Shown here: in pieces, positions 1 to 64,000 of the stretch
Position numbering within the stretch: position 1 is the first letter of the stretch
Layout: the number at the start of each line of letters is the position of its first letter
Assembly (NCBI GenBank): GCA_025603075.1
Contig: MU626259.1
Coordinates: forward strand, 186,001 to 250,000
Reading direction: 5' to 3'
Length of the DNA: 64,000 nucleotides
Source: Neoconidiobolus thromboides FSU 785
Taxonomy: Eukaryota > Fungi > Entomophthoromycota
Translations under genes and position numbers: made by a program
Notes under the pieces: model-generated
Databases searched by the model: none
The model's input: the letters and a program-made list of their open reading frames with translations, nothing else
What the model was told of the DNA's origin: nothing

Positions 1-545
1 CGGATTTACCTAAATATAAAATAGATTTTCCACAAATAGATAAAGTAGGGTGGTATTGAGTAAATAATTCATTTATCCTCTACATTAGTTTAATATAGTT
101 TTATTTGATGATAGGTCACTTAGGGGTTCTGACCTTTTAAAAAAGTAAAAGAATAAAAAAATAAAAAAAATAATCAATGTAAACGTAAAATGTATGATAT
201 TGTTAGAATTGGTCTTCTTTACACTTATAATAGCTCATACTGAAACTATGTCTACTAAAGATTCCCTTCGTCTACTTTCCTCACTTTTATCTACCCTAAT
301 CCCAGTTGTTTCAAATGAAATTCCCTGCTTTGTTTTTTAAATTTCTTTGAGATGCCTTCAAACTCTTTTAATACTACTTGGAGCATAGGAAACACTTTAA
401 ACTCTTGATACATTAACTCTATCAAACTTTATTCAAAGGATCTTTCTCTTTGGTTTCTTTTCGGTTCACCTTTGATTATTTTTTTATCTAAATAAGAATA
501 CAATATCAGTGACATTAATTTTTAAAAATATACTAATATATATAT

Positions 546-648
546 ACGGGAATGTTTTTTTGATTTCATCATTTTTCCTATCTTTTAAACACTATTTGAG
601 TGAAAAGGGTATCTAGTAAAATTCTTAAACAAAAAAATACATCTTCAT
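546..648 (+). mobile_element. ~100-bp MITE-like repeat family A, copy 1
   Basis: gggaatgttttttt..cactatttgagtgaaaag..gtaaaattcttaaac..aatacatcttcat; the strand label is an arbitrary orientation. Confidence 0.75.
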
Positions 649-2103
649 ATTTTCCAATGCTTTTTGATATTAATAAATATGTAAATATGTTTCTTTTGTT
701 GTTAATTTAATTACAAAGGTAGGTTTAAAAGTTTGCGAATTTAGCTTTTTCTAATAAATAAAGTATTTTTTTTCTATACAAATATAACATACATGTCTAA
801 AATTGCCTACAGATTTCTATTAATTGAATAGCCTATTTCCAACATATAATCATTATTGATGAGAATTTTAGAACTTAAAGCAAATTTCTACTTTTTCATT
901 TAGTAAAGAAAATGTGCCATATACCACCATTTATGAAATTTTGGATATCTTAATAATAAATAATACAATTAGTATTGAATTCGAGATTTATAATATTTGT
1001 AGCTTGTATTATAGATTATTCTAAAAGGTTTTACATGCCAAAAGCCTTAGGACTTTGTAATACTAGACTATTCTATTTGTAAAGTCATTTTAAAATTTGT
1101 ATATTTTTTTATATCTCAAAAGATAACAATTCAATTAATTTAAACCTTTGTATATATATAAATGATATACTGAATAATAAATTTATAAAAATAAAGCTCA
1201 TTTAATTTAATTAATATACTCTTATTTAACATAGTTTTTGAGCTTTTTATTCTCCCCTTATAATGTCAAGGGTTATATTTAGAATATAATAATTTTACAC
1301 TTGAATTATTAAGTCTGTTTTTACAACTTTTACACTTAAAATGGAACATAATATTGAAATAAAAATAAAATAATTTTAATTATTTGATTGTTATGTTAAA
1401 GCAATAATATATTATTTTTTATATATCACTAATTGTTTAAATGGAAATAATAACAACATATATTAACTTAATATCATTCTTTAATTTGAGTTATAAATTG
1501 TTATTTCTTACCAAAAAAGGATTAATAAAAAAATGGGTAATATTCTTTAAAAAAATTGAGCATTTTCAAAAACTTGAGAGAAACTAAACTAACTTTGATT
1601 ACGTCTTTTAGTTAGTATTAAAATTAGGTAACCTGCTAAAGTTTAATTATCTTAAAATCTTTTATAAATAAAGTTCTCATGTTATTATTATTATTATTAG
1701 TAATATTAAATAGATGTGAATACTAAAAAATAAAAAGCCCTATATAAAATTAATCAATGTTATCATTTTTAATCTTTTAACTATATTTGTTAAAATTTCC
1801 CCTTATTTTACAATCCTAAAAAATGTAAAATATTAACTAGTATTTTATAAAACATTTAATCTTTGATATTAAAACAGTATAAGCGAACAATTTCTCCATA
1901 AAAAAAGAACCTTATTACAGAGGGATCTTTTATTTAAAGAATAATACAACATAAAAAATGAGTTTTTTTTTTGAAAAAAACTAAGCCAGGTTTGGAGATC
2001 AACGGAAAAACTTAATAAAAATAATATAAAACTTTTAAACATATTCAACAATAGACAGTAGTAGTAACTTCTACTTAATTTTTGGAACTAAAAAATTGCT
2101 TTC

Positions 2104-3213
2104 CTATTCAATCTCTTTGCAACCGGCACCCTTCCCATCTTCATTATATTTTTTAACTCGATCATGAATTCTAAGGTGCTGTCTCAAATTATCACTACGG
2201 GAGAACCTTTTATTACATGTGATATTTGGACAAACGAAGGGACGTTCTTGAGTATGGACCCCTTGATGACGACGTAAATGTTCCGATCTCTTAAACTTCA
2301 TAAAGCATCCTTGTACCTGGCATAAAAAATATTTTATTGGGTTACCTTCCCCATCCAACCCTTCCCAAACTACATTATTATTATTGTTATACCAAGATCG
2401 ATTTCTACCAGGTCTTCCAGGACCTGGTTTCCCAAAGTCAAGTGAAGCTACCCTCGGCCTATACCTTCCTACTAAATCGCTGGGATCCATCGGTCTTAAA
2501 TTAGTTTGCATAGAGTTGGGATATTGACCTTGTAAATTGGTATGTTGAGAGTTATAAATAGCAGGTGTAGAAAAGCGTCTAAAAGTATCATTTGGATTCA
2601 TATTAAAAGCATCTGGTTCTAAACAGAAACGTGACTGAGATTGAAGCTTGGTTTCATTTTCTGTTTCATGGATAGGTGGTATATTAGGTAAAATATTAGG
2701 AAGTAAATTTGTATAATGAGATCGATAATGAGCTGCGTATTTATTAGGACGTACATACGTTTTTGTACAACCATTAAAAGGACAGTGTAGTCCTTGATTT
2801 AAATTATGAATTGTTAAATGTGATCTAAAAGCTTCTAAGGTAGGGAACTTAGCTCTACACTCTTTTTCCCCACATTCATAAGCAAAATTAGCATGTAGTG
2901 GTAATTGTGAACTATATTCTGGTATTGGTAACGAATGTTTTCTATGAAGATCATCATTATCTTGTTGATATCTTGGAATATCAAAACTAGATATTGATGG
3001 AAGTGATAATCTTCTTGGTGACGAAGGTCGATTGTATAGTTGAGATGTTGTTACCAAAGGTGGTGGAAATTCATTTGTTGTTGTAGCAATATGCTCTTTA
3101 ATTGAAGGTAACCAAACATTAGAAGTATTTGCTCTAGGCATTAAACTCTGATTTTCATGCTCCTTAAAAGGAGCTAATTTTTCAAATTGATGATTTAAAT
3201 CCATATTGTCCAT
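2104..3213 (-). CDS. C2H2 zinc-finger transcription factor, Msn2/Msn4/Seb1-like, with two extra central fingers
   Basis: C-terminal finger pair [19 protein letters not shown]...[19 protein letters not shown] matches the Msn2/4 recognition helices (RSEHL, RSDNL). Two more C2H2 fingers lie centrally (CGEKEC..H..H, CPFNGC..H..H). PKA-type sites RRLS and RRFS. Intronless; likely start MDNMD at 3213 (ORF track starts 3270). Confidence 0.85.
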
Positions 3214-3372
3214 CTCTTTTTGAATTTTTTGTAGCATTAAAAAGATAAAAAATAAAAACGATAAATTCATTAGCTAAAACATCAATTTAAATAAAAACTA
3301 CTAGAATTCTTTTAATTGGTTGCTTTTTTTCTACCATTTGTTTGTCTATAATTTATGGCTTCGTGCTGGTTC

Positions 3373-4638
3373 AGGGGTGTGCTATTACTTGAATAAGGGA
3401 TAGGGGATATTTAGAATTTGCCCCTTGAGGCTAATATGATGTAAAGTTTTTTAAATGTTAATCCAGCCACATTAGAACATTTTTTTCCAAATTAGCTTGG
3501 TCACAAGCTTCCAGCTGAGAGTTGATTAAATTATCCACCAATTAAAATAGTAGTTAAATTTATGCCTAAATCAATGTTTAGAACAAGCGCTTTTTTAAAT
3601 AATCAAATCAAGATTATTTTATAGATATTTACTAATTACAATATGCTAATAGAAGATAATTTTTGAGTGGAATGAAAAAGGAGAAAGCAAGTGAAACCAA
3701 TAAAAGATAAAGTTCACGTTTTACCCCTTTTCAATTTGTTAAAAAAGAATTGCTTCATAATTTTTTTGTATTTGAAACCAAAAAAAGTAAATTAACATAA
3801 TAGCTAAATGCAATATCTAAAATTAGTATCTTTCCCTAAATTTGTTAAAAATTTCTATTAAAACCGATATAATCCTATTGTCTTTTTCAAATAAATGGTT
3901 GAAATACTTCATACATAATGCAACTTTCATTAGCGCGTTAAAAAACGCTCAATTTTTTGATGAACCTCAAGTTGGCAAATACCTAAATGCTTAATCGTGG
4001 GCTTATGAAAGACCAATATTTAATAATTATTATTATTATTAAAAATTTGAATAAAGCATCAATATCTTTATTAAAAATAAGTCTTAATCTCTTTTAAATT
4101 AAATTTCAGTTTACTCTTCTTTTCACACCCATTTTATTAAGTTTTAATTTATTAAATTCACAGTGAAAGTCGTTGAAAATTGTTTTATTATATAAAAGTT
4201 AAAGATTCTTATTAATTTAAAATAGTGCATTTTACTTAGTTAAATGATTAATAGAGCATATAAGAACAAGTATAAAATAATTAGGTTGTAATTTGTTATC
4301 TTTTTAATAATCGAAACGCTTTTTTTAAATGAGTTCATCTTTTTGTTATTTATGAATTAAAGCCATTGTGCTATTTATTATATTTTTCCATGTTTAGACT
4401 TTCAAATAAAATTTTAAAATTAATAGGAGAAGATAACCGGGCATTGTTGTTGAATAGAAAAAGGGGATAATGGAGGATAAATAAAGGGTAGTAGAAGGCT
4501 AAATAGCAATGTATTAATTAAATACTCCACTTTTTTTATTAACTGAGTGGAAAATTATAACCCAAAACTTATTATAATAGAAGGTATAATATGGACTAGT
4601 TATTATAAGAAACTTCAATAACTTGTTAAAAATAGGGG
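3373..4638. promoter_or_regulatory. Cluster of six STRE-like AGGGG/CCCCT motifs upstream of the Msn2-like gene
   Basis: AGGGG at 3373, 3402, 4462, 4634 and CCCCT at 3421, 3724, in AT-rich DNA directly upstream of the minus-strand TF. Confidence 0.5.
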
Positions 4639-5355
4639 CTAAAAAGGGACCCTTTTTTATAATGGAAAGGAAAAGGGATAAGAAAATAATTGTAACTTTT
4701 TTTAGTTATCTTTATTACTGTTTAAGATGATGAGGAATTCTTTTATTATGTAACGAAAATACAAGTTACTAATTGGAACTTTTTTTAAAAAATCACAATG
4801 TCTATTATATAATATGATTTTATTGATTTTTAAATAAACTTAGTGCTTTCCTACTCTATGTTATTATTCTTTAACTTTAAATGTTTACTTATTTTTTTAT
4901 AAATAAAAAATCAGTTTCATAATATTAAATACTATCATATTTTGTAACTATTAAAAGATTTCATAAGCTTTTTGTTAGTTTTTGAATAAGATTGATATTA
5001 AACTATAAGCCTATAGATATGATAACTAGACTAAATGTGTCATATTTTTTATCATAAACAGTAATTCATTAAAAAATCTCAAATATTTATTCAATGACCA
5101 AATATAAAAGTTTTTCGAAGTTTTCGTTAGTAATTTAATATTCTTTTTAAAAACTCTAAATTATGGCCATTTTCTATAATAGTAACCACACTCAACACAT
5201 CAATGTTTAATTCCTAGATATACTATATATGATTATCTTCAGTCATATAAAATAAAAAACAGTTTATTATTCTCCCCAAGAAAAACTCTTATTAATATAA
5301 TTAATATAACTGGGACTTAATTAAATATCAATGTTTTCAACTTAATAAACTAAAC

Positions 5356-5456
5356 ATGGGGATGTTTTCTAGTTTTATTACTTCTTCCATTTTTTAAGCG
5401 CCATTTGAGCAGAAAGATTGTTAGTACAATTCTTAGACAAAAAAATACATCCCCAT
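5356..5456 (+). mobile_element. Family A, copy 2 (intact TIRs)
   Basis: atggggatgtttt ... aaaatacatccccat, with the shared core. Confidence 0.85.
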
Positions 5457-7373
5457 ATTTTATCTTGAATTTTAAGCTTTTAACCTCTTACATAAATAAT
5501 GACACTATTTGCATAACAATCTAGAATGCAATTTTTTTTATCACAATGTTAGTTTTTTCTTTATCTTTATTTGATTTTTATTTACAAATGTTAATAATAT
5601 TTTACATGTATTGTTCACTCAAAAAATACTCAACTCATTATGTTAATATTGGTATAAGAGCAGATGATGGTATATAACCGAATGTAAATAGCAGAAAATC
5701 CAATATTAAAATTATTTTTAGTAATACGATAGGCTAGTCTTCCAAATTTTAGTCACTATATTAAAGCAATCCTAGTTTTAAATAGTTTCTAAAATGCTAA
5801 TAAATAAAAATGTAAAACAATGATTTTATTGCCCATTTACTTACTTTTGGTAACAACTATTCATTAGATTTTTTAATTAAATTTTTGTTTTGAAAGCCAT
5901 TTAAATTACGATATTTTTCATTTCAATTGAAAATACTAAATTAGTTAAAAATATTTTCTCACTATTCTCCTAACACACCACTTATGTATTTTTATAGATT
6001 TAGCTGTGATTAGAGTACCTACAGGTATTCCTATTCAAGTACTGAATATAAATATTAGAGCTATTTAATATCCATTAGTTTTACATATCTCTCAATAGCT
6101 GAAAATCCTACTCAAGTGCCCTCAAATATTGGTTTTATTTTTAATAGGCAGACTTTTTACTGATTTTTTAGTTGGGGAAATTAATATCTAAACTTTTGAG
6201 GTATTTCAAAATGGCTTTATTTTTTATACTAATTGATACAAAAGTCTTTTGACTGCAACATAAATAATTTATGTCAAAATTAACTTTGAAACAAATTTGA
6301 CAGAATTTTAAAGCAAATTGACTTAATCTAAACTGCAAAAATTATATAATATTTAATTAAATTTATAATAGCTTGAAAAGATTATAAGTTCAGTATAAAA
6401 ATGATTATTGACTTTTTATATAAAAAGTATAAAATTTTAATATATAAAAAATCATTATGTTAAAATTTATATTAAACTAAGTTTAAAGTTAGCATTTTCT
6501 GATTTTATAATTAAATTGTAATAAAGCTACAACAATTGTATACCAAGTTGCTCAAATTAATTTTTAATATATTTTAAGGATTTTAATATTGATTATTTTA
6601 TTATTATAAATATATTAAATTATATAACAAAAAATCATATATATTTTTCAAATGTATAATTTATTATTATCTATATTGAATAAATATATTTTATTTTTAA
6701 ACTAAGTATTTTTTAAAATATTATTTTACTAATTTTTTGGTAGCATTTTTTATATTATCAGCCTTGAACTTAACCATACTTATTATGCGAAATATCACTT
6801 TGTCAGCTCTATGATTGATTATAACATAATGGTAACTTAAGTTGTTGTGCTCTCGAGTCCAGGCACAATTAATCTCGAGTTTTTATTTTAATTTGCTATG
6901 AGAATTTCTGCCATATAATCCCGAAGAACATTATCTCCCCGTTTTGATATCCATATTTATTAGAGTATAGAAGAGATTCTTCAACATAATAACTCAAGAT
7001 TTATAAATAAAAATTGAAATGTTTTAATTTGTAGTATGCAATTTCAATTCGTAACTAGCAACTTATAGAGGATTTGTTAAGAACTTTTTCTAAAGAAATG
7101 GTTCGAAAAATTTATTTGAATAAACAATAGTATTAATAAGCATAATAAAAGAAACCAAAAAGAAACTATCAAAAATTTATATTATTTACAATAATTATCA
7201 TTGCACTCAGATTAAATTCTATTTTACTAGCTAATCAAGAACTTAATGTACAAAATTAATTTTATTGAAAAAATTAACCCAGAATTGCTTTCCTCAGTTT
7301 TCAAATATCATCAATTTCAAACTTGAGAATCAATTTTAATTTTTGAAAGTTTTAAAGTTTAATAGTCTTTATA

Positions 7374-8655
7374 ATGAACCCAACGTTAACTACCAAAAAT
7401 GAAATAGTCGCAACAGTAACCTTTCGAGGCTGTATACTTAAAGGAGATGAAAATTGTAGTTTGAATAAAGGAGAAGTAATGGAATATTTAGAAACCAATT
7501 TACTCCCTAATTTAGGTTTGAGCATCTTTGGTCGACGATTACTCAAACCGGGTAACGATAAATTTGACCAAGAAACTCAAGAGATTGAAATAACCGAATA
7601 TTTATTAACAATGAATACCTCGGATGAAATTGAATTATTAAGAAAAGTCAATGAGTTACAAAGTATTCCTATTAAGGATCGAGAATATTTTTTAAAATAT
7701 GGATTGGAAATTAATTTCCAAAAATTGGATGTATTTTATAGGAATAAACGATTAATTGTTTTCGATATGGATTCCACTTTGATTAAACAAGAATGTATTG
7801 ATGAGTTGGCAGGTTTATATGGGGTAAAGGGCGAGGTATCGGTAAGATTAAAAATAATGTTATTTATTTAATGAAAATAATTCAACCTATTGAATTAATA
7901 TATAGAAAATCACCGAGTTAGCTATGCAAGGTCAACTAGATTTTACTCAAAGTTTAAAAGCCCGAGTCAGCCTACTCAAAGGAGCATCAGTGGATATAAT
8001 TGAACAAGTAAAACAAAAGATTGAATTTACAGCAGGTGCTTTACCATTATGTAAATGTTTAAAAGTTTTAGGTTATCAATTAGCCGTTGTTTCTGGGGGC
8101 TTTTTGCCATTAGCAGAATATGTTAAAGAAACTCTAAATTTGGACTTTGCTTTTGCTAATCAGGTAGGTTGGAAAAAGAGATGAGGGTTAAATGGGATTT
8201 TAAACTGCTCTTTTTTTTAGTTACAAGTTAGCCCAGATGGCAACTATTTAACAGGTGAATTGGTAGGTGATATTGTTAGTGCCGAAAGAAAAGAAGAGAT
8301 ACTAAAAATGTTAAGTGGAAAATTTAATTTGAATTTGAAGCAAGTAAGAGATAAATAGAATTAGATTAATTAATAAGTTGATCTTAATAAATTTTCAAAG
8401 GTTATGGCCGTAGGCGATGGAGCCAATGATTTATTGATGATGAAAACAGCTGGATTAGGTGTGGCTTTTAATGCAAAATCAAAAGTTCAAGAAGAAGTAA
8501 GGAAAAATAATCAAACTGATAACTATATAACAATAGAATTTTATTTTTAATAGGCCCAAGTGTGTTTAAATCAAGCGAATTTATTAGGCGTATTGCATTT
8601 ATTAGGTTATACTACACACGATATAAAAGAATTATTATCAATTACACAACAATAA
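7374..8655 (+). CDS. SER2: Phosphoserine phosphatase (HAD family), 5 exons
   Basis: HAD motif I FDMDSTLIKQECIDELA, VVSGGF, and GDGANDL in a spliced exon at ~8401-8496. Introns ~7844-7904, 8164-8220, 8344-8400, 8497-8552 have GT..AG ends; stop TAA at 8653-8655. Confidence 0.93.
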
Positions 8656-8746
8656 AATAGTTATTCTATGTTATATAATTTATTCTTTTTATTTCTATTC
8701 TGTTTCATCTATCTCTCCATCTTCGCAACCTTCAACTCTTCACACT

Positions 8747-10442
8747 CTATTGTAACCCTCTAACAATAGATGGTACTTTAGTCTCCACTTTAAACTCGGA
8801 TGTATCTTTAATAATAGGTTCTCTCACTGAAATACCATGACCATTTCTTGAGTAAGCATTGATTTGGATGTTTTTTTGCTTCCAAAAAGCAATTGAAAAC
8901 CAGCCTAAACCATCTAAGCAAATGTCTTTTACTGCTTGCTGTTTAATCCCTTGTGATTCGATTGTCAATCCTTCAATGCTGGGGATCATTGGTTTAAGGG
9001 TATAGGTAGATTCTCTATCAGGATCCGAAGGATCTGGTAAATTTAATATATTTTTTTTATTACCATTGAGTTCAATAGTAAGTTCATCCGCTTTCTTTAA
9101 ATTGGTCATATGTAGGGGTACTATACTATAAATAGTGATATATACCGGATATTCACTTTCTATTAAATCAAATCGTGCTAAACCAGAGAAAAAGAGAGAT
9201 GTATCTATAATAATATTGATTCTATTAACTCCATTTAGAACATAAAAAACTAAACTTACTTGGTTTCCAAACAAAAGTTTTAACATTGATCGGTTTATTA
9301 GGCAATACTTGGATCATTTCCCTATAACTTAAATAGTGCAATAATTGGTTAGGATTAAATAGACCTGGTGTATCATAAATATAGGTCTCCTTATTACTCT
9401 TTCCTTCTTGTTGATCCAATTTCATTACTTCACTTAACTTAAATTTCACCATATCCATCGTTGTCCCTGGTACAATAGATGTTGTTAACTTAGCATGCTT
9501 TTTCCTACTCATTTTTAATAAACAATTCATCAATTGAGACTTCCCAACATTAGTACAACCTAATAAATAAATATCATTTAATTTGTCTTTTGTTAAGACC
9601 TCAATCATTTTCTTCACACCTTCCTCTTTTTTTGCTGAAATAGGAATGATATATATTACATTCCTTAAAATATCTAATTCAATTAACCTCTCACGAATAT
9701 ACCTTAGTATCATTGTCTTGGTGATGCTTTTAGGTAATAAATCCATTTTATTAATAACTAAAACTACACTTCTTTTTTCTTGTTTTTGAATGAGTGCTTG
9801 CTTTAATCCATTTAGTAAAGAAGAACTTAAATCAAAGATATCAATAACATAAACTAATTTACTATCTTTTTTATCTAACAAAGTATTGAGATAGGACATA
9901 TCAATTACAGAATTATTCTTCCAACTGGTTTGTAATTTATTATGATTGTTCAAATAATAACAACGCTGACAATACTTCGTTTTTGTTTTTTTCAAATCAA
10001 TTGGGGTGGGTAAATTATTCTTTTCAAATGCTAATAAATTATCTGGTGCTAACTCCATCTCACTAAGATTGAAGTCTAATTGACTTGTACTAAGTAATAT
10101 TTGGATTTCATCTCTTGATAATGATTTACTTCCTTTTTGGTAATTTGAAATTGATTTCTTGCTCTCAACTTCTTGTTCATTATAATAGCCAGCTTTTAAA
10201 TTGTCTTTCGATTGAAATTGACTGCCGCAACCAGGACATTGATTCAATTGATTTTGTAAATAAGTGGACTTGGACTGCACATGTTTACTTTTGGTTTCTA
10301 CATGATAACAGCGAAGTGTAGAAGTAGGGTTAATAATCATAGTAGTCATAGTAGTTGGTGTGGTTAATATTGAAGCTAAAGGTCTGAAGTTGACATATTT
10401 GATTAATGAATATTGATTCTTTGAAATTGACTTTAAAATCAT
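8747..10442 (-). CDS. GEP3: Circularly permuted mitochondrial ribosome-assembly GTPase (YqeH/NOA1/Gep3 family), 2 exons
   Basis: CPGCG and CQRC zinc ligands, G4 NKMD, G5 SAK, G1 GCTNVGKS, G2 TTSIVPGTT, G3 DTPG in permuted order. An intron at ~9205-9259 joins KTFVWKP to NTSLFFSGLARFD. Basic, hydroxylated N-terminus resembles a presequence. Confidence 0.88.
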
Positions 10443-10594
10443 ATTAAAATGTAAAAATGTAAAAATATGAACAAATTTCCAACAAAAAAAAATTGGCCAT
10501 CTAAAATCTAAACTTAGCCAACAAATTCAATCTAAACTAAAATAATGTAATTAAATTTCAAACTCAATTATTTCTTTTTTTTTTTACTGTTACT

Positions 10595-13500
10595 ATGTTT
10601 TTAAATCGAATATATGAATTATCGCTGATCACTGAAGAAGATTTAGAGACTTCCATTCTCAAATCTTTCCCAGAAGAGGTAAGTCGTAAACTGGTTCAGG
10701 AAATCACGGAGATGCTTTTACAGAATCGACGAGACATGATTCAATTATACACTACTTCGCACATTGATTGGGTACAACAGGTGTTAGGTTATGGTTTCAG
10801 TTTAGATTTACATCAAGCACATATCATTGAGTCATGTATTATGATTTATTCCCAATGGTTATTAGAAACTCATACTCGACCCGTTTATTTTACCGATAAT
10901 ACACCATTATCAAGTGCTAGTCAATTGGCCATTAATCAACCTCAAATTAATACTGAAGTGAAAAAGAAATATGAGCAGAAATTTTTACAAAGATGTTTTT
11001 TGCATTTGAGTCAAATTTTCCATTTTAAAGAACCATTGGGGAATGTAGAGGATTTATTGAAGGGGAATCTAAGTAATAATGGTAATTTTAATTTAAATAC
11101 ATCCGATTTGAATAGTTCAAGTACTGGATTAATACAGAGATTTATTGATTTATGTAAGCATGTATCAGCTTTGTATGCTTCTATTGGGAGATCTATTGGT
11201 CATCAATTATCGGAACAAAGTTGGCATATATTATTAAAGTGTATATTGGGTATTACAGATCAAATATTAAGATTAAATATAACAGCTAGTCCATTTCACA
11301 CATTCAATTCATTAGAAAACCAAGACATGGAGAGCATTAATAGGATGGAAAGTATCAGTAATAGTAATAATATTCATATGGAGCATAATAATAATAGTAA
11401 TACTTTACAAAGTAAATTGAGTTTAATTGCAGATGTATTATGCGACAGTATATTAAGAACCTTATTTGAATTATGGTTAAGAAGTGAAGTTCATGATGGG
11501 TTATTATGGGATCGATTTGAAGAATGCTTTAATCATTGGTCACATCGACCCAATGTTATTCAACATTGGATAGTTATATTAGAATCATTAGCAAGTAGAT
11601 TAGTTTATATATTATATGACACTGGAGCTAAATTAGGTACACAAGAAGTTATTATTAATCAATTAGGCTATAATATTAAATTAAAATTAAGTAATGATAC
11701 TGTATATTTTTTATTTTATAAAGTCATGTATTTATTAGAACCTAATATTAGTATTAGTAATAAATGTTGGGATATTATTATTAAAGGCATGAACAAAATT
11801 TACATTATATTAACAGAAATTCAACCAATTAAATTAAATAATAATCAAAAACAGAATAATATATCTGGTAATAGTATATTAAGGTTAATTGGACAATGGT
11901 TATTTTTAAATATTCAACAAATTAAAGAAAAAAGTAATGAAGTTCAATTTAATTTATATAAATTATTATGTCAATTATTTTCAATACGAAACATTAGTAC
12001 ATTTTCTAAAGAATATAAAAATGAATTTATTAAGTTAGTTCAATTTGGTTTAGATTACGATGTCATTTTACAAGCTATTTTAATTTATTCATCCAAACTG
12101 TTTTGTTCTATTCATGCTGCAGAATTGTTATTACCAAGCTATTTAATTAGTATTAAACAAATTGTTCCTACTTTAAAGCCAGGATTTAAATTAATAGAAC
12201 CTATTGATATTATTAGAAATGGTATATTAAAATTAATTGAACCAGCATTAATATTACCTTATAAATATCCTTATCTTAAATTACCAGAGGATTTTAAATT
12301 ACAATTAAATTTACCAAAGATATTTGATAGTATCTTGCAGGACATTAAAGAAGAAGAGAAACAAGAATTTTCTTATTTAAAGTATTATTTAATTCAATTA
12401 ATTTATCAATTTTTATTAAGTGAAACAGAAGCTACAAACTTTCAATTAAGTTTAAACCATATGTTATTATTAATATCAAATGATATTCAAAATCATCAGA
12501 AATTAATAATTATATTCTTAAAGATTTGTATTCAACATATAATTAAAATTCATCTGTCAGAAGATATGGTAATTCATTGTTTTAATAGTCTAAAAGATTT
12601 ATTATTACAAATGAAGTTTAGTAATAATGAAAAGGAAGAGGATAATGAAGAATTAATATTAATAACTAAACAATTATTAATTCGAGTAAGTGAATTTATA
12701 TTAGAATTATTAAATCAAGATAATTTAGTGTTAAACTATAAATCTATTATATCAGCTTATGATTTATTATGTTATTATGTATTAAAACTATCCAAATATA
12801 ATTTAATTAATAATAATGATGATAACCATAATGAACTATTTATTCAACAATTATTTACAATAATTAATTATGGATTAAATATTCAATATTCAATTAATAA
12901 AATAAATAAATATGAAGTAGAAAATAATGATTATAATTTAATTAAACAAAAAATTCATTTATTAAGTCAACAATTATTTTATTATTGCTTTAATATTAAT
13001 GAAGATAATGAAATGAATGAAAATGATAGTTATTTTTCATTAAATAATTGTTTATTACAATTGAAAGTATATCAAAATCATCAATTAATAATAATTATTC
13101 GAAACCCATTTAATAAAGTAGCCTTTTCATTAAAAAGAGTTAAAGTATTAGAATTAAAAAAAGGTACACCAATATTATCACCTATATTTAATAAAACAAT
13201 TGCATTAAAATCACCTAATGTACCAATACAAACACCAAATTTCGATTTTAATAGAATGAGCAAAATTAGTATTATTGAAAAAGAAGTAAAAGAAGTAAAA
13301 GAAGAGAATCGAATTAGTCAAAGTGAATCTAGTATTACAGATATTCAACAAGATAATTTTATAAAATTTCAACAATTAATTGAGTTACAAAAACAAAATG
13401 AAATGAATTATATACAACATAATACTCAATATCAGCATCAAAAAGAAAGTAAAATACAATTAGAAAATCAATTAAAACAAGAATATAATAGTAATAGTCA

Positions 13501-14526
13501 AAATAATAATAATAATAAATTAATAATACGACAATGGTTGATTGAAATGGGCTTAATTGATTTATTTTCAAAAGAATCAATTCAACCAATTAAATTTAAT
13601 AATTTAAAAAACTGGCTATTAGAATTGAACCAATTAAATCAGTTTAATTGTAAATTAGTTTTATTTTATTCAAATGACATTGTCTCCTGGGATCATTTAA
13701 TATTGCCTAATTTAGATGCAATACCTACTCATTTTACAAAATTATTAAAAGCATTAGTTAATAAGGTAAATTTAAATTATTAATATTTATTAATATTTAT
13801 TTATTTATTTATTTATTTATTTATCATTTATTTATCTATTGAATTTATTTGTTAAATTTATAGAATGACAATGGACATTATCATTATATTGACGAAACAT
13901 TAAAAATGATAATTGAATGTCCTTATTTAGATAACAGTTTATTAAAACGTACATTTAATCAATTAAAAGTAGAACAAAGAGAAGAAGAATTAATTGAAGA
14001 ATATCAAAAACAAATAATGGATTTTAATGTTTTATTAATTGTTATTGAAGATAGTAAAACGGATATAGAATCCATTTGGAAATATTTGAAACTAAAAGAT
14101 GGCATGTTATTATTTTGTTTTTATCCCTTAGAAAACGGTATGGTTAAAGTAACTACAATGTGTGAAGATAGGAAAGAATATCGAAATAATAACGAGAGAA
14201 TGATGGTAAGTTTTAATTGATACTTTAAATTATTTATAATTTTAGTTTATTTGTATATATAATAACAATAATAATAATATCACGTATAATTAACTTATAT
14301 ATTTATTCTATATTTATTTTAGCTTTACCCCTTAAAAAAAGAACAGAAAATGGAAGGTTATTATATTTTACCTTTAATTTTAGCTACTATTAAGAATTTT
14401 AATGAACAAACCAATTTCTTACAGTTAATTAATCAAAGAAAACAGTTATTTGATCAATTAAACCAATTACAATTGAATGAAACAATGAATTTATCTAATT
14501 ATTTTTTAACTTTATTAAATGAGTAA
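10595..14526 (+). CDS. RALGAPB: Ral GTPase-activating protein beta-subunit-like protein, 3 exons
   Basis: SILKSFPEEVSRKLV, WVQQVLGYGFSLDL..IIESCIMIYSQWLL and LFELWLRS..W..FEECFNHWSHRPNVIQHW..LASRL resemble the RalGAPB N-terminal blocks as I recall them. Introns ~13769-13863 and ~14207-14321 add a degenerate GAP-like C-terminus; stop at 14524-14526. Confidence 0.7.
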
Positions 14527-15015
14527 AGTATATAGTGAGTACAGGCGTAGACGAGTAAAAGGAAGAAGGTGAAGAATGAGTTTTATAAAATGAATAATGA
14601 ACTTTTTTGTTTGTAGGATTTATTTTTTGTTAATAAATATTAATTATTGTTATTGATATGTTACTGGTTGTTTAGTTAGGATCATTAAAATAAAATATAA
14701 ATATTTTAACTATTAAGTCTTAAAAATTAATATTAACCTTGTTAATTAGAATAGAATAATACAGAATTATTGTAATTTGCTTTTAGTATAATTAAATGAT
14801 AAAGGTAGTACAAGTAAATAAGATAAAGAGAAATTTGAAAATTAAGGAAATGGTATAGGTGAAGAAATAAGAAAAATTACATTTATTGAACTGAAAGAAT
14901 TGTTTTATCTATTAAAAAAATAAAGTTTACTTAAATAATTGAATTGAAACTGAACATTTAAATCTAAAATAGTATTTTAAATTCTATTTTGATTTTAAAA
15001 AAAAAATTTAATTAG

Positions 15016-15286
15016 AAAAGTTACATTTCAATGTCTTCATTTGATTTTAATTTATCATAATTTTTTTTTACATTGAACCTATAAATTATAGTCAATATCT
15101 AAGTCTATTGATTCATTTTAAAAGAAATTAATGACAAATTAAAATTTTAATAAAGTGGTACTGTTTTGTTGAGTTTTTTGCAATTGAGATAGACTTCTAG
15201 GATTTTAACTTATTTGTAAAAAAGATGGAATGGAAGTTTTGAAGAATTTTAAAAAGTTACATTTCAATGTCTTCATTTGATTTTAA
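15016..15286 (+). repeat. 35-bp perfect direct repeat (15016-15050 and 15252-15286) within a local duplication
   Basis: aaaagttacatttcaatgtcttcatttgattttaa occurs twice, 236 bp apart; a second imperfect block (tgcaatt...tttaacttatttgtaaaaaa) is also duplicated nearby. Confidence 0.8.
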
Positions 15287-15569
15287 GTTTTTGCTTGCAA
15301 TTAGAAAACTTCTGCAACTTTAACTTATTTGTAAAAAATATGTACTCAAAACTAGATCAGCTGATTTTAGTTAGAGTTAAAAATGGAAATCAATTTTTCC
15401 TTAAACCAATGGTATTTGAATTTAACAAAGTCACTAGAGATAAAATAGTTCATCGGTAAAACCAGATATTAAGACAATAATTGAATAAAAAGTGAATTTA
15501 TTTTTTGCTATTTTTTTATTTATTTCAAATCTTTTTTTTAATACATAGAAAAAGAAATTTAATTGCATC

Positions 15570-17935
15570 ATGTCTTTATTAAAATGGATTGGGGTAAGTA
15601 GGATATTAATTTATTTTTGTTTTTAATATTTAGAAATAATGACAAAGCAACTAATTTAAATTAATATTCAATAGTATCCAGCTTCAAATAAAACGAATAC
15701 AAATAGCGAAAGTATTTTAGATGGGGAGGATAAATATTTTGGTCTAGAGAATGTAAATTAGTTTATAATTTATTAAGAATATATTAACTCATTCTATTTT
15801 ACTTTATTTCATTTCAATTTCATTAACTCGATATAGTTTGGGAATACATGGTAATAAAATAATAAACTATTATAATAAAAAAAACATTAAAGTTATTTTA
15901 TCTTATTTTATTTAGTTATTGTAATTCAGTATTACAAGCATTATATTTTTGTAAACCATTTAGAGAATGTATTAATGCTTTTCCTATCCGCTCCCCTCTT
16001 ATCACTCGAATGGAACAAGTATTATCCGAGATCTCGAATGAAACTTTAGTTGAACCAAGTTTATTAAAAGTTAAAAGGAAAAGTAGTAGTAATATAATAA
16101 TGAAAAATAATGTGAATGGAGGCTTGAATTCTAAACTAAATTTTAATTTCGATGATTATACAACTCATAAAGAGTTAAATATCAATGAAAATTTATTTAC
16201 TAGCTTAAAGGATTTATTTGCTAAAATTGAATGTCAAAATAAACGAATTGGCTCAATTGCTCCTTCTTCTTTCATTGGTCGATTAAAACAAGAAAATGGT
16301 AAATTAAGTTTCTAAACCCTATTTTAAAATATTTTAAAATATTTACAATATTAATTTGAATTTAGAGTTATTTCGTGGTGCTCAACATCAAGATGCTCAT
16401 GAATTTTTAAATTTTACATTAAATCGAATTGCAGAACATGTAGTAGATATGGAAAAAAAAATACAAGAAAATGAAGGTAAAAATAGTTTATCTTTCAAAA
16501 GAATTTTTTAAACTTTTCATTAATAAATTAGATAATAAATCTAACTTAAAAGATAATAAAGAACACGATAGTTGGGTTCAGAAAATATTCGAAGGTAAAC
16601 TAACCAATGAAACTAGATGTTTAACTTGTGATACGGTAATTATTTTGATTATTAAATAATTATAAAATAAAGTAATAAATTAATATTTGTATAATAGATC
16701 ACGTGTAAAGAAGAATCATTTTTAGATTTATCTATTGATATTGAAGAAAATTCTTCCGTTTCAAGTTGTTTAAGACATTTTTCAGCAAATGAAATGTTAT
16801 GTGATCGAAATAAATATTTCTGTGATGTTTGTAATGGTTTACAAGAAGCTGAAAAAAGGTAATTTAGTAGAATTTAAGAATATCAATACAAAGTTTCAAT
16901 ATGGATTTAATTAATTAATTTTTATTTTTTATTAATATTAGAATGAAAATTAAAAAAGTACCTAATGTGTTAGCATTGCATTTAAAACGTTTTAAATATC
17001 AAGAAAAAATTCAAAAATATGCCAAATTATCTTATAGAGTAGTATTTCCAATGGATTTAAGATTATTTAATACAGTATGTTTTTATAAATTGTTATTATT
17101 ATATTAATTTCTATTTTAGACTAATGATTCAGAAGATACAGATCGATTGTATTCTCTTTTTGCTATTGTTGTTCATATTGGAAGGTAAATAATAACATTA
17201 AATCAATTAAAATACAAATAAAATTTTAACATTATTGATTAATTTTAGTGGATTAAATCATGGTCATTATATATCAGTAGTTAAAAGTGGAAATAATTGG
17301 ATTTTATTTGATGATGATACAGTAGAAGTAAGTTTAAATTATATAATAAATATTATTTGTTATTTAAATTATTTACAAATAAAATTATATTAATTATGAT
17401 TTTTTTTAAAATATTTAAATAGAGAATAGATGAAGAAGATATCTCAAAGTTCTTTGGTGATTCGCCAGGCGTTGGTTCTGGCTATGTATTATTTTATGAA
17501 GCCAGTGATTTAAATATGGAATCTTTAGGCTTATCTAATAATATCAATAATAATCCCAATGTGAATCCAATGTCATTAGAATCTTTAGCTTCTTTATCAA
17601 CTACAATTCATGGTAATAATAATGGACGAAATAGTAATCATCCTAATCGAAATAAATATTTACCATCTCCAAGTTACCAACTAAATTCAAGTTCACCCTA
17701 TCCATCATTAAGTAGCTCAAATACAAGTACCTTTCAAATGACATCAACTTCTTCTTCACCACAAAATAGCGCTAATAATTCCACTTCTTGGTTTTCTAAA
17801 GGTAGTAAAAGTATTAAACATAAACCAAGTGAATTGAAATTACCAAAACATGAATTTTATCCCAATTTAAACGATACACCCAAAGACAAAGATACCCCAA
17901 AGTCTTCTGCTGCTGTTATTAGTACTTGGAGGTAA
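15570..17935 (+). CDS. USP46: Ubiquitin C-terminal hydrolase, USP12/USP46/CreB/Ubp9-13 family, multi-exon
   Basis: Spliced Cys box YFGLEN|FGNTC|[50 protein letters not shown], and His box [26 protein letters not shown]; low-complexity Ser/Asn tail. Confidence 0.93.
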
Positions 17936-18373
17936 TATTATTTAAAGTGATGTTAGTCCTTTCTGGTTCTTTAAAATCAATGTGCAAGTGGGTTTTATCT
18001 TTGTCTCTTTTTAAGCGTTTTTTATTAAAGGTTTTTTATATTCATTTTTTTGGAGAGTTTATTCACGAAGTTTGGTTAGTATTAGATATCAAGTATGTTT
18101 TGTTTCTAAAATTGGTAAAATATAGTTGTATATAACTTTATTAAAGTTTCTGACTAATAAGTTAAATTAGTAATAGTTTTGAGTTTATTAATATAATTTA
18201 AAAGTTTCAAGAAAATTAGTTTAATAAGGTTCTAGTAATTTTAAACTGAGTGTATAAAAATAAAGGTGTAATTCTTTAAAACTTTTCACTTAATAGTATT
18301 TATAAATTAGGATAAATAAATGAAATCAAAAAAGACGTTAAAATTTAACTAGTTTAGAAATATCAAATTAGTA

Positions 18374-18474
18374 TTGGCGATGTTTTTTTTAGTTTCATTA
18401 TTTTTCCATTTTTTAAGCACTATTTGAGCAGAAAGATTGTTAGTAAAATTTTTAAACACAAAATACGTCCCCAT
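18374..18474 (+). mobile_element. Family A, copy 3
   Basis: ttggcgatgttttt..aagcactatttgagcagaaagattgttagtaaaat..tacgtccccat. Confidence 0.85.
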
Positions 18475-18594
18475 TAATCATTTTATAAAATAAACAAACA
18501 AAATTATATAAATAGTATTTATTTATTGAATAGTAATAGAAATAATTTAAAAATTTTATAAAAAGAGTGAATAATTATCAAATTTTACAAATAT

Positions 18595-18693
18595 ATGAGG
18601 ATGTTTTTTTGATTTCATTACTCTTTCCATTTTTTAAGCACTATTTGAGTGGAAAGATTGCAGTAAAATTCTTACACAAAAATACATCTTCAT
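18595..18693 (+). mobile_element. Family A, copy 4
   Basis: atgaggatgttttt..aagcactatttgagtggaaagattg..aatacatcttcat. Confidence 0.85.
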
Positions 18694-19039
18694 ATCTTTT
18701 AAATAATTCACTATAAAAAGTAAGTTTAATTTTATTTAATAAATATCCGTTATTAATATATCATTGTAGTTAGATAACCTATTTGACTAAAAGAATTTCA
18801 CTATTTCTATAAAAATATGTATTGATATATTGAAATCAGTTTATAAAAAAGAGCAAAATGTTTGATTTAACTTAAAATATTATTTTATTGTAACATAACA
18901 ATAAGATAATATATTGCTCAATATTGCTAAAATAGGTTATTATTCAATTTTATCCTTATCAATAGATCAATAGTGGTGTTAAATTTATTATTATTTTAGA
19001 ATTAAGTCTTTTACTATTTAATGATTATTTAATAATTAT

Positions 19040-19140
19040 TTGGAGATGTATTTTTTATTTAACAATTTTATTAACAATTTTTCTGTTCAAACAATGTTTG
19101 AAAAATAGAAAGAGTGATGAAAGCAAAAAAATATCCCCAT
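19040..19140 (-). mobile_element. Family A, copy 5 (reverse, diverged)
   Basis: ttggagatgtatttt..ttaacaatttttctgttcaaac..aaaaaatatccccat. Confidence 0.7.
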
Positions 19141-19827
19141 TTAATAGTTCATTACAATGTTTTGTTTTATTTTTAAATAAATTATTAAAAGGCCATTAAT
19201 ATAATCTATGTTAAATAAATCTTTTAACATATTAGGAATATAGTCAAAGACTCAATAAGAGAGTAATGTGAAAGATAGTTCTAGCTAATACTCTATTTAA
19301 TATTTATATAAATGATTTTCTATCCTTAAAGTAATATTTTGATAATAAAAAAAACTAGTTTTTAAGATATGGCTTAAAATGATATTCTAAACTGTAATTT
19401 CAAGTATTGTTTTTATGTATAATTAGAATTAATTTCAATACAATAAAAGTGGATCATATATAACAATCGACATTTTGTAAAATAAAACAAAGTACAATAT
19501 AAGTTACTTCTTTCTAATATGAAAAAGTATAGTAGAAATAGAAAATATATTTTAAAGTCCTTCCTATTCACCTTTTAAAATCATAAACTGTCAAATCTAT
19601 TTATAAATTCAAAAATAAAAAACTGTCAACTAAAAATTCTCTCCCTTAACAAATATTTTGATAGGTTTATCCCTGTAATTTATCAAAGAGAAATCAATAT
19701 GTTGAATAAATACCAATAACATGTGAAGCAGTTAAAATACTAAATTTTGGTTGGTTTATAAAATGTCAACGTAATCTCGAGTAACCATTTAATTGTTAAG
19801 AGGGATGTCAATAGTATAGTGTACGTA

Positions 19828-19921
19828 ATGACATATGTCATCAACTAGCTAAGTTATTGATCCTTAAAGAGTCCTTGTAAACATTTCATCCCTTGAATAT
19901 GCCAAACCAAAGGTATAAATA
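19828..19921 (+). promoter_or_regulatory. Putative promoter of the Gln/Cys-rich gene: 14-bp palindrome plus TATA box
   Basis: ATGACATATGTCAT (19828-19841) is a perfect palindrome, preceded by GTACGTAA; TATAAATA lies about 60 bp upstream of the ATG at 19976. Confidence 0.45.
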
Positions 19922-19975
19922 GGCTCAAATTAGATACATAATAATTATAAATCAAATTTTGAATATTATATAAAA

Positions 19976-20671
19976 ATGTACGGTCTTTTCAATCAAGTCT
20001 CTCCTTTCGGTCAATACCCACAACAAACCACTGGTATGTTTGGTGGTATGAACCAACAATGCCACGGTGATGAAACTCAAGTTGTACGTAATCTTGAACA
20101 AGTCCTTTATCAAATCCTTAACACTTGCCAACAAGAACAATGCCAAGGACAAAACCCAATGGTCTCCCGTCAAGTTACCCAACAACTTGTACAACAATGC
20201 CAACAAGCTCGCCAAATTGCTCACCAAGCTCTCCAAACCGTTCAACAACGTGCTCAACAATGCCAAAACCCAATGGAAAGACAACAATGTCAACAACGTT
20301 TACAACAAATTCATGATCTTGTTAACTGCACTGAACAAAAATGTAACATTGCTCAACAACGTACCATGGTCCAAGACCCATTCCAATGCCAACAAATTGC
20401 TCAACAAATCCAAGAGCTCTGCCAACGTGCTAAGATGCAATGCAACCAAGTTTGCAACCAATGGGGTCAAAACACCTATGGACAATCTCCATTTGGACAA
20501 TCTCCATTTGGACAATCTCCATTTGGACAATCTCCATTCCAAGGTCAAGGTATGTTCGGTCAATCCCCATTCCAAGGTCAAAACATGACTCAAGGTTTAT
20601 TCGGTCAAACTTCCCCATTCCGTTCCACTCAATCCCAATGGAACCAAACCCCAAACCACTACCAATGTTAA
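19976..20671 (+). CDS. Gln/Cys-rich helical protein with GQSPF repeat arms, unknown function (paralog A)
   Basis: Intronless 231-aa ORF, clearly GC-richer than flanks, with strong codon bias (Gln as CAA; I saw no CAG). 13 Cys; homologous to 22406-23149; TATA box upstream. Confidence 0.88.
   Translation: MYGLFNQVSPFGQYPQQTTGMFGGMNQQCHGDETQVVRNLEQVLYQILNTCQQEQCQGQNPMVSRQVTQQLVQQCQQARQIAHQALQTVQQRAQQCQNPMERQQCQQRLQQIHDLVNCTEQKCNIAQQRTMVQDPFQCQQIAQQIQELCQRAKMQCNQVCNQWGQNTYGQSPFGQSPFGQSPFGQSPFQGQGMFGQSPFQGQNMTQGLFGQTSPFRSTQSQWNQTPNHYQC
20480..20539 (+). repeat. Coding tandem repeat, 4 x 15 bp (ggacaatctccatt[t/c]) = GQSPF x4
   Basis: Read directly from the sequence. Confidence 0.95.
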
Positions 20672-21261
20672 ATTTTTAAATAAAATTTTTTGAGGTCTGC
20701 TTAATAGTTATTTTTAAACTTAACAATATTTCTGTAATAAGAGACTTTTCTTTATCTAAAGAATATATATTCCACTTAAACTAATTCAAACAATTGTAGA
20801 TTAATGTTGATATGGGACTTTTAGTAGCTACAACCCATTAAGAATTTCACATTTAACGTGCAAAGTAAGCTTGTATTTTTATTATTTTAAAACCATTATT
20901 AGAAAGTTCATTAAATATAAAGGAATATGTTAAAGTCAATGTTTAATTTCAATTATATGCTGACAGTTATTTTTATCAAAAGAGGGTTTTTAAATTGGTG
21001 ATTCATTTTAAACTGATTTATGAATGATTATAATTAGATAACAAATTTTTCAAAGTATTTATTATACTAAAAGATTAAGTGTTAACAAAAGCAGTTTTAC
21101 TATAAACAAATAATTTAGAAAATCAAAGACAACAAAGGATAGCTTATTAAATCATTATAAACTATTTAATGATATATATCTACAAGCTATGCATAAAAAG
21201 AAAATAGCTAAAAATTTAAAGTTAACTATTAAAGTTATATTATTTTAATACTAATATTAAT

Positions 21262-21367
21262 ATGGAGATGTTTTTTTTTTGGCTTCATCACTTTTTTTTA
21301 CCTTTCAAGCGCTGTTTGAACGGAAAAATTGTTAATAAAATTTTTAAACACAAAAATACATCCCCGT
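21262..21367 (+). mobile_element. Family A, copy 6
   Basis: atggagatgttttt..aagcgctgtttgaacggaaaaattgttaataaaatt..aatacatccccgt. Confidence 0.8.
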
Positions 21368-21517
21368 ATCAATATTTATGTACTTATAGTTAAAAAAAAT
21401 GTCATACTTCTGTTATCAGACGACATTCAAAAAAGTTGTATAACATTTCTCATCACAAATTCGTAGCCTGCGATTGTTTTCATCCTTTCATGTAAAATAA
21501 CTTTTAAAAAATATATA

Positions 21518-21618
21518 TTGGAGGTGTTTTTTTGTTTCACCACTTTTTCTATTTTTTAAACACTATGTAAAAAGGAAAAATTATTAATAAATTTCTTAAA
21601 CAAATACAACATTCCTAT
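21518..21618 (+). mobile_element. Family A, copy 7 (diverged)
   Basis: ttggaggtgtttttt..aaacactatg..ggaaaaattattaataaatttcttaaac..acattcctat. Confidence 0.65.
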
Positions 21619-21643
21619 ATAATATTTTAAAATTGTTTTAAAA

Positions 21644-21840
21644 ATACAGCTATTAAAAAAAATGAAGTGGAAGTTTTAGGAACACTTTCAGCAAAAATGT
21701 TTTAAAAGTGTTTTTTATTTACAAAAGTTTAATACGAATTTAATTAAAGCTGATAACTTTTAGTTTTTGCGTACTTTTTTAAAATATTATTGCTAAAAGT
21801 ACTCCTGAAGCTCCCCACTTCCATTTTTTAATAGCTGTAT
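21644..21840. mobile_element. ~195-bp foldback element (MITE) with ~65-bp TIRs and TA|CAG...CTG|TA ends, Tc1/mariner-like
   Basis: Left arm atacagctattaaaaaaaatgaagtggaagttttaggaacactttcagc aligns with the reverse complement of the right arm (atacagctattaaaaaatggaagtggggagcttcaggagtacttttagc). No coding capacity. Confidence 0.7.
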
Positions 21841-22405
21841 ACAAAACTATCTCTTTTCATGCTGTTAATGTCTTATCTAGAATGCAATATAATAATGATA
21901 TTATTATTAATAAGTTGTATAAAGTAAATAGGTATTGGTACATTGTTAAGTAAGGCAAATCAAGCTTGCATACACTGATATATTATTTTATACTACAATC
22001 AAGATAAAAGTTTAACACGTTTTATTAATTTATTGAACCATTGGATATATAAAATAATCCTTAGTAATAAGATAATAAGATAATGAATAATTGAATAATT
22101 GAATACGTGTTTTTAGATTTCATTAAAAGATCAATCTGATATTGTTCCAATGATATTATTACCAAATAAATGGAACAGTTCACTCAATATTGAATTGAGG
22201 GATATTTATTACTTGGAATATAATAATTAACAGAGATGATCTAAAATAGCTTTTGTTGGTTAAATATTATGCTTATAACCTGAATAATAAAGGGATGATA
22301 ATTTACGTCAGCAATAGCTTATTTGTCTCATTGAAAATTTACAAAAGCTATCCTTAAAAATCAATAATATAAAAACAAAAATAAAGAGATATTTAAGGTA
22401 GTAAA

Positions 22406-23149
22406 ATGTTTGGACAAATTTCCCCAATAAATCTTTTAAATACTCAATCTCCTATTCCACCATTAAACAATAGCTTTAATGAAGTAGCTCCTGTTATCTA
22501 TAATGTTGATCAGATTTTAAATGAAGCTTGTAAAATTACTCAACAAGCAAAAACGTATGGTCCAAATCCATTAGGAAGTGAGCAATTAGTACAGTTATGC
22601 CAAAAGACACGTCAATTGGTACAATTGATTGTACAAAAAATTCAACAACGTTCCCAAATGGCACAAAATCAAATGTTAGATCAAGAAAATCAGAGAAACG
22701 AACAACATGCCTTTGAGCTTGTAAATTTTATTGAGCAAGCTTATAACATTTCCAAAGATGGTAAGCAATTCTTAGCCCCAGATCAATTCATCCAATACAA
22801 TGAAAAACTTCATAACTCTTTACACCGTGCCCAGCACATTCTTCACAAATTCCAGGGTCAAGTAAATTGCTGCTCTACCGATGGTAAAGCTCCTTGTCAA
22901 TTTTCTCAAGTCGCTGGATGTGCCTGCTGTAAAAATTCACCATGTCATTGTACCATAAACTGTGAATGCCATCAATCAAATCACGCTTTTTGTGGTCAAC
23001 CTGCTGCTTTTTGTGGTGCTGGATTAAACCAAGGAGGGATCTTTGGGCAAGTTTCTCCTTTCCAAAATCAAAACTTTACTCAAAGTCCTTTAAGTCAAAA
23101 CTCTCCTTTCAATCCTATCTGGTCTCAAAACTCCCACTTTGGAATCTAA
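22406..23149 (+). CDS. Gln-rich helical protein with metallothionein-like Cys cluster and QSPF tail, unknown function (paralog B)
   Basis: Intronless 247-aa ORF. Helical core aligns with 19976-20671 (NP..QLVQ.CQ..RQ..QQR.Q..QN.M..LVN..EQ..NI). Insert CCSTDGKAPC..GCACCKNSPCHCTINCECH. Confidence 0.85.
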   Translation: MFGQISPINLLNTQSPIPPLNNSFNEVAPVIYNVDQILNEACKITQQAKTYGPNPLGSEQLVQLCQKTRQLVQLIVQKIQQRSQMAQNQMLDQENQRNEQHAFELVNFIEQAYNISKDGKQFLAPDQFIQYNEKLHNSLHRAQHILHKFQGQVNCCSTDGKAPCQFSQVAGCACCKNSPCHCTINCECHQSNHAFCGQPAAFCGAGLNQGGIFGQVSPFQNQNFTQSPLSQNSPFNPIWSQNSHFGI

Positions 23150-23717
23150 TATAAAAAATTATTGATGATACAATTATTTATGATTTTTGTTATTTAGGAG
23201 TTTAACTATTTTTAAAAATAAACTTTGTCTTATATGATTGAAGATTACTATATTGCATAGCTTAGAAAGGTTAGAAATAAAGTAATATGGTTAACTTGAG
23301 TGATTTTAAGTATACTTGATATAGCTTATAACTTCATTTAATCCTAAGTAAACAAGTCATTATTTACTAATGGCGGCGTTAAAGTTCATTTATCAATTAA
23401 AAATATTAGAGCATAATATATTTGATATCATAAATACCAGTATTCAAATGATAATAGATTGGTTTAGCAAATGTATTGACATAATGACTGTATATGTATA
23501 CATTCACTACTTATAAAGTAAAAAATAAAATTAGACTCATCTTTAAATTCATCCATACAGCCTATAGTATACATTCTAATGTTTAAAAAAATTGTTTTAT
23601 AAAATAAACTACATGTAAATGTGATGTTATTGATAATTTTATCTCTAGATTATATTTATTTCTATCGAAAAGGCAAGCAAGACAGCTTTACTACACTGAA
23701 CTCATCCATTTAGTAGT

Positions 23718-25937
23718 TTACCACTATAAAAAACACGATTATTAATAATTTATAGAAAATATGTTATAAAAACTTACGAGATCTCGTTTAATTCTGCCTT
23801 CTTTAGTCCATTTTAAAAGTATAGCTTGTGCTTCTTTTATAGTAGTTAAAGGTGGATCGAATTTAGCTCCGTTACTTAAAAGAATATTAGCTAAAGTATC
23901 ATTTACATCTTTAGCCATTTTGGATGCATCCCCACAAAGGTAAAAACTAGCTTGATTAGAATACATCAACTCAAATAGTCCATCTTGATTATTTAAAAGA
24001 GCATCTTGAACATATTTACAATTTGAAGGTATCTTTTTGTCTCCAACTAAAGTAAATGAGTTTTCAATATCTCTTGAAAAGGTAACATCGAGTCGATCAA
24101 TGGTCTCATCTTGCTTCATTTGAAGCAACTCCTCCTCTTTGAAATAATCATCGCTTTCTGTTCTAGTTCCAAAAACTGTCCATATCTTGCCAAACTTGGA
24201 GTTTAATTCTTGGGTTACTGAAATCCCTAAAGTGCCAGATTTACGCAACATTCTTCTTTGTTCTCGACGATGGCGTAAGAAACTCAACAGGGGAGCTAAG
24301 CCGGTTCCAGGCCCAACCAAAATCAAAGGAGTCTGACGATTTGTTGGAAGATGGAAGCTATTCAATGTACTTGGTTTTAAGAACATTTTTAGTGGTATCT
24401 TTAAATCTCTTTTGCTACTAAACTCTGGTACTAAATCAGATTCACGATCTATAAATGAAGTAAATAAACCATGTCGTAATTGATTGTGAGTTGGTGTATG
24501 GTACTGTACTACATTGAAAATAAACTCCACTTTATGTGGTGAGTTTAATGGCGTTGTTGTAACGGAGTAATATCTAGGTTGTATAGCAGGAGTTATATCA
24601 AGTAAGCGATTTAAAGGTGGCTGGCAGCTTGGGAAGATATTTAAAATTTCTAATAAATTGGGAGATTGTTCTCTTAATGAGTTAAATATATCGCCACCTT
24701 GCTTGCTACTTAATGCATCTAAACAAGCACTTTCAATCGGATCTGTACAATATTGAGATAAGAGTCTAAATAATGCTTTTTTAGGTAAAGTCGTTAAGTC
24801 CATGCTGTAAGAAATTAATTGATGGATAGTTGTAGTGTATTCTGAAAATGGTTGGAGATGGGAAGGTAGTTGTCCGTTTATAGCTGATAAAGTCAATGTA
24901 TCATATTGGATTGAGGTTAAATTTAATCTTTCAACTAATTTGTTTACGAGAATTGGATTATTAGGTTGAATAATACCAAATGCATCACCAGGTTGGTAGT
25001 AAATATCATCTCTTGGTATTTCTACTTCTAATTCTAGGATCCTCTTTACAGCTTTTGATGAGGATAAACTTGAAACTCTAACTGCTTTTCCTTGGAAAAG
25101 GCCACTATGAAGCTTCTTTAAAGCTTCATCTTTATTAATATTGACATTTTCTCTATTTTTAATAAAACTAAATTGACATACTTCTATTGGTATTTTTGGT
25201 AGTAATTTCAACTCTTTTAACGTTTTTAAGGTTTCAATATCAATCACAATTTCTTGCTCATAATTGGCTGGTAAAGTAACATTAGAAAATTCCGGCTCAT
25301 TGGTACTTAGATTGGTCTCTTCTAGTTTAGCGTTACCATGGGTTGTTTTACTATCTTCATTCACGCCATTAGCTTTATAGTTGAGATCGCCATTAAGTAG
25401 ACTGACTTCTTTAGTATTAATGCTGTTTATAGTCTTGTTTTTTCCATAAAACTTATTCAATACAGTCCATAAATCTAAATTCCAAGGTTCGAAAACGATA
25501 TCAGTGCCTTCATCATCATCTGTAATTGAAAGAGGCATCAAAGGCTTTGCGCCTAATCTTAGTAAAGAGTTATAAATCTTTATTGGGAATAATCCAAAGG
25601 TAAGGTCATAAGTTTTATCCCCCATTCCCAGTAAAATAAAATGTAAATTACTTAATACTTTTTCGGAGTTTATACTATTTTCCAAATATTCGTCGAATTT
25701 CAAAGCATTTTCAGGGGGCTCCCCGTCCCCTGTTGAAGAACATATTATAATACAAATAGTTTCGGTAGAATTGTTTATATGCTTTGTAAATGTATTCAAT
25801 TCATTTACTTCAATTTCTGAGTCGAATTTGGTACTAGTTATTCTTGATTTTGCTTCCAATCCTAGTTGTCTAGCTATAGCCTCTGAATTTCCAGTCTCGC
25901 TTCCATAAAATATTGATAGCTTACTTAGGTTGCTCAT
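23718..25937 (-). CDS. MTRR: Methionine synthase reductase (diflavin FMN/FAD/NADPH oxidoreductase), 2 exons
   Basis: Flavodoxin YGSETGNSEAIA, STGDGEPP; MTRR-type DDDEGTDIVFEPWNLDLW, YQPGDAFGII, FPSCQPPL..QPRYYS, VGPGTGLAP. An intron at 23724-23777 restores the C-terminal RDLW*. Confidence 0.88.
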
Positions 25938-26176
25938 TTTAAAAAACAATTGAACCCAATTTTAAAACTTGAATTTTATATCCTCATCCAGGATTAAGAA
26001 TGATTGGCTAGATTAAAGAATAATAAAATCTCAAAAATAAGTAAAATCATTATTATAATTTATTAGTAATTCATAAATGTTAACATTAATAGTAGTTCAG
26101 TTCACACCTCATTCTTGAAGATTTTTAATTGTCCTGAATATAGACCCAAGACCAACTTTAATTTGGCTTACTTGAC

Positions 26177-27484
26177 CTAATCTTCTTTAACGTTGTTCCT
26201 ACTAATTTTAGAAAGTCCCATCAATAAGAAAGCAGGGTCTACAGGTAAATTTCTAGAGGCTTCCAACTCAGCTGTTACAGCTATTTTTGAAAGGACATTT
26301 GAGCATTCATCGGTGACCAAACTAGATTGCTGTTCAAGGCTATTAAGTGCATCATGTAGAGCATCTGCTTTCCATTCAATGTTATTAAGTGTATCTATAG
26401 TTTGTGCCATAGCTTCGAGTGATGTTGAATCAATTAGCGAATCCAATCCAATCACTTCGTTTTTAACAGATTTAACTATTTTCATGACTGAATGTTCTCC
26501 ATTTTCATATTCTTGTTTCTTTTTTGAAAAATATTGATTGCTTTTCTCTAAACTTTTGGACCATAAGCTATTTTCTTCTTCTAGTCTAAATAAGATATTA
26601 ATATTAGTATTACTATAACAATACAAATATGGCTAGAGGTTACGCTTCAATTTCAGCTAATAGCTTTTCTTTTTTCTCGGAATTTTTTATATTTTGCGGA
26701 TGTAAAAGGGAGCGATCCTGTTCCTTCTCGCCTTCAAATAACTATACTATATTAGCCTGAATTATGCTTTTAATATACAAATTACTGGTCGATTATACCA
26801 AGATAAATCAAGTTGTCCATTAATTATTGCATAAAGAAGTTTCTTTTCTACTACATTAGTAACCTCATTGGCTTTAGTAAACCTTGATACTTGCTTTCCT
26901 AAATGGCGCTTGATGCACCACGCTACAAGTTGCTTAAAGCGTTGAGGAGGCGGAATTTCTGGAGAAATAAATTGATAAAATTTGCTTATTTCTGTCGCAT
27001 GATGTGGGTAGCCTAAAGTTTGAATAAATAATAATTCTAACTATATTTATATTTTATACCAAACTTTCCCGGTCCCATAGCAGTTGCTCTTTTACCACGA
27101 GTTACAAAAGTAGTTCTTCTTCGAATATCTCTACTATTCAATTCTGGTTGAAATTTGGGAGATGTTTCATTCTCGATTGGCTTTATTTCATTCAATTTAT
27201 CTTCAATCACCTTTATTTTTTAGATTATATAAAATTGTTTATAAAATACTCTTTTACTTTAGGATTATTTGATATTTTAACTCTCTTGGGTTCTGTTGTT
27301 TTTTCAGTCGTTTCTTTTTCACTTTCATTTGGGATTTTATTTTGTTGAGAATTACGCTTCAAGTCTTCATTAATAGGAGAAGCATGAATCTCGTTAGTGG
27401 AACCTTATAAATAATAAGTTAAAGTTAATTTACGTGATGATATTTACTTGAAAGTGGTTTTAATATTGATTTACGTTTCCCCAT
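26177..27484 (-). CDS. DSN1: Kinetochore Mis12-complex subunit Dsn1/Mis13, ~5 exons
   Basis: Spliced sequence gives RRRTTFVTRGKRATAMG (basic Aurora-B-site region), then YPHHATEISKFYQFISPEIPPPQRFKQLVAWC, and a C-terminal DPAFLLMGLSK; all characteristic of Dsn1/Mis13. Confidence 0.8.
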
Positions 27485-27920
27485 TTAGACCTAAAGTTAT
27501 GAATACCTTTGAGTTTGTTAAAATGATAATGTTTTAAAAATAGCTGTGACGATAAAGTTAAAGGATCATTATTATTGGGATTTTTTTTAGTTATGTGTTG
27601 TATATGATGTCATTGCTGAAAAATAAATTTAAAATATCTAAAAATACAAGAATAAAGAACCATTTGTTGAGTTCAAATATGCTGAATTTATATTTACTGG
27701 TGTCTCGAAGCTCTTAATACCATACTACATGCTTCTTATAGCTAAGTTTTTATAAGCCCACTTTAACGATTATACTTAAATATTGTGTAAAGCTTTTAAA
27801 AAAATATCTATGCATATTATTGATACTTAAATTAGCATATAGTAATGCAAATAATTTATATTTGAAATCTCTATCCTCTCGTTAACAATAAACAACAGTA
27901 ATAGCACTAGCAATTTTCAT

Positions 27921-28097
27921 ATATTACACTATGTGTTATTAAATTGACTCTGACAGGTATCAACTTAAATTTTAACTAATGAAACCGCTTAGTCATTTGC
28001 TGTCAGAAGGTATTACTTTATAAGAAGGAGAATTGATAATCTATCATGTCTATCTGATTGTCTATCAGAGTCAATTTAATAGCGCATAGAGTAATAT
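27921..28097. mobile_element. ~177-bp foldback element with ~36-bp imperfect terminal inverted repeats
   Basis: attacactatgtgttattaaattgactctgacag versus reverse complement of the right arm attactctatgcgctattaaattgactctgatag. Single copy in this window. Confidence 0.6.
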
Positions 28098-28544
28098 TGT
28101 AGCTATGAAGCTAATCGTTTCAATGATCCGTCATCTAAGTGGTTTTTATTTTAAATAACCCAAGTTTATTTTATTACTAAGTATAGATTTTAAAAATCTA
28201 TGTAAATAACTAATATTCTTTTATGGCTATAATATCAATTTTTCATTATAATCTGAAACATTCAATAAAAAATCTCATGTAATTGAAATTTTATTAAACA
28301 AGTCCCAACTCATAATAGAGCAGCTTACAGTTAGATATCTTTTACTGTTTTTAATTCAGAGTTTAAAAAAATTGATATGAATCTAAGGAGATAAAAAAAG
28401 GTATAATTGTTATACTCATCAAAAAAAGTAAACTGCAAAAACAACAAATATTTAAATGCAAATTACTAGATTACATCAATTGCATTTAAGAAATGAGGTA
28501 ATTTAAAATCTCAATTTATGAAAAGAAATTTATTTCTTAAAGAA

Positions 28545-29008
28545 ATGGATAAACAAGCGTATGAAGCCAAAATCAAAGAAGCAAAAGATTTATTTGACCA
28601 GGTCAATTTAAGAGTAAGAGAAAGTATACCTGAATATAATAGCATTTATACATCTTGTTCTGGACATATAAGTAAGCCATTTTTAATTCTCTTTTTAATT
28701 TTATTTAAATTATTATAGCTGAGTTGGAGCAATGTATAGCAACCAGTAATCATGGCGCCAGTGTCGACTGCCAATCTAAAATAAAAGGATTGAGAGATTG
28801 TACAAATCAAGCAAGTTGTCCAGAAGACTTTAAAAAATATTCTCAATGTTTATCAAGCGGTAATAAGGACTGCACTGCATTAGCAAAAGGACTTAATCAG
28901 TGTTTAAATAATTTGTCAGTAAGAATTATGGAAAAGAGTAAAAAGGAGTTAGAGGCTTTAGCTACTAAAGAGCAATTAGAAAGTTTGAAAGGGTTTTTAC
29001 CAATTTAA
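28545..29008 (+). CDS. Quadruple CX9C mitochondrial intermembrane-space protein (Mic14/Mix14/CHCHD5-like), 2 exons
   Basis: Splicing the ~28672-28719 intron gives CSGHITELEQC, CQSKIKGLRDC, CPEDFKKYSQC and CTALAKGLNQC, i.e. four exact CX9C motifs. Likely start MDKQ at 28545. Confidence 0.8.
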
Positions 29009-29520
29009 ATTAGATTGAAATAAATAGATTTAAATTTAAAATAGATGTATACAGTTTATCAAATTTGTTACATTTCAGACACTCTCATTCAAATTTGTCG
29101 CTATTTTTTTACCTGAATTTAAAAATACAGGATTATATATAATCCCTAAATTCAGGTGAAAAAAAGTAAAAAGCATATTTAAATGAATGGTATACTGAAA
29201 CGTAACAAACAATCTAACATAATTTTTATAAGTATTAAATGAGAAATTTTTTCAATTATTCTAAAAGCGCTTAACTTATAAAATGATGTACTCTTGACAT
29301 TAAAAAAAATAAAGCAATGAATGTGTATATAAACTATTACTAATAAAACAAAATAAAGCTACACATAAATAGACTTCAGTAAAAATAGCACAAGGATGAA
29401 TTATTTAATGATGAAAAAGAATAGAACATCCAAATATATTAATACATTTTCTTACTAAAATATTACAGAAATTTGCAGTAAAATCTAAACATTAAAGTTA
29501 TTAATAATTAGCAGTATTAT

Positions 29521-32382
29521 TTAAAACAATTCAAAGTCGCCAGAATCTGCTTCACTAGATGTTCTGTTGGCGGAAGGAATATGAAGCTCATCTAGTAAAC
29601 CTGAGCTAGCTGGATCTTCCATAATATTAAAATCGTTTCCAAAACTTTGAGGTTCATTAGGACAGGTTAGGATATCATGATCACGCTGGCCACACGAGGT
29701 ACAAAAAACAGAATCATCCATTTCAAATATATTAGAATCATAGTCTATATTCTTTGATTCGTTAGCAACATGATTGCTTTCTTCATAATTGTGCTCTTCT
29801 TCTTGGCCTATTATTTGATTGAATTCTCTCTCATACTCTTCATTCAATTTAATACTTTCTTCCAAATCAAGCTCAAGTGCCCTTATTTGATTTTCTTTAT
29901 TTTCTATCCTGGTCAATAGATTATCATTTTCATTTTGTAGATCCCTATATTTCTCCTCATACATCAAAATTGTTCGATAGTAATCCTCTTTATCTTGATT
30001 CTCTGATGCAGCATCTTTTAAAGCCTTCTTGTATGATTCAGCCCTCTCAGATTGGAAATCCATCTCTTTTTTAAGCTTGACGACTTCATTTTTCTTTTGT
30101 TCTAATTCATTGTAAACCTTTTGGAATTCTAACTCAGATTGATCGATTTTATCAATAAGCTCATCTTTTTCTGAAACTAAGCCCTCTAATTGTTTATTCA
30201 ATGTTTGTTCTTTTGCTTGCATTATTTCTTTCATATTTCTTAGCATTAAAATTTCTTTCGTATTTTCATCTAAATCCTTTCCTCCTTTTTCTAAATCGAA
30301 TTTAGTTTTTTCAGATACTTCAATTAGCCTTTGATTTTCATCTTCTAGAACACGGATCCTGTTTTGTAGATCGGCTACTTCTTGCGCTCTATCCTCTTTA
30401 GGTACTTCCAATTGAACTGAATCCTCAAATCCATATAGCGAATCGGATTTATTACGCTCTAAAGTGTCCTTTAAGACTTCATTCTGAGACCTCAACATAT
30501 CATTCTCTCTCATTAATGCATCTATATCTGGCCTTGAATCATCTTCATCGGATTCGGATTCCTCATCGTCTTCATAATCTTCATCAGATTCGTTTGCTTG
30601 ACTTTCGTCACTTTCTTTATACCTCTCAAGTGAAATATTTAATTCTTCTATTTGTTCTTTGAGCGTTTTATTTTCTGATTCTAATTCTTTAACAAGCTGT
30701 CGATCTTTTTCAAGCTCCATTTTGTGATCATTTTCGTACTTTTCAAGCTGGATGTGTAATGAATCAATTTGATCTTGGTAGCTTCTTAATCGTTCTTTAA
30801 GTTGAATTGCTTCTTTCTGTGCTTGATCCAATTCATCTCTTAATTTCTGATTAATTACTTCCAATTCACTATACTTTTTAGAATTTGAAGCTGATTTAAC
30901 ACTTTCTTCATTTAATTTATCATTCATTTCATCAATTTCCTTCTTGTACTTCTTCTTTAAAGCTTCAAGCTCACTGGAGATACCATCATCGTTTTCATTC
31001 ATATTAAAGCTTTGCTCTTCTGTTAAAAGATTTTGACTGGTTTCTAATTGTTCCTTTAAATCTTTAATTAAAGACTCTTTCTCAAGGACTTGGTGTCGTA
31101 AATCTTTAATCTCTTGCTCTAATGTGTCAACCTTAAGAGTATTGCTGTATAAATTCTCAAGTTCCTTCGCATCCTCAGGTTTTCTAGGGCCGTTTAGTTT
31201 GTAACCTTCTAATTCCTTATTTATAATATCTAAATCTATCTCATTCTTTTGTAACTTTTGAGTGAGCTGTAAAATTTTGTTATCTTTTTCGGATATTGAT
31301 TTTAAAAGTGTAGCATGGTTTAGTTGACCAGATTTAGTTGGACTTTGAGTTGATTGTGCCTTTTCTCTAGCTTTTTCTATAAACTCTTTTTTGATGAATT
31401 GTACTACTTCTAAATTAGCCTGTCTCTTTTTTAATTTCAACGCTAATAAGTTATTTTGTTTTTGTACTAATGTCAGCTTCGATCTTAAGTTATTCACCTA
31501 ACCATACTTGATTAAAAATGTAATACAAAATTTTGGCTAATTAATTACCGTGTGGTCAGAGCTAGTTCCATTAGCATCAATTGGAGTTTCATTTGAAAGC
31601 GAAGAGTTAAGGGAGTCAGTTCGACTTAAATTTTTAGTATGGCCTGGCTCTTTTTTATTAATTGGAGAAAGTTCAGGGTTTTCAAGGTTGCAAAGTTTTT
31701 GACTAAGTGAAGTTGGATCCTTTGGTTCATAATTGTTTTCTATCAATGGACCCAAATTGGATGTTTCAACTAAAGGTGCAATCTTTCGATAATCAATGAA
31801 TATACCGCTATTCTCTGGGCAAGTAAAATAAGTAACTCTAAAATTGTTTGTAAATACAAAATTAAATTTATGAAAAAGTAGTTACCCATCAATACTTCCA
31901 TTGTTTTTTCCACTACCAATAGAATCTAATTCAATACCAGCCCATATGCCTTCTTTAAATCGTGTTGGTCCTAAATACCTTAAAGTACCCTTATAATTTC
32001 CAACTAAAGTGTAAACCCTTGTTCCAATTGGGATCCTTCTTAAATTTCCTTTCACGTTAAGTGAACTTGAGGATAATGATGAAAACGTTGAATGAACTTG
32101 AGGAGAAACATTAGTTGGAGGTGGTAGGGATGCCCTTTTATTATATATAGGACGTACAGATTTAATTTCTGGAGAACCTGATTGAGAAGGATAAGATGTA
32201 AGAGGGTATTGTAAATTGTTTAAGTTTAAACTATTACGCGAGGCTTGAGGTAACCTTGATATATATGGTGGTGAAGCTGGATTAGTATGAGGATTGCTAC
32301 TAATTCTTCTATGACCATTTGCTTGTGTCATAGGCTTTGTTTCCTTTTTCCTACTTTGACTTGACAATGGGATACGTGACAT
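29521..32382 (-). CDS. BIK1: CLIP-170/Bik1/Tip1-like microtubule plus-end protein, 3 exons
   Basis: One CAP-Gly domain (GTLRYLGPTRFKEGIWAGIELD..GKNNGSIDG|..YFTCPENSGIF), long coiled coil, CCHC knuckle CTSCGQRDHDILTC, and acidic-aromatic end DFELF (EEY/F-like). Confidence 0.85.
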
Positions 32383-33916
32383 GATAGTTACCTTACCAGT
32401 TAATTAGCAACTTAATTGAGATGATTTCTTTTATCCACTTTTTTAGCCACTTTTATAAATTTTAAAAAATAGGAAGTATCCAATAAAAGGTTACTGTAAG
32501 ATCACTCACATACATCTAATTGGATTATGGACAAATTTGCAATTTTAACGGACATTTCCGAATTAGTTTATCAAAAGTTGGAGTAATTATTTTTGTAAAT
32601 AAAATATAAAATTTCCTAATTAATTCATTATTAAAGACTTGCTAAACAGCTAAGTATAATAAACATTGAATTTATTTAACTTTAAGATTTAACTCGATCA
32701 CCTTGTAGTTAGTTTTAATTCAAATCTTTTAATGAATGCCATGCTATTATATAGAGACAAATCAACAAAAACAGATAATAAAATTTTTAATTTTACTCAT
32801 CAATGATTTAGTATCAAACTCCAACTCAGCTAAAATACTATCGTAACTATAAGTCAAAGTACATCAAGTCATCACTAATTTGAACTTTAATAATCAAACA
32901 TTTTTCAACCTTTAACCCTTTTATCCCCATTTTTTCTGTTCTACAATCTTATATTTTTTACCATTTGATTCACAGATAGTCAAATCATAAATGAGCCCTT
33001 TCTTTGTACAACTTCAGCTAAAATTTGAGACTAAGTCTCATTTTCTATTAATAACTTTTTATCATTTTCAGCATACATTTTAATTTTAAACATTCTCTGG
33101 TGTACTTTATACTACGTTAATGTACAAGGTGTTTTTTTGATCGACCATCTCGATTTACACATTCCAAATAGAAATGAAAAAGCAACAGTAATATAAGGCT
33201 TGTTTTTTTACTGCTGAACAATATTTTGCTAACGTAATGCCATTATAATACTCGGAATAGTCTGGTAATTTATCTTCATTTATGTTATCCAGAAAAAATA
33301 TTTAAGTTTTAAAACTAATGCTCTTTTTATATCAATTTTATATTCAATGCCTTTATTTATGTTTCTGTACTAATATGACTGGTATATAACTCAATTTAAG
33401 TCAAAGGCTCAATGTTTTCCAGTTTTATTAAATGTAAATTGTGTAGGAATGTTCAAATTATTTCAGAGTTTACTTAATTAACTCAAGTTTAAAGTTTTTA
33501 AATTTCCAAGTCCTTGACATGTGATTAGCTAAATTTGAAAAAACTAAAAAATAAAGGTTTAACTCAAAAAACTTAACTATCTTATTCTTTTTAAATAATC
33601 AATTTTTTTATTAGAATAAAAATAAAATGAACTTTAAAATCTTAGTACAATAAGGAGAAATATATTATGTAAACATTATAGTTCATTATAATAATTTTAG
33701 TAGCTATTTATAATAACCCAATGTTCATACCATTTCATAATAATAATTTTAATTAAATAATATATATAATTAATGTTTTGAAAGAAAAAAACAAACTAAC
33801 AAATAGCATTATTATTAGTTATAGTTTCAGTATATTTTTTTGATAAATATAAAAATTCTAGATTTAATATTAATAGAAATCATTATGATTATTTAAAAAT
33901 AAATAATAATAGTAAA

Positions 33917-34018
33917 ATGAGGATGGATTTTTCTGTTTAAGAATTTTACTAACAATCTTTCTATTCAAATAGCACTTAAAAGATAGAAAAGGTAATGAAA
34001 TAAAAAAAACACCCCCAT
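33917..34018 (-). mobile_element. Family A, copy 8 (reverse)
   Basis: atgaggatg..gtttaagaattttactaacaatctttctattcaaatagcacttaa..aaaacacccccat. Confidence 0.85.
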
Positions 34019-34296
34019 ATCATTATCTAGTACCTGATAGATTAGTTTTTTTAATTTTAGCTTGTTTTACAATAATAATAATAATTTTAAAAGTTTTAAT
34101 ATTTATTAAGTAAATAATTTATAAGTAATGGAAATAACTTATTAAATACTAATACTATTTAAACTATCGATAGGTGAGTTAATGAATAGTTAAAGAGCAA
34201 GTAGTTATAATAAGTGGAGATTATTATTATATTAGTTGTATTATATAAAAAAGCTAGTTATAGTTTTAAGACTAACCACTCCCTCCCATCTAACTA

Positions 34297-34398
34297 TTCG
34301 GAGATGTTTTTTTGACTTCATTACTTTTTCCATCTTTAAGCACTATTTGAGTGGAAAAATTGTTAGTAAAATTCTTAAATACAAAAATACATCCCTAT
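34297..34398 (+). mobile_element. Family A, copy 9
   Basis: ggagatgttttt..taagcactatttgagtggaaaaattgttagtaaaattcttaaat..aatacatccctat. Confidence 0.85.
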
Positions 34399-35448
34399 TT
34401 ATTAACTTAATAATATACTAATGATATAATTATAATATTAAAACAATTTATTCATTTGTTTAATAATAAATTTACAATATTAGTTATAAAGCAGTTAATA
34501 GTAAGTATTCTTTAATAAAGTTTTATAAGAATATTTATTTATGTATTAAAACTTTCGCTAATATTGTATTCAAAAATGTTTATTTATATAAATAAATGAC
34601 TATATTTAATAAAATAATGTTACATTTAATTTAATTTAATTTAATTTAATTTAGATTAAACTGGTTTATTTTATTTTTATTAATTTCTGAATTATTAAGT
34701 TTGTTATTATGTTTAATTCATGTTTCAATATTATAACCTCCAATAAAACTTAATAAATAATACAACTTTAAATTCTAATTTGAATGAAATGTTTATTTTT
34801 ATCTTATTTAAACACAAAAAGATATGAGATGTTTTTTTATCATATTGCTAATTTTTTGAACTTAAACAACTAAAAAATATTCAAACATTTTAAAAGCATT
34901 CATGTTTTTATTACTTATTAAATTAACTATAATATATTTGGTATTTAAGCTTTAAAAATAGAAAAATAGTCAAAAATGAAAAGTCTAATTCCACATTTTA
35001 AGGATAAATGATCTATTTCTAAGGTAGTGATAGGCAGTCATTCAATATTTCTTTTACAATAATACGTGTTGTTAAAATGACACCAGCATATAATAAAGTA
35101 GAATTTGTCATAACAAATCGTTTGATTCCAGCCAGTTGAATTTTAGGGTCACTCACGATGAAGGAAAAATCAAAAAATTAATTAACTGGAGCTAAATATT
35201 TCGTTATGGCAAGTTCTATTTTATTATATGTTATGGCTACTTTAATAACGTGGATTATTGTACATTTGAAATCCGTGTTTTTTTGAAAATTGTTTTTACT
35301 TTTTAACAATCTTTTTTCTCTATCCACCAATCAAAATTCAACTTAATTTTATTATATTAGCTTACATTCTGGTCACCACTTAAAAAATCAGAATTCTTTT
35401 TATAGTTCTTTTTTAACTACTCTTTTTACATAGACTATTTCAATAGAA

Positions 35449-38400
35449 ATGAACAATCCAAATCAAGGATCTGGGCCGCCAAATCAAAATAGGTAGCATA
35501 ATTATTTTTATCTTAACCAAACTAAGAATATTCTAGTGGCCAGTCGACATCTGGAATATTTAAAGCTGCAAAAAAGAGATACCAACCTGGCGTACAAAGT
35601 ACAAACATTATTATACCAAAGGCTGAAAGCTTTGATAGGCATAGCTCAGAGAACTCGCCTAGTAGTATAAGCTTTCCACCAGCTCCACAGCCTAATCCCA
35701 TAGTTCCAAGTTTTGGAGATCCTAGCAAAATTCCACAATTCGGTAACTTTAATGTGCAAAATACTGCTAGGCCAGGTTTTCCGCCTAGAACCGTTAGTAA
35801 TATAGAAAAAGGGAGCCCAAGTTTTGCACCTTCAAGCACCACCTTTGGCTCAAGTAAGTTCTACTTTTATTAAGTAATTTTTTTAAAATAATGTTAGGTT
35901 TTGGCGGAATTAAACCCTCGAGTTTATTTGAAGCGAAAGGTGGAGCTTCTATAACCAATACGCCAAATAATGATAAACCAAACGATGTAAAAACAACTGG
36001 TTTTGGTTTTGGATCAACAACAGGATTTAAAGCAGCTGGTGAAAAACCAAATATATTTGGAGGCGAAAAAACAGCTAAAAGTGATTTGATATCTAAAAAT
36101 TCTCCAGGAATTAAATTTGGAGAATCCAATAATCTTTCCCAAACAACTTCAGATAAACCACAAGCCACTTCAAGCTTAAGTTCCTTTACTAAACCACCAC
36201 AAGGTTTATTTGGTTCAAATACGATTGAAAAACCTAAGGATAATATCTTTAACTCATCTACAAATATAATTGATAAATCTAAGAGTGGACTTTTTAACTT
36301 ACCTATAAGCACAGATTCAGGCGGACTCCCACCTCTTTTTGGTTCAAATAATAAAGCTGGACCTTTACCTTCAGCAACATCAATTAGTTCAATGAAAAAG
36401 AAACGAGGTGCGGAAGATGATGAAGACAGTGATTTTAATAACAAAAGAATCGTGAACCAACCAATTTTTGAGGCACCTGTTAAGGCTGTGGAAAGTTCTC
36501 AAAAGGTTAACCAAAGTGAAAGTGGTCCAAGTTTATTTGAGACAAAAGGTAAACTTATTGTATATAATTTGAAACAAAATTAAATATTTAAAATAGGAAA
36601 CCTTTTTGGACATCAAATAGATAATAAGATCAATCAAAGTGGAGCTGCCAAGGTAAATACCCAAAGCCAAAAATCAACTGCTAACCTTACTTCCATTGAG
36701 ATTAAAGACCCACCTTTAAGTGAAGTACTGGCTACAGGGTTTAAAGCATCAAAATTTACTGTAGATACTAAAAGAGAGATTTATAGAACAGCATTAGCAA
36801 AAGCATTTGAATTAGTTATTAAAGAAAACTTAAAAGACACAAAAAGACCATTAAAGCTAAAAGATAATTTAAGGACTTATTTAATTATAAACCAAATGAT
36901 GGAAAGTGTATATTTGGAAGCAGAAAGGAATGAAAAGGAAAAAATGGAAGCTTCTAGACAAGCCATTAATACAATGCCAAGTTCAAAGGAGATTAATAAA
37001 GTTAATCCTTCTATAAAATTTGGGAGCGCTAAAGATTCAGCTGTAAATATAAACACAACTAGTAGTAAAGATAATGATGTATCATCAATAGGACCCAAAT
37101 TTGGAAGTAGTTCAGGGCCCCACAATCCTACTATAAATCAAAACCAACCTCCTCCAAAAGCATTTACATTTGGTTCACTTCCTACTACACAATCAAATCT
37201 ATCAGTACCAGATGCTTCAAAGAATTTTCTTGTAAGCCAAACCCAAGCTCCTTCAAAAACATTTACATTCGGTTCGCTATCCACTGTAAAACCAAGCTTA
37301 CCACAGGCAGATGCTTCAAATAGTTCTACTGTAAGTCAAAGCCAAAGCTCTTCAAAGGCATTTACATTTGGTTCACTTCCTCCTATAGAATCAAAACCAC
37401 TACCATCAAGTACTTCAGCTTTACTTGGCACTGCATCAACAAATGATGGTACTTCGAAATCTACAACCACTTTTCAATTTGGCTCTAATCCAATTGCAGC
37501 AAATAACTTTACTTCAAGTAATACATTAGAACCAGTTAAGTCAATTTCAACCCAAAACCCATTTTCTTTCAGCTCTAATATTTTTCAAAATAAACCTTTG
37601 ATCCAAACATCTAAGCCAGAAAGTGGAAACAGCATTTCAAATGAGATAGGTTCTAAAGATAATGTACAGAATGAATCTGATAATGAAGAATTAGAAGAAG
37701 GATTTAAAGGGGAAAGAACAAATGATGAATTAATAAAAACTGGTAAAGGAGAAGAAGAAGAAACCAGTCTATGTGAAGCACGTACTAAGCTGTTCCAGTT
37801 TAATAAAGAAAATAAAAGTTATGATCCACTAGGAGTTGGTATTATTAAGGTGAATCATAATATTAAGACTGGGAAGTATCGAGTTATCTGTCGTTCTGAA
37901 GGATCAGGAAGCTTATTATTGAATTCTTATGTACTTCCAAATTCCATTGAAGGTAAAGAAGCTAAAAGATTTAAATTTAGAGCAATTAATTTAAAGGGTG
38001 AATTATCTTCTTTTGCTGCTATGTTTAATAAGCCGGAAGATAATGATAGTGTTAATAAAGGTTTTGAATCAGCACTAAATAATGAAAAAAATCCTGATTC
38101 AAGCAATTCTACAAATAATGTTCAAGCTGAAAGGACTGAAGGAGATAACAAAAAGGATGACTCAGAAAATGATGATGATGATGAAGAGTATAATGGAGAA
38201 GATGATGACGAAGATGATGACGAAGAGCTTGAAAGAGATTCTAATGCTGATAACGATGATGAAGGAGAAGTTGAAGAGATTTCACCTCAACCTGAATCGG
38301 GTTCTGAAACGAATGATACCAAAGCTTTAACTTTATTTGCCTCTTCGACTAGTAATTTATCTTCTAAATTTAATACTGTGGAATCAAAGTCCTTTTCATT

Positions 38401-40615
38401 TGGTTCTAACCAATTTTCGAGTAAAGTGAATGAATCTAATCTCACCTCACAAGCTTCAACTTTTGGCTCAACTTCACAGAAAGATTCTTCGGTTAATACT
38501 CAAAGAACTTCCAGATTGGATAATATGCCGAATCCGTTTGCTTCCTTAGGAAACAAAGTCATTAGCGGTGCGCCACAGGAACCGCCTTTACTTTTTGGAG
38601 TTCTCCCCCCAAAAAATGTACCATTAGATGTAAAGGAATCTAATCCAAAACAAAATGACGTTTCAGATTCATTCGCCTTTGGTCCTAAGACTGAAATTGC
38701 TGAGAATAAGCGTTTATTTGCTCCTTTTGGATCAACTTCATCCATCTTTTCACCTAAGCCTGAGGCAGCTAAAGGTGAAGTCCACACTGCTACTATTGGT
38801 TCAAACATACAAGAAGCCTCTAAAGTAGGATTCATGCCTACTTCCTTTGGCTTATCATCTAAACAGACACTTGAGACTGAAGAAAACAAAAGTGCCCCTA
38901 CACCTGTACCTTTTGAATCAACTTCATCTATATTCGGAGCTAAAGCAGGAATTTCTAAAGAAGCGCCTCAATCTAACCTCTCTGGTTCAACTTCAAGCTC
39001 AAATACACAAGAAGTTATTAAAAAAGCACCTCAATCTGGTATTTTTGGTTCAACCTCATCTACTTTCTCACCTAAGGATGAAGCTGCTAAAACTGCTCCT
39101 ACATTTGCTCCTTTTGGATCAACAGCATCCATATTTGGAGCTAAGAATGAGGCAGACAAAAGCGCTTCTAAATTTGCTCCCTTTGGTTCAACTTCATCTA
39201 TATTCGGAGCTAAGGTTGAAACCCCTAAAGTAGTACCTCATTCTAATATTTTTAGTTCAAGTATACAAGAAACTACTAAAAATGTACCCCAATCTACCTC
39301 TTTTGGCTCGACATCTTCTATGTTTGCGCCTAAGACCGAAACAGCCAAAAATCCACCCCAATCTGCTTCCTTTGGGTCTGTGGCATCTACCTTTGCACCT
39401 AAGATTGAAACTACTAAAGAGGTATCACAAGCTGGTTCTTTTGGTTTAAATACACAAGAAGCAAGTAAAGGCGCTGCTGACACAGATGTATCAAAAAAAC
39501 AATCATTTAGTTTTCCTGGAACTTCGACAAATAATAACTTATTCTCAATTGGAAATAAAGCAGCAAATTGGCCATCTGCTACCTCTTCAAGTTCAACTGC
39601 ATTTACATTTGGTGCTAATCCAACTCAACAAGAGAACAAAACTTCCAATCTATTTTCAAGTGGAAGTTCTATGTTTCAACCTAAAATACCATCTACTGGG
39701 TCTTTAATTGGTGCTAATCCAATTCAACAAGAGATTAAAGCTCCAACATCATTTACAACTAGTATTTCTACCTCCCAATCGAGTGCACCAACAACTACTC
39801 CAATCGTAGATCCATCCAAAGAAGCCGAAGAAGATAATGAAGAATTAGAAGAAGGATTTAAAGGGGAAAGAACAAATGATGAATTAATAAAAACTGGTAA
39901 AGGAGAAGAAGAAGAAACCAGTCTATGTGAAGCACGTACCAAACTTCTTCAATTTAATAAAGAAAATAAAAGTTATGATCCACTAGGAGTTGGTATTATT
40001 AAGGTGAATCATAATATTAAGACTGGGAAGTATCGAGTTATCTGTCGTTCTGAAGGATCAGGAAGCTTATTATTGAATTCTTATGTACTTCCAAATTCCA
40101 TTGAAGGTAAAGAAGCTAAAAGATTTAAATTTAGAGCAATTAATTTAAAGGGTGAATTATCTTCTTTTGCTGCTATGTTTAATAAGCCGGAAGATAATCA
40201 AAGTATTATGAAGGCTTTTGAATTGGTTATAGAGAATAAAAATTCAGATGAGAAAAAGACAGATGAGATTAAAGAAGATAATCGAAAATCTATTAATCAA
40301 GGACTTTCCAATGAAGAAGAAAAAATTATCCTTGAATCACGTAGTAAAGTATTAACTAAAGAAAATGAAAGTATATCTCCAATGGGAGTAGGTATAGTAA
40401 AACTGGTTTATTATCCAAAGAAAAAAGAATATAAGTTGAAATTTATCGTGGAAGGCGGGAATAGAGAAGAAATCGATACAGTAGTGAATAAGGAATCAAT
40501 AATGGAAAAAGAAAATAATCGAATTTTGTTTAAGACAAACTTAAGTTTTTGGGTTTATTTTAATAGTACACAGGACGCTGAATTGGTGGCTAAGAAGTTG
40601 GAAGAGGGAATTTAA
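35449..40615 (+). CDS. Large FG-repeat nucleoporin-like protein with three Ran-binding (RanBD) domains, 4 exons
   Basis: FG/FTFG/FGSTSSIF repeats. GEEEETSLCEARTKLFQF..LGVGIIKV..TGKYRVICR occurs twice (RanBD-like) and a third, degenerate copy lies at the C-terminus. Introns ~35493-35536, ~35853-35897, ~36550-36596. Confidence 0.8.
37679..40198 (+). repeat. 366-bp intragenic direct repeat (37679-38044 and 39833-40198) encoding two RanBDs
   Basis: By eye the copies are identical except for 6 substitutions clustered in about 13 bp. Confidence 0.92.
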
Positions 40616-41464
40616 GTAAAAATAAAACAATATTTGTTATACTATAATATAGCTTTTTTATGGTGTTAGTTTTTAAATAAATAAACGGGTTTAGCTTTTT
40701 AAGTAATGATCATACTTTCTTATTGAGCGTTTTTGGATTACTAGAACTTAAATTATAAAATCAAAATGTTTCGAAAGTCCATGATAAGGATTTCTTTGTC
40801 GATTTATATATTAGCACTATCTTCAATCTAGATATAGTGATACCTTTTTTGTTTCATTGTTAGCAATTATTTTTACTATGATAGATAAAAAATAGAAGAA
40901 AAAAAACACTTCATAAATTACTTTTGAAAAGAAATTATATTTAGTACAATAGCAAGCACTATACAATGGATATTAAAATTTAATGTACTTGATGTTATTA
41001 ATACATTTACTAAAAAGACCTTAAACTCACTATTTAAATTTGTTAGAATTCTCTCCCTTACTTTATAATTAAAAATCAAATGCACATTATTTTAAAGTTA
41101 GGAGAATTTAATCAACAAAATGGACTAATTTAGAATCTGGAATATACATTTATAGTCACTTTAAATAAATTTGCCATGTCATCAAAAAATTTAATTGGCT
41201 AATCAAGAGACATGTGCCTTTTATGAATGTTTGATAATTGCTAGTTAATTTTAGGGGAGAAAAGTAAGTGGAAAATTCAATAAAATAAACCAAAATAAAT
41301 GGCACTAAGTGAAACAGAGAAATAGAAAAATTTCAATTTAAGCGATCAAATAAATGAATAAATTTAGTTATAAAAACTGAATTTTTTAATTGAATTTTTA
41401 ATTTTCAAATAAAATAAAAGGATAATAATAAAAATATTAATAATAAATAACAATATAAACAGCA

Positions 41465-44400
41465 ATGGCAGAAATGGCAGATAGTAAGTATTTTTAGAAT
41501 ATTTGAAATCGATTGTCAAAAGAAGAAGGATCAAAACTAATTGCTTTTAATATAGATGATTTAATTGCAGAAGTAGTGGTAGCAAAAGCGAAAGGTATAA
41601 TTGATAAAAATTATTGTTTCGTTGGTGTTTTAAACTAACTCAATTTATCCAGCTGAACAACAAACTAAAGAACAAAATGAACTTGTAACTGATACTTATA
41701 AAGAAAATGAAAAAGGTAAGAATTAAAAATTAATTATTATTAATTGAAAATGGATATTAATTTCAAAATATACAAATAGTTGAAGATGGGGAAGTGTATG
41801 AGAATATGAAGTAAGTCAATAGAATTGAAGTGTTTAAAATAGGATATGTAATTAATTTCAATCAATTTTTATTAGTATTAAAGACCTAGGCCGTTTTCGA
41901 CAAGATCCTATTGGTTATGTTAAAAAATTAAGTGAAGAAACGAGTGCTTTTTATCAAGGGAAGGTATGATAAAATTTATGATAAAAAAGATGTATCATAT
42001 GTGTAACTGAAAAATATTGTCCTATTTTTAGGGATGGCGTAGTTATGATAATTATATAGGAAGTAAATTATTTGTACCAGGTAGTACAGAAGAAATCAAA
42101 AAACAAGTATTGAATAATGAGAATGGTAAACTATTAATATATAAATAAATAACAAATGTAAACTAATACAATAATTGTATAGTTCAACAAGTAGTTATGG
42201 AAATGGTATTAAAAATTGAAAACGGAGAAGAAATTGATAAAAAATATATTAAAAGTGGTAAAATTCAACAACTATTAAAAATAAAAGATGGGGTAAAACG
42301 AAAAAAAGTAATAAAAGATTTATTAAATAATAAAGTTATGACAATTTTAAATAAAATGTGTGCTGATATGACCAGTTTTAATTTAAAGTAAGTGTAGGGA
42401 GAGTTGATTGAATGAATGAGTTAATATTTAACTAATATTAATAATGGGCTTTTTTATTTAGAGCTTTATCCTATGTTTTAAATTTAGTATTTACTCGAAT
42501 GTATCATCAAGGCGTTTATATTAATGAAGCTCAATTCCAAAAGGTGTTGCTTTATTAATAGACAATATCAAATATTAAATATTAAATAATTATTATTAAT
42601 TTCATTAGATCCGACAAGTAGCCATTACTGCTGCCGAAAAAAAGATACCCATAATTGTATTACCCTGTCATAAATCCCATATCGATTATTTAGTTATCTC
42701 TTATATCTTTGTACGCTTAGGTTTAGCAGTACCTTATATTGCTGCAGGCGATAATTTAGATTTACCAGTTATTGGTACTATATTACGACGTGGTGGTGCT
42801 TTTTACATTCGAAGATCATGGACAGATGATAAATTATATGGATTAGTAGCAACAGAATATATTCATGTAAGAATTACTTATTTATTTATTTATCTGATAG
42901 TTTAATATTAATAATAAGAATAAAAATCAGCTTTATTAACAATATTTTTTTAGGAAGTATTAGCTAAAGGTCATAATATGGAAGTATTTATTGAAGGTAC
43001 AAGATCACGTACAGGAAAGTTATTAAATCCTAAATTTGGTATACTAAATATTATATTGGATGGTTTATTAAATCAAAAATATAAGGATTGTTTAATATTA
43101 CCAATTAGTATCGGTTATGATAGGGTAATATTTAAATCAATATTATATAATAGTATAATTTTAATTTTATTAATATTAATATTTAATTTTAATTAGGTAA
43201 TTGAAACATCTTCATATGTAAATGAATTACTAGGTATCCCTAAAGAAAAGGAATCTTTAATGGGAATCTTAAGTTCATCTAATATAATTCAATTAAAATG
43301 GGGAAGAGTTGATATAAGGTTTTCAGATCCTTTCTTTTTAAAAGAATTTATAGACATCGAAATGGTAAAAAGAAAAGATGATAATCCAGTTATCGATAAT
43401 AAAATTATATTAAGAGCTTTAGGATATAGGTAAATTATTATTATTTAATATTGTAAATATAATAATATAATAATATAATCAATGTTAATATGTCAATATG
43501 TTTTATTTTTATTTTTATTAGAGTTATGTCGGATATCAATAATACTTCTGTTGTTATGCCAACTGCTTTAGTTGGTACTGTTTTATTAACGCTACGTGGT
43601 AGAGGTGTTGGTTTTATTGAATTAATTCGTCGAGTAGAATGGTTGATTACTCATATTTTATTAAAAGGTGGTAGAGTAGCTCATTTTGGTGATATGAAAT
43701 TAGATGATGTAGTTTTAAAGTAAGTAACATTAATGTTATACTAATATTATATGTTAATACTTGTATTTTATTTATATTAATATTACATTTTTATTAGAGC
43801 AATTAAAATCATTAAAGATTTAATTGGTACTCGAGTCGGATTAGTTGAACCAGTATACTTTGCAATTAATCGATTTGAATTAAGTTTTTATAGAAATCAA
43901 GTAAATTTAAATAATACAATATTACATAATAATATGCTAACACTATTATTTTATATTATTATTTTATTTAGGTGATACATATATTTATATCTGAAGCAAT
44001 AGTATCAGTAGCAATGTATACCATTATTAAAAAAGGAGGCTCTAAATTAGATCAGAGAATACCATTTGATAAATTATTGCAAGATTGTATCTTTTTATCA
44101 AAACTGTTAAAATGGGAATTTGTTTATCCTCCTGGTAATATTAAAGATAATTTGTTATCTACTATTGATTTCTTAGAGGTAAATCCATTTAAATAATAAT
44201 AATAACATAAATTTTATTTATTTATTTTAATTAGAAATCTAAAGTAATAAATTTTGATGGAGAAAATGTAGAATTAAGTGATAATGAACGTAATAGTGGA
44301 CGAGAAAACTATGATTTTTATTGTTTTTTAATATGGCCATTTGTAGAAAGTTATTGGTTAAGTACTGTAAGTGTATTTACAATTCTATCCAATCAAAATT

Positions 44401-44867
44401 CAACCAATACATCCATTTCATATATTGAAGAAAATGAATTTAAAAATAAAATTCAACAATTAGGAAAAACATTATATTATGAAGGAGATTTAAGTTATTT
44501 AGAAGCTATTAATAAAGAAACTATTAATAATGGTTTCAAATTTTTAGTAGAAAATGAAGTTTTAATGAAAAAAAACAATTTTGTTTATGTTAATCAAGAG
44601 TATTTAAATAATAATCAAGAGGATTTAAGTAATTCAAAGTTATGGCAGTTAGTAGATACTATTGGCAAATTTAGAAGAGAAGGTAAAAATAGAAGAGATA
44701 ATCAAACTGGTAATTTAAATTTTAATTAAACAATTTAAATGACATTTAACGTTACTATTTTAGTATCTTCAAGAGTTCTTCGATTAGCTGAATTAGTGGG
44801 TAAAAATGGGTGGAATAACACGAAATTAGCAACTGCTAAAAATTCAACAAACCCTCCTAAGCTCTAA
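41465..44867 (+). CDS. Glycerol-3-phosphate / dihydroxyacetone-phosphate O-acyltransferase (GPAT/GNPAT family), many exons
   Basis: Block I LPCHKSHIDYL, AAGDNL..LRRGGAFYIRRSW, block III FIEGTRSRTGKLL, ISIGYDRVIE; C-terminus ...NPPKL*. Confidence 0.88.
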
Positions 44868-44990
44868 CTCTTTTTTTTATATAATAAAACTTAATGTTGA
44901 TTTTTGTTAATAAATATTAATAATTCATTTACGAATTAAATTAGCTTTGAATTACAAAAAATACTTTACTTTTATTATATCCAAAAATCT

Positions 44991-45527
44991 CTACTCCATC
45001 TTCTTATGCATTTTAACATGTAATATTCCATCCTCCATGAATGGTTCCTCTTCGGGATAAGTTCTAATATATCCTAAACGTTCATAAAACCCTTGTTTAT
45101 CATGTTGGGAATGTAAAATTATATTATCCACTTTCTCTTCAGTTAGACTATTTTCTAATTCCAATACTAGTTTTTTAGCTAATCCCATTCCACGATAAGA
45201 TTTTATAACTGCTAATCGACCAAGTTTACCTTGACGACCAATTTGGCCAAAAAGTTCAGATTCAATAATGACTAATCGAACCACACCAACAGGTTCATTG
45301 GCTTCTGTATAGGCTATCCAATGAAGGGCAGTTTTATCATAACTATAAAAAAAGAGTGAATATTAGCTAATTGAATAATCAAAATCAAACAGAAATAAAA
45401 AAGTATAATCGTACTTGTCTAATTCTAATTCAGGCTCAACCCCTTGCTCATCAACAAATACATTGATACGTACTTTTAAAGCATCTTGTAAGCCTGATGG
45501 ACCTACTTTTTTAATAGCGAAAGACAT
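44991..45527 (-). CDS. GNAT acetyltransferase, ElaA/YjcF-like, 2 exons
   Basis: Exon 1 MSFAIKK..RINVFVDEQGVEPELELDN spliced to YDKTALHW..GVVRL..GRLAVIKSYRGMGLA..FYERLGY..FMEDGILHVKM. Confidence 0.85.
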
Positions 45528-46536
45528 CTTATTTTTTATTATTTTCGATCAAGTTGAGAACACAATAGATGATTTTTATAGTGTAGGGAATATAAATAAG
45601 AAACAATGACTAATAACATGTCACTTTAAATTTAAATTTAAATTTAACTTCTATTCTTGGCATTATTCTGAATTATTTTAAAAAACTAAGTTGAAATTTT
45701 TAGATTAGCTAAAGCCTTAATAGAAGGATACTTTAAATGAAATTGATGTTATAGTTGGATAAATATGAAAACAAAATCAATTTGAAACTTACTTAATTTC
45801 TGTTTACTTTTATCTGAAAATGAAACCATATTCAAAAGTTATAAGTTATATTTCAATTATGCTCGTTTTGAGTACTTTTCATATTTTTGAAAGGGCTATA
45901 TGACTTTCAAGTGTTTTATTTGATAAAATAACTTGATTAAAATAGGTGGAAACAAGGGCCATTTAACTAGTGCTTTATATCCGCCCTTGTTTTTGGCTGA
46001 GTGTAGCTTAGACCACTGAAATTCCTTCACTTAAGTGATTTTTTATAATACGCTCTAAGTTAAAATCAAATGACAATACTATTTCAATTCAACTAAAGTA
46101 TAATAAATTTAATATTAACATTCTATATATTTTATTTTAGTACCACAAACATATATTTCTTGTATACTATTTTAACTAAATTAATCTTTTAAATATAATC
46201 TTTTGAAAACATTTAAATTTAATTAGCATAAAATTAATCAAAAATATATATTTAATTAAACAAAATGTTTTGAAAAACAAAAATAAATAAAATAAATAGA
46301 ATTATATTGCTTAATAGCAAGTACATTTAATCTTTTTATTATAATTTATAATTTATAATTTACAAACATAGCAGTATTTAATTAAATACTTGATTTTTTA
46401 TTAATTTTTTTTATTAGTTTTTTTTCAAATATTTTTTTAATTATAATTTAAAAATTACTATAATTAATAATAGAACATTATTCTAATAAATAGCTATCAA
46501 ATATATATTATATATTATATTATTATATTTTTTAAG

Positions 46537-47008
46537 AAGTTAACATTGTGAAATCTGGTACTCAGTGGTTGGAGTCAAAAACAATTCTTGCTTGGTTGAC
46601 TAACTATAAGCCGAATGATTTTACTTTATGTGAGTAAGGTAGACTTAAATTATGAAGAATAGCATCTAATAGGCTATAGACTATGTGAGACAAATAGAGT
46701 AGACAGTACTAATATAAGATCTATATAAAATACTATCAGAAAGGTTTAATGACTTTACTAAATGTACAAGGCATCAAGAAATAATTCAGTCAAAAAGCCT
46801 TGAGTTACTATGTTCTAGAATCCCTTTTATACTCCGACAAGTACAAACATCAAAACGAGAAGATAGTATTCTTTGGAATGCAGCTAGAAATTATCATAGC
46901 AAATCAAAACAAGAGTATGAGGTTGATTGTCTCCAAACTCGAGAACACAACAACTTAAGTGATTATTGTGCTATAATCAATCATGGAGCTGACAAAGCGG
47001 TATTTTAG
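46537..47008 (+). pseudogene. Cryptic two-exon reading frame without a visible start codon (gene fragment or relic)
   Basis: Stop-free exons 46537-46629 (93 nt) and 46719-47008 are joined in phase by a GTGAGT...ACTAATATAAG intron; the region is GC-richer than its flanks. Confidence 0.35.
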
Positions 47009-47052
47009 AGTATATAAGCTATCATATTAAAAAGCTACTAGAATATAAATAT

Positions 47053-47154
47053 ATGAGTATATTTTTTTGGTTTCAATACGTTTTCCATCTTTTGAGAGCT
47101 ATTTGGGCGGGAAATTTGTTAGCAAAATCCTTAGACAAAAAAATACATTCCCAT
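47053..47154 (+). mobile_element. Family A, copy 10
   Basis: atgagtatattttt..gctatttgggcgggaaatttgttagcaaaatccttagac..aatacattcccat. Confidence 0.75.
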
Positions 47155-47512
47155 ATTATAAGACATAAATCTGCTTTTAACTTTTGGATTTTTTTAAACA
47201 AATTTTTTGTTTTAATTTAATATAATAACTTAATCAATATTGACTATTTATTTAATATAGAAAATATAAATTTGAGCATTTTTTAAAAATAACGATAACA
47301 GTAACAAACTAATAAACTATTTTAAATACTGTAATGTTATCACATTATTGAAGTACCATTTAATAATCAATAGGTAAAATTTTATTTTTTTATTTTTTAT
47401 TTTTTATTTTTGTAACTATATTTAGTAATTATAATAAAAAATTATAACTACTGCCATGTTTTTTGTCTATAATACTTTAATACGAAATATAAAAAAAACT
47501 TTTTAATATAAA

Positions 47513-47615
47513 ATGGGGATTTACTTTTGTGTTTAAGGGTTTTGCTAACAAATTTTCCGTTCAAATAGTGCTTAAAAGATGGAAAAAGTAATGAAGCCAA
47601 AGAAGACACCCCCAT
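47513..47615 (-). mobile_element. Family A, copy 11 (reverse)
   Basis: atggggat..gtttaagggttttgctaacaaattttccgttcaaatagtgcttaa..gacacccccat. Confidence 0.85.
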
Positions 47616-47823
47616 TTGTTAGTTTATAGCCAGTTGATTAAGCTAAAACAGCTTTTAACTTTGATTACTAAACATTGAATTTTGTATTATTAAATATATA
47701 TTTTATATTAAAGTGTTTTTTAAGGTGTAATTTAATATTAATTTATAAATAGATAACTTTAAAACTTTTATTATGATTTTTTGTTAACTTGCTATTATTT
47801 ATTACAATTTGTTGATTTAATAA

Positions 47824-47927
47824 ATGGGGATGTATTTTTGTGTTTAAGAATTTTACTAACAAATTTTCCGCTTTAAATAGTACTTAAAAAATGGAAAAAA
47901 TAATGAAGTCAAAAAAAACATTCCCAA
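47824..47927 (-). mobile_element. Family A, copy 12 (reverse)
   Basis: atggggatgtattttt..gtttaagaattttactaacaaattttccg..aaaacattcccaa. Confidence 0.85.
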
Positions 47928-47989
47928 ATTTTAAAATAATGTATAATAAAAATATAGTTATATTAGCTATTTTAAATTAAAACTTTAAT

Positions 47990-48089
47990 ATGGGGATGTG
48001 TTTTTTTGTTCAAGAATTTTGCTACAATCTTTCCACTCAAATAGCGCTTAAAAATAGAAAAATAATGAAACCAAAAAAAACAGCCCCAT
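47990..48089 (-). mobile_element. Family A, copy 13 (reverse)
   Basis: atggggatgtgttttt..ttccactcaaatagcgcttaa..aaaacagccccat. Confidence 0.85.
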
Positions 48090-49895
48090 ATAACATCTTT
48101 AATTAAATAAGCTGATTGATTATTTAAAAAAATAAAATAAAAAATTTAATCTTATCCTCACGGTTCTTTTAACTACCACTTCTATAATTTTTTAATTTTT
48201 TGTGCAATGTAAATTAAAAAATAATAAACATAAACAAAAAACATTTAGTATTATTTTACTGCTTATACATTCTGAACTACTATTATGTTTAGCTAGGTTA
48301 ATTTAAAAGCTTGGTTCAATTTTTATCCAGTTTAGATTTTTAGTAAGTTGCAAATTAAGCACAAAGTGCTATAAAACTAGTTGCTTTTTTGTCTAGTTTT
48401 AAAATTACTGCATGGTAATATTTTTTCATTTGGTATTTAAAAAGGTTCAAAAATTATACTATACAAAAAAAGGACAAAAAAAGTAGATTGGTAAATTTTA
48501 TTGTTAGTTTTAATCAAGTTTTCAAACCTACTTAACTATTAAATCAATTTATTTTTAGTTTTTATTAATAGCTGCTGCTAAATATATATTTTACACGGAT
48601 ATTATCATACTACTGCTGTAACCCGATTGCGACCTAGCTAACTGTTCATTTAACAAGGATATTTGTTAAAATCCATCTAAAAGCTAAAATCCACATTTAA
48701 AAAAACCAAACAAGCAATCGATTAGCTCTAAAAATCCCCACAAATTAAGTCACAGTAGAGTTACAATAGAAATATTCTTAAATCCAAAATAAAAGCTAGG
48801 TCTAAATCTGATTGGCTAGAATAGTCAGAACATTCTTTTTATTATTTTTAATAGTAATGTTTAATATACAATTGATATCTAATATTGTACTTACTACTCA
48901 TAGCTTAAACTAAAACTATTGTTTTCTAGTGCAAATATTCAATACATTGTTGTTTGCATAATCAATTATTATGTTACTATATTATATTTAATACAAAATA
49001 GCTGTAATAAATTGGAATAATTGATTTTCCACATTTAAAGTAAATGTTTTATTAAATCAATTTTTTTAATTCTTTTCGTTATTATAATATTCCTCAAGCA
49101 ATCATTTTTAAAATATTATTCTATTGTTTATAATAATTTTATAATACTACATCATATGAAATCAGTACTACAAAATAACTTTTTCAGTTTGTAGCCCTTA
49201 ATTAAATTAAAATTAAAGACTTCAAAGCTTACTTGATTGGTTATTACTCAAATTTAAATTGCCACAAAACCCTCCAATTTCAAGTTATTTTTATCTTAAA
49301 CTGGGGCTTTAAAGTCTTCATATGTACATACCTCAACACTTATACTTGGTAAGAGTCAAATGAACTACTCAATAAGTTGACAGAGATTTGTGATAATAAA
49401 TCTACTTGATTGGATGCTACTTAATGAAATACTAGGTTAGAAGGAATACATTTTCTAATTCCAAAAAAGTTCTATTTAATCTTTTAAGCCAATAAAAGAG
49501 GCTCAAATCAATAGAGAGTATCGAATAACACTTTTAGATGGAAGAATTATCTACCAATCAAAGGATCTAAATCATTTCAAGGCCAGAAATGGAAGAACTT
49601 GGATGGTTTCAATTAATTATGATCTGGTTGAATTAACCCAAAAGAAAATGAAAATATTTTCTCTACTATTTTAATTAATATTTTCAAAAAAAAAGTTATA
49701 ACTACTAAAGCTACCAACTTAAACAAGTTTCATCTAGCGAACAACTTAGTATACGATTAAAAGAACTCGAACGTTCTATTACCAATTAACTTATCAGCTT
49801 ATGGTGCATAGCACCCTTAATTTACGATCAACCTAATCTTATAACCCCTCAATATATTCAACTAATTTACCAACTTATTATTACTTAATTATTTT

Positions 49896-51294
49896 ATGGA
49901 AAGCAACAATAAACTACTGGCTGGTAAAAAGATATCCAAGAATTCATTCAACGTTTTCAAGTTCATCTCCATACTATTAATATTACCTTTCTTTTTTGGT
50001 AAGTAAATAGTAGTTGAGTGAGGAATATGGGGATACTTTTATATAAGCAAAAAGAGTTATGATTATAGATCATTATCTTATCTTCCTATTTCCGAACCAT
50101 TGTATTTGCAAAGCACTCAGAACAAATAATAACTTTTTGTCCTTTAGGTAATGTCTCGGCAATATCAAAATCACAAAGCGATTGTAGACCCGGATACTTA
50201 TTCTGTGACTACTATGGTTGTATAGAATCACCTTTCTGTCCAGAAGGTAATTTTTAAGCCCAAGATTTGTACAAACTTATTCTAAATGGATTTTATTTAG
50301 CATGCGAGAATTTGAAAACTGAGTTTTTGTGCGGAAACACAAGAGGTGAAAACAAATGCTCTTGGGATGGAAAGGGATGTAGTAGAGGTATTTCAAGAAT
50401 ATAAAAGTTAGACAAGGAATTAACCTAGTTTATTAGATGTAAAATGTAGCACTGATGCACTTACTTGCGCATCGACAGATTCAAATTGTAGATATTGTGG
50501 TGCATTTAAATGCTTGCCTAAATCTTATGCAGAATGTCCTCAAAGTAATAGACTATTTCGCTTTCAGTTATAATCATTCTAACTCATTTAAAGGCTGCGA
50601 ACTTTACACTGATGAAAATAAATGTAAAGGAGCTCCTAACGTTGGACCACTGTCGTGTGCTTGGTCAGACGGAAGATGTTCATGTAAGCAACTATCGATA
50701 TGTATAATGATAGAAATCTAATATTGTTTAGTCAACGATAAAGAAAAATCATCGACAAGCATTCCCGACAAAGCTACTCCTACTCCTACTTCTAGCTCAA
50801 AAGAAACAGATAATTCAACTAAAACAAATGAATCTAAGTCTCAACCAAGCCCTACTTCCAAAGATGATGAAAAAGATTTAGATAAAGATAATGGAAAGGG
50901 CCCCAAAACAGACCCTGGTAAAAAATCAGATGCCAACTCAAATGATAAAAATGATCCTTCTAAAACAAGAAAACCAACCTCAACTCCTACTGAAACCGAC
51001 GACCCAAATTTTGGGAATACTTCGACTGGAGTTTCAAGATCTGGTGCTATAGGAATAGGTGTAGGTGTATCACTTGGGTTGATAGGGTTAGCAGGCATTT
51101 TAATGCTTATCTGGCATCGCCGTAAAGAGCGTATGAAGACTCAAGTAACAAATACCAACATGGGACGACACAATACAATGTATCGACCACAATCCTTTTT
51201 AAAAGCAGTTAAGTCAGTGGTTAATGATAATCAAAGACAATTTGATGCAGCAGAACCATTATCACCACTACCACCAGCGGTCAATAGGTCTTAA
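49896..51294 (+). CDS. Type I single-pass surface protein: signal peptide, four Cys-rich modules, S/T/D/K-rich stalk, TM helix, cytosolic tail; 6 exons
   Basis: Exons 49896-49998, 50148-50246, 50301-50387, 50437-50544, 50594-50683 and 50732-51294 splice in frame. Signal ..FISILLILPFFFGNVSA; TM GAIGIGVGVSLGLIGLAGILMLIW followed by HRRK. Confidence 0.8.
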
Positions 51295-51913
51295 ATTGCT
51301 TTTAATAAATTTACATCCTAACGTCTCCCCAGACTCGATATTTTTGATGATATTAGTTAGTCCAATTCTTTTATCAATCATCTACCCAGTCGCCAGTTTC
51401 TACTCATATGTAAATTTTCTTTTCTCAGGTTAAAGTTAGCTTAATTTTAATCCATTTTACCTCCCACCCCACCTTTACCAATAAGAAAAACCAAATGATT
51501 TTAAATAATATACTAATCTTAATCAAGTGCTAGTTTTTATTATTTTAAAATACTAATTAATGTTTTTTATGATCTACCGTTTTATAGTATTTATTAAATA
51601 CTAGAACTATTATCTTTTATTAGTGTTTTAGTTTAATTTTTTATTTAATGTTCCGTTTCTCGTTTTCATATTACGTTGAAAAAATATACTTTTTGCATAT
51701 TTTTTATGCCTAAATACTATGATATTTAAAAAAGCTAAATTTTCAGAGGTACTCTAATTTATTATGATTTTAGCCTTTAGTCTAACAAACTTTGGAGCAT
51801 TAAGAGTCAATTTATGGGATCTTTAACCGAGACAAAGAAATTCTTAAAAACTTAAAGATTGAACGTGGCTCAAAAACAATAAAATCATTTTATATATAAA
51901 TAGAACAGAAATA

Positions 51914-52952
51914 ATGTCTGATTGGGGTAATTACAGATGATAATATTATTTAAAACAAACTTGTAACAATTTTTATATAGACGCTAGTGATATTGAAGAA
52001 CCACAAATTGTAATTCCTAAGAAAAAGCAATGGGAAGATGAAGATGCAGATGATGGCATCAAGGTAAGTAAATGAATTTAAAATTAAAAGTGTAAACTAA
52101 TGTTTATATAAAAAATAAAGGATTCATGGGAAGAATCAGATGAAGAAAAACCTGTAGTCGAGGTAAAGAAGAAGGTACCTTTAGCACAAAAAATAGCCGA
52201 AAGAGAGGCTAGATTAAAGGAAGAAAAAGAAAGAAAAGCTTTAGAATCAGTAAGTTTTAATTTCAATTAATATTAGACTGTAAAATTAATATGTAAAGAA
52301 AAGTGAAAAGGACCTTACAGCTGAAGAATTAAAACAAAGAAGAGAGCAACAAAAGAGGTTACAAGAAGAAGCTGACTTACAAAATGCTGCTGACTTATTT
52401 GGTGATCTTAACTTGGAAGGTAATATATTAGTGTAAGGCATCCTTCTAATACTTAATTAATTGTAGATGCAAAAGCAGTGGAAAGTGCTGCTAGTCCATC
52501 AGCAATCCCAGTTGCATTAATGCAAGAAAAAACTCCTAAGACAAAAGCTGAGTTTGATAACTTTGCTAAAGAGATTAGTGAATATATATTAAAAAACAAA
52601 GTAATTTATATAATCAATGAATGTAATTGAGAAGTGCTAACTTTTTTGAAAGGCTAACCGAAACTATGGTGGTATGATTGAAACTTTAGTTAGAAACATT
52701 TGTGAACCCCTCAAAGACGTTGAGTTAAGAAAAATTTCTAGTGCACTCACAGCGTCTGCTAACGATAAGCAAAGAGCCGCTAAAGAGGCCCTCAAAGGAA
52801 AGAAGAAAGGTAGGATAAACAAAATTAGTTAGCAAAATGGTATTAAGTTATTTTTAGGTGCTAAAAAATCCAACGTTAAAGTAGAAGCTGATACAGTAGA
52901 GATGACTCGAGGACCAGCATATGATGATGATGATTTTGATGATTTTATGTAA
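51914..52952 (+). CDS. HCR1: Translation initiation factor eIF3 subunit J, multi-exon
   Basis: MSDWD, QWEDED..DSWEESDEE, EEADLQNAADLFG, PKTKAEF, LRKISSALTASANDKQRAAK, and acidic end DDDDFDDFM*. Confidence 0.92.
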
Positions 52953-53172
52953 ATTTTAAATGGTTTATTTACACAAAGCTTTATTTTCAACATTAAAGTC
53001 TGTTAAAAAGTAATTCATTTTTTAAAAATTAAACCTAAAAATTATGCATAGAAACTTTAAATTTACTTTAGTTATAAATAGGCATTTAACTTTATTAAAA
53101 TAAATAAATTTATGAAATTCAATCTTCTATTATAAATACATCTAGTTTACAAATAAACTCTCCTTTTTCTCT

Positions 53173-54684
53173 TCATTGATAGCCTAAGTAGGCATCTTCG
53201 GTTGCTGCTACAGCTAATATTTCTTTACTAGTATCTGGAACTCTTTGGTTATATAAACTTAAATGCGAATATTTTATAGGCGATGGTGGTAAATCAAAAG
53301 AACAAAAAGTAGATTCAAAAGATTCTACTGCTCTGAGAGTAAATACAACTCTAATATTCTTATAAAGGTATAATTTACCTTCAGAATCTGAAGCAAATTG
53401 TAAATGGATCGCATGTCTAAGAATATTAGGATGTCTGACTTTAGACACATATGTTTTATGTCTTAAAAAAGTTTTATGGCAGTTTGGAATATCTTTAAAA
53501 TCATAAGGTACTAAAAATAAATGAATTGCTGTTGAACAAGAATTTTTAAGAATAATTTGAAGCTTTCCTTCTTTAGGTATTTGTAATCTATCTTGAAAAT
53601 CTTCTCCAAGGTTAATATCTCCCACATAGGGACTTGAAGTTTCTTCATCATGTTGATAAAAAGTGGGTGAAAAAGGAAAGGTAACATGGGGTGTAATATT
53701 GTTTCTAAATGAAGCCCCAATTTTGGCTGTAAAGCCATTAATAGGTTTAGAAGGAAAAGATGACATACGTCCACTAAGTAAACTTTGTTCATAACTTCCT
53801 ACCAAGGCTTCACTACAGCTACTTTTTTTGGCTCTATTAATAAATGAAAATCCTGCTGGGGATGGTGTAAAAGAAGTAAAATCTGGGATTGGAGAGCTGG
53901 GTCTAAATTTACATTTATTTTCTTTTGCTGTTGGTATATTAATAGGTGGTGATACAGCTGGTTTAATAGTAAATTTTGAAGTATCGATTTTTTCATATTC
54001 ATTTTCATGGTTTACTTCTAGTTGAACCAAATGTCTCTTTTTTGAAATAAGGTTGGTAAATTCATGCTTAATATTTTTAAATGGCAAAATTATATCATTA
54101 TTAAATTTCAACTCATAATTTAGTTGATCTTTAATATAGTTGCTTTTAAATATTTTTTTGGATATAGGCATCCCTTTTATAAAATAGTAAACAGATTTAT
54201 AATATAACGCCGCTTCACTTGAACGAAAATGCTTTTGCTCTGATATCGATTTACTAATAAAAATTAGTTCAACGTTAAAAAATAAAAATCGTCTTTATAC
54301 CTATTACCAGTATTCAATTTATCGTAATTTAAATACCAAATTTCTACTGGTGTTTTATTTCCATTCGCATCTTTTAAATTTATTACTAAATAAACATTGA
54401 ACTTGGTTTTAATTCCATTTTGTCGCAAGACAGATTCAAACTCTTCCTAAAGTTAATCTTAATATATTATCATATAGCTTTAGCAATATGGCCTACTTTG
54501 ATACTATCTTGAGTTGGTACTTTTGATACTCGGTTTTTTAAAATCAATGAGATTAAACCGTGGTATAAATCAAGTATCTCTTCCGAGTAGTTGATCTTTT
54601 TTTTGGATTCTATTATTCATTTAGTATCTACAATTGCTAGTTGATCATTATTTTACCTCTATTAACTATATAACTAACAGGCAT
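53173..54684 (-). CDS. Atos/FAM214-like protein (DUF4210 plus C-terminal domain), with 4 small upstream exons
   Basis: LVGSYEQSLLSGRMSS, SPYVGDINL, QIILKN...IHLFLVPYDFKDIP...TFLRHK, LRHAIHLQF, LYLYKNIRVVF. Hand-spliced upstream exons from an ATG at 54684 (MPVSY..) join in frame; these exons are less certain than the last one. Confidence 0.8.
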
Positions 54685-56087
54685 AATAATAAAACAACAA
54701 TAAAACAACAATTAAACTGACAACTTAAAAAAGATAAAATTGATTGTTTTTAAATTGGTTAATTTATTTACTCATTTTAAGCTTAGACTGTGTTATGAGT
54801 CATAAAAATTAGACTTTAGCTATTTTCCCCTCTCTTCTTATGAATTAATTTCATTTATGGCTTAAATATTCTTTTATAAATTGATAGTCATTTATTTTTT
54901 ATTAAGGTATTCTTTGGTATTATTTAATACTTCTAATTTTATTTCAACACCCCAAAGTGTTGTATCTATTTCTGATTAGTATACAATCTCATTACCTATA
55001 AAAATATAATATGTATTTATTTTTAGTATCCAAATTATTAAAATACTAAAAATCTAGATTTAGTTAGTTTTAAATATTAAACAAAATAAAAAATCAATAT
55101 AAATAACCAAGATGAATTTACCCATTGTTTTTAAATACCTCAACCATCTCACTTATTCCTTTACAAATAAGATAAATCATAAGGAAATAAAAAAGCTATA
55201 TGATTTAACAAAAGCAGTAACCCCAACTTTATGCCATAATAACACCAGCGATGGGGACTTAAATAAGGTATATTATAAATATAGCCAAACATAATTTCAA
55301 GCAAAATAAATAGATTAAATTAGCCTAAGGCTCCATTTTTTCACAAGTTCAATTTTATGCAAAATTGTAACTAAGCGTAAAATAATAAAAATAGCCGTTT
55401 TTTTGATTTTAAAATGGGCTAAAGGTGACTGTTGTTTTAGTATTTAACTGAGAATTTTTCAATTTTACGCTACATAACGAACAAAACAAAAATCAAAATA
55501 ATTAAAGCTACTGCACAAATATAAATATAAATCAAAATCAAATTGTATTTCTTTTGGATCCTAGCTATATTTTTAAAGTCCCATATATAAAAAAGAATTG
55601 CTATAATATGAAGAAAGTAAAACCCTGCCATTTTTTATAAAAAGTAAATTGATTTTCAATAAGTTTTGACAAATCAATAGTTAAAATAAATTAAAAAATT
55701 AAAAAAGTATATTTTTAATAAAAGTTAATAATAACAAATCACTATTAATAATTTGATAACAAATTCACATTGCTATATTTAATATACTCATTTTAAGCTT
55801 TTTTTCAAATAGTATAAAATATTAATTAATTAGTAAATTAATTTTATCACAGAACAAATCACTTAATTTAATTATAAAATCTAATTGTTTTATAATCAAA
55901 TTAATTGTAATTTATGTAATTCATTTAGTTTAATCTAATTTAATTAAGGATTACACTATTAAAATTAAATTTATATTAAATTTATTAGAATCAACTTGTT
56001 ATTTCTTTATTTAATTGCAAAAAACATTTTTTTATATTTTAAAGTATATATTCAAAAGTTATAATATTACATTATAATAAATAATAT

Positions 56088-56213
56088 ATAGGAACATTTT
56101 TTTTATTTCATTACTTTCTCTATTTTTTAAGCGTTATTCGAGTGGAAAAATTGTTAGTAAAATTCTTAAACAAAAAAATACATGGATGTATTTTCTATAT
56201 ATAGCATCCCAAT
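56088..56213 (+). mobile_element. Family A, copy 14, fused to a ~30-bp ends-only remnant
   Basis: ataggaacatttt..aagcgttattcgagtggaaaaattgttagtaaaattcttaaac..aatacat, then ggatgtatttt..gcatcccaat. Confidence 0.75.
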
Positions 56214-56334
56214 ATAAAATATTTGAAAAAAAACTGTTATTAAAAAATTATGATAATAATAAAAATAGAAGAATATTAAATATATTAAACAGTTTGAGCT
56301 TTTAGCTATTACGTTATAAATAAATGTTGAGAAC

Positions 56335-56438
56335 ATGAGAGTGTTTTTTTAGCTTCATCACTTTTTTCCATCTTTTTAAGCATTATTTGAGTGGAAAGAT
56401 TGTTAGTAAAATTCTTAAACATAAAAATACATCCCCAT
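56335..56438 (+). mobile_element. Family A, copy 15
   Basis: atgagagtgttttt..aagcattatttgagtggaaagattgttagtaaaattcttaaac..aatacatccccat. Confidence 0.85.
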
Positions 56439-57315
56439 ATATTAAATTATAGATAAAAACCCATAATTGCACACTTTTTTATTTTCTAACAATTAAACAA
56501 TTCAATATAATTATTATAACTATTATTTTATTCTATCTTTATTAATAAAAGGTCCAAATCGGACATTGTCAATCATGAGCTGTCTATCCTTTCTACTTTT
56601 TTATTGTTTAAAATACTAAATAAAATAAAACGGTTAAATTTAATATTTTATTTTAACTTTAAGATAAATAGTTCTATCTCTTTTGTTGTATTTCTAGCAC
56701 TATTTTTTAGAATTTAATGAGTTTCTATAAACAACGGTTTATTATTGAACTCTTATATTGAACTAACTTTTGAAATTATTTTTTTATTAAATAAGGAGCT
56801 AGTATTATCAAATAGGAGTTGTAATAGCTATTAAAGATGAAACTTAAAGGTGTATAATAAAAAAAGAGTAATGAATGGCATAAATGATGGAATTGGAGCA
56901 TTCAAATGACTTAATTCTATTGAGTTATGTAATGGAAAACTTTAGCTATTTGATTTCAAATCAAGAAAATAGTTCCAAAATTTCAAACTAAACCATAAAA
57001 GAACATTTATTCTGAAATTGATTACTCTAATTCAAATTAGACATATAATACTAATATCATAATATCAAATATTAAGTAACATTGAGTTATCTTTTTAAAT
57101 TACTATTTTACTACAAATAGAACCAGCATAAACCTCCCAACTAAGATAAATTTTATAATAAACTTGGTGTGGAGTTTACTTAATTATTTTTCCTTTCTTC
57201 TCTCCTTAAAAAAGTACAATTAAACGATTAAATACAACTACTGTTTTAATTTTTTACTTTTTTAGCGATAATTTTTAGAATCAAATTTTTTACAAACCCA
57301 ATTTTCTAAAGTATG

Positions 57316-57366
57316 ACAGCTATTTAAAAGAAGTTTTAGCCTAATTTAACTTCTTAAATGAGCTGT
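57316..57366. repeat. 51-bp hairpin with CAGCT...AGCTG ends upstream of the SSH4-like gene
   Basis: acagctatttaaaagaagtt ... aacttcttaaatgagctgt; its ends resemble those of the 21644-21840 element. Confidence 0.45.
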
Positions 57367-57539
57367 TAATTAAATCTTTAGAGTTTTGACTAATATGACA
57401 TAAATTATTCATAAAATCAATCAAAAAATAAAATAGATTGACATCATTAGGTGATTAAACATGCTATAAAAAAACTATAAATTCAATTCAATATCCTTTT
57501 TTTATTTTTATTTTTTATTATTAAAAAATCTTCACTAAA

Positions 57540-58385
57540 ATGGAACTTTTTTTTATCATTTTATTAACTTTATTCATTCTATTCCTTCTGTTGTTAATAC
57601 TTTATTTCATTCACCTGTATAAATTTTCCAACAAATCCAATAACACTATATTACAAACATCAACGAATTTAGTTGATAATTCCACTACTCAACTTCAAGA
57701 GATAATAATGGTGGACTCTTATAATTTTAACCATAGCTTAAGAAAAGAATACAACTTTTATATCACTTCCAAGAACCAAACTTTCATCAGTCGAAGTCAA
57801 AATAATTTATATTTTTTTTATCAATGTTTAATTCAAGCAAATCATCCTATTGAACTTGATTCTAAACTCAATTATTTTGAAATTAAGATTATCAAAAATG
57901 ATAATGCAAATTTACCTTTCTATATTGGTTTGGGTACAAAAGCAGATTATTTAATCGATTTAAAAGGTAATTTGATTATTGTGTTTATTGTTTTAAGTAG
58001 AAGTTGATTTATTAATTAATTGTTTATAATAGCTTCTGCATTCTTACAAGTTAATAAACAACGTATCTTAATTAATGGAAAAAATGCATATAAACTGAAC
58101 ACATTATTACCAAATAATAGTGTAATTGGAGTACTATATCGTCCTTTACCCAAGAATGAAGTAACATTTACATTAAACGGAAACATTATATCTACAAGAA
58201 AATTATCAATTGAACAAAATCATTTATTATATCCAACTATATTAGGGTCTAGAGATATTGTATTAAATTTCAATTTTGGTTATAATCCTTTTTTATATGA
58301 TTATGCTAACCAATCCAATCTAGGCTGTATGCATTTTTTATCTGATCATGAACTACCACCTAATTATGTTGTAGAAGTACAATAA
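57540..58385 (+). CDS. SSH4: Membrane-anchored SPRY-domain protein, Ssh4/Ear1-like Rsp5 adaptor, 2 exons
   Basis: N-terminal TM helix; SPRY-like YFEIKII, IGLGT, VIGVLYRP, FTLNG, LYPTI, FNFGYNPFLY; C-terminal PPNY (PPxY motif). Confidence 0.65.
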
Positions 58386-58437
58386 TAATCATAATAATAT
58401 AAAAGATATATATATACTCTTATTTTGTTATAACTCA

Positions 58438-61400
58438 TCAAATAGTATGTATAATAAATCTTAAAAGTTCGTTTTTAATTGTATTTAAATGATTGAAATT
58501 GGAATATAATTCATTCTTATTTTTAATATTTGAATAGATATAATAATTATTATTCATCAAATTAGGATATCCTTCTTTAGTTAATGTATTTAATATCAAT
58601 TTCGAGATGGATTGAAAGGGATAACAAGTTAATTGAGGATTATTTAATATAAATTCATGATGTAAATATTGTAAATAAATTAAACAACTTTTTAATTCTT
58701 TTTGTTGAAGATCAATTTGTTGCTGTGATAATTCAAGTGATATTTCCTTCTTGCAATATAGCAATAATAATTCGATCAATTTATATACAATTAGTTCAGA
58801 TAAGAAGTTTTCTTGAATTAATTTAAATGTATGATTAGCTACCATTGAATAATAAAATTTCAATTGAATTAAACTTATTTTATCTTTCGTATTTTTGACA
58901 TCTTGGATTTTCTTTTGTAATATTATATTAAAACAATTCATTGATTTAGTACTGGAATAAAATATTATATTATTAAATAATATGATATTTATTTCATTTT
59001 CCGTATTACAATCTATTATCTCCCAAACTTTTAATAATATATTTTCTACTAATTCATATGGTAAATTAGTTATAATTAAAGCTAATGCAATTATTTGATT
59101 TTTAGTAATATTAACATTATAATTAATTATATTTATTAATTGATCTTCTAATTCCTTTCTTGACAATGGTAAACTTAATAATTGAATTTGAATTTTTGTC
59201 AAACAATATATAATTGGATTTGTTATTTCATTATAATTAATGTTATAATAATCTTTATTTTGATTATTTTGATCATTATTATTTAAATCATATCTCCCAA
59301 TGTTATTATATTCTATAAAACATCTTAATTTCTCTATTAATTCCCAAAAATATTCCATATCAAATATCCTTTTATCTTTTTTTTCTCCAGTAATAAACTT
59401 TATAAACTTGATATTGAAATCCAAATAATTCAAATTTAAATTATTAATTAATAATAATTTAATATCTTCCTTTAATAAACTATAATTAATTATTAATAAT
59501 TCCTTAATAATAGTTAAACATAATTGATGGGAATAAATAAAATATCGATATTCAATTAATATTAATTTTATTATTTCCCATTGTTGATTTTCAATTAAAG
59601 ATTGTAAAATTAATTGGATTAATAATTGGAATTGTATCATTTCATTAGAATAATAGTTTGGTAAATGAATATTTTGATTGTTTTTTTCTTCTTTTTGATA
59701 TCTTTTTAATGTATTAAATGCTTGATGATATTTAAAATATTCTTTATAACCTTCGTTATATTTCCAATATTGACAATTCATTTGAAATATTGTTTGGCAT
59801 TGATTATATCGTTTTTTAAACTCCTCACATATTAATAATTTATTAATTATTTTCCATCGATAATCTTGTTTGATTTGAATATTAAAATTACAACTTAATG
59901 CAAACATTACATAATGTAAAGCACTAATTCTATATTTAAAAATAAATAACTTTAATTTTTCAATTACTTCATCTAGCTCTTGTTCTACTTTACAATTATT
60001 AATAATTAACATTAATAATTGAGTAATTAATTGGAATTTAATCGAATTATTATAATTATTATAAATTTGATCTATTAATTGATCTAGAAACTCTTCTAAT
60101 TGAATGTTGTTTAAATTACATTCTAACATCAACCAACAATAACATAAAAAATATTTCTGATGTTCTAATATTATAAAAAACTGTATTAAATATTCGGAAT
60201 CTATTGAAATTTCATTTAGATTTCCAATAATTAAATTCTTATTTGTCAAATAATTTTTAATCTCTTCAAATTCTTCTTTCTTTTCATTTAGGCTATTCAT
60301 TTCTTTAAATTCATAATAACTTATTTGATCTTTTTTAATTGTTTCATTTTTTATTCTTTCCATTCCTAATTTAGAACTCATGGCTTTTTCATTCCCTAAT
60401 TTATTCAATAACATTATCATTCTTTGATTCCAATTCCTACTGTATTCTCCCATCTCTATCAGTTGAATTAATTTATTTTTAGTAATAATATTCAATAATA
60501 AATTATCTTCAAAAAAAGTATTAGACTTTGCATCTAATTGTAACAAATAATTTTCTAAACTTTTTACATCTTTTTGTATTATAATAAAATTAATCATCAT
60601 TAACTCAATCTCTAAATAAATTCTTTCTTCTTTTTGTGATATTAAAGAATATTGTCCACATAATAATAAATTATATTTCCTATAATTAAAAAAATATCTC
60701 CCTAATCGATGATTTATCAACTGTAAAATAGAATATTGCCATCTTAATACAACGGGACTAATACTATTATTATTATTTTGTGATGTCCCTTGTAATATGT
60801 TATAACATTGACCTTTTAAAATAAAATCCGTATATTTCAATGTTTCCAACATGCCTTTAATATTTTGTTCCGAATTCCAACTATCAGCATAAATAATTTT
60901 ATAAACTGTATCTAAAGTTGGTGGTGAAGTACAAGTTGGTGGTAATTTAGTATTATTAAATGTCTGTGGCCCCTTCTGACAATTTAAACACATAGCAAAG
61001 ATTAAATTTAATAAAAATTGTTTACCATTAATTGTTAAGAATTCAATTAATTTATAATCGATCATTCCTCCATTTACATAGGTACAATTTTTAATTAATA
61101 ATTTATCATATTGGTTTTTAGTAGGTACTAAATTAATATAAATATATCGATCTAACTCATTTTGTATTGATTGACCAGCTATACTTAAATTTAGTAATTC
61201 TTCTTGATTTATATTATGAAATGTATTTGTATTTTCTACGATTTCTTTTAATTCCATTAATTTTTTATGCAATTTGTAAGTCAATGTAGCGAACTTTAAT
61301 ACAGGAATTAATTGAGGTAATCGATATTTCATATTATTTCTTTCAGTTAAATATTTTTGTTGATGTTGAATCATACATTGTAAAGCTAAATCCCGATAAT

Positions 61401-62983
61401 AATTTCTTTGTTGTGTATAAATTTGATTTGGACTATATAATTTAATTAATTTTTGAAATTTGATTTCTCGTGTTAAGAAATCTTGATTAATTTCTTCTTT
61501 TAAATTCGGTAAATGAAAAAGTTGTAAGATTATCCAAAGTAAACTATTATCTTTCTTAATTTTAAAAGTATTATGAAGATTCGTTATGGAATTTTCTTGT
61601 ATTAATTCTAAAAAAGAATCAATAATATTATTGAGTGTAATTAAATTTATAGATACAAAATAATAACAATACTCTGCTAATTGTTGAATATATTGCCAGT
61701 CAATTAATTGATTTTCATTTGGAATTAATACTTGGTTTTTATCTTCTGGTAATGAAACTAATAGAAAAAAATAACATTATAATTTAATTAATATTAATAA
61801 ATAAAACAACTTACTATCTATTATATCCCCCTTTTCCTCCTTTATCTTTTTTTGAATATTAAATAAATACCATTGAACTAATCTACAATAAGCTTTTAAT
61901 AATAATTGCTTTTCGTTAATATGTAAATGAATTTTAAAATAATTTAATTTCAATTCAATCTTTTCCCAATCACTTTTTTGTTGTAATAATTGAACTAGAA
62001 TATCTTCTGGATTTTGAAACTTTTCTTCTGTAATTCTTTCTTTCTAATGAACAATAGTTTGTATTTATTAAAAATTATTATAATAACTAGTATTGATTTT
62101 CTTTACTTACCATAATAACAAACAAGGTAGGACAGTTAGCTATTATAACAAAATAATCCTCCGTATACTTAGAATACTCCGAGATATAAAGATAATTAAA
62201 ATCTATAAATTTTTAACATTAAACTATAGAAAAATAAAATTAAAACAAAATCTTATTACCCATAGAAAACATCATCTCTTTCAATAAACTTCGATAACTC
62301 TCTACATTTTCCCAATATTTTTTTAATAACCAATGAGGCTTTATAGTATTATATTCCGTTATCATATCTATCTAAAAAAATAGGTTGATTAATAATTGTT
62401 TTAATATTTGATTTTTAATATTACTTACAATAACAATTAAATCCATTTTGTTCAATCTCGCAATACATCTCTCATCCCCAACAAATAAAAACTCCATCAT
62501 ACTTAGCAGTCTATTTACAGCGTCTTCTAAATCCAATTCCAAGTCCATTGTGTTCTCAAAACTCTGTATCATTTCAAAACATCTTCCCGCCAACCATTTT
62601 GCCTCTTGATAGCCTAACTGTGATAAACTCAAACTCGGTATAAAATAATATAAAAATCTTGAACAGCCAATAAATAATTCCTTTTCCTCAATATCCATCA
62701 GTTTAATGACTTTTTTGATAAGTACCAGGACAGATTCCCGTGTAGGTGGAGTTGAGATTTCATGTTTGGATAATTTTTTTTGATTACAAAAATTTTGTAG
62801 TTCCGCTGTTAAGGATCCAAGACTGTAATGATATGTTGGTAAGGTCTCTAATATTGACTGAATAATGTAATAACAATCCATTATTGAATCTAGAATTTCA
62901 ATTAGAAAAGTGAAATAGCATATAATTTTTGACTTTTTTTTTGAAAATTTTATTTGCTTAATTTCTAGCTGGAATTTTTTCAT
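58438..62983 (-). CDS. MED23: Mediator subunit 23-like, multi-exon, 5' end unresolved
   Basis: Spliced segment DWQYIQQLAEYCYYFVSINLITLNNII..KDNSLLWIILQLF resembles the MED23 WQHLSSQLIFFV..RDHLMWVLLQF block; LPNYYSNEMIQFQLLIQLILQSLIE resembles LPIYFGNVCLRFLPVFDIVIHRFLE (both from memory). ORFs 58438-61374 and 62372-62983 are linked by in-frame exons. Confidence 0.65.
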
Positions 62984-63495
62984 GATTTTTCAGACGGAGC
63001 TTCCAAGGAATTGATAGAATTCTGATAATCCAAATGAACCATAATAATATTCAAGTAATTATATTAATAGAAATAATAAAGTATTATTATAATTATTATC
63101 TTAATTAGCGACAATAAGTGAATTAATTACGTCGATATTTGGATTTATAAGTAGAAATTAGTGTATAAATTAAATGACTAACCGATTCAATTGTAACGTC
63201 ATAATTTGAAACATTAACTCAAGTGTTCACATTATTTAAAATTTATACCCAATTTTATTCTTATCAATTAAAATAAGTTGATATCATTTGCATAAATTGT
63301 AAAAGATAAGGTTAAATCAAATTGACTCTACTTATCAATTACACATATGATTAAAAAATTTACTAAATTTAACCATCACTCAACCACACTAAATATTAAT
63401 ATTACATAAAAACACATAAAAACACATAATAATTTCAATTCCATTTTTTTTCTTTAAAACAAATTATTTTTCAAAAAGTGAGAAATATAAAAAAC

Positions 63496-64000
63496 ATGAA
63501 TAATCAACGAAAAGAAGACCAATTGCACAGTGGAACTAGTTCGATCTCAATCCTAAACCCAAATACAGCTCACGTTACTGCCCCAGCTAATGAATATTAT
63601 TCAAGAGCTAACAATTCACCTACTATTGCAAGAAACCGTACATTATCTATGGTAAGTTGATGTCTTTCGATTTTATTTTACTTTATCTCTTTAAGGCTGA
63701 TAAAAATTGTTAAAAAGTAATTGAATACTTGAATTAATCTTGATTTTTTGATTCTAGTCCAATAGCTACACTTCATTATCACGTCCTGGCTTTCACAATG
63801 ATTATACTGAAAATAAATTTCGTCGTCAAAGGAGAGGTTCTATTGGTATTATTTTAATTCTATTTTATTTAAAAATAGTTTTATTTACTAATATTTTTAC
63901 TTATTTTAGATGATAAAACATTAAAACCCATGAAATTTTTACTAGATGTAGAAGAAACGAGTCGGTTAATTTTAGCACAAGAAGATACAGATGGAGATTT
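63496..64000 (+). CDS. NTH1: Neutral trehalase, 5' part (runs off the window)
   Basis: PKA-type ARNRTLS and RRGS sites, then KFLLDVEETSRLILAQEDTDGD, the Ca-binding segment of neutral trehalases; two introns. Confidence 0.85.

Follow-up and report, generated by a model that had tools for sequence, protein, structure and literature searches.

Two neighbouring genes of the fungus Neoconidiobolus thromboides FSU 785, which lie in a window of 64,000 nucleotides (the whole stretch of DNA that was analysed), raise the question of what kind of protein they encode and whether their many cysteines reveal its function. An earlier note had described them as an unrecognised two-gene family with a Cys-lined, Gln-rich helical core between low-complexity arms, and had proposed an abundant metal-storage or redox-crosslinked scaffold. 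As described there, both genes (termed A and B in the following) are intronless and lie on the same strand, 1.7 kb apart. Both open reading frames are intact and were found exactly at the expected positions:

19976..20671, plus strand: gene A, intronless coding sequence (open reading frame), 231 aa, 28% Gln, 13 Cys
19976..20062, plus strand: N-terminal arm of A, residues 1-29, pLDDT about 32, zero charged residues
20063..20476, plus strand: core of A, residues 30-167, AF2 four-helix bundle, 11 of the 13 Cys of A
20477..20668, plus strand: C-terminal arm of A, residues 168-231, FG-like G-Q-S-P-F repeats, modelled as disordered
22406..23149, plus strand: gene B, intronless coding sequence (open reading frame), 247 aa, 15% Gln, 14 Cys
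22484..22864, plus strand: helical core of B, homologous to the core of A (alignments A1 to A3)
22868..23014, plus strand: insert present only in B, residues 155-203, 12 Cys in 49 residues
23015..23146, plus strand: C-terminal arm of B, uncharged, with QVSPF, QSPL and QNSPF units

The two proteins could be aligned over approximately their full length (BLASTP with composition-adjusted scoring, E 1e-17, 31% identity), and the family profile matched the core of B at profile positions 3-130. The kinship exceeds mere Gln-richness, because a profile built from the core only retrieved true orthologues with E values from 2e-13 to 1e-9 among 1.84 billion proteins. Judged by these alignments, A and B are paralogues, and the shared, alignable helical core that had been noticed before was confirmed.

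A hydrophobic N-terminal segment was looked for in both proteins and was found in neither, in agreement with the earlier claim that a signal peptide is lacking; neither N-terminal arm carries a charged residue. A missed upstream exon encoding a signal peptide was also considered and is unlikely. Every full-length member has the start Met followed by xx-aromatic-N/G-Q-x-S-P, and the motif itself was found in all eight aligned sequences; the record from Massospora, a model incomplete at the N-terminus, begins with F and has no Met. This conservation indicates that the start codon is right. In addition, the Logan contig member has a 41-nt leader, and a TATA box was found at a short distance from the ATG of gene A:

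19769..19920, plus strand: promoter region of A, with two ACGTAAT motifs (19769-19775 and 19823-19829)
19914..19920, plus strand: TATA box of A (TATAAAT), 62 nt 5' of the ATG

The notion of a two-gene family turned out to be too narrow. The N. thromboides genome contains at least four copies, i.e., A, B and the near-identical copies C and C', which are located on contigs C327 and C14 and have no Cys, and relatives exist in other Entomophthorales. An exhaustive HMMER hmmsearch of 1.84e9 representatives yielded only four matches, namely B itself, M. cicadina, E. muscae and one Logan contig. Thus, in the collections searched, the family was found only in Entomophthorales, with members in Entomophthora muscae, Massospora cicadina, one Logan sequencing run and N. 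thromboides; it is a small, undescribed family. Gene A is absent from the public protein collections searched and gave no self-match; among A, B and C only B is present in them (the sequence P0001 is B).

Searches for known relatives confirmed that the family is unrecognised, as had been reported. None of the eight members and also not the B insert had an at-threshold match in Pfam, the ESM Atlas contained no match for A or for the E. muscae core, and the sequence search of the PDB returned only one FG-region match, which is described below, and designed coiled coils at E above 1. A metagenome scan with the closer member set A5 revealed no relative. When A was used in a word-indexed protein search, nothing was found, not even A itself; with the eight-sequence profile, P0003 was the only match and known members were overlooked, showing that this method is insensitive for such a composition. 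In the literature searched, including two papers on E. muscae, nothing on the family was found, neither for its E. muscae and Massospora genes nor for glutamine-rich proteins of Entomophthorales or the transcriptome of Conidiobolus thromboides.

Within the family B is the most divergent member, with core identities of 17-32% to the others. The copy nearest to the outgroup proteins is C, which has 44% identity to the Massospora protein, and A has 42% identity to C. Recent duplications were found for C/C' in N. thromboides and for two gene pairs in E. muscae, and this repeated duplication would fit a demand for a high gene dosage.

Next, the fold of the core was analyzed with AlphaFold and Foldseek, and the four-helix bundle suspected before was indeed found in the models of A and of the E. 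muscae protein P0004. The AF2 model of A contains an up-down bundle with helices at residues 30-57, 61-95, 99-131 and 135-167 (pLDDT 70-85), and helices 2 to 4 each begin with a Pro preceded by N or D (N60-P61, N98-P99 and D134-P135). The AlphaFold model of P0004 has four helices with pLDDT values of 87-98 and arms below 50; in both models the arms are disordered. All members share one plan, in which about 135 central residues fold into the up-down four-helix bundle and a disordered arm follows on either side. Foldseek/VIA retrieved only generic or designed four-helix bundles (best match with Z 17.7, rmsd 2.0, 141 residues), and such a generic bundle says nothing about the function. In the eight-member alignment the conserved core residues are structural (hydrophobic core and helix caps), and no conserved His, Asp or Cys suggesting catalysis was found in the eight members. 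The cores of the E. muscae, Massospora and Logan members carry more charged residues.

The arms were then characterized by composition. Those of A and B contain 0-1 charged residues, are rich in Gln, Asn, Gly, Ser and Pro, and have regularly spaced Phe or Tyr, as measured for these two proteins. The predicted disorder and the charge-poor, Q/N/G/S/Y/F-rich composition would fit a prion-like, low-complexity domain that self-associates. The low-complexity arms of the earlier description were thus confirmed, being disordered in the models and uncharged, aromatic and Gln-rich in composition. The C-terminal arm of A has 11 aromatic residues and one charged residue in 64 residues, and includes GQSPF four times, one GLFG and a terminal Cys. 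The SPF repeats are visible also at the DNA level: a perfect tandem repeat of 15 bp, present four times at positions 20479-20538, encodes four QSPF/QxSPF units.

A short motif links these repeats to the rest of the family. At the N-terminus of A it reads aromatic-N-Q-x-S-P-hydrophobic, and Q7, S9 and P10 are invariant in all eight aligned members. QxSP followed by a hydrophobic residue is thus found at the very N-terminus of eight of eight members, and most have a second copy near the C-terminus. N. thromboides has amplified the motif to GQSPF units in tandem. In the members from E. muscae, Massospora and the Logan run, repeats are less numerous and their arrangement is less regular. These fewer repeats, together with the more charged cores of the same proteins, suggest that strong multivalency may be special to N. 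thromboides.

The codon usage gives a hint at the abundance of the proteins. EF-1alpha was tried as a reference and rejected, because the best GTP_EFTU_D3 match proved to be mitochondrial EF-Tu and none of the other matches was EF-1alpha; two ribosomal-protein genes were used instead. The fraction of two-fold NNY codons ending in C was 68% for A, 87% for C, 55% for the two ribosomal-protein genes and 14% for eight ordinary genes of the window, and the preferences for CGT, GGT, CTT and ACC agree with the NNC bias of A and C. As the first inspection had indicated, A has the most biased codon usage among the compared genes of the window. The ribosomal-protein-like codons suggest that A and C are highly expressed and abundant, codon bias being a proxy only. 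These two most codon-adapted copies are missing from the searched protein sets, which points to short, low-complexity, highly expressed genes being lost in fungal annotation.

What could an abundant protein with this architecture do? Tentatively, and with a confidence well below even, we propose that the family members are very abundant cytosolic, multivalent, self-associating scaffolds. The four-helix bundle would be the hub of the scaffold, and the FG-like, prion-like arms would act as stickers, with weak aromatic and Gln contacts leading to a gel or condensate. Plausible settings would be conidia or resting spores, or a material that plugs or protects. Instead of being a sticker, the terminal QxSP could just as well serve a specific partner as a site for docking or phosphorylation. 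The assembly into granules, the link to spores and the SP sites as kinase switches, all proposed in the earlier note, are conjecture. If the scaffold reading holds, a very abundant protein would have been invented by the Entomophthorales, an order of insect killers, some of which manipulate how flies and cicadas behave.

A possible parallel are the CAHS proteins of tardigrades, which are lineage-restricted and gel-forming and consist of a helical centre with two disordered, interaction-prone ends. By analogy, the family is likewise lineage-restricted, lacks a signal peptide and is presumably abundant, and its architecture would suit a reversible gel. In contrast, CAHS proteins have a long single helical linker instead of a compact four-helix bundle, and there is no sequence relation. 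On present evidence no new mechanism has to be invoked, because the bundle, the FG-like or prion-like arms and the metallothionein-like insert of B are each of a familiar kind; only the family and the combination of its parts are undescribed. As a folded hub with sticky arms, the family is a compact natural test bed for this type of design, with controls built into one genome, namely the Cys-free C, A with its core Cys and the cassette-bearing B.

The cysteines had been the basis of the proposed metal or redox function, and their distribution was therefore compared between all members. The number of Cys is 13 in A, 14 in B, zero in C and in the Massospora protein, one in the Logan member and three to four in E. 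muscae. In A, as claimed, most Cys lie along the helices: ten of the 13 are inside the four helices and one is in the loop after helix 2, so that the core of 138 residues holds 11. Of the ten in the helices, seven occupy columns that are hydrophobic or small in the relatives (permutation p 0.009), the mean hydropathy of the Cys columns in the relatives is +0.93 versus -1.18, and nine of the ten are within 80 degrees of the hydrophobic face. With a simple antiparallel register, the geometry would place them in three axial groups formed from different helices, i.e., residues 75/118/149, 51/56/123/138 and 105/156/160. The loop Cys 96 would be located seven to twelve register steps past the last of these groups, at the end of the bundle. 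A contains one CxxxC and no CxxC, and many ordinary hydrophobic core residues were kept.

In B the arrangement is a different one. Here, 12 of the 14 Cys are in the single insert after the helical core, which contains CC, CxC and CxCC motifs and few aromatic residues. The insert corresponds to a gap in all other members, and its sole match in the genome is itself. Residues 150-206 of B matched zero Pfam families at E values up to 10, metallothionein included. With 12 Cys in 49 residues, their spacing and the few aromatics, the insert is metallothionein-like in composition, and the formation of a metal-thiolate cluster is only a candidate function. Unlike a metallothionein, it is part of a larger protein, where it separates the folded bundle from an FG-like arm.

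The Cys-lined core of the earlier note thus held for A and failed for B, C and the Massospora protein; it is a property of A alone and not a family trait. We infer that the Cys are late, lineage-specific additions in A and B. Because they are absent from C/C' and Massospora, metal or redox chemistry cannot be the basic job of the family, and, not being family-wide, thiol-based metal storage or redox cross-linking is only possible as a recent add-on in A and B. As an explanation at the family level it had to be given up, also because no Csp/DUF326 or metallothionein profile matched. Under the scaffold reading, about ten hydrophobic or small core-side positions would have become Cys in A, and a metallothionein-like cassette with 12 Cys would have been inserted in B. 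Either gain of Cys could equip the scaffold with reversible disulfide cross-links or with a buffer for soft metals.

Storage or buffering of metal by the thiols of A and B only is unlikely, and it ranks first among the alternatives. In this case the core-side Cys of A would bind Cu(I), Zn or Cd in a Csp-like manner, and B would combine the bundle with its cassette. The placement of the Cys of A on hydrophobic or small columns and near the hydrophobic face, and their putative axial grouping across different helices, are consistent with such a store. Furthermore, B gained its Cys-rich insert independently, and two separate gains of Cys in a small family of one species are a hint of selection for thiols. 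Csp1 and Csp3 are four-helix bundles of similar size; Csp1 has 13 Cys, at a density similar to that of A, and A would be cytosolic as is Csp3. However, only A has about ten core-side Cys, and conserved core-lining Cys were not found family-wide. DUF326/Csp (PF03860) did not match A or B at E values up to 1 and is not among the 25 of 27 Pfam families listed for the eight members. The best structural matches are up-down bundles as in the Csp proteins, but Csp chains are absent from the top matches, and because the four-helix bundle is generic, the fold alone is no sign of Csp membership. Csp proteins are also not known to have disordered arms, and the core of A has remained largely hydrophobic, with its single CxxxC and no CxxC. 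Binding of many Cu(I) ions per monomer, as in Csp proteins, would be a putative property of A.

The next alternative is a Gln-rich storage protein, an abundant nitrogen and amino-acid reserve of spores with a loosely constrained sequence and free repeat expansion, as in prolamins and glutenins; we regard it as improbable. The Gln content of 28-34% in A and C, and of 14-24% in the other members, would suit a reserve, as would the very high expression suggested by the codon usage, the fast divergence with repeat expansion and recent gene duplication, and the lack of conserved catalytic-type residues. However, different families of the order have kept the fold and the terminal QxSP motifs, a conservation that speaks for a specific role in structure or binding and against storage, and neither a signal peptide nor a route to protein bodies is present. 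The cereal prolamins and glutenins are plant proteins of the secretory pathway, which carry signal peptides and conserve a skeleton of eight Cys. They resemble the family in being Gln-rich and in combining short P/Q/F tandem repeats of varying number with a Cys-bearing alpha-helical domain, but they are not homologous to it, and the Cys of the family are not conserved.

A combined reading, which we consider rather improbable, would be that a Cys-free ancestral scaffold was recruited twice for thiol chemistry in N. thromboides. A would then be a eukaryotic, cytosolic metal store with a Cys-lined four-helix bundle, convergent with bacterial Csp and derived by the change of hydrophobic core positions to Cys, B would have gained its cassette, and the FG-like arms could concentrate the metal in a condensate.

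An FG-nucleoporin-like or transport-receptor-binding protein, in which the arms would enter or mimic the nuclear-pore barrier and the core would serve as anchor, is very unlikely. The uncharged arms resemble cohesive FG domains with GLFG, SPFG and MFG units, and the C-terminal arm of A has the uncharged, Phe-spaced low-complexity repeats typical of them. Like the GLFG nucleoporins (Nup98/Nup100/Nup116) and Nsp1/Nup49/Nup57, the family has uncharged Q/N/S/T/G spacers, spaced Phe and an attached alpha-helical domain. A, and only A, matched Nucleoporin_FG with E 0.0028, but the 18.9 bits are below the Pfam cut-off of 32.2; the sole FG-region match in the PDB was the Xenopus pore protein 7wkk_I (E 7.5e-4). 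In addition, the core matches no nucleoporin domain, and no pore-anchoring domain (Nsp1_C, Nup54 or Nup49-type coiled coil) was found among the Pfam matches listed for the eight members. The core is modelled as an intramolecular bundle and not as an Nsp1_C/Nup54 coiled coil, the family proteins are small, and E. muscae and Massospora have few FG dipeptides in their arms. The ribosomal-protein-grade codon bias would imply a far higher abundance than that of FG nucleoporins and, together with the recent gene amplification, is atypical of pore proteins. A canonical Nup54-type gene is present elsewhere in the genome (63 bits); a channel-nucleoporin trio was rejected for this reason and because Nsp1_C and Nup54 domains are lacking.

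Lastly, it is highly improbable that the bundle is an exchangeable amphipathic one and unfolds onto membranes or lipid droplets, as apolipophorin-III or the C-terminal bundle of perilipin/TIP47 does. In favour are the amphipathic helices of A (hydrophobic moment about 1.0-1.2 per residue) and a TIP47 four-helix bundle among the structural matches (Z 13.5). However, this Z is within the non-specific range for helical bundles, and sequence similarity and supporting context are lacking.

The promoter regions of the other copies were also inspected. Upstream of B the following elements are present:

22303..22374, plus strand: promoter region of B, with a CRE-like TTACGTCA at 22303-22310 and a TATAAAA box at 22368-22374

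The promoter of the unlinked copy C, like that of A, contains two motif copies, in this case of CTACGTAAT.

The two intronless genes A and B were found on the forward strand of AT-rich eukaryotic DNA (G+C of the window 19-37%), exactly where the earlier note had placed them:

19976-20671, forward strand, gene A, open reading frame of 231 aa
22406-23149, forward strand, gene B, open reading frame of 247 aa

The two proteins align end to end (composition-adjusted BLASTP, 31% identity, E 1e-17), which confirmed their paralogy. The family is not, however, confined to these two genes, as had been assumed. Searching the whole assembly (G000) in six frames revealed another paralogue, C, on contig C327, and further fragments were found at the ends of contigs C14 and C327:

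G000:C327:2978-3950 (1477-2475 of L002, a stretch around the gene), C, repeat region broken by an assembly gap
end of G000:C14 (L003:1477-2006), 5' half of C, assembled a second time
far end of G000:C327 (L005), minus strand, a second, slightly different 3' end of C with its flank

The second 5' half together with the second 3' end indicates two near-identical copies, C and C', both of which are cut inside GQSPFQTQ repeats by an assembly gap or contig end.

A profile built from the three cores (A, B and C) was compared, using HMMER, with all 1.84 billion cluster representatives. Only four matches were obtained:

B itself
from Massospora cicadina, a hypothetical protein that is only partial
from Entomophthora muscae, a hypothetical protein encoded by two pairs of genes, all four near-identical
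from SRR29032805, a protein encoded on a 915-nt contig

All relatives found belong to the order Entomophthorales, and thus a N. thromboides source fits. The metagenome scan yielded no relatives. A and C, the two copies with the strongest codon adaptation, were absent from the protein collections searched, including the 1.84 billion representatives, and so, judging from these collections, have not been annotated. Two identical E. muscae copies lie about 26 kb apart on one contig:

QTSX02005745.1, 172513-189232 (L012)
QTSX02005745.1, 198973-215692 (L013)

Another near-identical pair is present on a second contig, and the copies are found amid transposon-like open reading frames. The E. muscae copies are a recent amplification, parallel to C/C' in N. 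thromboides. In the SRR29032805 member (L011:770-896) the likeness to the relatives ends directly after a CAAG|GTATTT site, and the divergent tail at its C-terminus could stem from an unspliced intron and not be real protein.

Apart from FG-type matches of A, searches of Pfam, PDB sequences and the Atlas were blank, literature searches revealed no description of the family, and its database members are all labelled hypothetical proteins; the family is therefore as unrecognised as first reported. It is restricted to one order and consists of a folded four-helix hub with two sticky disordered arms that end in a conserved short motif. The predicted helical core was borne out by AlphaFold2. For A, modelled from a three-sequence alignment only, helices were predicted at residues 30-57, 61-95, 99-131 and 135-167 (pLDDT 70-85), with both arms below 50. 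The E. muscae member, modelled from eight sequences, had the same four helices (pLDDT 87-98) and disordered arms. Structure searches with Foldseek and with VIA, which works independently of Foldseek, retrieved only generic bundles of four up-down helices, headed by designed proteins (Z 17.7, rmsd 2.0 over 141 residues), with FAT/talin/vinculin-type and chemoreceptor sensor bundles next. According to the tool's own warning, Z values of this size are non-specific for helical bundles.

In the eight-member alignment Q7, S9 and P10 at the extreme N-terminus and Q53, R79, Q106, L115, Q121 and A152 in the core are invariant, and no conserved His, Asp, Glu or Cys suggests catalysis or a conserved metal site. 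The QxSP+hydrophobic motif occupies residues 4-10 in all members, recurs near the C-terminus in most, and is multiplied in N. thromboides. In A, four motif units form a perfect, and therefore recent, 15-bp x 4 tandem repeat. The arms of A and B contain 0-1 charged residues and evenly spaced aromatics.

The cysteines of A are at residues 29, 51, 56, 75, 96, 105, 118, 123, 138, 149, 156, 160 and 231. The description of Cys-lined helices holds for A, but not for the other members. Seven of its ten helical cysteines occupy columns that are hydrophobic or small in other members. On the Kyte-Doolittle scale the relatives average +0.93 at the Cys columns and -1.18 at the remaining helical columns (permutation p 0.009), and nine of the ten helical cysteines are no more than 80 degrees away from the hydrophobic face of their own helix. 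In a simple antiparallel register they would form three axial levels drawn from different helices, a grouping by geometry, not by model coordinates. Based on hydropathy, face angles and axial grouping, a location on the core side is reasonably supported. Cysteine is absent from C/C' (C has 34% Gln) and Massospora, the SRR29032805 protein has one and E. muscae three or four; A and B have a single Cys column in common. The thiols of B were acquired by another route:

22868-23014, insert of 49 residues with 12 Cys, in B only

The insert is absent from the other members, matched only itself in the genome and had no match to Pfam metallothionein families. In core identity, C is closest to the outgroup proteins (44% to Massospora), A is closest to C (42%), and B is the most divergent member. 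The simplest history would be a Cys-free ancestor with later gain of cysteines in A.

The codon bias of A was verified using the C-ending share of two-fold NNY codons, which was 14% in eight ordinary genes of the window and 55% in two ribosomal-protein genes of the genome (S3Ae and L15e exons). The share was 68% for A, 35% for B and 87% for C, the strongest in the family. Preferences for Arg CGT, Gly GGT, Leu CTT/CTC and Thr ACC match the ribosomal-protein genes. This indirect proxy points to very high expression of A and C. A genome-wide search with an EF-Tu/EF-1alpha domain-3 profile gave one strong match, which reads as mitochondrial EF-Tu, and weak ones, one with a degenerate GTPase motif:

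G000:C9:159475-159774
G000:C49:102550-102876
G000:C66:69913-70236

No obvious canonical EF-1alpha was seen in this search, perhaps because introns interrupt the gene or because an EF-like protein has taken its place.

The promoters of A and C both contain two ACGTAAT elements within 250 nt of the ATG:

window 19769-19775 and 19823-19829, ACGTAAT twice, promoter of A
L002 about 1230-1238 and 1385-1393, CTACGTAAT twice, promoter of C
window 22303-22310, CRE-like TTACGTCA, at -101 in the promoter of B

The 7-mer occurs nine times in the 64-kb window, both strands counted together, versus 5.7 expected. Its pairing in the promoters of the unlinked A and C looks non-random, the test being post hoc. 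All three promoters, those of A, B and C, share an AAGGGAT(G/A)A motif as well.

The proteins lack a secretion signal, two of the copies show codon bias on a par with ribosomal-protein genes, and recent duplication has occurred repeatedly. Tentatively, it may be an abundant cytosolic scaffold that associates with itself to form a gel or condensate; redox cross-linking or soft-metal buffering would have come late, with the cysteines of A and the cassette of B. Metal storage, proposed earlier for the family, is not tenable as a common function, because cysteines are not family-wide. With the bacterial Csp Cu(I) storage proteins the family has the generic four-helix fold in common but none of the other features that could be tested, and no Csp chain was among the structural matches listed by Foldseek and VIA. 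A metal store specific to single paralogues is unlikely. A Gln-rich storage protein or an exchangeable lipid-binding bundle is conceivable but unlikely. So is an FG-nucleoporin-like protein, given a Nucleoporin_FG match of the C-terminal arm of A (18.9 bits, below the threshold of 32.2) and a PDB sequence match of A to the FG region of a Xenopus pore protein, but a genuine Nup54-type gene is present elsewhere in the genome. None of the parts is new in kind; their combination is, and so is the family, but nothing yet points to a new mechanism. The orphan family is well delimited and probably abundant; one member is unusual in its Cys substitutions, and the family contains its own controls.

The closest gene downstream of A and B encodes a reductase of the methionine-synthase-reductase/P450-reductase type, for which no functional tie to A or B was seen, and two repeats lie between A and B:

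23742-25949, reverse strand, long diflavin reductase open reading frame with Flavodoxin_1, FAD_binding_1 and NAD_binding_1 domains
21644-21707 / 21777-21840, inverted repeat of 64 nt, 77% complementary, 69 nt between the arms
21319 and 21571, direct-repeat pair of about 32 nt each, 252 nt apart

The inverted repeat (21644-21840) resembles a foldback or MITE-like element.
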